IMG/VR virus record: IMGVR_UViG_2724679238_000007
Coordinates: 1-42,109 of that record
Direction: 5' to 3' (one strand)
Length of the DNA stretch: 42,109 nucleotides
Origin: a virus
Taxonomy: Duplodnaviria > Heunggongvirae > Uroviricota > Caudoviricetes
A program made the translations under genes and the position numbers. Positions 1-42,109 of the stretch are shown one piece after another. Within the stretch, counting starts at the first letter, position 1; every line of letters begins with the position of its first letter. The notes beneath the pieces were generated by a model, which worked only from the letters and a program-made list of their open reading frames with translations, did no database searches and was not told where the DNA came from.

Positions 1-1804
<1,804 letters not shown>

Positions 1805-1847
1805 TGGTGCGAGGATTGGTTGATACCCTCCACCTCCTGAAGAAATT

Positions 1848-1874
1848 ATGCCCGGCATCAACCGGGCATTTTCC
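1848..1874. terminator. bidirectional intrinsic terminator between convergent baseplate and ant genes
   Basis: ATGCCCGG-catcaa-CCGGGCAT hairpin followed by TTTTCC on the plus strand and flanked by an A/T-rich stretch on the other side. Confidence 0.55.
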
Positions 1875-1875
1875 A

Positions 1876-2988
1876 TTATTCAGCCGCCACCGGTTTTAAC
1901 AAGCCAGCATCGAGCAGTTTACGCGTCAACCACTGCTGGCCTTTCCCCGTTAATTGAGGCGTCAGCCGTATCTGGTAGCCATCTTCATCATCCAGCACCA
2001 CTTCTTTCACTGTGAAATATCCGGCGTTTATGTACTGCTGAAACGGTACATTTTTACGTCCGCCGGACGCAATCAGGATGCCGTTCTCCCGTAACCAGGC
2101 AAACAGCGCATTTTGCTTAAGTCCAACAACCTTTGCAAAATTCCCAATCAGGATCCCCTTCGCCACTGATACCCGATCGGCAAAATCGACTTTGGGTGCT
2201 GCGGCCACCAGTTGTTGATTTAGCTGGTGGGCCTTCTGTTCCAGTAGCTGCTTTTGTTCAGCCAGCTCGGCAGCCAGACGCAGAGCTTCTGGAAGCGTCT
2301 GGGGGATTGCGATCGGTTGCTGTTCTTTTTGTCGGAAGTAGCTGTCTTCCAGTTTTTCAAAGAATGCCCATGCTTCATTTGTGTCCACGATCTTAGACAT
2401 GCGTGCAGCGCCGCGCTCTGTCCAGAGTGTAAGGCTTCTGGCGTTCTTACCAACAGAGTAACTTCCGGTTACTCTGTTCTTAAATTCTCTTAATTTTAAA
2501 CCAGTTAGAAGAAAGTAATGCTTACCTTCTTCAAAGCGGTCAAGGTTGCGAGACAAATTGTTGCGAATATTGGCTTCATCGACCCCATACCCTCTAGCAA
2601 GAGTTTCGGTTGTCACGACACGTACTCCCTGCCATTCCAGAACGGGAATTTCATCCGGCTGATTCTGAACAACCACCAGTTCCGATTCCTGAACTGAAGG
2701 TGCATAAATTTTTTCTGATTTAACGTTAGTTGCTTTCATTCTGTGTGCCTCCTTGCGTGCTTCGGCTGCGACGGTTGCATAATTCAGATGCCCCTGTTCG
2801 AGCAGGTATTCACGAATATCAGACAGCAGAATGCGGTGAACCGCGTTCTTGTCCTTTCTCCGGTAAAGTTGTTTGGTGATCATGAAGTAGTTGGCAATCA
2901 CGCCCGGTATATCCCTGGTACTGATACAGGCTGTGTGCTGTTCAATTGCCTCGATCATCTCTTCACGGGTGACTAATGACGTTCTCAT
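1876..2988 (-). CDS. ant: phage antirepressor Ant (N-terminal ORF6N/Bro-N-like plus C-terminal KilA-C/ANT domain), copy 1
   Basis: 370 aa; C-terminus (AKVVGLKQNALFAWLRENGIL...YINAGYFTVKEVV...TGKGQQWL) is the KilA-C/ANT signature; start overlaps the icd-like stop by 4 nt; lies downstream of a C1 operator and a c4-like region, as in the P1 immI layout. Confidence 0.8.
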   Translation of the reverse strand: MRTSLVTREEMIEAIEQHTACISTRDIPGVIANYFMITKQLYRRKDKNAVHRILLSDIREYLLEQGHLNYATVAAEARKEAHRMKATNVKSEKIYAPSVQESELVVVQNQPDEIPVLEWQGVRVVTTETLARGYGVDEANIRNNLSRNLDRFEEGKHYFLLTGLKLREFKNRVTGSYSVGKNARSLTLWTERGAARMSKIVDTNEAWAFFEKLEDSYFRQKEQQPIAIPQTLPEALRLAAELAEQKQLLEQKAHQLNQQLVAAAPKVDFADRVSVAKGILIGNFAKVVGLKQNALFAWLRENGILIASGGRKNVPFQQYINAGYFTVKEVVLDDEDGYQIRLTPQLTGKGQQWLTRKLLDAGLLKPVAAE

Positions 2989-3206
2989 AGCCCCTCCTGA
3001 GCAGAAGCGTTAACAGTGAGGCACCAGTAACTGAGAGAATTGCGCAAATCGGTAGAAAAGCGAGCAGAGAAAATACAGGGAGCATCCGGAAGCTGAGAAC
3101 GTGCCTCATCTTCTGTTGGTGCGATAACGAAGTGATAGTGACGTTTTTGACAAGAATAGAAACGCCAGATGAATTCTTGGCGTGCGCAAGGATTGGCATT
3201 AACCAT
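2985..3206 (-). CDS. icd: Icd-like small protein (host cell-division inhibitor family by position), copy 1
   Basis: 73 codons starting at the internal ATG (MVNANPCARQEF...); same length and position as P1 icd; translationally coupled to ant; RBS overlaps a c4 target octamer. The 139-aa extension in the ORF track is not supported by the paralogue. Confidence 0.6.
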   Translation of the reverse strand: MVNANPCARQEFIWRFYSCQKRHYHFVIAPTEDEARSQLPDAPCIFSARFSTDLRNSLSYWCLTVNASAQEGL

Positions 3207-3242
3207 AGTTACGGCCTCATTCGTAGGTTTAACAACCTGCGA

Positions 3243-3330
3243 CCCGCTGCTAAACGGGTGGCAGGACGTGACGGGGTTAGCAGACTGGCACGAATGAAAC
3301 CAGCAGGCCGAAGCCTCCCCACCACGCCCC
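3243..3330 (-). ncRNA. c4: c4-type antisense RNA, copy 1 (boundaries approximate)
   Basis: Non-coding stretch between the operator/promoter and icd. It contains CACGAATG (3289-3296) presented between a CTGG/CCAG stem, complementary to CATTCGTA present both upstream (3402-3409) and at the icd RBS (3218-3225). It also contains a UUCG hairpin and a 7-bp CTGCTAA/TTAGCAG stem. Confidence 0.45.
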
Positions 3331-3507
3331 ACCATAATTTGGGCGTAACGCGGTTTTACGGACATAAAAATACCGCAATATCGGAAATCTGCGGTTGTCC
3401 GCATTCGTATTCAGGCTGCTAAACCCGGTCGCAGAATTTGCTACGACGGCGGAACTATAAGCCTGAACAACAGGAAGATCAATAGTCTGGCGTTCGATGG
3501 TAGTTTA

Positions 3508-3540
3508 TTTGCTCTAATAAATCAAATTTATTAGAGCAAT
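3508..3540. promoter_or_regulatory. pair of abutting, inverted C1-repressor operators controlling the c4-icd-ant (copy 1) promoter
   Basis: 3524-3540 is a perfect reverse match to ATTGCTCTAATAAATTT; 3508-3524 is a 14/17 forward match. Confidence 0.75.
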
Positions 3541-3586
3541 AAGCGGTGTCGTAAAAATCAATACAATCACAATCATATGAATAGAA

Positions 3587-4585
3587 TCAATCATTACCGC
3601 GCGACGGTTTCTGCGTGATAAACGTATCAAGCATCTTTTCCGCAATTGCCGACCAGGTGTGACACTGGACCTTTTCAGCATTTTTCACGCGATCAATGCG
3701 AGCAATAACCTCATCCCAATCAATCCGCGACTTGATAACCATATGGTTCACCAAAGCCAGGCGATCCGGCGGAAGACAATCGGGCGGCGTTAATATCAAC
3801 GCCCCACACATTGCCGCCTCAAGAACAGTTAATCCAAGGCTTTCGGGATGCGTAACGATAAAAACGTCACTCTTACGCAATTCAGCTGCAAATTCGGTTG
3901 CTGGTACCGGCGTCCGTCTGTATGGGGTTACCGATATATTCCCTGGATCAATGGTAATCAATCCGTCATCGGTCAACGTTCTGGCCTCATACGGAACGGT
4001 CAGACGCTGAAGGTTCATAAGGATACTTAAGGAGTGATCAAAACCACTAACATCAAATGCAGCGTGGTCTACAAAAATACGCAGAACATCGTCTGTTTTG
4101 GTTTCCAGATGGAACAGCTCCTGATTCGCTGCCCATCCAACATGTTTGTTAAAACGATTATGGCGCTCTAACCTGCCGGGATTATCCAGGTACCGCCAAG
4201 TATCATCGCGGACAGTAAAAGTAATATCGACTGGTGCCGAATCCAGCATAGAACCGTCGTATACCTGGGCTACCCATCCAGTGAATCGAAGACGCAGTTG
4301 CACGCCTATTTCCCTGGGCACCGTAGTAAAATACCGCAATCCTGGCGCTAAAATGGCTTTCGCAGAACACGAGGTCGCAGCGGTCAACACAGCTTCAACA
4401 TAATCCTCCGGGCTTTCGACGCCGGGGGAATATGGACGATGGTATTGCAATGTTACCCCAGCCTCACTAAAGGCGCAGGCCAGGTTATAAGCCCACATTT
4501 CCGTATATGTTTTCACATCACTGATGGCTTCAAATTTTCGCCCAATGATCAGGATGTTCATCGGCTTTTCCTCATTCCATTGCAT
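3587..4585 (-). CDS. Dbn-like protein with a GT-B glycosyltransferase-like C-terminal motif
   Basis: 332 aa; start overlaps the ban stop (TAATG); motif HPESLGLTVLEAAMCGALIL resembles the GT4 donor-binding E-x7-E region; position matches P1 dbn. An alternative start at 4561 has a better SD. Confidence 0.55.
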   Translation of the reverse strand: MQWNEEKPMNILIIGRKFEAISDVKTYTEMWAYNLACAFSEAGVTLQYHRPYSPGVESPEDYVEAVLTAATSCSAKAILAPGLRYFTTVPREIGVQLRLRFTGWVAQVYDGSMLDSAPVDITFTVRDDTWRYLDNPGRLERHNRFNKHVGWAANQELFHLETKTDDVLRIFVDHAAFDVSGFDHSLSILMNLQRLTVPYEARTLTDDGLITIDPGNISVTPYRRTPVPATEFAAELRKSDVFIVTHPESLGLTVLEAAMCGALILTPPDCLPPDRLALVNHMVIKSRIDWDEVIARIDRVKNAEKVQCHTWSAIAEKMLDTFITQKPSRGND

Positions 4586-5955
4586 TAATAATCCTCTTGC
4601 CAGTCAGCACCAGCATAGTTATCAAATCGTGAATACTGGCCGTTAAAAGCCAATCTCACCGTGCCAATCGGGCCATTTCGTTGCTTACCAATAATCACCT
4701 CGGCAATGCCCTTCATTTCGCTATCCGGGTGATAAACCTCGTCGCGATACAGAAACATGATCAGGTCTGCGTCCTGTTCAATTGCTCCAGATTCACGCAA
4801 ATCTGAATTTACCGGTCGTTTGTCCGCACGCTGTTCAAGCGAGCGATTAAGTTGTGACAATGCCACCACCGGCACCTGTAATTCCTTCGCCAACGCCTTA
4901 AGTGAGCGAGAAATCTCGGCAATTTCCAGCGTTCGGTTGTCTTGCAGCTCGGGGACGCGCATAAGTTGCAGGTAGTCGATCATGATCATGCTCAATCCGC
5001 CATTTTCTTTATAAACACGACGAGCACGGGAACGAAGCTCTGTAGGTGTCAGGGCGCTTGAGTCATCAATAAAAATATTCTGCTTGTCCAACAGAATCCC
5101 CATTGCACCAGAAACACGCGCCCAATCCTCGTCGTTAAGTTGCCCCGTTCTAATACGAGTCTGATCAACACGTGCAAGAGAGGCCAGTGAGCGCATCATC
5201 AGCTGGTGGCTTGGCATCTCAAGGCTAAAAACCAATACAGGCTTATCGCTACGGACTGCGGCATTTTCGACAAGATTCATCGCAAACGTAGTCTTTCCCA
5301 TAGATGGGCGGGCGGCGACAATAATGAGATCGGATGGCTGAAGCCCTGCCGTCTTCTTATTGAGATCGGTAAATCCGGTATCAAGCCCCGTTACACCATC
5401 ATGCGGTCGCTGAAACAACTCTTCTATGCGAGATACCGTTGCATCGAGAATGCTGGCGATATCTTTTGGACCACTACCGCTCTTTTGTCGTTTTTCAGCT
5501 ATTTCAAAAACGCGGCGCTCGGCCATATCCAGCAATTCATTGCTGCTCCGGCCATCCTGCGCATATCCAGCTTCGGCTATTTCATTTGCGACGGAAATCA
5601 TTTCACGAACAACCGCACGTTCACGAACGATATCCGCATAAGCACAAATATTTGCCGCGCTGGGCGTGTTCTTTGACATCTCCGCAAGGTACGCAAAACC
5701 ACCGGCGCGTTCTAATTTACCGTTCTGTTCAAGTGCTTCAGCAAGTGTTATCAAATCAATCGGTTTGCCATGACTTAATAACCTCTCCATCTCACTGAAA
5801 ATTTCACGATGAGCACTGGTATAAAAATCATCAGCAACTATACGATCTGCAACTTCATCCCAGCGGCAGTTATCAAGCATTAAGCCACCAAGCACAGCTT
5901 GTTCTGCACTAAGGGAATTTGGCATGGATTCAAGAGGGGATGCAGACATTAACAC
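4585..5955 (-). CDS. ban: replicative DNA helicase, DnaB family (phage Ban-type)
   Basis: 456 aa with Walker A (ARPSMGKTTF) and other DnaB motifs; close to but clearly diverged from E. coli DnaB as recalled; sits in phage context. Confidence 0.9.
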   Translation of the reverse strand: MLMSASPLESMPNSLSAEQAVLGGLMLDNCRWDEVADRIVADDFYTSAHREIFSEMERLLSHGKPIDLITLAEALEQNGKLERAGGFAYLAEMSKNTPSAANICAYADIVRERAVVREMISVANEIAEAGYAQDGRSSNELLDMAERRVFEIAEKRQKSGSGPKDIASILDATVSRIEELFQRPHDGVTGLDTGFTDLNKKTAGLQPSDLIIVAARPSMGKTTFAMNLVENAAVRSDKPVLVFSLEMPSHQLMMRSLASLARVDQTRIRTGQLNDEDWARVSGAMGILLDKQNIFIDDSSALTPTELRSRARRVYKENGGLSMIMIDYLQLMRVPELQDNRTLEIAEISRSLKALAKELQVPVVALSQLNRSLEQRADKRPVNSDLRESGAIEQDADLIMFLYRDEVYHPDSEMKGIAEVIIGKQRNGPIGTVRLAFNGQYSRFDNYAGADWQEDY

Positions 5956-6230
5956 TCCACCCTGGTGTGTTGAATGTCAGATATAATCGGCATACTCAAA
6001 TCACTCCTAACGATATGAGTCATCACCAGAAAATCAGGATTAATGCGCCGGACTCTTCCCGGCTGTCACACCGAATCGCCAGGATGGTGAATCCGCAGTC
6101 CGACGCTATGAACGGGGCTTGCACATTCCGGCTACCTGGTTTGTTGCCTGAGCTAGGGGAAAAGGTAACCCCTTTAACGTCACCAGACCGCTAACGACGC
6201 ATGTGCCAGACGCCGTGTTACAACCAAATG

Positions 6231-6306
6231 TGGTGACCCCTACCGGACTTGAACCGGTGACCGTGCGATTATGAGTCGCCAGCTCTAACCACTGAGCTAA
6301 AGGGCC
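6231..6306 (-). tRNA. tRNA-Ile2 (anticodon CAU, ileX-like; Met not excluded from sequence alone)
   Basis: 76 nt cloverleaf read by hand: acceptor GGCCCTT/AGGGGTC, D-arm TAGCTCAGTGGTTAGAGC, anticodon loop CTCATAA, T-loop GGTTCAAGTCC, encoded CCA; very similar to E. coli ileX as recalled. Confidence 0.75.
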
Positions 6307-6309
6307 GGA

Positions 6310-6417
6310 TTACTGTTTCCTGAGTGCTTCTATGACGCCAGCAATACCGCCTACAACTATGCCAGCAATGACAACGAGAACAATTGGATGCTTGTCAGCA
6401 AAATCCCAGAAGCCCAT
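6310..6417 (-). CDS. small hydrophobic membrane peptide (about 35 aa), tciC-like by position
   Basis: MGFWDFADKHPIVLVVIAGIVVGGIAGVIEALRKQ; start overlaps the upstream stop (TGATG); below the ORF-track size cutoff. Confidence 0.35.
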   Translation of the reverse strand: MGFWDFADKHPIVLVVIAGIVVGGIAGVIEALRKQ

Positions 6418-6581
6418 CACTGTTCCTTCGAGGCTGTATTAAATATCGGCCATACCAATGTTACAGCTACTGCTACCAACGCCCCGTCGGATAAAATCGA
6501 CAGGATTGTGCTGGTGAAATCCACCAGCACAGATAGCACGAGAAAGACAAAAGCTAGAATTAAACGTGCTTTTATAACCAT
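6417..6581 (-). CDS. small membrane protein (54 aa), tciB-like by position
   Basis: MVIKARLILAFVFLVLSVLVDF...; start overlaps the TerB-like stop (TGATG), so three genes are translationally coupled in series. Confidence 0.35.
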   Translation of the reverse strand: MVIKARLILAFVFLVLSVLVDFTSTILSILSDGALVAVAVTLVWPIFNTASKEQ

Positions 6582-7006
6582 CAGATATACTGTTCCAGTG
6601 GCAATTGAAGAGCCTGGGCAATTTTCTTCAATTGCTCCTGTTCTTCAGCCCCAATGCCATCCTGGTCGGCAATATCAATACATAGGCACAGAACATCTAC
6701 CGCATCATTAGTCCCGGCCACATCAGCCAGCTCACGTAAAGCCTGGGCATTAGCTCGGCGCGGCGAGGCTTCATATTGAGCGCGAATATTGGCGCTCATC
6801 TGGGCAATTTCACCGGAGAACGGCGCAAAGGCAGGAAGCGCTGCAATGGTTTTTTCCAATACTGCAATTTCTTTCGCATCGCAGGTGCCGTCAGAGTATG
6901 CAATGGAATATGCGCCCCAGACGGTCGCTTCCACCGCATCACGGTTTTCCATCTTCTTGACTCCGCCAGCCGCTTTGCGGAATTTCTTTTTGAGAATGCC
7001 GAGCAT
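6581..7006 (-). CDS. TerB-domain protein (tellurite-resistance TerB family; P1 TciA-like)
   Basis: 141 aa with TerB-like helical pattern (AVLEKTIAALPAF...DVLCLCIDIADQDG...EEQEQLKKIAQAL). Confidence 0.65.
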   Translation of the reverse strand: MLGILKKKFRKAAGGVKKMENRDAVEATVWGAYSIAYSDGTCDAKEIAVLEKTIAALPAFAPFSGEIAQMSANIRAQYEASPRRANAQALRELADVAGTNDAVDVLCLCIDIADQDGIGAEEQEQLKKIAQALQLPLEQYI

Positions 7007-7267
7007 TTATTAACCTCATTACTGGTTGGGAAATAAGGTTGCGGTGCCGGGTGCCTCCCGGTGTCCTTTGGCTGGTTATCCACCGTGGACGGGGAAAAGG
7101 AGAAATTAATGGACTGATATAACCATTTCCCCGCGTGCGCTTAGCCGCATTCACCGCAATGGTAAGAGCACTTGGCTGGCTGGGCGGCGATGACGCCTGT
7201 ACGCATTTGGTGATCCGGTTCTGCTTCCGGCATTCGCTTAATTAGCCAAATACTCTTAACGTTGCGC

Positions 7268-7354
7268 TGGTGGAGAGTAATGGAATCGAACCATCATCGC
7301 TTGCGCAATGGGACGGTTTTCAAGACCGTTTGAGCACCATGCTCCCTACTCTCC
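7268..7354 (-). tRNA. class II tRNA-Ser (anticodon UGA), candidate
   Basis: 87 nt: perfect 7-bp acceptor GGAGAGT/ACTCTCC, anticodon arm ACGGT-CTTGAAA-ACCGT, 17-nt variable arm with a 5-bp stem, T-loop TTCGATT, encoded CCA; D-arm is atypical (4-bp stem, 5-nt loop). Confidence 0.5.
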
Positions 7355-7586
7355 GGCCGTTGTGGTGACCGGTACTGAATCTCCGGCATACGGTGCAGCC
7401 AATTAGGACTACGGACGATCACCGCTCGCGAAAGGGAAGATTTGCGGCCGCATTTCCCTAACATCCAAGAAAGCTATCGCATCAGTCTGCGAATCCACCA
7501 CAACGGAAAGAGCATTTATGGCTCGCATCGCGGGAAAAAGCCCACGGTAGAGAGTCGAACTCTACAAATACTCTTACCTGTTGTGC

Positions 7587-7719
7587 TGGTGCCGGTTAAC
7601 GGATTCGAACCGCTGACCTCTGGCCTAACATCGAATCGTTGTCATTTGACCAGCAAGGCTGTCTACCGAAGTAGAAACGATGCTTTGGCTCTCGTGCTCT
7701 CCCACTGAGCTAAACCGGC
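7587..7719 (-). tRNA. atypical 133-nt tRNA-like gene with Thr-like acceptor, D and T arms but about 57 extra nt in place of a canonical anticodon arm (intervening sequence or pseudogene)
   Basis: Perfect acceptor GCCGGTT/AACCGGC plus A-CCA, D-arm TAGCTCAGTGGGAGAGC, T-arm AGCGG-TTCGAAT-CCGTT; the middle contains a UUCG-capped hairpin (TCTAC-TTCG-GTAGA) and no canonical 5-bp/7-nt anticodon stem-loop; 2 nt from tRNA-Asn. Confidence 0.4.
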
Positions 7720-7721
7720 AT

Positions 7722-7797
7722 TGGCGATGGTGGGTGGATTCGAACCACCGACCAGTTAGTTAACAGCCAACTGCTCTAACCGCTGAGCTACACCATC
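7722..7797 (-). tRNA. tRNA-Asn (anticodon GUU)
   Basis: 76 nt: perfect acceptor GATGGTG/CACCATC, D-arm TAGCTCAGCGGTTAGAGC, anticodon arm GTTGG-CTGTTAA-CTAAC, T-arm GGTGG-TTCGAAT-CCACC, discriminator G plus CCA. Confidence 0.8.
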
Positions 7798-8459
7798 ACT
7801 TGCCGGGTACGTCTCCGGCGAGGGCTTCCACCTCCGTATGCTTTTCGGCGCACCGCGCCCTGGCTGCAATTCGGTAACAGGGGATGCATAACCCTGGCTT
7901 CCAGCGTGATTAGCGCTTTCAGCATGACGGGATATACCCGTGATTGAAACTTTAATGGACCAATGTGAAACACATATGCTGTTACGCCGAATGAAAAAGG
8001 ACGTAACAGGAAAGGGCACTGACCAAAAGATGGCCCCCTTCTCGCTCATCTGGTTAATCGAACCAGCGCCCTTGCCTGTTATGCCTCCCCGTTCCCTAAT
8101 ACACAGACGGGGACACTCTGCGGTCGATTTTTTGACGGGGGACGACTCATACCCCGTGGCGTCTGGCTTCTTAGGCCGCAGCCATCATCAGATCATCGTT
8201 TGCATTTACTTTAATGGTCAGTTTCTAAACCGCCGCAAAGTCGCTAACCATGACGAAAACCCTGAAAAAACGCCCACCCGAAGATGGGCAAACAGGATGT
8301 AAGCTCGTTACGCATTTCGGTATTGCCACTTAGGCGTATGGTCAACCTGGCAACTCGGCGTCATGAGGGGGAAGGAGTCACTACCCCGCCATACTTGCCG
8401 CCGCGCCTGTCGCGGCTAACAGCTAAATCGCTCTATAAATCTCGATTTATCAAGCCCAT

Positions 8460-8487
8460 ATTACACTAATAAATTTATTAGAGCAAT
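8460..8487. promoter_or_regulatory. overlapping inverted pair of C1 operators (palindromic bipartite operator) at the 3' end of dmt
   Basis: 8471-8487 is a perfect reverse match to the C1 consensus; 8460-8476 is a 15/17 forward match; the two overlap on AAATTT; positioned to control leftward transcription into the tRNA-tci-ban-dbn region. Confidence 0.7.
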
Positions 8488-11400
8488 ACAGCAATAACGT
8501 CATGAGCTACACCACGAGTGTTTCCCTTACAAGACACAGAACGTCTGGCAAAAAGAGGTTCCACTCTGAAGCCACTGTCTTGGTAAAGCTCCCTGATGTT
8601 TGGCGCACCACTATTAGTAATGAGGATCTTTGCACCTCGGCGATGAGCATCCATTAGCAGAGATACCAGGCGTTTTTGCTCTTCAAACTTAAAGTCATGA
8701 CCGGAATAGTTTGTGAACCCCTCTGTATTGGGGAGCGGTTCATACGGAGGATCGCAAAAGATGACATCTCCTTCTCCGGCAGCTTCAATCACCGCTGAAA
8801 AATCACCACATACAAACTCAGAACGCCCTTCAGCACCGAGGAAGGCTTCCATCTCCTGTAATGGGAAATACGGAGTTTTATACTTCCCATAACCAACATT
8901 AAACTCACCGGCCTGGTTGTAACGCGTCAATCCGTTAAAACAATGTCGGTTCAGGAACAAAAACGCTGCTGCACGATGTAAATCATCATAGGCTTGTTTG
9001 TTAAACGAATTCCGTACTGCCAGGTATCCTTCCTGTGTGTTGTAGTCCTGGAAAAACCGATGCGCCAGAGTGATAAGTGAATGTCCCTCACGTTGCAGAG
9101 TCCTGTAAAAGTTAATCAGGTCAGCATTCACATCATTTAGCAGATTTTCTTGATATCCGGCATTTATGAAGACAGCTCCGCCACCAACGAAAGGCTCGAT
9201 CAGGCGCTTTCCGTCAGGTAAATGCCTAAAGATTTGTTCAAGAACACCAAATTTTCCGCCGACCCATTTAAATATGGGACGGTCAAATTCTGCCGTTAGC
9301 TTAACTCTCCGTTCTGTTGCTTCATGATTTTTTGCCTGCTGATATGCAGCCTTAATAATCCGCTCACCAATCCATCGCATTACTGGTATCGCCATGCTAT
9401 TGCCGATCGCTTTGTAACGCGGTCCGTCAGCTGCAAGCATCGCGGCCTCTTCTTCGCTTAAATCTGGATAGTGATTGCGAAGGTATGCCAGTTCATCTGA
9501 AGTAACTTTTTTACGCTTTTCCGTCGGGATCAACGTATGCCCATCAGGAAAACCTTGCAGTCTTTCACATTCGACAGGGGTTAGACGGCGCATACTACCG
9601 TCGCCGAGCAATACAATTGGTGCTTCATGGTTACATGTCAAAGTTGGTGCCGAATTATCGGTTTTTATCTCAGCCCCTCCTTGCCCATGTGCCATGGCTA
9701 TTATGTTTGTATCATCGCAAGATCTGATAGCGATGTTTGAAGTATATCTGGTAGTTTCCTTCCCCTCGCCTCTGCTCGGCGCAATATCCCGACGCACGCC
9801 TTCGAACTCAAAAAGTACCGTTGCGGGATCGAGGTCTGTTCGAGCACTTGCGACAACAAACACGCGTCGGCGTCGTTGTGCCACTCCGAAGTATTGGGCA
9901 TCAAGGATTCTCCAGGCCACCTTTCGCTGCGGTCCATAAATACAACCACACTGCGGCCACTTTGGAGCATGGCAACCGGTTTTGACATCCCACCGCCAGA
10001 ACGCGTTACTTTTTCGTGATTCAGGTCGATCACCTGGTTCGAATGGCGCATCTTCTCCAGCCAATCCGGCAAGGAAACATCCAAAGGCGTTATCTGCCGA
10101 TGACAAGACTCCTGGGACATTTTCCCAGACGATAACGGCTGGTTTGAGAAATGACTCAGCCCGTTTGTCGTCAATTGCATTTGCAAGCTCCACATACTTT
10201 AAAGTTAGCGCGCCACGCTCATCATCAAGCCCACCACGTAATCCCGCGATACTGAATGCCTGACAGTTATGGACCACCGCACCATTGAGGATATAGGAAT
10301 GATCACCTTCGACTTCTATGTTGTATACAGTATCTAGGCCTACCGATTTAAACTCTTTGACTGTTCGTAAAAGCATTCCATGAGCCAATCTTGATTTACG
10401 TGACAATTTCTGCGGGCAGATTGTTACCTGATAATAATTCCGTTGATTTACCACGCGATCCTCGATCACTTTTTTGGGCTCAACTTCAATAAAGCTGACC
10501 GAAGAAACATAACCACAAGTCTGTGACACCCCCGCAACGCCCCAAGCAAGCGCAGGACTAACACTATTAATTCTAAATCCCGCTTTACCACTTGGTGTCC
10601 CATCAGTATCAAGATAGCCTTGTAAAAACACATGACGCAATGGATGCGACATCACCCATGCAGGGATACGCTTAGCATGGCTTAACTCGCCAAAATGTTC
10701 ATTAAGCCAATTGGCATAACACGTATCATTCAAGGTTACTTTGATGCTCCCTCGGATTTCTCTTGCCACGGAAAATATGTTTTCTGGTATGCGACAATGA
10801 AACTTTCTCAATTTCTGGCAATTTATGCCAAAAACAACCGCCTTCTTAGATTTACCTCTCCATCTCCTAATATATCCATCGCCAACATAAGCGCCCGCAA
10901 GATACATAGCCTGTTCTTCAGACAAGAACCGAGAACAAATATCTGGAGATGCAATATTGAAATTAGTTAGAGCGCACCATTGATATCCTGGCATATCACA
11001 TGCTGCTCGCCATTCCGGTTCAGACAACAACTCTCTCTTAAAATATGTGCCATTTTTCCGGGTGTTTTGGGCTTTCCACCGAACAGCTAGGAAGGGATGG
11101 TCATTGGTTGTTCTTATACCTAAAGGCTGCCCAACGGCATTAAGTAACCCCGTATTAGCTATTTTTGAACCAACTCTTTTTACTTGTTGTAACCGCCCGA
11201 GATGACTGACTACGTAATCGCCAGGGCAAACATCTTCTATTGGTTTATAACCATTTTTACAAAGAACCATATGCCCCGCGGTAAAACATGGTGTTCCCCC
11301 GACGAGCACGTCAGGGGATTCGATTTCCCCAGCCAGGACTTTTTTGGCAAGTTTAGTCATGTCGCCAAGGTTGGCGACATGGGGCCAGCGGTGCGCAAGA

Positions 11401-11519
11401 ACGGCAGATGGAAAAGGCTCGATTTCAGCAAACCAAGCCGGACGCATACCCAACGGTTCCCAGGCAATACTCGCAGCTTCTATTCCACTGCAAACAGATC
11501 CATAGCACAGCTCTTTCAC
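8478..11519 (-). CDS. dmt: bifunctional DNA methyltransferase: N-terminal C5-cytosine MTase fused to C-terminal Dam-like N6-adenine MTase, interrupted in-frame by an intein
   Basis: GTG start with GGAGAGG SD, overlapping the hrdC stop. C5-MTase motifs include ENV (VWENVPG), QRRRRVFVV and AIGNSM; the PCQ motif is split as GGTP|intein|CQAFSIAG. Dam-like half has FKWVGGK and DPPY and is alignable to E. coli Dam as recalled. Confidence 0.9.
10266..11288 (-). mobile_element. intein (341 aa) with Hint splicing blocks and a LAGLIDADG homing-endonuclease domain, inserted at the catalytic Cys of the C5-MTase PCQ motif
   Basis: Begins with Cys ([10 protein letters not shown]...), block B-like TNDHPF, two LAGLIDADG motifs ([12 protein letters not shown] and [11 protein letters not shown]), ends ...ILNGAVVHN followed by +1 Cys; in-silico excision restores [12 protein letters not shown]. 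Confidence 0.8.
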
Positions 11520-12421
11520 AGCTTAGCCTCTCCACCAAGGGCATTTACCAGAGCATCAACCAGGCACGAAATTTCACTGGTCAACAGGAAGAAATCTGCG
11601 TCCAGTCGCTGCGCAACATCTTCACTATCGATATCAGAGTTCTGCTCAAGCAATTCATCCGCAAATTTGACGCTGGTAAGGCTGAAGTTATGGTCCAGTG
11701 TAAATTTAATGCGGTTCTGCCAGTCGAGTGCCAACTTAGTGACGAGCTTGCCAGCTTCCAGGTGTGTGGAAATTTCATCGCTTCCCAAATCCTGCTTTTT
11801 CACTCGGGCAATACCGCCATCCTCAAGCACTGCCTTAAGTTCTGCCGCATCCCCCATTTGAAATCCCTGTGGAGCACTACCATCACGTACCCAGTCGGTC
11901 AGCGTTAATTCAATGGGATTTTCAACACTTAGGGGAACAACAGGAAGAGAACCCAGAGACTTACGCATAAGTGCGAGCATATCCTCTGCCTGCCGCGCGC
12001 TGGCATTGATATAGATACGTTTAGTTGAACCGTCGTAGATCGCCTGGATAACAGAAAACTTTGAAAAAGCCCGTGGCAGAAGAGAATGCAGAACTTCGTC
12101 TTTCAGGGAGTCCTTCTCTGTTTTCTTCAGTTTACGCGCTTGTTCTTGCTCAAGTTTTTCAATTTTTTCTTGAATAGCTCGCTGGATAACCGGCGGGGGA
12201 AGAATTTTTGTTTCGCGCTTTGCTTCAACAAGGATAAAACCATTTCCATGCATAGCGATAACTTCGGAATTATCACCAAATGGCGATACAAAACCGAACT
12301 TGGCCATATCCTGACTACCGCATGGCGTGAAAAGGATCATTTTCTTTTTATCTTCTAAGTCGGTCAGATCCGCCTCACGAGAAAGTTTATAAATAGTAAT
12401 GTTTTTCCAGTGCTTAAACAT
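11516..12421 (-). CDS. hrdC: recombination-associated protein RdgC homologue
   Basis: 301 aa from the internal ATG ([16 protein letters not shown]...), alignable along its length to E. coli RdgC as recalled ([11 protein letters not shown]..., [25 protein letters not shown]..., [12 protein letters not shown]...). The first 38 codons of the tracked ORF are probably not translated. Confidence 0.85.
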
Positions 12422-12698
12422 GTTGTAACCCTTGAATATCAACCACAGAAAGCTCGTCTTTGTAGAAAAAGGCCAGGTTGTGGCACCCCCTCGTTTGAGC
12501 GTATGAGCTGGGACCAATTTCGTTCTTCCAGACAAATGGCTTCAAATCCGTACGGCGAAGCATAAAAACGCGATTTGTTCCGCTCTGATTCCCAATGAGG
12601 CAAAAGCCTTCTTTCACCTTGATAGCCTGCAAGTTGTCGAGTTCACCGCTGGTTACACGGCTATCGAACTCCTTGCGGCTTATTAGCTCCATCTGCAT
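12414..12698 (-). CDS. hypothetical protein (first gene of the C1-controlled operon containing hrdC and dmt)
   Basis: Internal ATG at 12698 has a GGAG SD 7 nt upstream; the longer ORF would start inside the operator/promoter. Confidence 0.4.
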
Positions 12699-12769
12699 CT
12701 GACGACTCCAAACAAATGCCCATTGAAGGACGATGGCTGAATGGTACCGAAAACACGACATAAAAAACA

Positions 12770-12786
12770 ATATTTATTAGAGCAAT
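12770..12786. promoter_or_regulatory. C1-repressor operator upstream of the hrdC-dmt operon
   Basis: ATATTTATTAGAGCAAT is a 16/17 reverse match to the C1 consensus. Confidence 0.65.
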
Positions 12787-12867
12787 TTTACAATAGATAA
12801 ACGCCATGTAGCCCACAAACAACCTAAGTTAAAATAACGAAAATCAGAGCAAATAATTGGTGATGAC

Positions 12868-13152
12868 GTGGCAAGTATTGCAACAAAAGACAGCATTTGT
12901 TCGGGGCACGGAGGATTCCCATCCAGGCCTCCTGTAGAGAGTGAACCACTACTTAAAGTCAACGGAGTCGAAGTGTTAGTTGATGGTAAGCAATATGCAC
13001 AGCATACCGATGGAAACAGTACGCACGGTGGGCAAGCTATATCAACCCGGGCATGGTTTACCGTCAATGGTAAAGGGATCGTATGCGTTGGTGACCCTGT
13101 TTCATGCGGCTCTACCGTAGCGTCAGGAGACGGCCTGGTTCAGGTAAGTTAG
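12868..13152 (+). CDS. PAAR-like domain protein (candidate spike-tip protein)
   Basis: 94 aa, GTG start; motifs DSICSGHGG, VNGVEVLVDG and VNGKGIVCVGDPVSCGSTVASGDGLV resemble PAAR repeats with Cys/His metal ligands. Confidence 0.45.
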   Translation: MASIATKDSICSGHGGFPSRPPVESEPLLKVNGVEVLVDGKQYAQHTDGNSTHGGQAISTRAWFTVNGKGIVCVGDPVSCGSTVASGDGLVQVS

Positions 13153-13160
13153 GAGACATC

Positions 13161-13949
13161 ATGCTGGAAAAAGACTACCAGTTATCCGCATATAAAAAAT
13201 TGGCCGCCGCCGGTGGGATGAAAACACCTGGTGCCATAACATCGGCACGAAACAGTGCTAACACAGCAAAACTGCTTGCAGAAGAATTGACCGGATTAAT
13301 TCTGGATACAATTGTCTATCCCGACACTATTACCAGCTATGTTTCAACGATCAGAACAACCACAACCGGCTTAACGAACATTGGAGAACTGGCAACTAAG
13401 CACGCGGACCTGTTGGCTGGTTATGCAGATCTGTCAATGCTGCTTCAACTCGATATTGGTTGGGATGTTTACTGCCGTGCTAATGAGCGAGAAGTTTCAG
13501 AACTGCCGATCTCTATTGCCATTGGTGATGTGACTATTACTAAATCGCTTGAGGACGCTGTAAACGCGCTTAATACATCAAGTTTAGTTGCTGCTATGGG
13601 GGAGATTAACAAGACCCTTAACACTGGCTCAGGAAGCTCGTCAGGCTCTAATTCAGGCGGTGGGATTGCCACTCCCCCACCAGCACTAACAGAAAAGCAA
13701 ATTGAAGCTCTGAAAGTAGCAACTGAACAGTTTGGGGTAGTTTTCAACCAAACAACAGCGCCCACAACTGCGTTGCAACAGCAGTATGAACGGGCGAAGG
13801 AAAGCGCAAGCATAGCCATAACTGCTTATAACCGTGCTATTGGTACCGCGCTTGCGGAAGCATCAGCAAATAAGGCCAGCACAGCCAGCGCAGTCGCAGC
13901 TTTAGTTCCTGATTCTGTTCTTGATGAATTAAATAAGGCTGCACAGTAA
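13161..13949 (+). CDS. hypothetical protein (Ser/Thr/Ala-rich)
   Basis: ATG at 13161 preceded by AGGAGA SD; 262 aa; no recognisable motif. Confidence 0.5.
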   Translation: MLEKDYQLSAYKKLAAAGGMKTPGAITSARNSANTAKLLAEELTGLILDTIVYPDTITSYVSTIRTTTTGLTNIGELATKHADLLAGYADLSMLLQLDIGWDVYCRANEREVSELPISIAIGDVTITKSLEDAVNALNTSSLVAAMGEINKTLNTGSGSSSGSNSGGGIATPPPALTEKQIEALKVATEQFGVVFNQTTAPTTALQQQYERAKESASIAITAYNRAIGTALAEASANKASTASAVAALVPDSVLDELNKAAQ

Positions 13950-13987
13950 CAAAGGACTTCACAGATAATTTTCTTCAGGAGGAAGGC

Positions 13988-14410
13988 ATGTCATTCTTTT
14001 CTACGTTAAAAACAGCTTTGTCTTTGAAGGAGAAACTTGCTGCTACTGGTGTTCTTGTTCTGATTTGCGCACTCGCTGGTGCAGGGTTTGCATGGGAGCA
14101 TTATCAGTTAAAGCAAGCCTTAGAGAAAATTGGCAGTCTTGATCAAGCTGTTAAGGAACGAGATAAGTCAATCAGCGAGCTTAATCAGACCATTGAGACT
14201 ATGAACAAAGCAGATCAACATTTTCACAGCCAGGAAGTGAAAAATGAATTAGAACAAGCCAAGTATGCTGACAGGCAAATGGAACGAAAAGCAGAAGTTC
14301 AGAAACAACTGGTTGCGGTGGGTAATGTTCGCCAGCGCATTCCTGCTGACACTCAGCGGTTGCTCCGGGAGTCGATCAGCGAATTTAACTCCGACGCCGA
14401 CAAAGGTTAA
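13988..14410 (+). CDS. i-spanin-like protein (Rz-type: N-terminal transmembrane helix plus coiled-coil periplasmic domain)
   Basis: 140 aa; hydrophobic segment VLVLICALAGAGFAW followed by a charged heptad-like region; overlaps the next lipoprotein gene in another frame. Confidence 0.5.
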   Translation: MSFFSTLKTALSLKEKLAATGVLVLICALAGAGFAWEHYQLKQALEKIGSLDQAVKERDKSISELNQTIETMNKADQHFHSQEVKNELEQAKYADRQMERKAEVQKQLVAVGNVRQRIPADTQRLLRESISEFNSDADKG

Positions 14411-14576
14411 CTACCCTGCCCCAAAAAGTGCATTTATGTGCAGGATGCCTGAGTTTAGCAGTGAATATTTTGATGATCTGCCAGCCTATATCCTCGATAC
14501 AGAAACGATGCTGATGGGGATTAACAGGAAGAATCGCAACGTCAATGATTACAACCGCGCTATCAGCGGTAACTAA
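14325..14576 (+). CDS. o-spanin-like outer-membrane lipoprotein (Rz1-type), overlapping the i-spanin gene
   Basis: Lipobox LTLSGC; start inside the preceding gene in the +1 frame with a GGTGGG SD; Pro-rich mature region. An alternative start at 14265 is possible. Confidence 0.5.
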   Translation: MFASAFLLTLSGCSGSRSANLTPTPTKVNYPAPKSAFMCRMPEFSSEYFDDLPAYILDTETMLMGINRKNRNVNDYNRAISGN

Positions 14577-14587
14577 AAGGGATTTTT

Positions 14588-14980
14588 ATGTCTGATAAAG
14601 TAACAGTAAAGCAAACTATCAACAAAGCGACTTCGATCTACAAAATTGAACGAATCACTGTTGGTAAGCCAGGGTCTGAACAGTTCCGTCATGCCTTCGA
14701 ACTTGCTGATCAGCTGGGTTTAAAGCACCCGGATTGTATTGAGCATGTATTCCCAACTTATACTGATGCGGAATGCACTCAAGTGCTTACTGAAGAGGAT
14801 TTCTTTAGCACTGAAGAACGAGAAAATGTCGAGCGTTGCATAGGTGTGATTTGCTCTTCGGTGAGCAGTGAGTTATTCCCTGATGTTCCAGAATCTTGTG
14901 GTATTGGATACCAATTCTTGTATGAGGGCGATGAGCTTAAATGTTATGAACATGGTCTTCTTATCGAAAGCGTAGAATAA
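14588..14980 (+). CDS. hypothetical protein (Cys-rich, acidic)
   Basis: 130-aa ORF with AAGGGA SD; followed by a terminator hairpin. Confidence 0.5.
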   Translation: MSDKVTVKQTINKATSIYKIERITVGKPGSEQFRHAFELADQLGLKHPDCIEHVFPTYTDAECTQVLTEEDFFSTEERENVERCIGVICSSVSSELFPDVPESCGIGYQFLYEGDELKCYEHGLLIESVE

Positions 14981-14994
14981 TACGGCTTCCTTCC

Positions 14995-15020
14995 AACCGG
15001 CTTTGTTGGCCGGTTTATTC
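14995..15020 (+). terminator. intrinsic terminator
   Basis: AACCGGC-tttgttg-GCCGGTT hairpin followed by TATT. Confidence 0.45.
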
Positions 15021-15023
15021 AAC

Positions 15024-15094
15024 TTATCCACAGCATAGATCCAATAAACAGATCCAAAAGAGACCCCTAGAAGATCCAAATAAGATCCCGGATC
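15024..15094. promoter_or_regulatory. plasmid origin core: consensus DnaA box plus a cluster of five GATC (Dam) sites
   Basis: TTATCCACA at 15024-15032; AGATCCA/AGATCCC heptamers and a GATC between 15037 and 15094; lies immediately upstream of the iterons and repA, as in P1 oriR. Confidence 0.65.
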
Positions 15095-15135
15095 GCTGCA
15101 GGCCGCGCCATGTCTGGCCTGAAACGTGATCAACA

Positions 15136-15239
15136 TTGACTATATGCGATTTTATGTTGACTGTACACGATTTATTGTTGACTACACGCGATTTTATGTT
15201 GACTATACGCGATATAAACATTGACTGTACGCGATTTTA
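15136..15239 (+). repeat. five direct 19-bp iterons at 21-22 bp spacing (incC-like), upstream of repA
   Basis: TTGACTATATGCGATTTTA, TTGACTGTACACGATTTAT, TTGACTACACGCGATTTTA, TTGACTATACGCGATATAA, TTGACTGTACGCGATTTTA at 15136, 15157, 15178, 15199, 15221. Confidence 0.8.
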
Positions 15240-15315
15240 AAGCCTGAATATTCACAGCTGTTGATAACAGCCATCCAAATTGACGTCAGGCCGCGCCACA
15301 CATGGAGAAACCACG

Positions 15316-16200
15316 ATGCCGGAAGAAAGTAAAGGCTTCCTTAGCGTTGAAGAAGTTGCAGGAAATACAGGAGAAATCCACAGCCTGAAACCCAATAACA
15401 ACAGCACTATACAACCCATCGCTTTGTTGCGCTTAGGTGTGTTTGTGCCAACCTTAAAATCTACCAATGTGGCACTACGTCGCGGATCGTCAGTTACTAC
15501 AAACACAACGAACGCAACCGAAGAACTATCAAGCCTCAAAATTGTTGAGCAGGAAGGCTATGAGGGAATTGAAATTCATGGTCCACGCCTGGATATGGAT
15601 ACTGATTTTAAGGTGTGGGTTGGCATAACCTCCGCGTTGTTTGACTATGCACCTGATGATGACGGTATAATTACCCTGCCATTCTCCGAGTTTGCCGATC
15701 GATGCGGCTATCCACGTAAGCGCCTTTCAAAGGCGTTCCGTAAAAGTATTGATGACTCTCTGACACGCATTCAGCAGACAGTTGTCAAATTCCGCTTCCC
15801 GGCGGCAAAAGGTCATCTCAATAACATTAACGTCAACTTGTTGGCATATAGCAGCCTGAATACCGAGCTTGATGTTATCGAGATCCAGCCGCAGAAACAG
15901 CTATCTGAACTTTACTATGTTGACTATAAGCGAATCCTGAAGCTGAAGATGCTGGATAAGCTCGGGCGCAAAGAGACGGCCAAGGTACTGTATACATTCT
16001 TTGAGGCTCTACCCGCCAACCCAGCACCTGTCAGCATTGAGCGCCTTAGAGCAAGGCTTAACCTCAAATCATCCGTTAGCGTGCAAAATAGCGTTATCAG
16101 AAAAGCCATGAAAGATTTGGAAGCTATTGAATATCTTAAATTTTCAGAGATAAAAAACGGCAGGAAAATCGGCTTCCAGATCCATAAGCGCAATCCATAA
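15316..16200 (+). CDS. repA: iteron-binding plasmid replication initiator RepA
   Basis: ATG at 15316 with GGAGAAA SD; 294 aa; conserved blocks (ALLRLGVFVP, GPRLDMDTDFKVW, LPFSEFADRCGYPRKRL, C-terminal HKRNP) match the P1/RepFIB RepA family as recalled; flanked by iterons on both sides. Confidence 0.8.
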   Translation: MPEESKGFLSVEEVAGNTGEIHSLKPNNNSTIQPIALLRLGVFVPTLKSTNVALRRGSSVTTNTTNATEELSSLKIVEQEGYEGIEIHGPRLDMDTDFKVWVGITSALFDYAPDDDGIITLPFSEFADRCGYPRKRLSKAFRKSIDDSLTRIQQTVVKFRFPAAKGHLNNINVNLLAYSSLNTELDVIEIQPQKQLSELYYVDYKRILKLKMLDKLGRKETAKVLYTFFEALPANPAPVSIERLRARLNLKSSVSVQNSVIRKAMKDLEAIEYLKFSEIKNGRKIGFQIHKRNP

Positions 16201-16202
16201 TA

Positions 16203-16458
16203 TTGACTATATGCGATAGCGAGAAGTTGACTATAGGCGACATTCGTTGACGCTGGTGGATTTTTGCTGGCGTCAATATTCTGTAAGTCGCTATTGAGAT
16301 GGATTTTAGGGTCATTTCATCGCGTATAGTCAACGTTTCTCCCGACAATATCTTACATAGTCGATCTTTGGTGGAGTTAAATCGACTACAGTCAACTTTT
16401 GACTGTGGTCATATCGCGCATAGTCAACTATTCACATTAACCTTCGCGCATAGTCAAC
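16203..16458. repeat. iteron array downstream of repA (incA-like), about 8 copies in both orientations
   Basis: TTGACTATATGCGAT (16203), TTGACTATAGGCGAC (16227), and inverted copies such as CGCGTATAGTCAA (16321), ATCGACTACAGTCAA (16381), ATCGCGCATAGTCAA (about 16414), CGCGCATAGTCAA (16446). Confidence 0.7.
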
Positions 16459-16492
16459 ATTTGCGCGGTTCTCATCAAGCAGTGGTATTGAT

Positions 16493-17302
16493 ATGCAAGA
16501 AGAGAAACAACACTACCTCTACGTTCTGGTGCCGGAGAACGGAGATACTTTTAAAATCGGCATTTCATGTGGTCCATTGGCACGGTTTAAAGGGCTACAA
16601 GTGAGTCCCGATTTTGCGCTTTCACGGGTCTATCGTGGTACGCGTTTGGCAATGGTTAATCTTGAGCGGGCTTTACACGCAACCTTTTTCCCCTGGAATG
16701 CGCCGTGGGAGAAAAGCGCCGGTGGCGGGCATACTGAATGGTTTACACGAGAGTGTCTTGATAAGGTTTTGGCTCATATCGAATATCTAAATGATATGTG
16801 GGGAGGGATTCTCGAGCGCATTAAGTCGAATGATTTACTTCAGCGTCCAGTAGATGCTGCTCGCTCTTTCGAAAAAGAACTGGATGTTACTTCTATCGTG
16901 ACTTTCAAAGATGACGCAGGAATGAGGGACGTGGCTTATGTCTCCATATCTGGCTATGACCCGGACGCGATCCGCGCTCAATGTGAATTGCTGAAAGCAA
17001 TGTTTATGCTTCGGACTAAATATCCCTGGGAGACAGGGCGGGTGTGCTTCCCTATGGAAGAGTTAACCGCCACCATTGATTCCCAGCTTTACCACGATAA
17101 TCCAGAGAAGTTTTTTAGCCTTTTAACCGGTAATGGGCTTAACTGTGTGTCCGGGCTGGGGCGAAGTAGAATCCAACATGCCTCGCTCTTCGGTCCCTTC
17201 TTTTACGATCGACACGGGTACTTTGAGGCTGAACTTCCGGCGCTTACGCGTGCTATAGATACTATCGATTTCGAACGATTATTCGCTGCTCTTAGCAAAT
17301 AA
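16493..17302 (+). CDS. T5orf172 (GIY-YIG-like, MUG113) domain protein with a C-terminal domain of unknown function
   Basis: 269 aa; N-terminus YLYVLVPENGDTFKIGIS...RVYRGTR...LERALHATF...GHTEWF matches the T5orf172 pattern as recalled; inserted between the downstream iterons and the par operon. Confidence 0.55.
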   Translation: MQEEKQHYLYVLVPENGDTFKIGISCGPLARFKGLQVSPDFALSRVYRGTRLAMVNLERALHATFFPWNAPWEKSAGGGHTEWFTRECLDKVLAHIEYLNDMWGGILERIKSNDLLQRPVDAARSFEKELDVTSIVTFKDDAGMRDVAYVSISGYDPDAIRAQCELLKAMFMLRTKYPWETGRVCFPMEELTATIDSQLYHDNPEKFFSLLTGNGLNCVSGLGRSRIQHASLFGPFFYDRHGYFEAELPALTRAIDTIDFERLFAALSK

Positions 17303-17309
17303 CACTGAT

Positions 17310-17330
17310 GCCCCTGAACGGGGCTTTTTT
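17310..17330 (+). terminator. intrinsic terminator
   Basis: GCCCC-tgaac-GGGGC hairpin followed by TTTTTTG. Confidence 0.7.
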
Positions 17331-17470
17331 GTGCCCTCCTTGCAACGCTCAATCGTGCAAAATGAACCAAACATGCAGAGAATGCTATGTACAAGCATCT
17401 GCGCATACATTATTATTTTATGTAGCATTTTTAATTAAATTCAAAAATACAGCATAAAGGATGACTTTCG

Positions 17471-18667
17471 ATGAGTGATTCCAGCCAGCTTCACAAGGTT
17501 GCTCAAAGAGCAAACAGAATGCTCAATGTTCTGACTGAACAAGTACAGTTGCAAAAGGATGAGCTACACGCGAACGAGTTTTACCAAGTCTATGCGAAAG
17601 CGGCACTGGCAAAATTGCCTCTACTGACTCGAGCGAACGTTGACTATGCCGTAAGTGAAATGGAAGAAAAGGGTTATGTTTTCGATAAACGCCCTGCTGG
17701 CTCTTCAATGAAATATGCGATGTCAATTCAGAACATCATTGACATATATGAACATCGCGGAGTGCCAAAATACCGGGATCGCTACAGCGAAGCGTATGTG
17801 ATTTTCATCTCCAATCTTAAAGGCGGTGTGTCAAAAACTGTATCGACGGTTTCTCTGGCGCATGCAATGCGTGCTCACCCTCATCTTCTGATGGAAGATT
17901 TAAGGATTCTGGTTATTGACCTTGATCCGCAATCTTCAGCAACGATGTTTTTAAGCCATAAACACTCTATTGGTATCGTAAACGCAACATCTGCACAGGC
18001 TATGTTGCAGAATGTAAGCCGTGAAGAGCTGTTAGAGGAGTTTATTGTTCCTTCTGTTGTACCTGGGGTTGACGTTATGCCTGCGTCGATTGACGATGCC
18101 TTTATTGCATCCGATTGGAGAGAGCTGTGCAATGAGCATCTACCGGGTCAGAACATCCATGCTGTCCTGAAAGAAAATGTGATTGATAAGCTGAAGAGCG
18201 ATTATGATTTTATCCTCGTTGATAGTGGTCCTCACCTTGACGCCTTCCTGAAAAATGCTTTGGCCTCGGCCAATATACTGTTTACACCTCTGCCACCAGC
18301 AACGGTCGATTTCCACTCATCGCTTAAATACGTTGCCCGCCTTCCTGAGTTGGTGAAACTCATTTCGGATGAAGGCTGCGAGTGCCAGCTTGCGACTAAC
18401 ATTGGTTTTATGTCCAAGTTGAGTAACAAGGCAGACCATAAGTATTGCCATAGCCTGGCGAAAGAAGTTTTCGGTGGGGATATGCTCGATGTCGTCCTCC
18501 CTCGCCTTGATGGTTTCGAACGCTGCGGCGAGTCCTTTGACACTGTTATTTCTGCTAATCCGGCAACGTATGTTGGTAGTGCTGACGCACTGAAGAACGC
18601 GCGTATCGCCGCTGAAGATTTTGCAAAAGCAGTTTTTGACCGTATTGAATTTATCAGATCTAACTAA
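17471..18667 (+). CDS. parA: partition ATPase ParA (Walker-type, large N-terminal HTH form)
   Basis: 398 aa; deviant Walker A (NLKGGVSKTVS); N-terminus MSDSSQLHKVAQRANRMLNVL... matches P1 ParA as recalled. Confidence 0.95.
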   Translation: MSDSSQLHKVAQRANRMLNVLTEQVQLQKDELHANEFYQVYAKAALAKLPLLTRANVDYAVSEMEEKGYVFDKRPAGSSMKYAMSIQNIIDIYEHRGVPKYRDRYSEAYVIFISNLKGGVSKTVSTVSLAHAMRAHPHLLMEDLRILVIDLDPQSSATMFLSHKHSIGIVNATSAQAMLQNVSREELLEEFIVPSVVPGVDVMPASIDDAFIASDWRELCNEHLPGQNIHAVLKENVIDKLKSDYDFILVDSGPHLDAFLKNALASANILFTPLPPATVDFHSSLKYVARLPELVKLISDEGCECQLATNIGFMSKLSNKADHKYCHSLAKEVFGGDMLDVVLPRLDGFERCGESFDTVISANPATYVGSADALKNARIAAEDFAKAVFDRIEFIRSN

Positions 18668-18683
18668 GGAGTAAGAAAACGCC

Positions 18684-19685
18684 ATGTCAAAGAAAAACAG
18701 ACCAACAATTGGGCGAACCCTTAATCCTTCAGTATTAAGCGCATTTGATAGTTCCTCTGCCTCTGGTGATCGGGTTGAGCAGGTATTCAAGTTATCAACA
18801 GGTCGCCAGGCCACATTCATTGAGGAGGTAATCCCTCCGAACCGGGTAGAAGATGATACCTTTGTTGATCAGCATAACAACGGACGTGATCAGGCAGCTC
18901 TTACACCAAAATCATTAAAAAGCATCAGAAGCACCATTAAACATCAGCAATTTTACCCTGCAATAGGTGTTAGACGGACTACAGGGAAAATTGAAATTTT
19001 GGATGGTTCCCGGCGTCGAGCTTCTGCCATCTTAGAGAACGTAGGGTTGCGGGTTTTAGTCACGGACCAGGAGATCAGCGTTCAGGAAGCGCAAAATTTA
19101 GCGAAAGACGTTCAGACAGCATTGCAGCACAGCATTCGAGAAATAGGTCTGCGTTTGATGCGAATGAAAAATGATGGAATGAGTCAGAAGGATATTGCCG
19201 CTAAAGAAGGGCTATCTCAGGCGAAGGTCACGCGTGCTCTTCAGGCTGCGAGCGCTCCGGAAGAATTAGTCGCTCTTTTCCCTGTGCAGTCGGAATTAAC
19301 CTTTTCGGACTACAAAACGCTTTGCGCTGTTGGCGATGAAATGGGGAATAAGGATTTAGAGTTTGATCAGCTTATTCAAAACATATCCCAGGAAATAAAC
19401 GACATCTTATCCATTGAAGAAATGGCCGAAGATGAAGTGAAAAATAAAATCCTTCGCCTGATAACAAAGGAAGCCTCGTTACTCACGGATAAAGGCTCTA
19501 AAGATAAGTCTGTAGTTACTGAATTATGGAAATTTGAGGATAAAGATCGTTTCGCAAGGAAGCGTGTGAAAGGCCGTACCTTTTCCTATGAGTTTAATCG
19601 TCTCTCCAAAGAGTTACAGGAAGAACTTGACAGGATGATTGGGCATATCCTTAGAAAGAGCCTCGATAAAAAGCCGAAGCCTTAA
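18684..19685 (+). CDS. parB: partition protein ParB (centromere-binding)
   Basis: 333 aa; MSKKNRPTIGRTLNPS..., HTH region and C-terminal dimerisation region match P1 ParB as recalled; immediately followed by parS. Confidence 0.95.
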   Translation: MSKKNRPTIGRTLNPSVLSAFDSSSASGDRVEQVFKLSTGRQATFIEEVIPPNRVEDDTFVDQHNNGRDQAALTPKSLKSIRSTIKHQQFYPAIGVRRTTGKIEILDGSRRRASAILENVGLRVLVTDQEISVQEAQNLAKDVQTALQHSIREIGLRLMRMKNDGMSQKDIAAKEGLSQAKVTRALQAASAPEELVALFPVQSELTFSDYKTLCAVGDEMGNKDLEFDQLIQNISQEINDILSIEEMAEDEVKNKILRLITKEASLLTDKGSKDKSVVTELWKFEDKDRFARKRVKGRTFSYEFNRLSKELQEELDRMIGHILRKSLDKKPKP

Positions 19686-19687
19686 AC

Positions 19688-19775
19688 TTTCGCCATTGAA
19701 ATTTCATTTGTAACCATCTGTTTTTAAAGTAAATTCATCTAAAATTTCAAGGTGAAATCGCCACGATTTCACCTT
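19688..19775. promoter_or_regulatory. parS: parS centromere site (box B TCGCCA and box A ATTTCAC motifs flanking an A/T-rich IHF-type core)
   Basis: TCGCCA at 19690-19695 and 19758-19763; ATTTCAAGGTGAAATCGCCACGATTTCAC at 19744-19772, which I recall as the P1 parS right arm. Confidence 0.85.
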
Positions 19776-19830
19776 GGATTTTACCCTCCTCCCCTATCCC
19801 TACAAAAAATAAAAAATTACTTTTCGCGAG

Positions 19831-19858
19831 AAAGTCAACAAGTGACTTTTAATAAAAT
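19831..19858 (+). promoter_or_regulatory. candidate late promoter upstream of the head gene
   Basis: Inverted repeat AAAGTCA-acaag-TGACTTT followed by TTAATAAAAT with no recognisable -35; fits the general Lpa-type late promoter layout as recalled. Confidence 0.3.
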
Positions 19859-19908
19859 CTCTTCCGAAAAGGGATTCACACAAGTGCCTTGTGTTTAAGG
19901 AAGAGTAA

Positions 19909-21616
19909 CTTGAGTAACTTACGCGAATACCAGAATCGTATTGCAGATATCGCAAAACGCTCTAAAGCCGTTCTTGGCTGGGCAAGTACAGCACAGTTCG
20001 GTACTGATAACCAATTCATCAAAGATGATGCCGCGCGTGCCGCATCTATCCTTGAAGCTGCACGCAAAGACCCGATTTTTGCAGGTATCTCTGATAATGC
20101 CACTGCTCAAATCGCTACAGCGTGGGCAAGTGCACTGGCTGACTATGCCGCAGCACATAAATCTATGCCGCGTCCGGAAATTCTGGCCTCCTGCCACCAG
20201 ACGCTGGAAAACTGCCTGATTGAGTCCACCCGAAATCGCATGGATGCCACTAATAAAGCGATGCTGGAATCCGTCGCAGCAGAGATGATGAGCGTTTCTG
20301 ACGGTGTTATGCGTCTGCCTTTATTCCTCGCGATGATCCTGCCTGTTCAGTTGGGGGCAGCTACCGCTGATGCGTGTACCTTCATTCCGGTTACGCGTGA
20401 CAAGTCCGAAATCTATGAAATCTTTAACGTAGCGGGTTCCTCTTTTGGTTCTTATGCTTCGGGTGATGTTCTGGATATGCAATCTGTTGGTGTGTACAGC
20501 CAACTGCGCCGCCGCTATGTGCTGGTGGCAAGTTCCGATGGCACCAGCAAAACCGCAACCTTCAAGATGGAAGACTTTGAAGGCCAGAATGTCCCGATCC
20601 GCAAAGGCCGTACAAATATCTACGTAAACCGTATTAAGTCTGTTGTTGATAACGGCTCCGGTACTCTGCTTCACACATTCAATAACAAAGCTGGCGAACA
20701 AATCACTGTTACCTGCTCTCTGAATTACAACATTGGACAGATTGCCCTGTCGTTCTCCAAAGCGCCTGATAAAGGTACAGAGATCGCCATTGAGGCGGAG
20801 ATCAATATTGAAGCCGCTCCTGAACTGATCCCACTTATCAACCACGAAATGAAGAGTTACACCCTGTTCCCAAGCCAGTTCGTCATCGCGGCTGAGCACA
20901 CGGTACAGGCGGCGTATGAAGCACAGCGTGAATTTGGTCTTGACCTCGGTTCCCTACAGTTCCGCACCCTGAAGGAATATCTGTCCCATGAACAGGATAT
21001 GCTTCGTCTTCGTATCATGATCTGGCGAACTCTGGCTACCGACTCCTTTGACATTGCGCTGCCGGTTAACCAGTCCTTTGATGTGTGGGCAACCATCATT
21101 CGCGGCAAATTCCAGACGGTATATCGCGGCATTATTGAGCGCGTTCGATCTTCTGGTGCGATGGGTATGTATGCCGGTGCTGATGCGGCATCTTTCTTCA
21201 AACAGTTGCCGAAGGATTTCTTCCAGCCAGCAGAAGATTATATCCAGACACCATACGTTCACTACATTGGCACTCTGTTCGGTAACGTCAAAGTGTTCGA
21301 AGTACCAGAAGGTATTTGCACGAACCTGACCGCCGAAGGTATTCAGTTCAGCCCGATGGATGTGCTGTGCTACGTCCGTGATGAAAATCCGGGCAAAGCG
21401 GGCTTTGTGACTGGTGATGCAGTTCCAGCTATCCCATTCCAGCATCCAACCACCCCGGCACTGGTCAACCGAACCACTCTGTGGGGTTCGGCTATCAACG
21501 ATATGCATCCACGCAACGGTGCTGACTACTTCACCCGTGTAACTCTGACTATGGCCAAAAATGGCGGAATTAACTTCCTGACCGGTAACACGATTGATGC
21601 TGGTGACTCTGAGTAA
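19909..21616 (+). CDS. phage structural protein, probably the major head (capsid) protein
   Basis: TTG start preceded by AAGGAAG SD (the tracked ORF starts 20 nt earlier); about 569 aa; position next to par and before a sheath-like gene matches P1 gene 23. Functional call is positional. Confidence 0.5.
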
Positions 21617-21676
21617 TCAGAGGAAGCTCTCCGTTTAACATAGCGCCCCTGCGCGGGGCGCATAACAGGGAAAGTT

Positions 21677-23266
21677 ATGTCTCAATATTCAATTCAACAG
21701 TCATTAGGTAATGCATCCGGTGTCGCGGTTAGCCCGATCAATGCCGATGCGACGTTATCTACCGGTGCTACATTGAATAGCAGCTTATGGGCTGGTATTG
21801 GTGTATTTGCGCGTGGCAAGCCGTTTACTGTTCTTCCTGTTAATGAGTCCAATTACGAGGATGTTCTCGGCGAACCGCTGAAGCCATCTTCAGGCTCACA
21901 GTTCGAACCAATTCGTCATGTGTACGAAGCTATTCAGCAAACGTCTGGTTATGTTGTCCGTGCTGTTCCGGATGATGCAAAGTTCCCGATTATTATGTTC
22001 GATGAATCAGGCGAACCGGCTAATAGCGCGTTGCCATACGGTTCTGAAATTGAACTTGATAGCGGCGAAGCCTTTGCAATCTACGTTGATGATGGCGACC
22101 CATGCGTTTCACCTACGCGTGAGTTAACTATCGAAACGGCAACTGCGGACAGCGCAGGTAATGAACGCTTCCTTCTGAAACTGACCCAGACGACTTCGCT
22201 TGGTGTGGTTACGACTCTGGAGACACATATTTTATCTTTGGCGGAAGAAGCGAAAGATGATATGGGCCGCTTGTGTTACCTGCCTACGGCTCTGGAAGCC
22301 CGTTCTAAATATCTGCGTGCGGTTGTTAATGAAGAGCTGATTTCGACAGCGAAAGTAGCCAATAAAAAATCGCTGGCATTCACTGGCGGTACCAACGGCG
22401 ATCAGTCGAAAATCTCCACCGAAGCCTACCTTCGCGCGGTTAAAGTGCTGAACAATGCGCCGTACATGTACACCGCTGTTCTCGGTTTGGGTTGCTATGA
22501 CAATGCGGCGATTACCGCGTTAGGTAATATCTGCTCTGATCGCCTGATTGATGGCTTCTTTGATGTTAAACCGACATTGACATACACGGAAGCGCTGTCT
22601 GCTGTTGAAGATACCGGTTTACTTGGTACCGATTATGTAAGCTGTTCTTTCTATCACTATCCGTTCTCCTGCAAAGACAAATGGACCCAATCCCGTGTGG
22701 TCTTCGGTCTGTCTGGCGTGGCATATGCGGCGAAAGCTCGTGGCGTTAAGAAAAACTCCGATGTCGGTGGTTGGCATTATTCTCCTGCTGGAGAAGAACG
22801 CGCCATCATCGCTCGTGCATCAATTCAACCGCTGTATCCGGAAGATACCCCGGACGAAGAAGCAATGGTTAAGGGCCGCCTCAATAAAGTATCTGTCGGC
22901 ACCTCTGGCCAGATGATTATCGACGATGCTTTAACTTGCTGCACGCAGGATAACTATCTGCACTTCCAGCACGTCCCATCTCTGATGAATGCAATCAGCC
23001 GTTTCTTTGTCCAGTTAGCCCGACAGATGAAACACAATCCGGACGGAATTACTGAGTCTGGCCTGACTAAAGGTATGACCAAGCTTTTAGATCGCTTTGT
23101 CGCAGCCGGTGCTCTGGTGGCTCCTCGTGATCCGGATGCTGACGGTACAGAACCGTATGTGCTGAAAGTTACGCAGGCGGAATTCGATAAATGGGAAGTG
23201 GTCTGGGCCTGCTGCCCGACAGGTGTCGCCCGTCGTATCCAGGGCATACCGCTGCTTATTAAGTAA
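21677..23266 (+). CDS. phage structural protein, probably the contractile tail sheath
   Basis: 529 aa, good SD; size and position consistent with P1 gene 22. Confidence 0.5.
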   Translation: MSQYSIQQSLGNASGVAVSPINADATLSTGATLNSSLWAGIGVFARGKPFTVLPVNESNYEDVLGEPLKPSSGSQFEPIRHVYEAIQQTSGYVVRAVPDDAKFPIIMFDESGEPANSALPYGSEIELDSGEAFAIYVDDGDPCVSPTRELTIETATADSAGNERFLLKLTQTTSLGVVTTLETHILSLAEEAKDDMGRLCYLPTALEARSKYLRAVVNEELISTAKVANKKSLAFTGGTNGDQSKISTEAYLRAVKVLNNAPYMYTAVLGLGCYDNAAITALGNICSDRLIDGFFDVKPTLTYTEALSAVEDTGLLGTDYVSCSFYHYPFSCKDKWTQSRVVFGLSGVAYAAKARGVKKNSDVGGWHYSPAGEERAIIARASIQPLYPEDTPDEEAMVKGRLNKVSVGTSGQMIIDDALTCCTQDNYLHFQHVPSLMNAISRFFVQLARQMKHNPDGITESGLTKGMTKLLDRFVAAGALVAPRDPDADGTEPYVLKVTQAEFDKWEVVWACCPTGVARRIQGIPLLIK

Positions 23267-23275
23267 GGGAATACA

Positions 23276-24091
23276 ATGAGCAAAAACTTTTTTCAATCCG
23301 GGGCATTTTTGGGGAATGGCCTGTCCCGTTTCGCTTTAAACGCTGATCCGGTACAGCTGATGGAATCTGCCCGTGCAAGTGCCCAACCGCCAGTAGAACC
23401 GGAGATTAATAATAATCCGGAACCGGCGGCACAGATTAACGAGAATGTTCAATCTGACCCGGCCCCTGATCAAATCCTGGAGGGGAAAGACGGTAAAGAA
23501 TGGACTGTCGAACAGGCGCACCAGATGATTCTGGAAGCGGCAAATCGAAGTGCTATGCAGAATGCGTTGAGTAATGCGGCTGATGCCGTTTTCGCCTGGG
23601 CTGATAGCGGTGATCTGACTTTCGACTCTCTCGATGGTTTTGTTCAGGCTATCGCTGGCATCTCTGATGATGACGACTCCGAAGTTACAGAAGAACAGGA
23701 TGATGCCTATAACGAAGCATGGGCAAATGTTGCTGACTTCCTCGCAGCATGTGGTGTAGATGATGACCTGATCGAAGCATTGGCTGACGATGAAGACGAC
23801 GACGCAGCTGCTGATGTCGGTTCCGCTATTGCTGGTTTGGATAGCGATGACCGCGACGAACTGGAAGCTGCGTTTGTTGTTGCTGGCACTTCTGATGAAA
23901 TGCTAACCGAAGCATTTAAGAAAGTTGTTCGTAACGGTGAGATCAAACTTATCCGTAAACGCCTGCGTAAAAAACGTCTGACAGCGGCTCAAAAATCGGC
24001 GCTGAAAAAAGCGCGTCGTAAAGCCCAGACCGGTGCGGCAAAACTGGCCCGCAAAAAGTCAATGAAACTGCGCCGTAAGCGCCTCGGCTAA
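23276..24091 (+). CDS. hypothetical acidic protein with a strongly basic C-terminal tail
   Basis: 271 aa; Asp/Glu-rich middle (DDDDSEVTEEQDD..., DDEDDDAAADV...) then KRLRKKRL...RRKRLG; followed by a terminator. Confidence 0.5.
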   Translation: MSKNFFQSGAFLGNGLSRFALNADPVQLMESARASAQPPVEPEINNNPEPAAQINENVQSDPAPDQILEGKDGKEWTVEQAHQMILEAANRSAMQNALSNAADAVFAWADSGDLTFDSLDGFVQAIAGISDDDDSEVTEEQDDAYNEAWANVADFLAACGVDDDLIEALADDEDDDAAADVGSAIAGLDSDDRDELEAAFVVAGTSDEMLTEAFKKVVRNGEIKLIRKRLRKKRLTAAQKSALKKARRKAQTGAAKLARKKSMKLRRKRLG

Positions 24092-24098
24092 AGGAGGA

Positions 24099-24125
24099 GG
24101 CCGGAGAGCTCCGGCCTTTATCTTG
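24099..24125 (+). terminator. intrinsic terminator
   Basis: GGCCGGAG-agct-CTCCGGCC hairpin followed by TTTAT. Confidence 0.6.
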
Positions 24126-24126
24126 A

Positions 24127-24708
24127 ATGGCACCTATACCTTTTGGAGTTCACGGCCAGGCTGATGGTGTATCACCATGCCTGAAAGTTACTCTGACTAA
24201 CTCTAAGTATCAGGTTACTGGATATATCAGCCAGGGGGCGGCAATGAACATGGCCCAGAATTGGGAGGCTCCTTTTACTGGTATGTCCATGGGTTCTGTT
24301 GCTGGTGCCTTCAGTGGTTTTGCGCAGGTTGGTACTGAAACAACGTCGGTTGCCCGTTGGAACAGCTTAATGGTTTGGGAAGGGGGTACTCCGCCGACGT
24401 TCACGCTGCCAGTAACTTTCATTGCTTTATTTGACCCGTTTACGGAGGTTTCAGGAGCTATCGCCGCGTTGTCAGCGATGATTAGCCCGGAACTTAAAGA
24501 TGCCAGTATTGGTGGTCGTATCCCGGAGCGTGTGACGTTAAATATTGGTCGCCGGATCAACATCATTGATGTTGCTATCCAGGACCTAAGTTTCGATCTC
24601 GATGCGCCCAGGGACAGCAACGGGCATTTCCTGAAAAATACAGTCAACCTCCAGTTGACAGGTTCTTCGATATATAACAGCTCCGATATCATTCGGGCGT
24701 TCCAGTAA
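24127..24708 (+). CDS. hypothetical phage structural protein
   Basis: 193-aa ORF in the late structural cluster; an internal start (MNMAQNW...) is possible. Confidence 0.4.
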   Translation: MAPIPFGVHGQADGVSPCLKVTLTNSKYQVTGYISQGAAMNMAQNWEAPFTGMSMGSVAGAFSGFAQVGTETTSVARWNSLMVWEGGTPPTFTLPVTFIALFDPFTEVSGAIAALSAMISPELKDASIGGRIPERVTLNIGRRINIIDVAIQDLSFDLDAPRDSNGHFLKNTVNLQLTGSSIYNSSDIIRAFQ

Positions 24709-24719
24709 AAGGATTTTAT

Positions 24720-25229
24720 ATGGGACACAATAACACTAAGGGAAACCGTAAATTTATTAAGGGCCGCTATACTGCCAACGCGGCCAAAGGCGAACGACTG
24801 GTATCGTCTGAATTCCAGCTCACTTTTGCAGGCCATGAAGATATCAGCGTACTGGTTCGCACATCGCAAATCCCTGAAATGACCCGAGAGGATGTGGAAG
24901 ACTATGGTCCGAATGGTGTGAAGTTCAACCAGCACGGACCAATCCGTAACTCCGGGGAAATCCAGGTCCAGTGCGTGGAGACTATCGAAGGTGATATTCT
25001 TCAATTCATTAAAGATCGCATTGCGGCGAAGGACTATGTTGATATCACGATGGCTGCAACTCCTGAATCCAAATCCTCAGGGGTTAAAGCTGTGACAAAA
25101 GCTGCTACAACAATTGAAATGTTGGACTGCAAAATCTACAGTGATGCAATCGACTTTAGTACCGAAGATGTGACTGCCGCTGTGCGCCCGTCACTTCGTA
25201 TCGTCTACAACTGGATTGATTGGGATTAA
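24720..25229 (+). CDS. hypothetical phage structural protein (possibly tail tube-like)
   Basis: 169 aa, SD AAGGA; followed by a strong terminator; function is a guess from size and context. Confidence 0.4.
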   Translation: MGHNNTKGNRKFIKGRYTANAAKGERLVSSEFQLTFAGHEDISVLVRTSQIPEMTREDVEDYGPNGVKFNQHGPIRNSGEIQVQCVETIEGDILQFIKDRIAAKDYVDITMAATPESKSSGVKAVTKAATTIEMLDCKIYSDAIDFSTEDVTAAVRPSLRIVYNWIDWD

Positions 25230-25250
25230 GAGTCATCCCTTGTATTTTAA

Positions 25251-25275
25251 AGCTCCTTCGGGAGCTTTTTTTATA
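25251..25275 (+). terminator. intrinsic terminator
   Basis: AAAGCTCC-ttcg-GGAGCTTT hairpin followed by TTTTTTTA. Confidence 0.75.
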
Positions 25276-25400
25276 ACTATTTTATATAAAAATGCATCGA
25301 TAACATTGTCTGGAGTTTTATGTTAGATTATTAATGTTCTAATAAACTACAATTATTGAGGTAGATGTTTGTGCCTGTACTGTTAAAGGGGGACTCTAAA

Positions 25401-25997
25401 ATGGCTGTGATTCCAATGTCGTACTCCCCGGGCACTGTCGCTCGTCGATTTTCGATCCTGGACGGTGTAATCATCCAGGGGGTGCTTTACCAGGTTATAT
25501 GGGATTCCAAAACCCCATTTGCGGCTGTAATAGAGGCTGCGCCTTCTGTTATCGATGGTGATATGCGGCATAAGGTTGTCGCTACTCTTGAACTTCAACG
25601 TCGCCCGCAACTTGAAGGCGTACTGGTAAGGAAGTTCTGGGAGGATAGCGATGTTGCCCAGATTGAAGGTATCGTGGTTGATGGAACTGTCCGGGATGTC
25701 GGTTTAGCTACTTTTGTTTACGAAACCGTAGCCTCAAAAGCTGGTGTTGTTTTGCTCAGTGATAATGAGCAATACGAAGGTGGAAAAGCTCTTTGGCAAC
25801 ACATCGCCCGTCGCTCTTCCGAGCTAAAAGTGTTTATCCTCGACACCGATGCCGCTCAGTATTACCCGTTTGACGGCGAACGTGTTTGCTATGACGGGGT
25901 AAGTATTCCTGAATCCGAGATATGGAGTGAACACCCAGATCGAAGTAAGCATGGGGTTGTTCTGGTTGCTGAATCTATAACTGGAAAGGCGGCATAG
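25401..25997 (+). CDS. hypothetical protein
   Basis: ATG at 25401 with a G-rich SD; 198 aa; preceded by an AT-rich region containing a degenerate C1-operator-like core (TTCTAATAAA). Confidence 0.45.
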   Translation: MAVIPMSYSPGTVARRFSILDGVIIQGVLYQVIWDSKTPFAAVIEAAPSVIDGDMRHKVVATLELQRRPQLEGVLVRKFWEDSDVAQIEGIVVDGTVRDVGLATFVYETVASKAGVVLLSDNEQYEGGKALWQHIARRSSELKVFILDTDAAQYYPFDGERVCYDGVSIPESEIWSEHPDRSKHGVVLVAESITGKAA

Positions 25998-26184
25998 CAG
26001 TGCAGTAAAAAATTCCTTGCTCCTTGACAGAGGAGAGGATTAATCTAAGTACGCTAAGCATAGGTATGGCCCCGGTTAATGTTAAGCGTTGTGCGGGACG
26101 CATAATGTTTACTGGGGCTTTCTTCTATCTGCTTTTCGGGTAATACCTGAAGCTGATAGCCTCAAGCACACCGCAGCGGGTGTA

Positions 26185-26436
26185 TCAATGTCTGGTTTTT
26201 TTTCTATAGAAATCACCTGGAAGGGTGAATATCCACATCAGAAGACATGTTGCAGCAAACATGATCCCTAATGGCCAGAAGATGCCAAAAAAAATCATTA
26301 TCCAAAAACGAACCCACCAGGCCATTTCTGCATTGGCTCGCAAAATATATCGACTTAATGCGTATATCAGTCCACCAATTAGTATATAGATGGGAATAGA
26401 TGCCAGGATAGTCATCGCGTTAGTCTCAATGAGCAT
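26185..26436 (-). CDS. small Trp-rich integral membrane protein (hypothetical)
   Basis: 83 aa, two or three predicted TM segments; lies downstream of the lom-like terminator and would need its own promoter. Confidence 0.3.
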   Translation of the reverse strand: MLIETNAMTILASIPIYILIGGLIYALSRYILRANAEMAWWVRFWIMIFFGIFWPLGIMFAATCLLMWIFTLPGDFYRKKTRH

Positions 26437-26454
26437 AACGAATATCGCCAGAGC

Positions 26455-26486
26455 AATGTATAAATCCCTCTGCGCCGGGCAGAGGG
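26455..26486 (-). terminator. intrinsic terminator of the lom-like gene
   Basis: Perfect 8-bp stem CCCTCTGC/GCAGAGGG with a 5-nt loop, followed on the minus strand by ATTTATACATT; 9 nt after the stop. Confidence 0.6.
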
Positions 26487-26495
26487 ACTAAATAG

Positions 26496-27011
26496 TTAAA
26501 ATCGGTAACCGACACCAAGCATCCAAATGCTATTGCTTAGATCACCTGGTTTAGAACGTTCATACGAGAGATCAACAGCAAACTGCGGAGCTGGGTTAAA
26601 TTGAAGCCCAAGTCCATAAGCAAAATCGGTTCCAAAGCCAGCATATGACTGTCCATTCAGTTTTGCTGTTGCATCCGCATGGCTTAAACCCACCAAACCG
26701 TATGCACTCAGCAATTCATTGAATCTGTATGATGGACCAAAAGTAAATGAGGCATACTCAACCTTGGCTTTGGCGGCATTCCATAGGTTTGTGTTTGACT
26801 TTTCGTAAGTGACCGAAGCTAATCCACCCCACGTAGAATCCATTTCGTAGCGATATTTAATATTCACGCCTTTTGGATCTTTTATATCTCCGCCTTTAAC
26901 CGTTGCGCTTCCTTGGGCAAAGTCTAAGGAGAGTGTGTGCTGATATGCGGAGGCAGTCCCAGCAACCCCCAAGGCACATGCCAGAAGGGCCGTTAAAACT
27001 ACTTTTTTCAT
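26496..27011 (-). CDS. Ail/Lom/OmpX/PagC-family 8-stranded outer-membrane beta-barrel protein
   Basis: 171 aa; signal peptide MKKVVLTALLACALGVAGTASA; alternating amphipathic strands; C-terminal ...LGVGYRF ending in aromatic Phe. Confidence 0.8.
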   Translation of the reverse strand: MKKVVLTALLACALGVAGTASAYQHTLSLDFAQGSATVKGGDIKDPKGVNIKYRYEMDSTWGGLASVTYEKSNTNLWNAAKAKVEYASFTFGPSYRFNELLSAYGLVGLSHADATAKLNGQSYAGFGTDFAYGLGLQFNPAPQFAVDLSYERSKPGDLSNSIWMLGVGYRF

Positions 27012-27106
27012 GGAAAAAGTTACCTATAAAAACGTTAAAAATAATACTGGTGACAAAATAGTGTGTATTGAGCGTTAAATACACGTAAAGATTCTATCAT
27101 TCGCGA

Positions 27107-27949
27107 TCATCCGCGAAAACCAGTTGGAATATAAAATTCCTTTTCTTTTCTTGTAGATAGGACCATATCCAGAGCTTCGTTTACCGTCATGCAATGCGGC
27201 AGATTATCGAAGTTTGATATCCCGCCCATATCAGGAGAACGCTTGTTCTTCAGGTAAGCATATTTCCGCGCTGCCGCCTCTACTTTCTGCTTGAACTCAT
27301 GTTTTTGAGAGCGTTTTTTGGATAACCGCAGATTGTCAGCCTTTGCTTTTGCCTCAGCGATCCATGAAGTCAATTTTTTGAGTCTGGTCGTTCCGGCATC
27401 GCCGGAAACTGATCTTTTTGTTTTTTTAATTTGTGACTTCTTATTCTTTATTGCCACGTCATCCTGACAGGGGGAGTGGGTATCATTTTGACATGGGGGT
27501 GTGGATAAAAAATCAAATAAAGCCAATGTCTTAGCGAGAACGGCTTTAACCTTGGTTGCGGCTGAAGAGATCTTTAATTTGCTTTCAATTAGCGCATTTT
27601 TGGCTTGTTGTGCGAAGGCCAAAAAGGATGGTGTAAACCGGTACAGGTTAGCGCGGCGTTCACGGTGATCGCCGATAACAATCTCTACCGACAGGATTCC
27701 TTTGTTTACAGCTTCACGGAATGCGCGAACGACGGTTGATTGGCTATAACCAGTTTCTGCCGCGATCATGCGGTGAGGCTTGTGAATGAAGTATTCACTG
27801 GTTGTTGCCGCGAGATTTGCACATTGCGACAGGATATGCCCGGCGCTACGGGATAGACCGGAGTGTGTTACAAAGCAGGCCAATTCATAGCCAGAAAAAG
27901 TAAAATCGCTCATCGTTATACAGCTCAGGAAAGTGACTTTAGCCAGCAT
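27107..27949 (-). CDS. repL: RepL-like lytic replication protein (candidate)
   Basis: 280 aa; HTH-like segment (MIAAETGYSQSTVVRAFREAVNKGIL) and basic C-terminal half; immediately downstream of kilA under a C1 operator, the arrangement of the P1 kilA-repL lytic replicon. Confidence 0.5.
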   Translation of the reverse strand: MLAKVTFLSCITMSDFTFSGYELACFVTHSGLSRSAGHILSQCANLAATTSEYFIHKPHRMIAAETGYSQSTVVRAFREAVNKGILSVEIVIGDHRERRANLYRFTPSFLAFAQQAKNALIESKLKISSAATKVKAVLAKTLALFDFLSTPPCQNDTHSPCQDDVAIKNKKSQIKKTKRSVSGDAGTTRLKKLTSWIAEAKAKADNLRLSKKRSQKHEFKQKVEAAARKYAYLKNKRSPDMGGISNFDNLPHCMTVNEALDMVLSTRKEKEFYIPTGFRG

Positions 27950-27978
27950 TACAATGCTGGTGGTTCTTACTACGTCTG

Positions 27979-28779
27979 TTAGCGCGTTGCCGCGACAGGT
28001 ACCAGCACACCAGCATCAAGCAATCGCTTCATTAGCCACTGCTGACCTTTGCCGGTTATACGAGTCGTGAAAGAAATCCTGCTTCCATTGCTTGTATCGA
28101 TCACGGTTTCTTTGAGGGTGAAATACCCACGGGATATGTATTCTTGTTTTGGGACGTTCCTGCGTTCACCGGTTGCGATCAGAATTCCGTTATCACGCAA
28201 CCAGGTGAAGAGATAGTTTTGGCCCAGGCCGAGCACTTTGGCATAGTTGCCGATTAGAACCCCGCTGGCGGTAGCAACGCGTTCGGCGAATTCGACTTTA
28301 GGTGCATCCATCAGCATTTTTTGCTCCAGCCGTTGCTTTTGCTCTGCCAGGTCGGCAGCCAAACGGAGAGCTTCTGGGAGGCTCTGCGGAATAGCAGGTT
28401 GTAATCTTCCAGCTCGATAGTCGATAAATGTCTGGTTTACCTTCAGCCGAAACGCGGGAGAAATCCAACCAGCGTACTCCACTGCGAGCAATTCATGGGC
28501 AAAAGTGCCGCCGCCACGGCCTTCGAACGAAACTATGCAATTCTGCATAGTTTCTTTTTCAAGCTCTTCGATGAGCTGTTTAGCTGACAGCGTTCTTAGC
28601 CATTGAGCTGGCGCTTTATGGGCACCGAGTCCGCTCGCTCTGTGTAGAGCATTAAGGTTGTAACGGCCAGCGCGGTCGGTCGTAATTTCAACACCACAAA
28701 TAACAGGCAGAGTGGTTGAAGGATCGACATTTTGATGAAGGTTTGATATATTCATATCCGCATTGAATGTTTGTTGCAT
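27979..28779 (-). CDS. kilA: KilA protein (KilA-N plus KilA-C domains)
   Basis: 266 aa; N-terminal KilA-N-like region (GRYNLNALHRASG...AQWLR) and C-terminal KilA-C region shared with both Ant copies. Confidence 0.75.
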   Translation of the reverse strand: MQQTFNADMNISNLHQNVDPSTTLPVICGVEITTDRAGRYNLNALHRASGLGAHKAPAQWLRTLSAKQLIEELEKETMQNCIVSFEGRGGGTFAHELLAVEYAGWISPAFRLKVNQTFIDYRAGRLQPAIPQSLPEALRLAADLAEQKQRLEQKMLMDAPKVEFAERVATASGVLIGNYAKVLGLGQNYLFTWLRDNGILIATGERRNVPKQEYISRGYFTLKETVIDTSNGSRISFTTRITGKGQQWLMKRLLDAGVLVPVAATR

Positions 28780-28848
28780 TTTTTCTCCAAATTTGCATCA
28801 ACCTTCAATCACCAGCTCGAAATGGTGATTCTTTGCACTTAGAAAACG

Positions 28849-28865
28849 AAATTTATTAGAGCAAA
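28849..28865. promoter_or_regulatory. C1-repressor operator upstream of kilA-repL
   Basis: AAATTTATTAGAGCAAA is a 16/17 reverse match to the C1 consensus. Confidence 0.7.
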
Positions 28866-28942
28866 TTTTTCTGGCTCGATCCAGATCGGGTTGGTCGATC
28901 TGCTCAGAAACCTGCCAGTTTGCTGGCAGGTTTTTTCTTTTG

Positions 28943-29986
28943 TTAACCTATTGCTACTGGTTTTAACAAACCAGCATCAAGTAGCTTGCGAGTTAACCAC
29001 TGCTGGCCTTTACCCGTTAATTGGGGCGTCAGCCGTATCTGGTAGCCATTTTCATCATCCAGCACCACTTCTTTCACCGTGAAATACCCGGCGTTAATGT
29101 ACTGCTGGCGCGGTACGTTTTTGCGCGCACCAAAAGCCATGAGAATGCCGTTCTGGCGCAACCATGAGAAAAGGGCGTTTTGCTTAAGTCCAACGACCTT
29201 TGCAAAGTTCCCGATCAGGATTCCATTAGCCGCTGATACCCGGTCGGCAAAATCGACTTTAGGGGCTGCGGCCACCAGCTGTTGTTCCAACTGCATTTTC
29301 TGTTCTGCCAACTCGGCAGCCAGGCGTAGAGCGTCTGGTAATGTTTGGGGGATCGATGGGGCAGGGGAGTTTGCCTGCTGCAATTCTTCCAGTTTGTCGA
29401 TCAGCGAACGGCGGACTGCTTTTGACTCGCGCGCGGCGACTCGCAGGGCTTGTTTGTAGGTCATGGTTATGACAACCATAGGCGTACCGCCACCTGGCGG
29501 CACGGTTGCACTTTTTGTGTAACCGTCCTCACCTTCTAATTCGTCGAGTATTTTTTTGATGAATTTGTTGTTCCGAACCTCTGGTTCCCCACATAACTTA
29601 CGCGCTTCATTGACCATCTTTAACAGCGTCTGGCTGTCGATTGTGTCTCCAGTGTTGGAGATAACATTCACAGCTGGTGATGGCGTAGCTGAAGCAACAG
29701 GTGCTGGTTTTTCAACATTCAAATTATTACCGGTCATTCTGCGCGCCTCCTTTCTCATTTCTGCTGCCACTGTTGCGTAACGTAGACGTCCTTGTTCAAT
29801 CAAATAATCCCTGATCTCGGCTATCAGTAGCTTGTTGATCACAGCCTTATCTGTTCGGGTATAAAAACGTCTGGTTATCATGAAATAGTTGGCAATTGCG
29901 CCGGGGATCTCCCGTGTCGGCATACAGGTTGTATGCAGGGCGATCGCTTCGGCTATTTCATTACGGGTGACGAGAGGTTTTTTCAT
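28943..29986 (-). CDS. ant: phage antirepressor Ant, copy 2
   Basis: 347 aa; N- and C-termini near-identical to copy 1 with a divergent middle; overlaps the icd-like stop by 4 nt. Confidence 0.8.
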   Translation of the reverse strand: MKKPLVTRNEIAEAIALHTTCMPTREIPGAIANYFMITRRFYTRTDKAVINKLLIAEIRDYLIEQGRLRYATVAAEMRKEARRMTGNNLNVEKPAPVASATPSPAVNVISNTGDTIDSQTLLKMVNEARKLCGEPEVRNNKFIKKILDELEGEDGYTKSATVPPGGGTPMVVITMTYKQALRVAARESKAVRRSLIDKLEELQQANSPAPSIPQTLPDALRLAAELAEQKMQLEQQLVAAAPKVDFADRVSAANGILIGNFAKVVGLKQNALFSWLRQNGILMAFGARKNVPRQQYINAGYFTVKEVVLDDENGYQIRLTPQLTGKGQQWLTRKLLDAGLLKPVAIG

Positions 29987-30204
29987 AAATCCCCCTGAAC
30001 GTCGGCAGAGAAGGGGAGGTTCCAGTAACTAAGTGAATTGCGCGAGTTAGTTGAAAAACGGGCAGTAAAAATGCAGGGGCCATCAGGCAATTGAGAGCGT
30101 GCTTCGTCTTCTGTTGCTGCGATGACGAAGTGATAGTGGTGTTTTTTACAGGAATAGAAACGCCAGATGAATTCTTGGCGTGCGCAAGGATTGGCATTAA
30201 CCAT
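29983..30204 (-). CDS. icd: Icd-like small protein, copy 2
   Basis: 73 aa (MVNANPCARQEFIWRFYSCKKHHYHF...), paralogue of 2985..3206. Confidence 0.6.
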   Translation of the reverse strand: MVNANPCARQEFIWRFYSCKKHHYHFVIAATEDEARSQLPDGPCIFTARFSTNSRNSLSYWNLPFSADVQGDL

Positions 30205-30240
30205 AGTTACGGCCTCACAATCAGGTTTAACAACCTGCTA

Positions 30241-30328
30241 CCCGCTGCTAAACAGGTGGCAGGACGTGACGGGGTTAGCAGACTGGCGATTGTGAAACCA
30301 GCAGGCCGAAGCCTCCCCATCACGCCCC
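30241..30328 (-). ncRNA. c4: c4-type antisense RNA, copy 2, with an altered recognition octamer (boundaries approximate)
   Basis: Same architecture as copy 1, but the loop octamer is CGATTGTG (30287-30294), complementary to CACAATCA at 30216-30223 (icd RBS) and 30400-30407. Confidence 0.45.
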
Positions 30329-30518
30329 ACCATAATTTGGGCGTAACGCGGTTTTACGGACACAAAAATACCGCAATATCGGATATCTGCGGCTGTCCGC
30401 ACAATCATTCAGGCTGCTAAACCCGGTCGCAGAATTTGCTACGACGGCGAAACTATAAGCCTGAACGATTAAAAGGTCAATATGATGCGAAAAGATAGCA
30501 TTCGCGACTTAAAAATAC

Positions 30519-30535
30519 AAATTTATTAGAGCAGA
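30519..30535. promoter_or_regulatory. C1-repressor operator upstream of c4-icd-ant copy 2
   Basis: AAATTTATTAGAGCAGA is a 15/17 reverse match to the C1 consensus. Confidence 0.65.
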
Positions 30536-30816
30536 TGAGTGTCGTGCAATAGATGTATTATTTGTGATGAAAAATAATGCAGAGGGATATTGTTACTTTA
30601 AGATGGATATCAATAGTCGATACATAAATTAAGTTAGCAATAAACTATTAACTTAAGAAATAATGCAGATGGTGAACTTATCTCTGACTTTTCAGCTATA
30701 CACAATAAGTTAGGGATAGCTTATAAAAAGTTGATTAATTGATATAAGTCAATGGGAGTATTCTTGTTTACTTTCCGTTCTCGTGGTAACTTCTCGCCGG
30801 TTTTTGTTTTTCTGGG

Positions 30817-31338
30817 ATGATTCTTATGTCTAAAAAGTATACTTTATGCGCTCTTGTTGTATCTGCAATTCTTCTTTCTGGGTGTCAATCTAGCGGTGCT
30901 GATTATGCTGCCGATGTTTATGATACCGCTCAATTGAATTCGAAGCAGGAAACAAAGACAGTCAATATTATCTCTGTGCTTCCAGCTAAAGTGAAAGTTG
31001 ATAATAAAGCTAATAAAGAAGCGGCACAGACATTTGGTGCGGTACTGGGAGCTGTTGCTGGGGGCGTTGCCGGTTATAATGTTAAAGGCACATCGACACT
31101 GGGTGCTGTAGCTGGCGGTACTGGTGGTGCGGCTCTTGGTGCAGCGGCTGGTTCTTTGGTTAGTGATAAAACAATTGTTGAAGGTGTTTCACTGACTTAT
31201 AAAGAAGGAACTAAGGTGTTCACTTCAACTCAAGTTGGTAAAGCATGCCAGTTTACAACGGGGCTTGCTGTGCTTATTTCAACTAAAGATAATGAAACTC
31301 GAATTCAGCCAAATGCTACTTGTCCAGAAAAGAAATAA
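30817..31338 (+). CDS. lipoprotein with a glycine-zipper (GxxxG-rich) segment
   Basis: 173 aa; lipobox LLSGC; segment GAVLGAVAGGVAGY...GAVAGGTGGAALGAAAGS; AT-rich codon usage. Confidence 0.6.
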   Translation: MILMSKKYTLCALVVSAILLSGCQSSGADYAADVYDTAQLNSKQETKTVNIISVLPAKVKVDNKANKEAAQTFGAVLGAVAGGVAGYNVKGTSTLGAVAGGTGGAALGAAAGSLVSDKTIVEGVSLTYKEGTKVFTSTQVGKACQFTTGLAVLISTKDNETRIQPNATCPEKK

Positions 31339-31341
31339 TTT

Positions 31342-31881
31342 ATGAATAAAATTATTTTATTTCTAATCTTTTCTACGTTTAGTGTAGGCACTGCCTTGGC
31401 TAACTCGTTGCAAAGTCAAATTGCTGCTATTGCTCAAGCGGAAAATGAAGGGCGAGCTAAAGAGCAGCAAGCTGAGGATGCCAGAAAAGAACTTATTCGC
31501 CAACAAGCACAAGCTGAACGTATTAGAAGAGAAAAAGCAGCATCTGCCGCTGCTGCACGCGAAAAACAGCGTGTTGCTGCAGAAAATGAACGTAGAGCGA
31601 AACGAGAAGCCGAGCTAGCAAATGACAAGAAGCGAGATCAAGCTTATGAGGATGAGCTTCGCAAGCTGCAACTCGAAAGCATGAAACTCGAACTGCAAGC
31701 AAAAGCGGCTCGTGTCCAGCGAGAAAACGATTTTATAGAGCAGGAGTTGAAGGAGAGAGCAGCTAAGACAGATGTAATTCAGTCTGAGGCTGATGCAAAT
31801 AGAAATATTTCTACAGGAAGTAAAGATTTACTGCAAAGCGAAGGAAAAGCTAGAGAGAAGAAAGCTAGCAGTTGGTGGTAG
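31342..31881 (+). CDS. secreted, highly charged coiled-coil protein
   Basis: 179 aa; signal peptide ending ALA-NS; long Glu/Arg/Lys/Ala/Gln-rich helical region; starts 3 nt after the lipoprotein gene. Confidence 0.55.
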   Translation: MNKIILFLIFSTFSVGTALANSLQSQIAAIAQAENEGRAKEQQAEDARKELIRQQAQAERIRREKAASAAAAREKQRVAAENERRAKREAELANDKKRDQAYEDELRKLQLESMKLELQAKAARVQRENDFIEQELKERAAKTDVIQSEADANRNISTGSKDLLQSEGKAREKKASSWW

Positions 31882-31920
31882 TAATCACTACGATTGCGAG
31901 CATACTGTCACAAATGACAA

Positions 31921-32528
<608 letters not shown>

Positions 32529-32538
32529 GGGAGCTGAT

Positions 32539-33150
32539 ATGGGGCTTAATGTTGCTTCAGTAAAGTCTTATGTATCTTCGGCATTAACGACGACATTATT
32601 TGGCTCCGGCGTTGGTGAGCGGGAAGTTGGTAAGCTGACGTCAATCATCATGAACAAAATGCTGTTCGCGCAAGGATGGCAGTTCTCTGTCGAAGTTGAT
32701 GGTCTGGAGGGGGCAGACTTCTTTGCTAAAGACATTACCTACCACGATTACAGCATCGAATATGAAACGATTAAAATCGGCGGAGGGAATATCCTTCAGC
32801 CAACGGAGCGTTCGCCTGGGCAGATAACAATGATGGTCAGGGATACCGTTGATGGCCTCGTTTTGGACTGGTTTAAGACGGCAAAAAGTCGGGTGATCAA
32901 TCCGGACGGTACCGGGAATATACCGTCTAAATATTTGCTCAATGTGCGTATTTATCGGTTGCTGTCCTCCGGTTTAACCAAACTGGAAAATGAGATGACG
33001 GTATTCCCGGTCACTACCGGCGATGTCACCTATGCGCGGGATCAGGTTACGGAATTTAAGTCATTCCCAATGACCTTCGCATTGCACAGCACGTTTAACC
33101 AATCCTCAAGTTCTTTAGCTTCCCTTCTGGGCTTTAGTTTTTCGCTTTAA
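32539..33150 (+). CDS. hypothetical phage structural protein
   Basis: 203 aa; GAGGGAG SD upstream. Confidence 0.5.
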   Translation: MGLNVASVKSYVSSALTTTLFGSGVGEREVGKLTSIIMNKMLFAQGWQFSVEVDGLEGADFFAKDITYHDYSIEYETIKIGGGNILQPTERSPGQITMMVRDTVDGLVLDWFKTAKSRVINPDGTGNIPSKYLLNVRIYRLLSSGLTKLENEMTVFPVTTGDVTYARDQVTEFKSFPMTFALHSTFNQSSSSLASLLGFSFSL

Positions 33151-33164
33151 ATTAAGGAGCAAGG

Positions 33165-34046
33165 ATGCTTTTACCCCTTTTCCCGCTACCATCGCGGCCA
33201 ACTGAATTAATCCAGTTCCGTCAGCCAAATATTGCTGATGCGATGCGTTTCAACTCGATAACACCGGAGGAACAAGAACAGCAGACAACGGCGTATTTAA
33301 AAGCCTTGCTGGCTGAACCTGCGAAACATGATCCACTGAAATGGACGGCACAGGACCGGATTACCGCGTTATGGTGGATATTTACCGGCTCCCGTGAAAC
33401 ACCGGTCGAGACATTCACCTACACCTGTAAACATTGCGGTAAAGAGCATTATTACGATTGCGATATGAATGCTCTGGCTGAAGATATCCAGGTCCTGGAA
33501 GTGGAACCTTTCATTGACGATATTGAGGTGTCTATAGAGGGAGTACCTTATCAATGGCGTATCGTGCCGCTTGATGGTTGGGCAATGGAAATGCTGGAGA
33601 TGCGCCGTGCAGCATTGCCACCTGAAGACGACGCGGAATTCAAAGAAGCGATCGTTGATTTGCGTTTTTGGGAATTCGCTTATCAGTGTGAGCTTTATAA
33701 CGATGTTAGCGGTACTCGTGAAGATCAGGCTGAGCGTCGTTATGAAACGATTAAACGGATGGCCATTGATACTGAATTTATGAAGCTGGCGGCACACATC
33801 CGACTGGCTCATGAAAAGCTCGAACATGGTTTACCGTGCTACATCGATAAAGGTGAAATGCGTCTTCGTCTCCCGCCGCATAAATGCCCAAATCAGGATA
33901 AAAAGGAGTCCACAGAGGGTGCGTATACCCGTCTGTGGGTGCCCTTTCGGGCTACCGACTTCATTCCACAGGTGGGGATTGAAAAGCTATCAGACCTTAG
34001 TGTCCAACCTGGTTTTGTATGGGGGTATACCGATTCAGGACGCTGA
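33165..34046 (+). CDS. hypothetical protein with a Cys cluster
   Basis: 293 aa; AAGGAG SD; TYTCKHCGKEHYYDCD suggests a zinc-binding site. Confidence 0.5.
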   Translation: MLLPLFPLPSRPTELIQFRQPNIADAMRFNSITPEEQEQQTTAYLKALLAEPAKHDPLKWTAQDRITALWWIFTGSRETPVETFTYTCKHCGKEHYYDCDMNALAEDIQVLEVEPFIDDIEVSIEGVPYQWRIVPLDGWAMEMLEMRRAALPPEDDAEFKEAIVDLRFWEFAYQCELYNDVSGTREDQAERRYETIKRMAIDTEFMKLAAHIRLAHEKLEHGLPCYIDKGEMRLRLPPHKCPNQDKKESTEGAYTRLWVPFRATDFIPQVGIEKLSDLSVQPGFVWGYTDSGR

Positions 34047-34127
34047 AAGGCTTACTGAATCCTATGCGTTTTTCCTGTTGGAGAAACTGGAAGAAAAACT
34101 TAAACCGAAACGGTAGGCGATAAGATC

Positions 34128-37100
34128 ATGGAAAGAAAAAGCGCCAACATTGACGATGTTATAAGGACAGTTGAAATCGCCAGCGCAAAAGAGCTGGAAG
34201 AGCTTGCAGGTATCCGGGAAGCTGTTGAAGATTTGAAAGGGGGACGCGTTGCAACTGTTGATCCTGTCTCTCGCAGTGTGTCGGCATTAAATCGCACAAT
34301 CGAAAATTCCCGGCCAGACTTTGTGGCCAATGCGCCATCCGTAGACCCTATTGTTGAGGCAATGAAACGGCTTAATTTAGGGGACGTTTCTCGTGTAGTT
34401 CAGGAGGATGTTGCTCTACAGGAACCGCAGGCCAAATCAACTACGCGAAAGGGTAAAAAACGACGCAAGAAGGCTATAACAGAAGATGTAAAGGCGCAAC
34501 GGACCGAAGCAGCCGAACACGCTCGCGAAATGTTCGGTCAAAAAGGCGGTGCGCAAAAAAGCCAAAACCAACGCGATGCGCGTGGTCGTTTTATTGGAAA
34601 GTCAGGGAGTAAGGCCGCAGCGGAAGATGCCCGTGCTGAACGTGCTGAAAAGGCCAGGCGCAAAGATGATGATGAGCGTCTAAATGCTGAATCAGGTTTA
34701 TTAAAAAAACTGTCAAAAGTAGCTGAAGGCATAGGTAACCCTTCAGAGACTCGTGCCGTCGATGCGTTAGGTTATGCCGTTGCTGGTCCATTGTGGGCAG
34801 CAGGGAAGGAGCTTGGCGGGATATCAAAAGAAGTTGGTGGATCGCTTAATGGTGCCAGAAAGTCTATTGCCGATGTGATTCGTGGCAATGACGATAACAG
34901 CCGTAAAAAAGGTTTTTTTAGGCGTAAATCGCAAAGTAGTGCCGATGTCGTTCAGGTTAACACCCAAAAACGGACGGTTCAGGAACTTCAGGATCAGACC
35001 AGCGAAATTAAAGAGGGCAATGATAAGATTCTCAGCGCCCTTGAGCAGATAGCCAAAAACACCGGGAAAAAGAAGGGCGGCTTGCTGTCCAAATTATTTA
35101 GCCTGTTAGGGAAGGGGGCCGGAGGTGTCGCGTCGTTATTAATGGGGCGTGGCATGCTGAAAAAAGCGGGAGCACTCGCTTTTGGCGCTCTGGGGGCAAA
35201 GAGACTCGTAGGAATGCTACGCGGTGGGGGCAAGAAGACTCTCGCCCATGAAGGCGGAGATTTGGCTGCCCGGGCAGCAGGTAAACTTGGATTAAAGGCA
35301 GTTGGTAAAGGGGCGTTACGCGCAATTCCCCTAGTCGGCACAGTGGCTGGAGGTATTTATGATGCGGTAACCGGTTGGAATGATACAGAAGCGCAACGTC
35401 GAGCGTTTGGGCTTAAATCAGGACAAGATCCATCATTCCAGCAAAAAGCCGCTTATACGTTAGCCAATGTTCTTGATTTGGGAGGACTGGTATCTGGTAT
35501 TAGCAATGTCATTGGTAGTGTTCTCAAATCACTTGGATTTGAGGATATCGGCAATATGTTGCAATCATTTTCGACGGAAAGTATTGCACAGGCCATTGAT
35601 AGTGGAATTACCAATTTAGAAACATATATTTCTAACCTTGGTGATACTATATCCACGACATTTAGTGATTATACCGCAAAGATTGGTGATGCTATTTCAG
35701 GATGGTTCAGTGACACAACAAAGAACTTGAACGAAAAATTAGACGCCATCAAAAACTTCTTTACTGTCGATAACCTGAAACAGGTTTTTAGTGATGCAAT
35801 TGATAGTGCAATTGATTTCATTAAGAACCCAAGGAAACACATTAAAGAGGCTGGCAGTAATCTATGGAGTGCCGCAAAAGAGCTTTCAGGTGAGATTGCA
35901 GATGCTGCTGTTCAGAGCACTCCTGTGGCCTGGGTTGCATCAAAGCTAGTCAATAAAGCGGATGCGAAAGAGGTTACACCTGAATTAAAAATACCTGCTA
36001 AAGAACGTCAGGAGGGCAATGCTCCTAAGACTGAATATATCCCTAAAAAGGCTAATATTGTCACTCGTGTTGTAAATGCATCCCTGGATACAGCGAAAGA
36101 TAGCAATAAAACAGTTAAAGAAACTGCCAATCAGATAATCAATGCAAATGCTGTAGAAACGGGCAATAGCGCGTTGCAGAAAATTGATAAAGCTATTGGT
36201 CAAAATAGCTCGTCATCATCCTCGCTTAATACCACTGGCACCAGGAATGACATTCAGAAAGCTGCGGATACCTACAATAATGGCAACTTGGATGTAAAAG
36301 TCGGAAGTCTTGGAGCTGAAGGTAAGGCAAATCTCGATAAGTTGGCTCCGTATTTTGCTGAACTAGAGAATAAATATGGCCTTCCTGAAGGTACTCTTTA
36401 CGCGATCGCTGCAACTGAATCTGGTGGTGATCCTAACGCAAAATCTACGCTTACAAGATCACCAAATGGAAAGCTAAGTGGTGGCGCTCTCGGAATGTTC
36501 CAGTTTACGAGCGTTGCTCGTGAGGAAACTGGATTATCCCGGGAAGATTCTTTTAATCCGGAAAAATCGGCAGAAGCTGCGGCTCTTCTCATGAGCAAGT
36601 ATCTGAAGCAAGCCAATGGAGACTTAAACGAGGCCATCACTGCATATAACGCTGGGTTTGGCACTATCAATAAGTGGAAAAAAGGCACAGGTGACTTATC
36701 GAAAGAAAACCGTGAGTACGCGATCAAGGTCAATACTCATCGTGCTCGCTATTTAGGTGGTGAAATCTATACACCTGGAGCAGGAGCACAGGGTGGGGCG
36801 CAATATGGAGTGAGGGGACCACTGCCTGATAACGCTGTTATCGATCAGTCTACTGGCCTAGCGTTTACCCCTGGTGATAGCCCGTTTGAGAAAGGCGGTC
36901 TGGTAGACAAAATCGGCAATGCTGTTGGCGTTAACGATCTGGTCAACAAATTCATGAATGGCCGGGGTATGCGTCGGGAAGTCGTTCAGGGAACGCTCGA
37001 AGAACGTGCACGAGGGAAGGGGACCGCAACAGCAGCTGGCAATGTGTATGTTGATACTCCGATGCCAGTTGAAGAGGCGCGTCCGGTGGCCAGCAACTCA

Positions 37101-37532
37101 AGTTACTTTGACCAACTCGGCGCACAAATGGGGATTGATGGGCTATTCGATAAACTCCGCAATGCGCCGGGGATGCGGAAAAGTAATGCGCCTGAACCAG
37201 CCACTACGTCCCAGGTGACGACTGCCGCCAACGATTTGCAGCAACCAACTGGTCGTATGCAGATAGATGGGCAGGTTATTAGTGACCTTGGCGGCTCCGG
37301 TGCCAAGCCGACAATGCAGTTGGCTGATAATACCGTTTCACTTGATGGTGAAACGAAGCGGCTGTTTGCGCAGATGACCTCATTGCTTGCCAGGATTGAA
37401 GAGCACACTAAAGACTCGGCGAAAGGCCAGGGAACTGTCGTAAAGGTCAGCACGCCTCAACCGGGCGTTATGCGCACGGTGCCACTGTCAATTGATGATC
37501 CGTTGATGAATGACTACGCGAGAGTTGATTGA
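34128..37532 (+). CDS. sit: tail tape-measure/injection protein with a C-terminal soluble lytic transglycosylase (SLT) domain (P1 Sit-like)
   Basis: 1134 aa; long Gly/Lys/Ala-rich N-terminal two-thirds; SLT motifs near the C-terminus (AIAATESGGDP, GALGMFQF, AYNAGFG). Confidence 0.85.
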   Translation: MERKSANIDDVIRTVEIASAKELEELAGIREAVEDLKGGRVATVDPVSRSVSALNRTIENSRPDFVANAPSVDPIVEAMKRLNLGDVSRVVQEDVALQEPQAKSTTRKGKKRRKKAITEDVKAQRTEAAEHAREMFGQKGGAQKSQNQRDARGRFIGKSGSKAAAEDARAERAEKARRKDDDERLNAESGLLKKLSKVAEGIGNPSETRAVDALGYAVAGPLWAAGKELGGISKEVGGSLNGARKSIADVIRGNDDNSRKKGFFRRKSQSSADVVQVNTQKRTVQELQDQTSEIKEGNDKILSALEQIAKNTGKKKGGLLSKLFSLLGKGAGGVASLLMGRGMLKKAGALAFGALGAKRLVGMLRGGGKKTLAHEGGDLAARAAGKLGLKAVGKGALRAIPLVGTVAGGIYDAVTGWNDTEAQRRAFGLKSGQDPSFQQKAAYTLANVLDLGGLVSGISNVIGSVLKSLGFEDIGNMLQSFSTESIAQAIDSGITNLETYISNLGDTISTTFSDYTAKIGDAISGWFSDTTKNLNEKLDAIKNFFTVDNLKQVFSDAIDSAIDFIKNPRKHIKEAGSNLWSAAKELSGEIADAAVQSTPVAWVASKLVNKADAKEVTPELKIPAKERQEGNAPKTEYIPKKANIVTRVVNASLDTAKDSNKTVKETANQIINANAVETGNSALQKIDKAIGQNSSSSSSLNTTGTRNDIQKAADTYNNGNLDVKVGSLGAEGKANLDKLAPYFAELENKYGLPEGTLYAIAATESGGDPNAKSTLTRSPNGKLSGGALGMFQFTSVAREETGLSREDSFNPEKSAEAAALLMSKYLKQANGDLNEAITAYNAGFGTINKWKKGTGDLSKENREYAIKVNTHRARYLGGEIYTPGAGAQGGAQYGVRGPLPDNAVIDQSTGLAFTPGDSPFEKGGLVDKIGNAVGVNDLVNKFMNGRGMRREVVQGTLEERARGKGTATAAGNVYVDTPMPVEEARPVASNSSYFDQLGAQMGIDGLFDKLRNAPGMRKSNAPEPATTSQVTTAANDLQQPTGRMQIDGQVISDLGGSGAKPTMQLADNTVSLDGETKRLFAQMTSLLARIEEHTKDSAKGQGTVVKVSTPQPGVMRTVPLSIDDPLMNDYARVD

Positions 37533-37888
37533 TGGCCAACAATAACGAAATTGATCCTTTACTGACGCTGGAGTTATCCGGCGTAAAAACGTATGAGTCC
37601 CAGGAGGAGGCCTGGGGCGCTCGTTTATATGAGTGGCTAAACACTTATCAGGGTGAGGTATACGGCGATCCGTCATGGGGCAATGTTTTACCGCAGTTTA
37701 AACACGAACCGACCAACTTGTCGCATGTTCAAATTGCGGTTGAGGCCATGCTTTTGCAAAAGTTGACGGTGGATTTACCCGACATACCTATTTCTGGCTT
37801 GTCAGTAGCCGAGGGAGATGCTTTTGATAAGTTGAAAATATCCATTCGTATCAGGGATATAACTATCACACAGGACGTGGTGCTATGA
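37529..37888 (+). CDS. baseplate wedge protein, gpW/gp25-like (candidate)
   Basis: 119 aa; size and position (directly after the tape-measure gene, overlapping both neighbours by 4 nt) typical of gpW/gp25. Confidence 0.4.
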   Translation: MMANNNEIDPLLTLELSGVKTYESQEEAWGARLYEWLNTYQGEVYGDPSWGNVLPQFKHEPTNLSHVQIAVEAMLLQKLTVDLPDIPISGLSVAEGDAFDKLKISIRIRDITITQDVVL

Positions 37889-39318
37889 ATAAAACAACAC
37901 CAACTAAAGACAGTATTCGTGCAGAGTTTGAAGAGCTTGTCGAGAAAGATTCATTCTGGTCTAAGTTTGTCGGCTCTCAATTTGTCTCGATGCTGACATT
38001 GTTTATTACCCAGATTGTCTACAGGTGCTTTCAGTATGCCGATGCGGCGCTGGCTGAAGGCTTTATATCGACCGCGACGCGGCGTTCCTCTATCCTGGCA
38101 GCGGCAGAAACGAATAGTTACGTTGGTACCAAGCCAACACCATCATCGGGGATGATTGAGATCACCGCCACAAGTGAAGATGCCCCAGTGGTAATCCCCA
38201 AAAACATGCCTTTAATATCTGACGACCAGTACCCTTACATGACTATGGATGTATGCAGGTTGGTTGACGGCACCGGTACGGTAGAAGTGGCACAGTTGGA
38301 AATCCAGGAGGTGACATATACCGTTACGGCAGCCAAAGAATTTCTGGAAGTCGTGTTATCAAAGGCTCTCACTGCTGTCTGCTATAAGCTGGAAGTATTC
38401 GTGACGACCGATGGTAAGACCACGCAGTGGTCTTCCAGCACTATGTTCCGGTTAGCCGGTAGTAAAAGCCAGGTCTACGTTGAGTTTTATAAACCATCCG
38501 AGCAGTTGGGGGTTCGATTCGGCGATGGGCTAATTGGGCAAATACCGCCAGAAGGCTCGACAATTACGCTTAAGGTATGGTGCACCAACGGCGATATAAC
38601 CCTGGTTGCTGGCCAAAACCTGACGCCTGTCGATTCTGCGGCTAATTTAGCTAATTTGATTTCAGTTAAGACAACGACACCTATAACCGCAGGTACCGAT
38701 GCCGAAACAACGGAGATCACACGTAACCGTGCACAATATTACCTTGCATATGATGATCAGGTCGTATGGGGCGGGGACTATACGTATTTTCTGGTGCGTA
38801 ACATCCCGGGACTGTCCTGGGTAAAGGCATGGGGCGAGGGTCAGCAAGAAAAATTAGATGGTGCTTATAATGTTCAGAATATCAATAAGATATTTATTTC
38901 AGGATGGCATCCGAATAAAAGTCAGTCAGAGCTTGAAGAAATGATCCTGGCCGCCTTTAAGAAGGTGCCGAATGAGTTGAACAAGAAATTCTCGTATAAA
39001 GAGGTCAGAAAACTACCCTTTAAGATCACCATCACCGGGCGGATATCGGCAAGCCTGACCATTGAGAACGTAACCGATGAGCTGAAGTCGGCACTGGAAA
39101 CAAAATTTGGGCGCGACTCAACTTTCTTTGATCCGAACCGCGTCGGAAAGTACATCCTGATTAAGAAAAAAGATGTTTGGGCGTTTATCGAAACGCTAGG
39201 TTATTTCCGCGACTTTTATCTGGAATTTGTCGAGTGGAATGAGTCCAACGGCTTTTACGATTTCGTTTATCTGGATACAGAAAACTCCACCTTTAATATT
39301 TCGTATGAGGAGGAGTGA
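37885..39318 (+). CDS. baseplate protein, gpJ/gp6-like (candidate)
   Basis: 477 aa; follows the gp25-like gene with a 4-nt overlap. Confidence 0.4.
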   Translation: MNKTTPTKDSIRAEFEELVEKDSFWSKFVGSQFVSMLTLFITQIVYRCFQYADAALAEGFISTATRRSSILAAAETNSYVGTKPTPSSGMIEITATSEDAPVVIPKNMPLISDDQYPYMTMDVCRLVDGTGTVEVAQLEIQEVTYTVTAAKEFLEVVLSKALTAVCYKLEVFVTTDGKTTQWSSSTMFRLAGSKSQVYVEFYKPSEQLGVRFGDGLIGQIPPEGSTITLKVWCTNGDITLVAGQNLTPVDSAANLANLISVKTTTPITAGTDAETTEITRNRAQYYLAYDDQVVWGGDYTYFLVRNIPGLSWVKAWGEGQQEKLDGAYNVQNINKIFISGWHPNKSQSELEEMILAAFKKVPNELNKKFSYKEVRKLPFKITITGRISASLTIENVTDELKSALETKFGRDSTFFDPNRVGKYILIKKKDVWAFIETLGYFRDFYLEFVEWNESNGFYDFVYLDTENSTFNISYEEE

Positions 39319-40154
39319 TGCAACGTTCCTGGTTTAATAACCGACTTACATCAGCTAAGCAAAAGTCATTGCTCTATAAATCATTGGCTGATTTGGTTCA
39401 GTCAATGATAGACACCTTTGTTGACCCATGGTTGGAGCGAATTACCAACCGGAAGTCTATTTTCTCCATGAGCAAGGAGGATCTGGAGACCAGGACAAAT
39501 GAACTTGGCCAGTTCTTTACTATCAGAACTTCGAACTCATCTTCCGTTCCGATGTTGTTACAACAGCGGCTTGATGAGATCCACTTTAAGGGAACTGAAC
39601 GCCCTATAAACCAGACAATTTACCGCGAATTTAACGGTATTTCTGTTTTATGGGATCCGATATATGCACCGGTGGACCTTGAGCGTCATCCCTACGGCAC
39701 AGTTCTAATACCAGAAAGCACACTGGAGACTACCGGCGGCACATTCGGTGAGATGTTTCTGACTTCCAGAGGGATGATCAGTATTCCCATAAACGACCTG
39801 GCCCGGACAATGGGAATTACTGGCACGATAGATCAGTCCGCAATTACAGAAGAAATTCTCAGAAAGTTTAATCAGTTCGTAAAGCCTCTACTGCCACTGC
39901 ATATAGTGTTTGATGGGCTTACGCTCTATTTGTCGGTTGTTGTAAATGAACAGGCCGACATGATCACTTTGAACGAGATTTCTGATACCGAAAAAGCGTA
40001 CTGCTGGTTTGAAACTTCGGATACAACTTCGCTTACTGGAGTTACGTCGATTAGCGCCCCGATCACCGCAACGCCGGGCGGCACTATTGTGAAAGCCACA
40101 CCTACGTTTGATCGCACCCGTGCAGATGATTTGTTGCTGGATAGCGATGTCTGA
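39315..40154 (+). CDS. hypothetical baseplate/tail protein
   Basis: 279 aa; overlapping start; between baseplate and tail-fibre genes. Confidence 0.4.
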   Translation: MMQRSWFNNRLTSAKQKSLLYKSLADLVQSMIDTFVDPWLERITNRKSIFSMSKEDLETRTNELGQFFTIRTSNSSSVPMLLQQRLDEIHFKGTERPINQTIYREFNGISVLWDPIYAPVDLERHPYGTVLIPESTLETTGGTFGEMFLTSRGMISIPINDLARTMGITGTIDQSAITEEILRKFNQFVKPLLPLHIVFDGLTLYLSVVVNEQADMITLNEISDTEKAYCWFETSDTTSLTGVTSISAPITATPGGTIVKATPTFDRTRADDLLLDSDV

Positions 40155-40232
40155 TAACAACCCCGTCCGCAGGGCGGGGTGACAAGTTACTTCTCTTACA
40201 ATGAGGCTTCACAACATTGATTAGGGAAAATC

Positions 40233-40667
40233 ATGTCTGACGTCTCAACAAACCTCTATAAGAGTCAGTTGTTGGACTATTACTATCAGCGGCGCGCTGA
40301 ATCGTCCATTAACAAAGGCTCTCGATTTTTAATCAGCAAGGCCGTTTTCGGTACCAGTTCACTGGTTACTAAGAAAGGAGATGGCACTTATGAGATTGGA
40401 GAACTGCCAAAGGCTTTCGATCTGGCAGAACTGACCAGTCAATTTTGCACCATCAACCTCGTGCCAACCTACTCAGGTGGGATAATTACTGTCCGGATGG
40501 ACCTTGATCAAAGCCAGTTGCAGGAAGGGAAAAACTACCCATTCAACACTCTGGTTGTTCTGGATAACGAGAACAAGCCAATCGCCATTATTTGTGTCCA
40601 GGAAGACTCGCTGTATGTGGGCAAAACATATACCGCAGTTATGGCCATAAACACGACTACAGCATAA
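40233..40667 (+). CDS. hypothetical tail protein
   Basis: 144 aa; SD GGGAAAA; immediately upstream of the tail-fibre gene. Confidence 0.4.
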   Translation: MSDVSTNLYKSQLLDYYYQRRAESSINKGSRFLISKAVFGTSSLVTKKGDGTYEIGELPKAFDLAELTSQFCTINLVPTYSGGIITVRMDLDQSQLQEGKNYPFNTLVVLDNENKPIAIICVQEDSLYVGKTYTAVMAINTTTA

Positions 40668-40678
40668 GGATATGCTTG

Positions 40679-42109
40679 ATGAATGACGTTACAGTTGTCA
40701 CATCGGTTACTTACCCATCACCCGAGTCGTTGGCTCTGGTGGCTGATGTGCAATACCACGAACCATATCTGTCAGCCGCGCTAAACCGAAAATTCAGGGG
40801 GATTGTTGACCCGGGATTTTATGCCGGTTTCTTACCTAAGCCTGGCGGTGGGATGAACCTGTTAATCACCTCAGTGGATGGTGATAAAACTGCTGGCGCT
40901 GCGTCAGTGGATATTGGTGAATTCTACCAGGTAACTATTCAGCAACTTAAGGATATTTCTCTTGCACTTAGTGCAGGCAAGAAATATGCAATCGTTTTGA
41001 AGGGAAGATATATCCTTGGAGAAGATACCTATCAGGTTAATACCGCGTCACATATTCATGCGGCTGAATTTATTGCCAGAATCTATACCGATTCATATCA
41101 GTTGGGAGATGGGGAGCTACTTGTTTGTACGGTAAATATCCCTGCTGGCGTATCTGCCATTACCCAGGAAATGATTGATACATCTGAGCGTATCAACCGC
41201 ACGATCGGCATTGAAATATCAGACTCTGTAACCAGCACCAGAAGTGATGTTGCGGCAAGTTCGCTGGCAGTTAAAAAAGCCTACGATCTGGCGAAAAGTA
41301 AGTATACGGCGCAGGATGCAAGCACAACGCAAAAGGGATTAGTTCAGCTCAGTAGCACAATTGACAGCGACAGCGAAACAATGGCGGCCACCCCTAAAGC
41401 CGTTAAGTCTGTAAAAGAACTGGCTGATACCAAAGCGCCAATAGAAAGCCCGAATCTGACAGGGAAACCAGGTGCCCCGACTGCGGCCCCAGGTACAAAC
41501 AGTAATCAGATCGCGAATACAGCATTTGTTCATGCAGCTATAAGCGCGCTTATCAACGGCGCCCCGGGAACACTGGATACGCTGAAAGAAATTGCTGCTG
41601 CTATCAACAACGATCCGAAGTTCAGCACGACTATCAATAATGCGCTGAATCTTAAGGCTCCTTTAGCAAGCCCTGCATTCACCGGAATACCTACCGCGCC
41701 TACAGCACCGCAGGGTACAAATAATACACAGATAGCAACGACTGCTTATGTTAGGGCGGCTATTTCCGCATTGGTCGGTTCATCTCCTGAAGCTCTGGAT
41801 ACTCTGAATGAGTTAGCTGCGGCGCTTGGCAATGACCCGAACTTTGCGACAACCATGACCAATGCACTGGCAGGGAAACAGCCTCTTGATGCAACCTTAA
41901 CCGCGCTCGCTGCCCTTGCGACTGGTGCAAATAAACTGCCTTATTTCACCGGTAAGGATACGGTAGCGCAGACTGATTTAACGTCAGTCGGTCGCGATAT
42001 TCTGGCTAAAACAAGCACACTGGCCGTTATCCAATACCTTGGTTTAAGAGAACTTGGCACAAGCGGTGAAAAGATCCCCCTGTTGAGCACGGCTAACACA
42101 TGGAGTGCA
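40679..42109 (+). CDS. tail fibre protein, N-terminal part (3'-truncated by the window edge)
   Basis: ATG at 40679 with TAAGGA SD; repeated tail-fibre motifs (...TGxPxAPTAPxGTNxxQIAxTAxV...AAISAL...); open to the window end. Confidence 0.8.
   Translation, partial: MNDVTVVTSVTYPSPESLALVADVQYHEPYLSAALNRKFRGIVDPGFYAGFLPKPGGGMNLLITSVDGDKTAGAASVDIGEFYQVTIQQLKDISLALSAGKKYAIVLKGRYILGEDTYQVNTASHIHAAEFIARIYTDSYQLGDGELLVCTVNIPAGVSAITQEMIDTSERINRTIGIEISDSVTSTRSDVAASSLAVKKAYDLAKSKYTAQDASTTQKGLVQLSSTIDSDSETMAATPKAVKSVKELADTKAPIESPNLTGKPGAPTAAPGTNSNQIANTAFVHAAISALINGAPGTLDTLKEIAAAINNDPKFSTTINNALNLKAPLASPAFTGIPTAPTAPQGTNNTQIATTAYVRAAISALVGSSPEALDTLNELAAALGNDPNFATTMTNALAGKQPLDATLTALAALATGANKLPYFTGKDTVAQTDLTSVGRDILAKTSTLAVIQYLGLRELGTSGEKIPLLSTANTWSA

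Follow-up and report, generated by a model that had tools for sequence, protein, structure and literature searches.

The window, by which we mean the whole stretch of 42,109 nucleotides, is a P1-like phage-plasmid of the SJ46 / E. albertii type. Between its tail genes (22, 21, pmgG and bplB) and repL lies a gene for a predicted outer-membrane beta-barrel protein, called here the barrel gene (Table 1). The first-pass annotation had placed it between the structural genes and repL, and the ORF map together with the annotation of SJ46 agrees with this; both ORFs of the locus (171 and 83 aa) have exactly the coordinates given at first. repL lies upstream of the barrel gene and has the same orientation.

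Table 1. Features at the repL-proximal locus of the window
Feature	Position	Strand	Basis
repL (lytic replication initiator; contains oriL in P1)	27107..27949	-	ORF; SJ46 and P1 annotation
840-bp exchangeable module	26297..27136	.	blastn breakpoints against P1-like relatives
95-bp repL-to-lom spacer with candidate sigma-70 promoters, without terminator-like site	27012..27106	-	relaxed hexamer scan
Barrel gene: CDS, 171-aa precursor, Ail/OmpX/Lom-family 8-stranded outer-membrane beta-barrel (predicted)	26496..27011	-	ORF, Pfam, PDB matches, AlphaFold2, Foldseek
Signal-peptide coding part, aa 1-22, MKKVVLTALLACALGVAGTASA	26946..27011	-	read from sequence
GC-rich terminator-like hairpin, imperfect U tail	26465..26487	-	9 nt past the stop codon of the barrel gene
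C1-operator-like half site ATTGCTCTGGCGATATT (putative)	26441..26457	-	read from sequence; between hairpin and small ORF
83-aa Trp-rich small membrane protein (PHROG 3772)	26185..26436	-	ORF; PHROG E 4e-39
hok/sok-type leader/antisense region (Rfam sok RF01794)	26003..26171	-	cmscan
210-aa convergent ORF, long allele of P1 pmgF (PHROG 7522)	25365..25997	+	PHROG E 2e-146

The barrel protein matches Ail_Lom (Pfam: PF06316) with 81.1 bits against a cutoff of 23, OMP_b-brl (Pfam: PF13505) with 88.2 bits against a cutoff of 28.7 and the PHROG 108 'Lom' family with an E-value of 3e-47. In a PDB sequence search Y. pestis Ail was found with an E-value of 2e-29 and OmpX with 4e-21. The AlphaFold2 model (pLDDT 86, pTM 0.78) consists of a signal helix and eight strands (residues 23-37, 46-55, 60-74, 80-95, 100-117, 120-140, 143-152 and 158-169), and a Foldseek search with this model gave Ail as the best structural match (TM 0.86-0.90), followed by OmpX (TM 0.89). 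The family match is far above chance. All of these methods agree with the first reading of the gene product as an 8-stranded protein of the Ail/Lom/PagC/OmpX family, and among the relatives named there Ail is the closest in both sequence and structure.

The signal peptide has an n-region with KK, a hydrophobic core (max KD15 2.40) and an A-S-A motif, and it is modelled as a helix (residues 2-16, low pLDDT) preceding the barrel. The aligned mature Ail begins just past this region. Cleavage is likely after A-S-A and before YQ, judging from the residues, which gives a mature protein of about 149 aa. The C-terminal GYRF is invariant across the homologues (33-34 aligned), and the barrel-defining residues are invariant and common to the barrel protein and 33 homologues.

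Module exchange downstream of repL

By blastn, the breakpoints of similarity (26296/26297 and 27136/27137) are identical against three P1-like relatives (L002, L003 and L005) and delimit the 840-bp module. Its borders are sharp, one inside the last 10 repL codons and the other inside the 83-aa membrane ORF, so that the module contains these 10 codons, the spacer, the lom-like gene, the hairpin and the 5' half of the small ORF. In its place there are 217 bp in L005 and L002, and about 1.4 kb in RCS47 that include a transposase gene; a global alignment within the module showed scattered similarity only. The C-terminal 10 aa of RepL in the window differ from those of P1 and of the majority allele. 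A gap of 51 bp separates repL from the small ORF in L005 as well as in at least 301 PLSDB plasmids; the barrel gene thus lies between direct neighbours of related elements, which is the placement of a moron.

We counted the states of this slot in about 644 PLSDB plasmids that have the repL flank. At least 301 have the short form (217 bp; repL followed by an 81-aa small ORF), 99 have rlfA-rlfB and about 36 (~5%) have the lom-like gene. These carriers comprise 24 plasmids from E. albertii, seven from E. coli and five from Salmonella. Of the E. coli genomes with the flank, 9 out of 486 carry the barrel gene, and the same gene context was found in five IMG/VR contigs. The gene is therefore far from conserved in all P1-like genomes, which supports its cargo status. 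Reference P1 itself is without the gene, in line with the first-pass annotation, and has rlfA-rlfB in the same place. The rlfA-rlfB-pmgF stretch has been published as a region of low GC that varies among P1-like phage-plasmids (PMC9603915), and the slot has several unrelated fillings across these elements.

Since just ~36 of the ~644 plasmids carry it, these data support the barrel gene as cargo, moved by module exchange in the rlfA-rlfB-pmgF variable region. The gene had been proposed as a cargo insertion, of which the cargo status and the polymorphic presence hold. The clean insertion does not, for what we see is a replacement of 26297-27136 that also swaps the last 10 repL codons together with the first half of the small ORF. 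We are highly confident of the identity of the gene together with its cargo status.

Every examined carrier from E. albertii, E. coli and Salmonella, and likewise the IMG/VR contigs, has an intact ORF. The carriers from these three hosts differ by 0-2 aa and, relative to the window, show four synonymous and 1-2 non-synonymous changes. Judging by the few amino acid differences and the excess of synonymous over non-synonymous changes, the barrel gene is maintained.

A transposon- or IS-borne origin was rejected, as the module has neither a transposase ORF nor terminal inverted repeats. The only repeat candidate is an 11-nt direct repeat (10/11; 27052-27062 and 26486-26496), comparable to chance repeats in the region. 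A donor search outside P1-like elements found no donor, with the nearest homologues at most 46% identical. These belong to Arsenophonus (46%), Photorhabdus and Proteus and sit in lambdoid prophages or chromosomal ail loci, the closest Arsenophonus homologues occupying the typical moron site of a lambdoid prophage.

The 83-aa ORF belongs to the backbone and is not cargo. It had been described as a Trp-rich membrane ORF, and it is hydrophobic with five W (6%) and two to three predicted membrane segments; with its PHROG assignment it is not an orphan. Its N-terminal 46 codons fall inside the exchanged module. Compared with the majority allele, the C-terminal 34 aa are near-identical, whereas the N-terminal half is about 25% identical. 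An 81-aa allele of this ORF follows repL in L005 and in most P1-like plasmids.

The sok match just downstream of the small ORF reaches 62.5 bits (gathering threshold 59; E-value 1e-11). A stem-loop 3' of the small ORF, considered as its terminator, is the first hairpin of this hok/sok-type leader according to Rfam. The hok toxin ORF is missing in the window, where the leader is followed by a 6-codon stub only; in L002 (MH422554) the homologous leader is followed by an intact 51-aa Hok/'MokW'. The left neighbour of the locus is the 210-aa ORF, which is 42% identical to P1 PmgF over 65 aa. PADLOC gave no match for the barrel protein, for the small ORF or for the 210-aa ORF.

Transcription signals and base composition

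The barrel gene had been credited with a strong terminator of its own. The hairpin past its stop codon is indeed strong, with a stem of 9-11 bp (inverted repeat I11, 9/9 complementary, loop of 5) and a folding energy of -21.4 kcal/mol (z -3.4) for the 61-nt stretch that contains it. The tail that follows, AUUUAUACAUU, is an imperfect U-tract, and the consensus terminator scan did not call the hairpin because merely four T are present in the 8-nt tail.

A relaxed hexamer scan of the spacer gave a candidate extended -10 (TGATAGAAT, 27091-27099) and a candidate promoter AATACA-17-TATTAT (27041-27069). The promoter candidates are weak, with 8-9 of 12 hexamer matches plus the one extended -10. The tool-based promoter scan found TCTACA-18-TATATT (27128-27157) as the sole site near the gene, and the region has fewer sites than its shuffles. 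The tool scan found no terminator on the minus strand between repL and the barrel gene. The barrel gene has a weak Shine-Dalgarno sequence, AGGT, which lies 11 nt before its ATG.

In P1 the annotated operator Orlf (ATTGCTCTAATTATAAC) lies between repL and the following gene, and the majority allele has its counterpart, ATTGCTCTAATCTGGAG, between repL and the following gene. The putative half site of the window agrees with the C1 operator consensus at 11 of 17 positions, the first eight exactly. A C1 operator scan allowing up to three mismatches found none adjoining the barrel gene, the nearest being at 28849-28865, upstream of kilA. A scan for PhoP boxes (KGTTTA-N5-KGTTTA, up to three mismatches) is uninformative, because its 144 matches are close to the ~113 expected and those upstream of the barrel gene are solely T-rich ones with three mismatches.

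The GC content of the barrel gene is 44.8%, compared with an ORF mean of 47.3 +/- 2.5% in the window (z = -1.0), and its GC3 is 37.2% compared with 45.9 +/- 6.5% (z = -1.3), which ranks it 4 of 37 ORFs. The AT-rich stretch noted at first is thus present as a mild shift only. With a deviation of about one standard deviation the composition is nearly uniform with the neighbours, and we dropped it as decisive proof of a foreign origin.

Possible roles of the barrel protein

On this P1-like phage-plasmid the barrel gene is accessory and moron-like, and we propose that it serves the lysogenic conversion of the cell surface, a reading to which we give about an even chance. The gene arrived by homologous exchange of the 840-bp module, with ends inside repL and the small membrane ORF, in the recombination-prone slot just downstream of repL, which is filled by rlfA-rlfB in reference P1 and empty in most P1-like plasmids. 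The precursor would be exported by Sec via its signal peptide and inserted into the outer membrane by BAM through the C-terminal GYRF signal, and the barrel would then display four short, lineage-specific surface loops. Because the gene points the same way as the C1-repressed kilA-repL operon, with no terminator between the two, read-through during lytic growth is expected. In lysogens, the weak promoter candidates of the spacer may contribute further expression, and the hairpin probably ends the transcription unit.

The most likely outcome would be surface lysogenic conversion in the animal host, with Ail/Rck-like adhesion and/or complement evasion. Y. pestis Ail, the closest characterised relative, is an adhesin and a serum-resistance factor. 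This outcome would matter most in E. albertii, a bird-associated enteropathogen that accounts for the bulk of the carriers (24 of 36); P1-like elements are frequent in this species, above all in avian clusters (bioRxiv 10.1101/2025.09.12.675607). A specific host-interaction role is a tentative proposal, to which we give somewhat less than an even chance. Serum resistance or adhesion is argued from the family, and an Ail-like serum-resistance role is unproven because the vitronectin residues of Y. pestis Ail are not conserved.

An Ail-like role has a serious rival in phage exclusion, which has been reported for lambda Lom, although we hold this rival to be doubtful. The barrel would then be a phage-serving surface-exclusion or anti-phage factor that blocks the adsorption of competing phages or the non-productive re-adsorption of progeny to infected cells, made mainly by kilA-repL read-through in lytic growth, with low-level production in lysogens. 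Both the co-orientation with the C1-controlled lytic operon, with no terminator-like site between, and the loss of the host-ligand residues of Ail are consistent with this. However, P1 adsorbs to the LPS core, which a small short-looped barrel would not obviously mask, and the barrel protein itself has no PADLOC match. The occupant of the slot in reference P1, the PADLOC candidate defence pair rlfA-rlfB, and the strong defence against lambda-vir that followed expression of lambda Lom point to exclusion, and other small 8-stranded outer-membrane proteins blocked T7 adsorption (bioRxiv 10.1101/2025.02.28.640651). The Lom phenotype came from overexpression, though, and was lambda-specific (bioRxiv 10.1101/2025.02.28.640651), and the barrel protein lacks the long loops of Lom and shares 29-31% identity with it. 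An extended form of the exclusion reading takes the slot after repL as a defence or exclusion hot spot, held by RlfA-RlfB (PDC-M04) or by the barrel, which would act by adsorption block or superinfection exclusion when kilA-repL fires and not as a virulence factor; we consider this unlikely.

Alternatively, the gene could be an old backbone allele of one P1-like lineage, in which case the lom-less forms would have arisen by deletion and the sharp borders would be the mere result of recombination between alleles that diverged long ago. What flanks the gene within the module is indeed diverged from, yet homologous to, the majority allele and is not foreign DNA: the RepL C-terminus keeps the ...IP(T/A)GFRG ending, and the N-terminus of the small ORF keeps its topology and an SR..L motif. 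PLSDB showed no lom-less copy of the diverged allele, the composition is nearly backbone-like and no homologue above 46% identity was found outside P1-like elements. Such an origin is nevertheless improbable. The rarity of the gene (~5% of P1-like plasmids) and the near-identity of its copies across three genera argue for a recent spread, its closest homologues all lie outside P1 contexts (as morons of lambdoid prophages or as ail genes on chromosomes), and the slot is a documented exchange hot spot. The gene could also be intact yet a silent or neutral passenger without a meaningful phenotype. This would fit its weak Shine-Dalgarno sequence and promoter matches as well as its absence, at no known cost, from 95% of related elements. 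We find it highly improbable, given an ORF that is intact in every carrier examined, few non-synonymous changes and conservation of all barrel-defining residues.

The significance of the gene is modest because it is already annotated in databases and its class is well known. P1-like phage-plasmids occur commonly in E. coli and Salmonella and above all in E. albertii, an emerging bird-associated enteropathogen, and are watched mainly as carriers of resistance genes. A minority lineage, concentrated in E. albertii, also carries a predicted outer-membrane protein that would remodel the cell surface, in a slot known as an exchange hot spot. If serum resistance or adhesion were true, this would be a transducible virulence trait, and if a block of phage adsorption were true, it would add to the new evidence for Lom-type proteins as phage-exclusion factors.

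Comparison with known systems

SJ46 gp018 (YP_009293475, 'Lom outer membrane protein') is the same gene, with 98.8% amino acid identity (1-2 residues differ); it lies between repL and the small ORF as in the window, and its flanks agree as well. The PGAP entry 'Ail/Lom family outer membrane beta-barrel protein' of P1-like plasmids in E. albertii, E. coli and Salmonella is also the same gene. The barrel gene is unmentioned in the SJ46 paper, in a survey of 77 P1-like phage-plasmids and in a UK clinical survey, and no functional study or discussion of it was found in the SJ46 paper or in the surveys of P1-like elements consulted.

Y. pestis Ail (PDB: 3QRA, 3QRC, 2N2L) is the best match with 40-41% identity. 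Both proteins are 8-stranded with short loops and share strand and turn residues, although Ail is chromosomal and not phage-borne, and EL2 of the barrel protein is 4-6 residues shorter. F54, F68, S102 and F104 of Y. pestis Ail are critical for vitronectin binding and serum resistance (bioRxiv 10.1101/2020.09.23.310672). In the HMMER and MAFFT alignments these correspond to gap/T74, V84, K117/L118 and N119/gap, so that all four are changed or deleted in the barrel protein. We also compared the basic clusters of Ail for LPS recognition (R14, K16, K139, K144; R27, R51, H95, K69, K97, K99). Hand-mapped on the alignment, four of these ten residues are kept as basic or His (K47, K71, H111, K154) and six are lost (S35, T37, E85, D113, T115, S159).

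E. coli OmpX has the same precursor length of 171 aa, 35-39% identity and a TM score of 0.89. Against the OmpX equivalog (NCBIfam: NF006917) the barrel protein scores 116.9 bits, below the cutoff of 176, and OmpX is a core chromosomal gene whereas the barrel gene is accessory on a phage-plasmid. Salmonella Rck and PagC are further family members. Rck, encoded on a plasmid, makes cells resistant to complement (description of NCBIfam NF011777); against this 'resistance to complement killing' equivalog the barrel protein scores 79.6 bits, below the cutoff of 258.

Lambda Lom and the lambdoid Lom-like proteins (Gifsy-2, Fels-1) also belong to the family; they are encoded by prophages and are the archetypal 'morons' of lysogenic conversion. 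The barrel protein is only 29-36% identical to these Lom-type proteins. Lambda Lom has 206 aa and much longer EL1 and EL3, insertions that are absent from the barrel protein, and Lom genes adjoin siphovirus tail-fibre genes, whereas the barrel gene adjoins repL of a P1-like myovirus. The barrel protein does not qualify as an orthologue of lambda Lom, given its low identity to that protein, the absence of the long loops and the position beside repL. The P1 rlfA-rlfB genes are an alternative accessory filling of the same slot downstream of repL. RlfA-RlfB, a DUF3800 protein and its partner, are unrelated to the barrel protein and form a candidate cytoplasmic defence pair; they match the PADLOC candidate defence system PDC-M04A/B with E-values of 1e-95 and 1e-51.

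Family and setting of the barrel gene

ORF calling finds two minus-strand ORFs in the interval 26185-27011, at exactly the coordinates of the first-pass annotation: the barrel gene, which encodes a 171-aa outer-membrane protein, and a small 83-aa ORF. Their surroundings are listed in the table.

Features of the barrel-gene locus and other elements of the window
Feature	Position	Strand	Remark
C4-type RNA features, first set	3254-3339, 3408-3460	-	Rfam
Two tRNA genes	6234-6306, 7725-7797	-	Rfam RF00005, 62 and 72 bits
bplB, pmgG, genes 21 and 22		+	downstream, beyond 210-aa ORF
210-aa ORF	25365-25997	+	downstream; PHROG 7522
hok/sok-type leader	26003-26171	-	Rfam RF01794, 62.5 bits (gathering 59)
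83-aa small ORF	26185-26436	-	PHROG 3772
Exchanged module	26297-27136
Barrel gene (171 aa)	26496-27011	-
11-nt direct repeat (10/11)	26486-26496, 27052-27062		brackets barrel gene
Candidate extended -10 TGATAGAAT	27091-27099		95-bp spacer
Candidate promoter AATACA-17-TATTAT			95-bp spacer
Candidate promoter TCTACA-18-TATATT			across module border
repL	27107-27949	-	upstream of barrel gene
kilA	27979-28779	-	upstream of barrel gene
Consensus C1 operator	28849-28865		upstream of kilA
ant-type antirepressor		-	upstream of barrel gene
C4-type RNA features, second set	30252-30337, 30406-30458	-	Rfam
ORF with sub-threshold TraT match	30817-31338	+	GC3 0.24
DUF5384 ORF	31342-31881	+	GC3 0.31

The 171-aa protein matches the Pfam families Ail_Lom with 81 bits (cutoff 23) and OMP_b-brl with 88 bits, as well as PHROG 108 'Lom outer membrane protein' (E 3e-47). 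Searched against solved structures, its sequence comes closest to Y. pestis Ail (E 2e-29), followed by E. coli OmpX (4e-21) and lambda Lom (1.5e-13). The AlphaFold2 model, computed from 34 homologues, has a mean pLDDT of 86 and consists of an N-terminal helix (signal peptide) and eight long beta-strands; Foldseek aligns it to Ail with a TM of 0.86-0.90 (40-41% identity) and to OmpX with a TM of 0.89 (35% identity). At the N-terminus, MKKVVLTALLACALGVAGTASA/YQ is built like a Sec signal peptide, and the C-terminal G-Y-R-F and the family-invariant strand and turn residues are all kept. In every respect that could be checked the protein is therefore a member of the Ail/Lom/OmpX family, as first proposed. 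It is not orthologous to a named member; its NCBIfam equivalog scores are below the cutoffs for OmpX (116.9, cutoff 176) and Rck (79.6, cutoff 258).

The window is a P1-like phage-plasmid. Salmonella phage SJ46 (Punavirus SJ46) shares 95.5% identity with the 1.3 kb around the barrel gene, and Escherichia albertii plasmids match a 14-kb stretch of the window with ~98% identity over 90% of its length. The window also holds two tRNA genes, which are expected in P1-like genomes. Complete C4 antisense RNA genes occur in it twice, both accompanied by an a1/b1 target region (the hits to Rfam RF01695 and RF03163 all exceed the gathering score), which suggests two C4-type immunity modules ~27 kb apart.

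An exchangeable slot downstream of repL

We mapped the borders of the variable segment by comparing positions 24000-28900 with P1-like relatives using blastn. Homology stops at the identical two points, 26296/26297 and 27136/27137, in every relative lacking the barrel gene, and the slot between them, directly downstream of repL, measures 840 bp in the window. The commonest slot form is 217 bp long (for example in pEND_Eco 12053-2 and also MH422554), with repL followed by ~50 bp and then an 81-aa allele of the small ORF. The RCS47 slot has ~1.4 kb including a transposase gene. In reference P1 (NC_005856) homology is lost from 25272 to 27136 and pmgF, rlfB and rlfA are found there instead of the barrel gene. 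Eight low-GC regions of P1-like phage-plasmids have been described as highly variable, and the rlfA-rlfB-pmgF segment is one of them (PMC9603915).

The repL flank is matched by ~644 PLSDB plasmids. Of these, at least 301 show the short form and 99 carry rlfA-rlfB; the lom-like module is present in 35-36, namely 24 plasmids from E. albertii, 7 from E. coli and 5 from Salmonella. The gene is present in 9 of the 486 complete E. coli genomes with the flank and, in the same context, in five P1-like-size IMG/VR contigs; no close copy was found in the GTDB species-representative genomes. A lom-carrying P1-like segment also turns up in the E. coli ST2747 chromosome records NZ_CP007393 and NZ_CP007392 (~2.226 Mb), either as an integrated P1-like element or as an assembly artefact.

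The shared breakpoints and the minority presence bear out the earlier proposal that the barrel gene is cargo, and the short-form plasmids contradict its presence in all P1-like genomes, which had been named as counter-evidence. This status comes from the comparison with relatives and not from composition. The gene lies in what had been called an AT-rich stretch; its GC (44.8%) and GC3 (37.2%) are indeed lower than the means of the 37 window ORFs (47.3 +/- 2.5% and 45.9 +/- 6.5%), but only weakly so (z -1.0 and -1.3). Stronger outliers are two adjacent ORFs with the lowest GC3 in the window. One has a glycine-zipper motif and a sub-threshold match (23 bits, cutoff 31) to the TraT complement-resistance/surface-exclusion lipoprotein, the other is DUF5384, and both may be additional cargo with a surface or exclusion role, next to the c4-icd-ant region.

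Both module borders fall within coding sequence. The last 10 repL codons read ...STRKEKEFYIPTGFRG in the window and ...AKNKDNEQWGIPAGFRG in P1 and the majority, and the small ORF likewise diverges over its first 46 codons, while both genes remain intact. Thus the flanks within the module are old, diverged backbone alleles with the barrel gene between them, and the sharp borders are homologous-recombination junctions. Neither a transposase nor terminal inverted repeats were found at the module. The direct repeat, on the minus strand ACTATTTTGTC and ACTATTTAGTC, brackets the gene between a point 41 nt before the ATG and the stop codon; it may mark the original insertion or be due to chance, similar repeats being frequent in the region. 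The gene may have been inserted long ago into the window-type allele or lost from other alleles; PLSDB yielded no copy of this diverged allele without it.

The closest homologue outside P1-like elements has 46% identity. By exact-sequence look-up, the nearest Arsenophonus homologue is in a lambdoid prophage between tape-measure and minor-tail genes, which is a moron position, and a Photorhabdus homologue is chromosomal and paired in tandem with a second Ail/Lom gene. Carrier copies over three genera differ by 0-2 amino acids; measured against the window, there are 4 synonymous and 1-2 non-synonymous changes. Such near-identity points to recent spread with constraint acting on the gene.

Expression signals and the small ORF

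The barrel gene shares its orientation with kilA-repL, and the consensus C1 operator is placed upstream of kilA, like the one at P1's C1-repressed P53. Because the terminator scan found no terminator-like site between repL and the barrel gene, read-through from kilA-repL would be expected during lytic growth. The 95-bp spacer holds modest promoter candidates only, and the Shine-Dalgarno sequence is weak. The gene had been credited with its own strong terminator: a GC-rich hairpin of 9-11 bp does lie 9 nt past the stop (61-nt stretch folded, -21.4 kcal/mol, z -3.4), with AUUUAUACAUU after it; it is a plausible, though imperfect, intrinsic terminator. The P1 operator Orlf (ATTGCTCTAATTATAAC) and ATTGCTCTAATCTGGAG of the majority allele directly follow repL. 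The sole similar window sequence, ATTGCTCTGGCGATATT (11/17), is located past the hairpin, shortly before the small ORF, which is consistent with a barrel gene placed between repL and an operator that would control the small ORF.

The 83-aa protein is Trp-rich (5 W) with 2-3 hydrophobic segments. Its ORF is a backbone gene in most P1-like plasmids, absent as such from reference P1, and the exchanged module takes in just its 5' half. The N-terminal half of the protein has ~25% identity to the majority allele, with the hydrophobic topology kept, and over the C-terminal 34 residues the two hardly differ. Its pN/pS relative to SJ46 and an E. albertii copy is 0.4-0.8, from very few changes, and does not demonstrate constraint. 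A stem-loop considered as its terminator was rejected, as it is the first hairpin of the hok/sok-type leader immediately downstream (Rfam). In MH422554 (3814-4262) an intact 51-aa Hok ('MokW') comes after the homologous leader, whereas the window leader has a 6-codon stub in place of the toxin ORF, running into the convergent 210-aa ORF; it looks like an orphaned antisense/leader remnant or a decayed addiction module. Over its N-terminal 65 aa, the 210-aa ORF shares 42% identity with P1 PmgF (98 aa); it is a long pmgF allele with a C-terminal extension of ~130 aa.

Possible functions and relation to known proteins

Y. pestis Ail, the nearest characterised protein, is an adhesin and serum-resistance factor in which F54, F68, S102 and F104 are reported to be critical both for serum resistance and for binding vitronectin (bioRxiv 10.1101/2020.09.23.310672). 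In the 171-aa protein these residues align to gap/T74, V84, K117/L118 and N119/gap, only 4 of Ail's 10 basic residues for LPS recognition are kept, and extracellular loop 2 is 4-6 residues shorter. The barrel is thus conserved, with ligand-facing loops that are lineage-specific. A host-interaction role is not transferable from Ail; it is plausible from the family and the E. albertii bias, and we give surface conversion for host interaction slightly less than an even chance. Phage exclusion, which we consider less likely, would fit the strong defence against lambda-vir reported for lambda Lom expression and the block of T7 adsorption by other small barrels (functional-metagenomics preprint, bioRxiv 10.1101/2025.02.28.640651). 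It would also fit the other slot occupants, as P1 RlfA and RlfB are matches to PDC-M04A/B, a candidate defence system in PADLOC (E 1e-95 and 1e-51), and the position after repL may be a hot spot for defence. That the gene is a neutral passenger seems improbable. The rlfA and rlfB genes, at 1741-2909 in reference P1 (NC_005856), have long been annotated as 'possibly replication-linked', and RlfA is DUF3800.

The gene is already annotated as 'Lom outer membrane protein' (SJ46 gp018) and 'Ail/Lom family outer membrane beta-barrel protein' (PGAP); the papers on SJ46 and P1-like phage-plasmids that we consulted do not discuss it. It belongs to the classic prophage-borne outer-membrane morons. The Lom proteins of lambda, Gifsy-2 and Fels-1 have just 29-36% identity to it, and the long loops of Lom are absent. 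To what was known of the gene we add the exact module borders, the slot-state frequencies and the E. albertii bias, together with the isolation of the clade (at most 46% identity to any other sequence), the loss of the ligand residues of Ail and a defence-type cargo as the alternative.

Follow-up and report, generated by a model that had tools for sequence, protein, structure and literature searches.

The locus described here raises the question of whether a single phage-plasmid can hold two c4 antisense RNAs, each with a specificity of its own. Experiments on the specificity of the P1/P7 c4 antisense RNA were reportedly carried out by Citron and Schuster in 1990, and the textbook picture of P1/P7 c4 heteroimmunity rests on two alleles. 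The c4 RNA is processed by RNase P, and the polarity of icd-ant expression is Rho-dependent. In the model established for P1 and P7, c4 pairs through its a' and b' segments with a2 and b2, of which b2 covers the icd ribosome-binding site, and ant expression needs icd translation (PMC8198154; Weinberg 2010 supplementary text). The GenBank annotations of P1 and P7 document the same a'/b' model. A sequence-only reading of the window, by which we mean the whole stretch of 42,109 nucleotides that was analysed (IMG/VR virus record IMGVR_UViG_2724679238_000007), had proposed that two c4 copies differ by a joint change of an antisense octamer and its two targets, in the manner of P1 and P7, and that the replicon has two independent antisense immunity specificities. 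The window indeed contains two complete c4-icd-ant operons, both on the minus strand. We consider it probable that they employ the established P1/P7 mechanism with different b sites, and we infer for them that each c4 fully silences only its own operon and that recognition uses a two-part address.

Two c4-icd-ant operons in a P1-like phage-plasmid

Its sequence identifies the window as a P1-like phage-plasmid of the kind seen in Escherichia albertii and E. coli; its nearest relatives are E. albertii plasmids, with 98% identity to pEA32_2 across the first 9 kb. Matches to the C1 operator are found seven times in the window, compared to 0.27 expected by chance (Table 1). Two tRNA genes are located 5' of ban, in the tciA/tRNA/ban operon region, at 6234-6306 and 7725-7797 on the minus strand (61.7 and 71.7 bits). 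A match to the sok antitoxin RNA (Rfam RF01794; 62.5 bits, gathering score 59) at 26003-26171 on the minus strand, just past repL, suggests a hok/sok-type type I toxin-antitoxin locus, and hokD is annotated at the equivalent position in a relative.

Copy 2 is the canonical immI locus with a P7 address. It equals P7 at all six sites (a TTAGCAG/CTGCTAA, b GATTGTG/CACAATC), it has the order C1 operator, c4, icd, ant1/2, kilA and repL with 98.3% identity to P7, and it, not copy 1, holds the immI position, with sim/upf50 on one side and kilA-repL on the other. Copy 1 is self-contained, spans about 1.7 kb and comprises a C1 operator, a promoter, a1b1, c4, a2/b2, icd, a mosaic ant and a terminator-like hairpin; its place is between dbn (3' of ban) and baseplate gene 5, which runs convergently. 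It is an insertion: dbn and gene 5 are neighbours in P1 and P7 and in each of the 25 phage records that matched, none of which has the module there. Among 1224 matching plasmid records, only 9 include 80% or more of the first 9 kb.

Table 1. Positions in the window of the two c4-icd-ant operons, their recognition sites and the further C1 operator matches.
Feature	Position	Strand	Remarks
Copy 1 C1 operator	3508..3540	-	perfect consensus ATTGCTCTAATAAATTT at 3540..3524; overlapping inverted half-site at 3508-3524 with 3 mismatches
Copy 1 promoter	3454..3482	-	TTGATC-17 nt-TATAGT; positional equivalent of P1 promoter P1c4 (former P51b)
Copy 1 c4-a1b1 motif	3408..3460	-	RF03163; a1 TTAGCAG at 3422..3416
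Copy 1 b1 target	3402..3408	-	ACGAATG
Copy 1 c4 antisense RNA	3257..3333	-	77 nt; homology to annotated P1 c4
Copy 1 b'	3296..3290	-	CATTCGT; hairpin loop
Copy 1 a'	3283..3277	-	CTGCTAA; unpaired junction
Copy 1 a2 target	3247..3253	-	TTAGCAG
Copy 1 b2 target	3215..3224	-	ACGAATG at 3224..3218, overlapping icd Shine-Dalgarno GAGG at 3218..3215
Copy 1 icd homologue	2985..3206	-	73 aa, intact; 79% identity to copy 2 Icd
Copy 1 mosaic antirepressor AntX	1876..2988	-	370 aa
Copy 1 closing hairpin	1848..1869	.	bidirectional, terminator-like; faces convergent gene 5
Copy 2 C1 operator	30519..30535	-	Oc4/Op51 equivalent; 2 mismatches
Copy 2 c4-a1b1 motif	30406..30458	-	RF03163; a1 TTAGCAG at 30420..30414
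Copy 2 b1 target	30400..30406	-	GATTGTG; P7 type
Copy 2 c4 antisense RNA	30255..30331	-	P7 type
Copy 2 b'	30294..30288	-	CACAATC
Copy 2 a'	30281..30275	-	CTGCTAA
Copy 2 a2 target	30245..30251	-	TTAGCAG
Copy 2 b2 target	30213..30222	-	GATTGTG at 30222..30216, overlapping icd Shine-Dalgarno GAGG
Copy 2 icd and ant1/ant2	28943..30204	-	icd 30204..29983; ant1/ant2 29986..28943
kilA	28779..27979	-	3' of copy 2 ant
repL	27949..27107	-	3' of kilA
C1 operator matches, overlapping inverted pair	8460-8487		ban-operon Op72-like
C1 operator match, single	12770-12786		
C1 operator match, single	28849-28865		kilA-repL operator

The operator of copy 1 looks bivalent and palindromic, which suggests tighter control by C1 than that of copy 2 with its single operator. 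In both copies the ant start is overlapped by the icd stop. AntX combines an Ant1-like N-terminus with an ORF6N central domain and a KilAC C-terminus; the ORF6N domain (PF10543, E = 2.5e-18) replaces the central part of Ant1 at residues ~116-200, and the internal AAGGAGG..ATG at the Ant2 start position is retained. AntX may have a target different from that of canonical Ant1/Ant2, and we assume that it binds C1 despite an ORF6N centre unlike Ant1. Apart from the immI position, copy 1 shows every feature by which a P1/P7 c4-icd-ant operon is recognised at the sequence level. Since it is located elsewhere, it would be an operon that works like immI at a different locus.

The comparison of the window with itself returned two short diverged repeats and nothing more, so that a dimeric or cointegrate state and any recent duplication can be set aside. 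We also rejected a simple duplication as the origin of the copies, as copy 1 is an ectopic paralogue with 79% Icd identity and a mosaic Ant. It is hardly credible that the two copies stem from faulty assembly or from the fusion of two phage-plasmids into a cointegrate: at least one public record, NZ_CP016549.1, does hold a 39.6-kb duplication that doubles immI, but in the window copy 1 is flanked by single-copy backbone genes, and the same architecture recurs in complete circular plasmids that are independent of one another, have a normal size and were sequenced in different studies.

The two copies differ at b and agree at a

Both c4 RNAs matched the Rfam C4 family (RF01695) over its full length, model positions 1-87, at 3339..3254 for copy 1 (71.1 bits) and at 30337..30252 for copy 2 (69.6 bits; gathering score 45). 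The c4-a1b1 motif (RF03163) was found at 3460..3408 (56.2 bits) and 30458..30406 (54.6 bits), respectively, with a threshold of 46.7. The six octamers singled out by the sequence-only reading are present in the window exactly where it had placed them and correspond to what the P1/P7 c4 model calls b1, b' and b2. Their proposed pairing held for the 7-nt cores, which are perfect Watson-Crick complements within each copy (7/7), while the eighth base forms a G.U wobble in both copies. The a' and b' segments as a whole are 7/7 complementary to a1 and b1 and also to a2 and b2, in both copies. ACGAATG-AGG in copy 1 and GATTGTG-AGG in copy 2 are located 8 nt 5' of the icd ATG, the final G of b2 falls in the GAGG Shine-Dalgarno sequence of either copy, and the P1 annotation has b2 at the same position as in copy 1.

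RNAfold placed b' within a 9-nt hairpin loop and left CUGCUAA (a') unpaired in both copies, with folding energies of −37.9 and −40.7 kcal/mol (z −3.1 and −4.0). The minimum free energy and centroid structures were the same in both c4 copies, and the Rfam alignment agrees on the placement of b' and a'. Because b' lies in a loop in each copy, as had been supposed, the predicted structures give no ground for refuting the octamer claim.

At the b sites the two copies differ in 5 of 7 nucleotides, and the copy 1 pair ACGAATG/CATTCGT is also unlike the b sequence of P1 (GTTAGTG). The second recognition site is common to both copies (a1/a2 TTAGCAG, a' CTGCTAA). From the a1b1 motif through the icd ATG, differences were counted at 15 of 21 b positions versus 8 of 246 positions elsewhere (Fisher p = 1.7e-14), which bears out the earlier remark that the flanking sequence is almost unchanged. 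Outside b, the copies share ~97% identity over the RNA control region (3207-3453 versus 30205-30451), compared to 80% for icd, 63% for the 5' part of ant and 65% for the operator region. This conservation of the RNA region between diverged flanks suggests strong constraint, cassette exchange, or both.

The same data bear on the idea that copy 1 is a decaying, functionless relic of recombination with another P1-like element. Its ectopic position, its absence from most relatives and an overall identity to copy 2 of only ~79% would fit such a relic. However, both ORFs of copy 1 are intact, its three a and three b sites are perfectly matched, its operator, promoter and terminator are all present, the RNA control region is conserved outside b against flanks of 63-80%, and modules of the copy 1 type are intact in many independent plasmids. 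We therefore regard decay as very improbable and consider copy 1 as a second operon of the P1/P7 kind.

The b sites covary across the c4 family

IMG/VR was scanned with a pattern in which the loop was left free and then with type-specific patterns, which gave ~150 c4 loci. In the alignment columns, a1/a'/a2 and b1/b'/b2 were mutually complementary in 122 of 123 full loci. The exception, a locus from a Bdellovibrionales MAG (L010) without clear a/b complementarity, possibly results from misalignment or mis-binning. The c4-core pattern matched contigs binned to distant taxa in two cases, this MAG and an Achromobacter MAG (L009). Three a types (including TTAGCAG and TTGACAG) and ~11 b types were found in at least 17 combinations. 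For 44 non-redundant loci, all 616 a/b pair cells were Watson-Crick in both pairing schemes (a1.a' with b1.b', and a'.a2 with b'.b2), with 157 double-sided compensatory changes, no one-sided change and no mismatch; sliding the partner by 1-3 columns as a control left 28-51% paired. The three-way covariation noticed in the window consequently holds in the family as well, where the b positions are the most variable and the most strictly covarying columns.

A pattern with an 8-N loop found 7 loci, comprising a sister c4 subfamily and unrelated outliers. The sister subfamily, found in IMG/VR and in a metagenome contig (L005, L007, L008, L011), has an 8-nt variable loop CCTAGAAC with b = GTTCTAG and a = TTAGCAG. 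Its backbone differs, and it has no Icd or Ant similarity to the window.

These data also bear on how the two copies came to differ. The idea that the sites changed together between the copies was not borne out, as both are alleles of a pre-existing pool, copy 2 being of the P7 type. The copy 1 address (TTAGCAG, ACGAATG) is the canonical immI address in at least five other elements (L045, L056, L064, L098, L119), its b type is also present in D6-like elements, and its loop occurs in 73 PLSDB records. This address is thus an allele that already existed and not a product of divergence between copy 1 and copy 2. Copy 1 matches the P7 immunity type at a alone. For this lineage, we consider cassette import a likelier origin than compensatory mutation. 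Canonical immI, accessory modules and D6-like elements are three diverged backbones on which the same b types are found again, which suggests that the RNA control cassette has been moved by recombination.

Replicons with several c4 modules

In PLSDB, the c4 region was found at 747 places in 635 records. The E. albertii plasmid p06-3542, which has 100% identity to the 251-nt control region of copy 1, contains five C4 RNAs with five addresses at dbn-adjacent, immI, lysozyme/ssb-proximal, mat-proximal and c1-adjacent sites. Its c1-adjacent module has a diverged C4 that follows an isrK-like element (a = TTGAGAC, b = GCAAAAGG). Four c4 modules are present in pE2865-1 and at least three in the D6-like plasmid pAPEC201603.

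The fifth module was located by c1/pacAB (ash-icd-ant) in relatives, at 23454-23664 on the minus strand of L131 and at 46322-46511 on the plus strand of L161. Its diverged C4 scores 75 and 75.9 bits and has complementary a/b sites of its own, with an isrK-like RNA (RF01394, 59 and 60.8 bits) in place of the a1b1 motif. The likeness to the IsrK sRNA locus lies in this isrK-like element, which precedes the diverged C4 on its 5' side; no Rfam match to isrK was obtained in the window. TnpB-family (RNA-guided endonuclease) genes are found beside or near c4-icd-ant modules of p06-3542 (L130 28932-30140; L131 11866-12996 and 26502-27713), and one of them replaces the upf50 genes and adjoins the canonical c4 promoter region.

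Identical (a,b) addresses were found in 0 of 29 within-replicon pairs, compared to 3.6-3.8 expected by permutation (P = 0.02 and 0.007), where the 11 multi-module replicons are partly related and the null ignores differences in type frequency between canonical and accessory loci; we consider these statistics suggestive of address uniqueness within replicons. The same a is shared by 12 of the 29 pairs and the same b by 3. Modules with the same b differed at a in all four cases (pE2865-1, pAPEC201603, IMG/VR contig 2703718869_000013 and isolate genome 2534681832). Duplicates of the same b in one PLSDB record were rare and numbered 0/73 for CATTCGT, 3/254 for CACAATC and 3/57 for CATGTAC. As such pairs exist, a rule that no b may occur twice in a replicon fails, and uniqueness of the (a,b) combination survives. 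The identical-address pair of NZ_CP016549.1 was discarded as a counter-example, as it lies in the direct duplication of this record (1-39615 and 86456-126046, 99.5-99.7% identity; L164-L166). The duplication represents a partial multimer or was introduced during assembly, and it is a warning for copy-number surveys. Two other records, with a duplicated P7-type b' and without a P1-type a' copy, could be true exceptions to address uniqueness.

On this basis we tentatively propose, as a possibility that may well fall short in one or other of its parts, that P1-like and D6-like phage-plasmids use c4 addresses in a combinatorial AND-logic, with up to five modules that are all distinct, stacked in an arms race and carried on a cassette of 250 nt that recombines between backbones. 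In such an arms race, each added c4 would silence one more class of incoming antirepressor, and each added ant would escape one more class of resident c4.

A different role also comes into consideration. Copy 1 might chiefly be an addiction module that stabilises the plasmid in the manner of a type I toxin-antitoxin system, with Icd and Ant held back by a labile antisense RNA, and not an immunity device. The modules are compact, self-contained and present at several unrelated sites, and some consist of c4 and icd without ant (L001 and modules of pAPEC201603). Distinct addresses would prevent one antidote from covering the loss of another module, and Icd is a documented FtsZ-targeting division inhibitor (PMC11897509). 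Against this role, copy 1 retains a consensus C1 operator and a full-length Ant with a nested start, which tie it to the lysis-lysogeny circuit; moreover, phd-doc is already present in relatives and there is a hok/sok-like locus as well. We judge a mainly plasmid-stabilising function to be distinctly unlikely and favour a role of copy 1 in immunity.

Mechanism and pairing specificity

In the mechanism that we propose for the window, each operon would give rise to a minus-strand transcript that is controlled through a C1 operator and comprises the decoys a1/b1, the 77-nt c4, a2/b2, icd and ant. The unpaired a' and the b' hairpin loop of c4 would pair with a2 and b2. Owing to the overlap of b2 with the icd Shine-Dalgarno sequence, c4 bound to b2 would block icd translation, and ant would be switched off through translational coupling and polarity. 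Since no duplex other than the cognate b'.b2 covers the ribosome-binding site, each c4 would fully silence its own operon only, and recognition would amount to a two-part address in which both a and b are needed. Since a' and a2 are common to both copies, some cross-binding is to be expected.

The predicted site-level duplex energies agree with this scheme at b. The cognate b'.b2 duplex reaches −10.9 kcal/mol in copy 1 and −11.5 kcal/mol in copy 2, compared to −3.0 and −2.9 kcal/mol for the cross pairs, and to this extent they support the claim that each c4 is specific for its own mRNA. At a the claim does not carry, as the a'.a2 duplex amounts to −7.9 kcal/mol in every combination, and two independent specificities in the form originally proposed go further than the shared a site allows. 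RNAcofold of whole molecules gave −0.6 to −2.7 kcal/mol for all pairs, loop-to-linear kissing contacts being beyond cofolding unless c4 is unfolded.

The shared a site is also the basis for an alternative in which the two modules are not independent: a'/a2 would suffice for cross-repression and b would only tune its strength, leaving one effective immunity specificity. The a' and a1/a2 sequences are the same in both copies, the a'.a2 duplex provides ~40% of the total cognate pairing energy, and the cross b pairs still form ~4 bp beside the Shine-Dalgarno sequence. However, a2 is located ~25 nt 5' of the Shine-Dalgarno sequence without covering it, so that b2 alone does so. In addition, none of the 12 within-replicon pairs that share a also shares b and modules with the same b always differ at a, which fits a requirement for both sites, and the b columns stand out in the family for their variability and strict covariation. 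A single effective specificity is in our view unlikely, though it deserves serious consideration. Because both copies share a, we word the preferred reading with restraint and regard the independence of the two c4 specificities as plausible. If it holds, extra modules with distinct addresses would allow the resident c4 pool to silence the ant of more incoming P1-like phages, and would equip the phage with an antirepressor that escapes silencing by a resident prophage whose c4 differs.

Relation to known systems and implications

With the immI operons of P1 and P7, the operons of the window share the RNA family and its fold, the a'/b' segments, the a1b1 and a2b2 targets, the position of b2 over the icd Shine-Dalgarno sequence, the icd-ant coupling and the C1 operator. 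P1 and P7 have one operon each and differ from one another at a and b, whereas the window has two operons that differ at b alone; the parallel that had been drawn with P1 versus P7 consequently extends to b and not to a. Copy 1 further differs from the P1/P7 operon in that it lies outside immI, lacks kilA-repL downstream, has an operator of palindromic build and encodes an Ant whose middle domain is ORF6N.

In the plasmid antisense systems ColE1 RNA I/RNA II and R1 CopA/CopT, specificity likewise resides in few loop nucleotides, and matched changes create new compatible types. These RNAs are cis-encoded, fully complementary to their targets and control replication, whereas c4 is arranged in tandem with its targets, makes two short separated contacts and controls an antirepressor. 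Antirepressor modules also mediate crosstalk between the co-resident Gifsy prophages (Lemire 2011, PMC3121763), but these antirepressors are controlled by LexA and are not known to use an address code of the c4 type. Additional icd-ant / c4-icd homologues have been mentioned in passing for pSvP1 (Venturini 2019, PMC6906374) and for the D6-like pYU39_89 (PMC6799933), in papers that contain no analysis of c4 target specificity, covariation or within-replicon address differences. A literature search that covered few subscription papers found nothing on the c4 specificity of extra modules, an a-by-b code or within-replicon uniqueness, and multi-module combinatorial addressing appears to be undescribed so far. 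While the mechanism itself is known, the apparent novelty lies in the stacking, within a single replicon, of several such operons whose distinct two-part addresses come from a large, perfectly covarying pool.

Our data suggest that P1/P7 heteroimmunity is one corner of a larger natural library of antisense keys and locks, of which a single replicon can carry several. If the addresses are orthogonal, this would explain coexistence, exclusion and induction among closely related phage-plasmids, elements of importance for the carriage of resistance genes, and the outcome of superinfection would become predictable from sequence alone. In that case the family would also offer synthetic biology a ready set of compact, orthogonal RNA repressors of translation.

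Follow-up and report, generated by a model that had tools for sequence, protein, structure and literature searches.

The window, i.e., the whole 42,109-nucleotide stretch of IMG/VR record IMGVR_UViG_2724679238_000007, contains a low-GC cassette of about 1.37 kb on the plus strand (30534..31905). A preliminary description had reported here two genes for a lipoprotein and a signal-peptide protein, and both open reading frames were confirmed on the plus strand (Table 1). It had overlooked that both are already annotated in phage P7 (upf50.5 and upf50.0) and have well-conserved host homologues; the cassette genes are thus members of known families and not orphans. The sequence identity to upf50.5/upf50.0 of P7 is 99.3%, and identities of 99.3–99.6% were obtained across P7, RCS47, JL22, SJ46, and phi456.

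Table 1. Features of the cassette and of its borders in the window
Feature	Position	Strand	Remarks
C1 repressor operator Op(c4) of the divergent c4-icd-ant (immI) unit	30519..30535	-	consensus match with 2 mismatches; P7 annotation Op(c4)
AT-rich non-coding leader, putative promoter region	30537..30825		GC 0.32
Palindrome ATTGATATAAGTCAAT, candidate regulator-binding site	30738..30753		about 75 bp upstream of the start codon
YfgH-like outer-membrane lipoprotein (P7 Upf50.5), 170 aa	30826..31338	+	likelier start; the P7 GenBank record uses 30817
YfgI-like DUF5384 predicted periplasmic protein (P7 Upf50.0), 179 aa	31342..31881	+	Pfam PF17358
Late promoter LPsit of the pmgC/tubA-tub-pmgB-sit operon	31911..31930	+	P7 annotation mapped onto the window

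On its left side the cassette borders on Op(c4), where homology to P1 and Ro157c2 stops at 30533; four aligned P1-like elements are identical as far as TATTAGAGCA and unrelated thereafter. The right edge is approximate (31904–31909, from alignments with P1, Ro157c2YLVW, and pLR-25_1), and the sequence common to the P1-like elements is found again from ACAAATGAC on. Since backbone homology restarts at LPsit, the cassette lies outside the late operon. Rfam analysis identified two C4 RNA loci in the window, at 3254–3339 and 30252–30337, both on the minus strand, and the second one has its own C1 operator, at which the cassette begins; the genes are thus indeed divergent from the second immI copy. 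The suggestion that they occupy the position of the P1 sim genes proved to be correct as well, since in P1 (NC_005856) the interval from Oc4 to LPsit/pmgC is taken up by simA-simB-simC. This sim region has already been recognized as a low-GC variable region in P1-like phage-plasmids (PMC9603915), and plaque formation by P1 does not need sim (PMC10695390). The region is best read as an accessory ("moron") cassette that undergoes horizontal exchange and occupies the sim slot, a variable site of this P1/P7-type phage-plasmid.

The composition of the cassette is foreign and marks it as imported. From 30537 to 30816 the GC content is 0.318 versus a window mean of 0.471 (sd 0.042), which places it among the lowest 0.4% of all 280-bp windows, within the sole stretch of the window with a GC content of at most 0.33. 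This region harbors no open reading frame of at least 30 amino acids in the ORF list and matches no Rfam family, in agreement with the initial view of about 280 bp of very AT-rich non-coding DNA. AT-rich codon usage was likewise borne out, with GC3 values of 0.24 for the lipoprotein gene and 0.31 for the DUF5384 gene versus 0.46–0.53 for pmgC, tub, pmgB, ant, and kilA. A promoter scan of the plus strand upstream of the genes yielded no convincing, strong sigma-70 consensus promoter. A sigma-E-like motif noticed by eye near 30786–30815 was discarded as unconvincing; it is not kept in the 84% allele of the cassette. The AT-rich leader is probably under the control of H-NS or of an activator. The palindrome within it has one match in the window (0.06 expected) and, among 18 loci, is present only in P7 and pLR-25_1. 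Both the P7-type allele and the 84% allele (pLR-25_1) have retained it despite the diverged spacer around it; it is a candidate binding site for a regulator.

For the lipoprotein gene, the ATG at 30826 is the likelier start because GGGA is located 8 nt upstream and the homologues comprise 170–172 amino acids. Rule-based prediction identified a signal peptide with the lipobox LLSG|C, the site being MSKKYTLCALVVSAILLSG|CQS. The glutamine at position +2 and the lack of an aspartate there predict sorting to the outer membrane. In an alignment of 43 homologues the lipobox residue Cys20 is invariant, as are G71, G75, G79, G101, and G105 within a Gly/Ala-rich zipper at about 66–112, which substantiates the earlier assignment as a glycine-zipper lipoprotein. 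The zipper was called from this alignment and not from Pfam, where PF05433 scored 18.2 bits, below the cut-off of 24.2. The signal peptide and Cys20 are followed by a beta segment, a glycine-zipper helical hairpin at about 61–111 (helices predicted at 61–85 and 92–111 in a low-confidence AF2 monomer), and a beta domain with two invariant cysteines (141 and 166). The protein shares 69% identity with YfgH of E. coli K-12 (E=6e-73), and the profile of its family matches SlyB (7OJF) over the full length (E=8.4e-10, positions 9–162 of 171). A Foldseek search with the AF2 model, whose mean pLDDT is only 53.7, gave 7ojf_A as the best and only significant fold match (E=1.1e-5, probability 1.00, TM 0.56/0.65). 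Judged from its sequence, the lipoprotein is a member of the SlyB/YfgH glycine-zipper family. The "DNA methyltransferase" label given to it in RefSeq and PHROG 1277 is an error, as neither Pfam nor NCBIfam reports such a domain and the lipobox, the zipper, and the identity to YfgH indicate otherwise. Likewise, the phi456 record speaks of minor tail or tail-tip proteins. That any of these labels is correct is almost certainly wrong, since they have nothing but the product names of the records in their favor; a tail domain is also missing in Pfam and NCBIfam, and such labels are propagated errors.

The open reading frame for the DUF5384 protein begins 3 nt past the stop codon of the lipoprotein gene. 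Its product matches Pfam PF17358 with 147.8 bits (cut-off 25, E=3e-43, residues 39–179) and shows 47% identity to YfgI of K-12 (E=9e-46). It carries a cleavable-type signal peptide (...GTALA|NS), and the mature part of 159 amino acids consists of 41% D/E/K/R and 19% Ala. AF2 predicts one continuous helix over residues 3–178 (pLDDT 87.5), which would give the mature protein a length of about 24 nm. The protein had been described as almost entirely charged coiled coil. While a long charged helix is indeed predicted, the coiled coil does not hold for most of it: heptad analysis found only 1–3 hydrophobic residues per 28 at about 35–95, too few for a canonical heptad core, so that this part resembles a charged spacer made of a single helix, and heptad-like hydrophobicity is confined to about 100–135. 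Conservation follows a similar division, as the spacer is variable and the C-terminal half (about 96–179), with its aromatic SWW end, is conserved. The DUF5384 profile matched no solved structure, and a literature search returned nothing on DUF5384 or upf50.0/upf50.5; for YfgI, one nalidixic-acid phenotype has been reported. Searches of both proteins against NCBIfam gave nothing meaningful, and PADLOC-DB had no match at E≤0.1 for either of them.

By sequence comparison, the cassette genes are mobile paralogues of yfgH-yfgI, a core operon of E. coli that is located between yfgG and guaA and occurs in 5420 of 5426 complete genomes of this species. The two pairs agree in gene order and in the short gap, their identities of 69% and 47% extend over the full length, and they have in common the lipobox, the glycine zipper, the paired C-terminal cysteines, the DUF5384 domain, and the aromatic C-terminus. 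The cassette differs from the E. coli operon in its location in the phage-plasmid sim slot, in its GC3 (all mobile copies of the pair have values of 0.20–0.34, whereas host yfgHI has 0.43/0.49), and in its upstream region, which is different and contains a conserved palindrome of its own. The mobile lineage to which it belongs is a distinct one and lies at about the same distance from the E. coli core copy as from the chromosomal copy of Xenorhabdus. Comparison of the two slot alleles gave dN/dS values of 0.06 for the lipoprotein gene and 0.04 for the DUF5384 gene, with dS above 1.4, i.e., synonymous sites near saturation; both genes are under strong purifying selection.

The pair recurs on several kinds of mobile element. 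It was found in P1-like plasmids, in P2-like and lambdoid prophages, on a Vibrio conjugative plasmid, and in the Xenorhabdus chromosome, and in all pair-bearing contexts examined the gene order is constant with a gap of 3–45 nt. In a lambdoid prophage a related pair directly follows J-lom-stf-tfa, and in P2-like prophages at three different host loci related pairs are located just after tail-fibre or tail-fibre-assembly genes. A lone lipoprotein gene is annotated on a small ColE1-type plasmid, where it adjoins a phosphoethanolamine transferase gene. Carriage on non-phage plasmids argues for a general envelope benefit and not for a phage-specific trick. Matches of 68–69% in phage databases (TL-2011b and about 60 IMG/VR contigs) were not counted as phage carriage, since these are host yfgHI genes flanking a neighboring integrated prophage. 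In Dub-seq and INSeq papers, yfgH is mentioned in passing only.

YfgH has been reported as an outer-membrane-stabilizing SlyB-like lipoprotein (bioRxiv 10.64898/2025.12.22.696046; PMC3219608). The effects reported concern outer-membrane integrity, SDS/EDTA sensitivity, and loss of outer-membrane proteins, and SlyB-like rings are predicted only; according to the preprint, yfgH mutants were suppressed via clsA and slyB mutants via Mla (bioRxiv 10.64898/2025.12.22.696046). SlyB itself (PDB 7OJF/7OJG) is an outer-membrane glycine-zipper lipoprotein that forms rings around nanodomains of lipid and outer-membrane proteins. The cassette lipoprotein shares with it the order of lipid anchor, beta segment, Gly-zipper hairpin, and beta domain, although the identity is only about 25% and a DUF5384 partner gene belongs to the cassette pair. 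With the identity to YfgH, the full-length SlyB profile match, and the YfgI/DUF5384 partner, the earlier idea of an envelope-modifying module gains support; homology and structure searches revealed no relationship to structural or lysis proteins.

On balance, we lean toward the view that the cassette is a lysogenic-conversion module derived from yfgH-yfgI paralogues, which acts on the outer membrane of the lysogen by remodeling or strengthening it. The lipoprotein would be exported, lipidated at Cys20, and, by homology, sorted to the outer membrane. There its glycine-zipper hairpin may insert and oligomerize into rings as in SlyB and as has been proposed for YfgH, a step that we propose from homology, since the AF2 monomer is of low confidence. 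Such rings would corral patches of lipid, LPS, and outer-membrane proteins and thereby stabilize the membrane. The co-translated DUF5384 partner would be released to the periplasm as a charged helix of about 24 nm, whose conserved C-terminal half might work together with the lipoprotein or the envelope. Two features of its position, namely its place outside the late operon and the distance of about 200 bp between the putative promoter region and the nearest C1 operator, suggest that the cassette is probably expressed in the lysogen, where it would harden or remodel the host outer membrane. Incoming phages, colicins, or serum may well be affected by this barrier, too.

A second explanation takes the cassette as a superinfection-exclusion module in place of Sim. 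Rings and helix would mask or immobilize receptors (LPS core, outer-membrane proteins) or block penetration by the tail tube/Sit, so that P1-like or other phages adsorb poorly or fail to deliver their DNA. We regard this mechanism, together with its outcome, as plausible but less likely. In its favor, the replacement is non-homologous and lies exactly in the sim interval, and all three kinds of slot cargo, namely SimC, Ro157c2 gp35/gp34, and the YfgH/YfgI-like pair, encode secreted proteins with a signal peptide. P1 SimABC also resembles the cassette in its orientation divergent from c4, its low GC content, and the N-terminal signal peptide of SimC. However, it comprises three genes versus two and shares no sequence similarity: in BLASTP against SimC, the DUF5384 protein reached no better than E=5 and the lipoprotein E=0.044 over 30 residues. 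Overall, none of Sim, Cor, Llp, and TraT showed significant similarity to the pair.

TraT (PDB 9FS5/9FSM), which serves surface exclusion in F-like plasmids, is an outer-membrane lipoprotein of mobile elements that oligomerizes via a helical membrane segment (PMC11733297), and a weak Pfam similarity to the cassette lipoprotein across the Gly-rich region adds a little to the exclusion idea. Yet PF05818 reached 23.1 bits, below the gathering cut-off of 31, and covered residues 59–145 only, and the fold comparison with the low-confidence model remained below threshold too (9fsm_A with E=0.32 and TM 0.18; 9fs5_A with E=0.97). Furthermore, TraT, a decameric cork, differs from the cassette protein in its size of about 225 amino acids, its extracellular ring domain, and the lack of a DUF5384 partner. 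In the two TraT structure papers, a glycine zipper is not mentioned and phages are not discussed.

Exclusion genes, cor and llp for example, are found with receptor-binding genes near tail fibres, and the related pairs behind the tail-fibre and assembly genes of lambdoid (J-lom-stf-tfa-pair) and P2-like prophages fit this arrangement. The same site also hosts non-exclusion morons, for instance lom at that very locus. The lambdoid morons lom, bor, and cor provide envelope conversion functions; like the cassette genes they encode small envelope proteins, are of foreign composition, and constitute optional cargo next to tail-fibre genes, but they are not homologous to them. A PHROG match to Cor (E=0.022) is limited to the signal-peptide region. 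Against exclusion also speak the absence of a PADLOC match, the occurrence of the same family as a core housekeeping operon in E. coli and as chromosomal genes in Xenorhabdus, and its presence on non-phage plasmids. A wider version of the idea would be that three unrelated kinds of temperate phage (P1-like, lambdoid, and P2-like) repeatedly captured the mobile YfgH-YfgI lineage as outer-membrane "armour", in which SlyB-type rings are coupled to a periplasm-spanning helix of about 24 nm. This armour would keep out superinfecting phages, perhaps also colicins or complement, and would have replaced Sim functionally in P7-type elements. We consider this rather doubtful.

As the phage brings a second, 69%-identical copy beside host yfgHI, the conversion module could equally interfere with the host protein. 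A more specific form of this thought, in which the phage lipoprotein acts as a decoy that co-assembles with host YfgH or SlyB and alters the envelope-stress response or vesiculation for the good of the element, beyond a mere gain in stabilizing capacity, appears improbable to us. Since the glycine-zipper and beta segments are highly identical, mixed oligomers would be feasible, and with a near-universal host copy a plain duplicate seems redundant. However, this decoy function is pure inference, and purifying selection on the whole protein fits a conserved native function equally well.

The arrangement of a lipoprotein gene next to the gene of a long-helix envelope protein superficially resembles a spanin pair, i.e., a lysis accessory fusing or disrupting membranes at lysis, and PHROG returned a weak Rz-like match (E=0.038). 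This match is limited to residues 10–67, the signal-peptide/lipobox end. In addition, the signal peptide of the helix protein is of the cleavable AXA type and an N-terminal membrane anchor is missing, the mature lipoprotein has about 150 amino acids and a membrane hairpin, E. coli and Xenorhabdus carry the homologues as core genes outside prophages, and the cassette lies outside the late and lysis operons. We therefore hold a role in lysis to be very improbable, and an identity as spanins is effectively refuted.

Among the vehicles of resistance genes in E. coli and Salmonella, P1-like phage-plasmids are common. Should the cassette strengthen the outer membrane, as we favor, a fitness or tolerance determinant against detergents, bile, chelators, and possibly polymyxin-related stress would be spreading together with these elements. 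If it excludes phages, this would matter for phage therapy and P1 transduction and would constitute a new exclusion mechanism; should the armour version be true, it would represent a new mechanistic class of superinfection exclusion and the first function for the orphan YfgI/DUF5384. In both cases, the poorly understood YfgH-YfgI pair becomes accessible through the cassette as a natural gain-of-function tool, and the propagated "DNA methyltransferase" misannotation is corrected. In PLSDB, 167 plasmids carry the cassette at a protein identity of at least 99% and 20 more carry the 84% allele, which amounts to about 187 plasmid records versus about 140 with P1's own sim genes.

The window is a P1/P7-type phage-plasmid (genus Punavirus), and its cassette region shows 99.3% identity to phage P7, which annotates the two genes as upf50.5 (“outer membrane lipoprotein of unknown function”) and upf50.0. 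The corresponding identities are 99.6% for RCS47 and phi456, 99.5% for SJ46, and 99.3% for JL22. Both ORFs of the preliminary description were found as described. To the right of the cassette lie the late promoter LPsit and then pmgC/tubA. In P1, the interval matching that of the cassette is filled by simA-simB-simC, so that the pair indeed holds the P1 sim position, and the naming of its left neighbour as a second immI copy is borne out by the other C4 locus of the window. The very AT-rich stretch in front of the pair was confirmed as well: its 280 bp have a GC content of 0.318 (window mean 0.471, sd 0.042) and are the sole stretch of the window with a GC content of at most 0.33, and the AT-rich codon usage is seen in GC3 values of 0.24 for the lipoprotein gene and 0.31 for the DUF5384 gene, compared to 0.46-0.53 in the adjoining phage genes. 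Within this spacer neither an ORF of at least 30 aa nor an Rfam family was found, and no consensus promoter was detected upstream of the pair. The AT-rich leader may be silenced by H-NS.

Features of the cassette, its flanks, and further loci in the window
Feature	Position	Strand	Remark
C4 RNA	30252-30337	-	left of cassette, with a1/b1 targets, icd, ant
C1 operator of C4/icd/ant unit	30519-30535		left of cassette
AT-rich spacer	30537-30816		upstream of pair
Conserved palindrome	30738-30753		upstream of pair; candidate site
Lipoprotein ORF	30826 (or 30817)-31338	+	170/173 aa
Second ORF (DUF5384)	31342-31881	+	179 aa; starts 3 nt past lipoprotein stop
11-bp perfect inverted repeat	31921-31955		CTCGTAGAATC…GATTCTACGAG; between LPsit and pmgC start codon
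Second immI-like unit	1876-3540	-	includes icd-like ORF
Its C4 antisense RNA	3254-3339	-	
Its a1/b1 targets	3408-3460	-	
Its C1 operator	3524-3540	-	perfect
Its Ant-like ORF	1876-2988	-	370 aa
ban	4585-5955		
sok antitoxin RNA match (Rfam)	26003-26171	-	62.5 bits (gathering score 59)
tRNA genes	6234-6306; 7725-7797	-	

The cassette boundaries were taken from an alignment of the window with P1, Ro157c2YLVW, and plasmid pLR-25_1. The four elements are identical through 30533, the operator's last base, and unrelated from there on, whereby shared sequence restarts at about 31904-31910, directly ahead of LPsit. Thus, the slot carries interchangeable cassettes. It belongs to the sim region, one of eight low-GC variable regions in P1-like phage-plasmids (PMC9603915), and sim is not required for P1 plaque formation (PMC10695390). 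Among PLSDB plasmids, simC occurs in about 140 and the P7-type pair in 167 at an identity of at least 99%, with an 84% allele in 20 more; the Ro157c2-type cargo is a pair of unrelated proteins. SimC and both Ro157c2 proteins likewise begin with signal peptides. The occupation of the sim slot and the secretion of every alternative cargo would fit superinfection exclusion, the main rival reading, which we regard as rather unlikely; against it, none of the known exclusion proteins is significantly similar to the pair. The Ro157c2YLVW cargo (L003, 1733-2908) consists of gp35 and gp34 with 215 and 158 aa, and its DNA aligns with P1 for about 80 bp beyond the operator, reaching the simA start. Relatives of gp35 are full-length in 84 PLSDB records, and many more match just its first ~48 residues. 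In the 84%-allele plasmids (pLR-25_1, L004, 3880-5139) the cassette is followed by an inserted 419-aa DUF559/REase_MTES_1575-like gene, ahead of the next annotated downstream gene. The inverted repeat in front of pmgC is also kept in P1 and Ro157c2.

Judged by their sequences, the cassette proteins are paralogues of the products of the E. coli operon yfgH-yfgI. By homology search, the glycine-zipper lipoprotein of the preliminary description was placed in the YfgH/SlyB family: it shows 69% identity to YfgH (E=6e-73), and its family profile matches SlyB (PDB 7OJF) over the whole length (E=8.4e-10). It starts with a classical signal peptide and the lipobox LLSG|C, whose +2 residue is Gln, followed by a Gly/Ala-rich middle and a C-terminal part with two conserved cysteines; across 43 homologues, neither the lipobox Cys nor any of five glycines of the zipper varies. 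Translation more likely begins at the ATG at 30826, because GGGA is located 8 nt upstream and the homologues have 170-172 aa, whereas the P7 record places the start at 30817. The AlphaFold2 monomer model is poor (pLDDT 53.7) and has the expected order of a beta segment, helices 61-85 and 92-111, and a beta domain; a PDB fold search with this poor model yielded SlyB as the sole significant match (E=1e-5, TM 0.56/0.65).

The second protein carries a cleavable-type signal peptide (…GTALA|NS) and shows 47% identity to YfgI (E=9e-46) and a Pfam DUF5384 score of 147.8 bits. It had been described as almost entirely charged coiled coil. Of the mature residues, 41% are charged (19% are Ala), and AlphaFold2 predicts a single unbroken helix over residues 3-178 (pLDDT 87.5), but the term coiled coil has to be qualified, as heptad-like hydrophobicity is confined to residues ~100-135. 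In residues ~35-95, a stretch of 28 has 1-3 hydrophobic positions, opposite charges at i/i+3,4 are mildly over-represented (z about 2.3), and this part looks like a charged single-helix spacer. The spacer is variable and the C-terminal half conserved. With 159 residues at 0.15 nm each, the mature helix, in its predicted helical state, would measure about 24 nm, a length close to the width of the periplasm.

Several other assignments were rejected. TraT scored 23.1 bits in Pfam, below the cut-off of 31, and E=0.32 in Foldseek with the low-confidence lipoprotein model; similarity of the pair to SimC was not significant; and the PHROG matches to Cor (E=0.022) and to Rz-type spanin (E=0.038) are both limited to the signal-peptide region. 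PADLOC defence models did not match the pair. The label “DNA methyltransferase” for the YfgH-like lipoprotein, which originates from PHROG 1277 and appears in the RefSeq records NC_050152 (P7), NC_042128 (RCS47), NC_031129 (SJ46), and NC_019445 (TL-2011b), is without domain evidence, as are “minor tail protein” and “tail tip protein” under the match in phi456 (OR339795).

The two slot alleles, on otherwise similar P1-like backbones, encode proteins that are 84% and 80% identical. Their dN/dS values are 0.06 and 0.04, and therefore both genes are functional. Synonymous sites are near saturation (dS at least 1.45), so the cassette was exchanged and did not diverge in place. All mobile copies have a low GC3 (0.20-0.34), likewise the chromosomal pair of Xenorhabdus, located between plsY and tsaD, whereas the E. 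coli core pair is higher (0.43/0.49). Homologues with 73-76% identity are located at prophage ends. One group adjoins P2-like prophage genes (DUF4376 tail-fibre-assembly, tail-fibre, gpD, gpX, gpU), and in E. coli and Salmonella such prophages are found at three different host loci. Between species, the pair and the adjoining tail-fibre genes are about equally divergent (about 77%), thus the pair travels with the prophage. An IMG/VR lambdoid contig (L039, 1-6513) has the gene order J, lom, stf, tfa, pair, whereby the pair and the 5' part of tfa are 98.5% identical to an E. coli copy beside P2-like tail genes (L007, 6001-7404), which suggests a module, linked to tail fibres, that passes from one phage type to another. 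This adjacency would again fit exclusion, although the family is also carried by non-phage plasmids, among them a Vibrio conjugative plasmid with the pair. On the 7.5-kb mobilisable ColE1-type plasmid pNT1W25-7k (L017, NZ_CP075476), a YfgH-like lipoprotein gene (75% identity), alone by annotation, adjoins a phosphoethanolamine transferase gene, and an LPS-modifying enzyme may be paired there with a membrane stabiliser.

TL-2011b and many IMG/VR contigs gave matches at 68-69%, which were left out of the phage-carriage evidence, as they represent host yfgHI at over-extended prophage borders. TL-2011b (L005, JQ011317, 38921-44784) ends in a gene order like host yfgG-yfgH-yfgI, next to a misc_feature which we take to be pdeF/yfgF, and about 60 predicted viral contigs (L038, L041-L100) have the yfgH copy at or near the contig end. 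These arrangements point to a ~40-kb prophage that integrates next to yfgI/guaA and to predicted borders that extend too far into host DNA.

In E. coli, yfgH-yfgI lies between yfgG and guaA and is found in 5420 of 5426 complete genomes, a housekeeping status of the family that speaks against exclusion. A genetic interaction links yfgH to lptD, and without yfgH the outer membrane is weaker (PMC3219608). According to a 2025 preprint (10.64898/2025.12.22.696046), YfgH steadies the outer membrane against SDS/EDTA and biogenesis stress, interacts with outer-membrane proteins, and is predicted to form SlyB-like rings, and clsA mutations suppress the yfgH deletion. For yfgI the sole reported phenotype is nalidixic-acid sensitivity (PMC3536626), and the S. 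Typhi orthologues srgIL are regulated by SdiA (PMC11619404). By homology, the phage lipoprotein would reach the outer membrane, insert a glycine-zipper hairpin, and oligomerise like SlyB or YfgH, which would stabilise or compartmentalise the membrane. Its DUF5384 partner would be periplasmic, with the conserved C-terminal half as the presumed contact to the lipoprotein or to some other envelope component. The cassette lies outside the late operon, and about 200 bp separate the C1 operator from the palindrome and a likely promoter region, which makes expression in the lysogen plausible. Because of these homology-based and positional inferences, we lean towards a module of lysogenic conversion by which the outer membrane would be hardened or remodelled, at somewhat better than even chances; outer-membrane conversion and exclusion are not mutually exclusive.

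The P7 GenBank record already listed the genes and noted that they resemble K-12 proteins, and slot variability has been published. New are the placement in the now-characterised YfgH/SlyB family and in DUF5384, the exact cassette boundaries, the evidence of selection, the corrected misannotations, and the finding that the pair recurs next to tail-fibre genes of lambdoid and P2-like prophages. Elsewhere in the window, the second immI-like unit is located downstream of ban and a 332-aa ORF, two tRNA genes are present, and a sok match barely above the gathering score suggests a putative hok/sok-type addiction locus.
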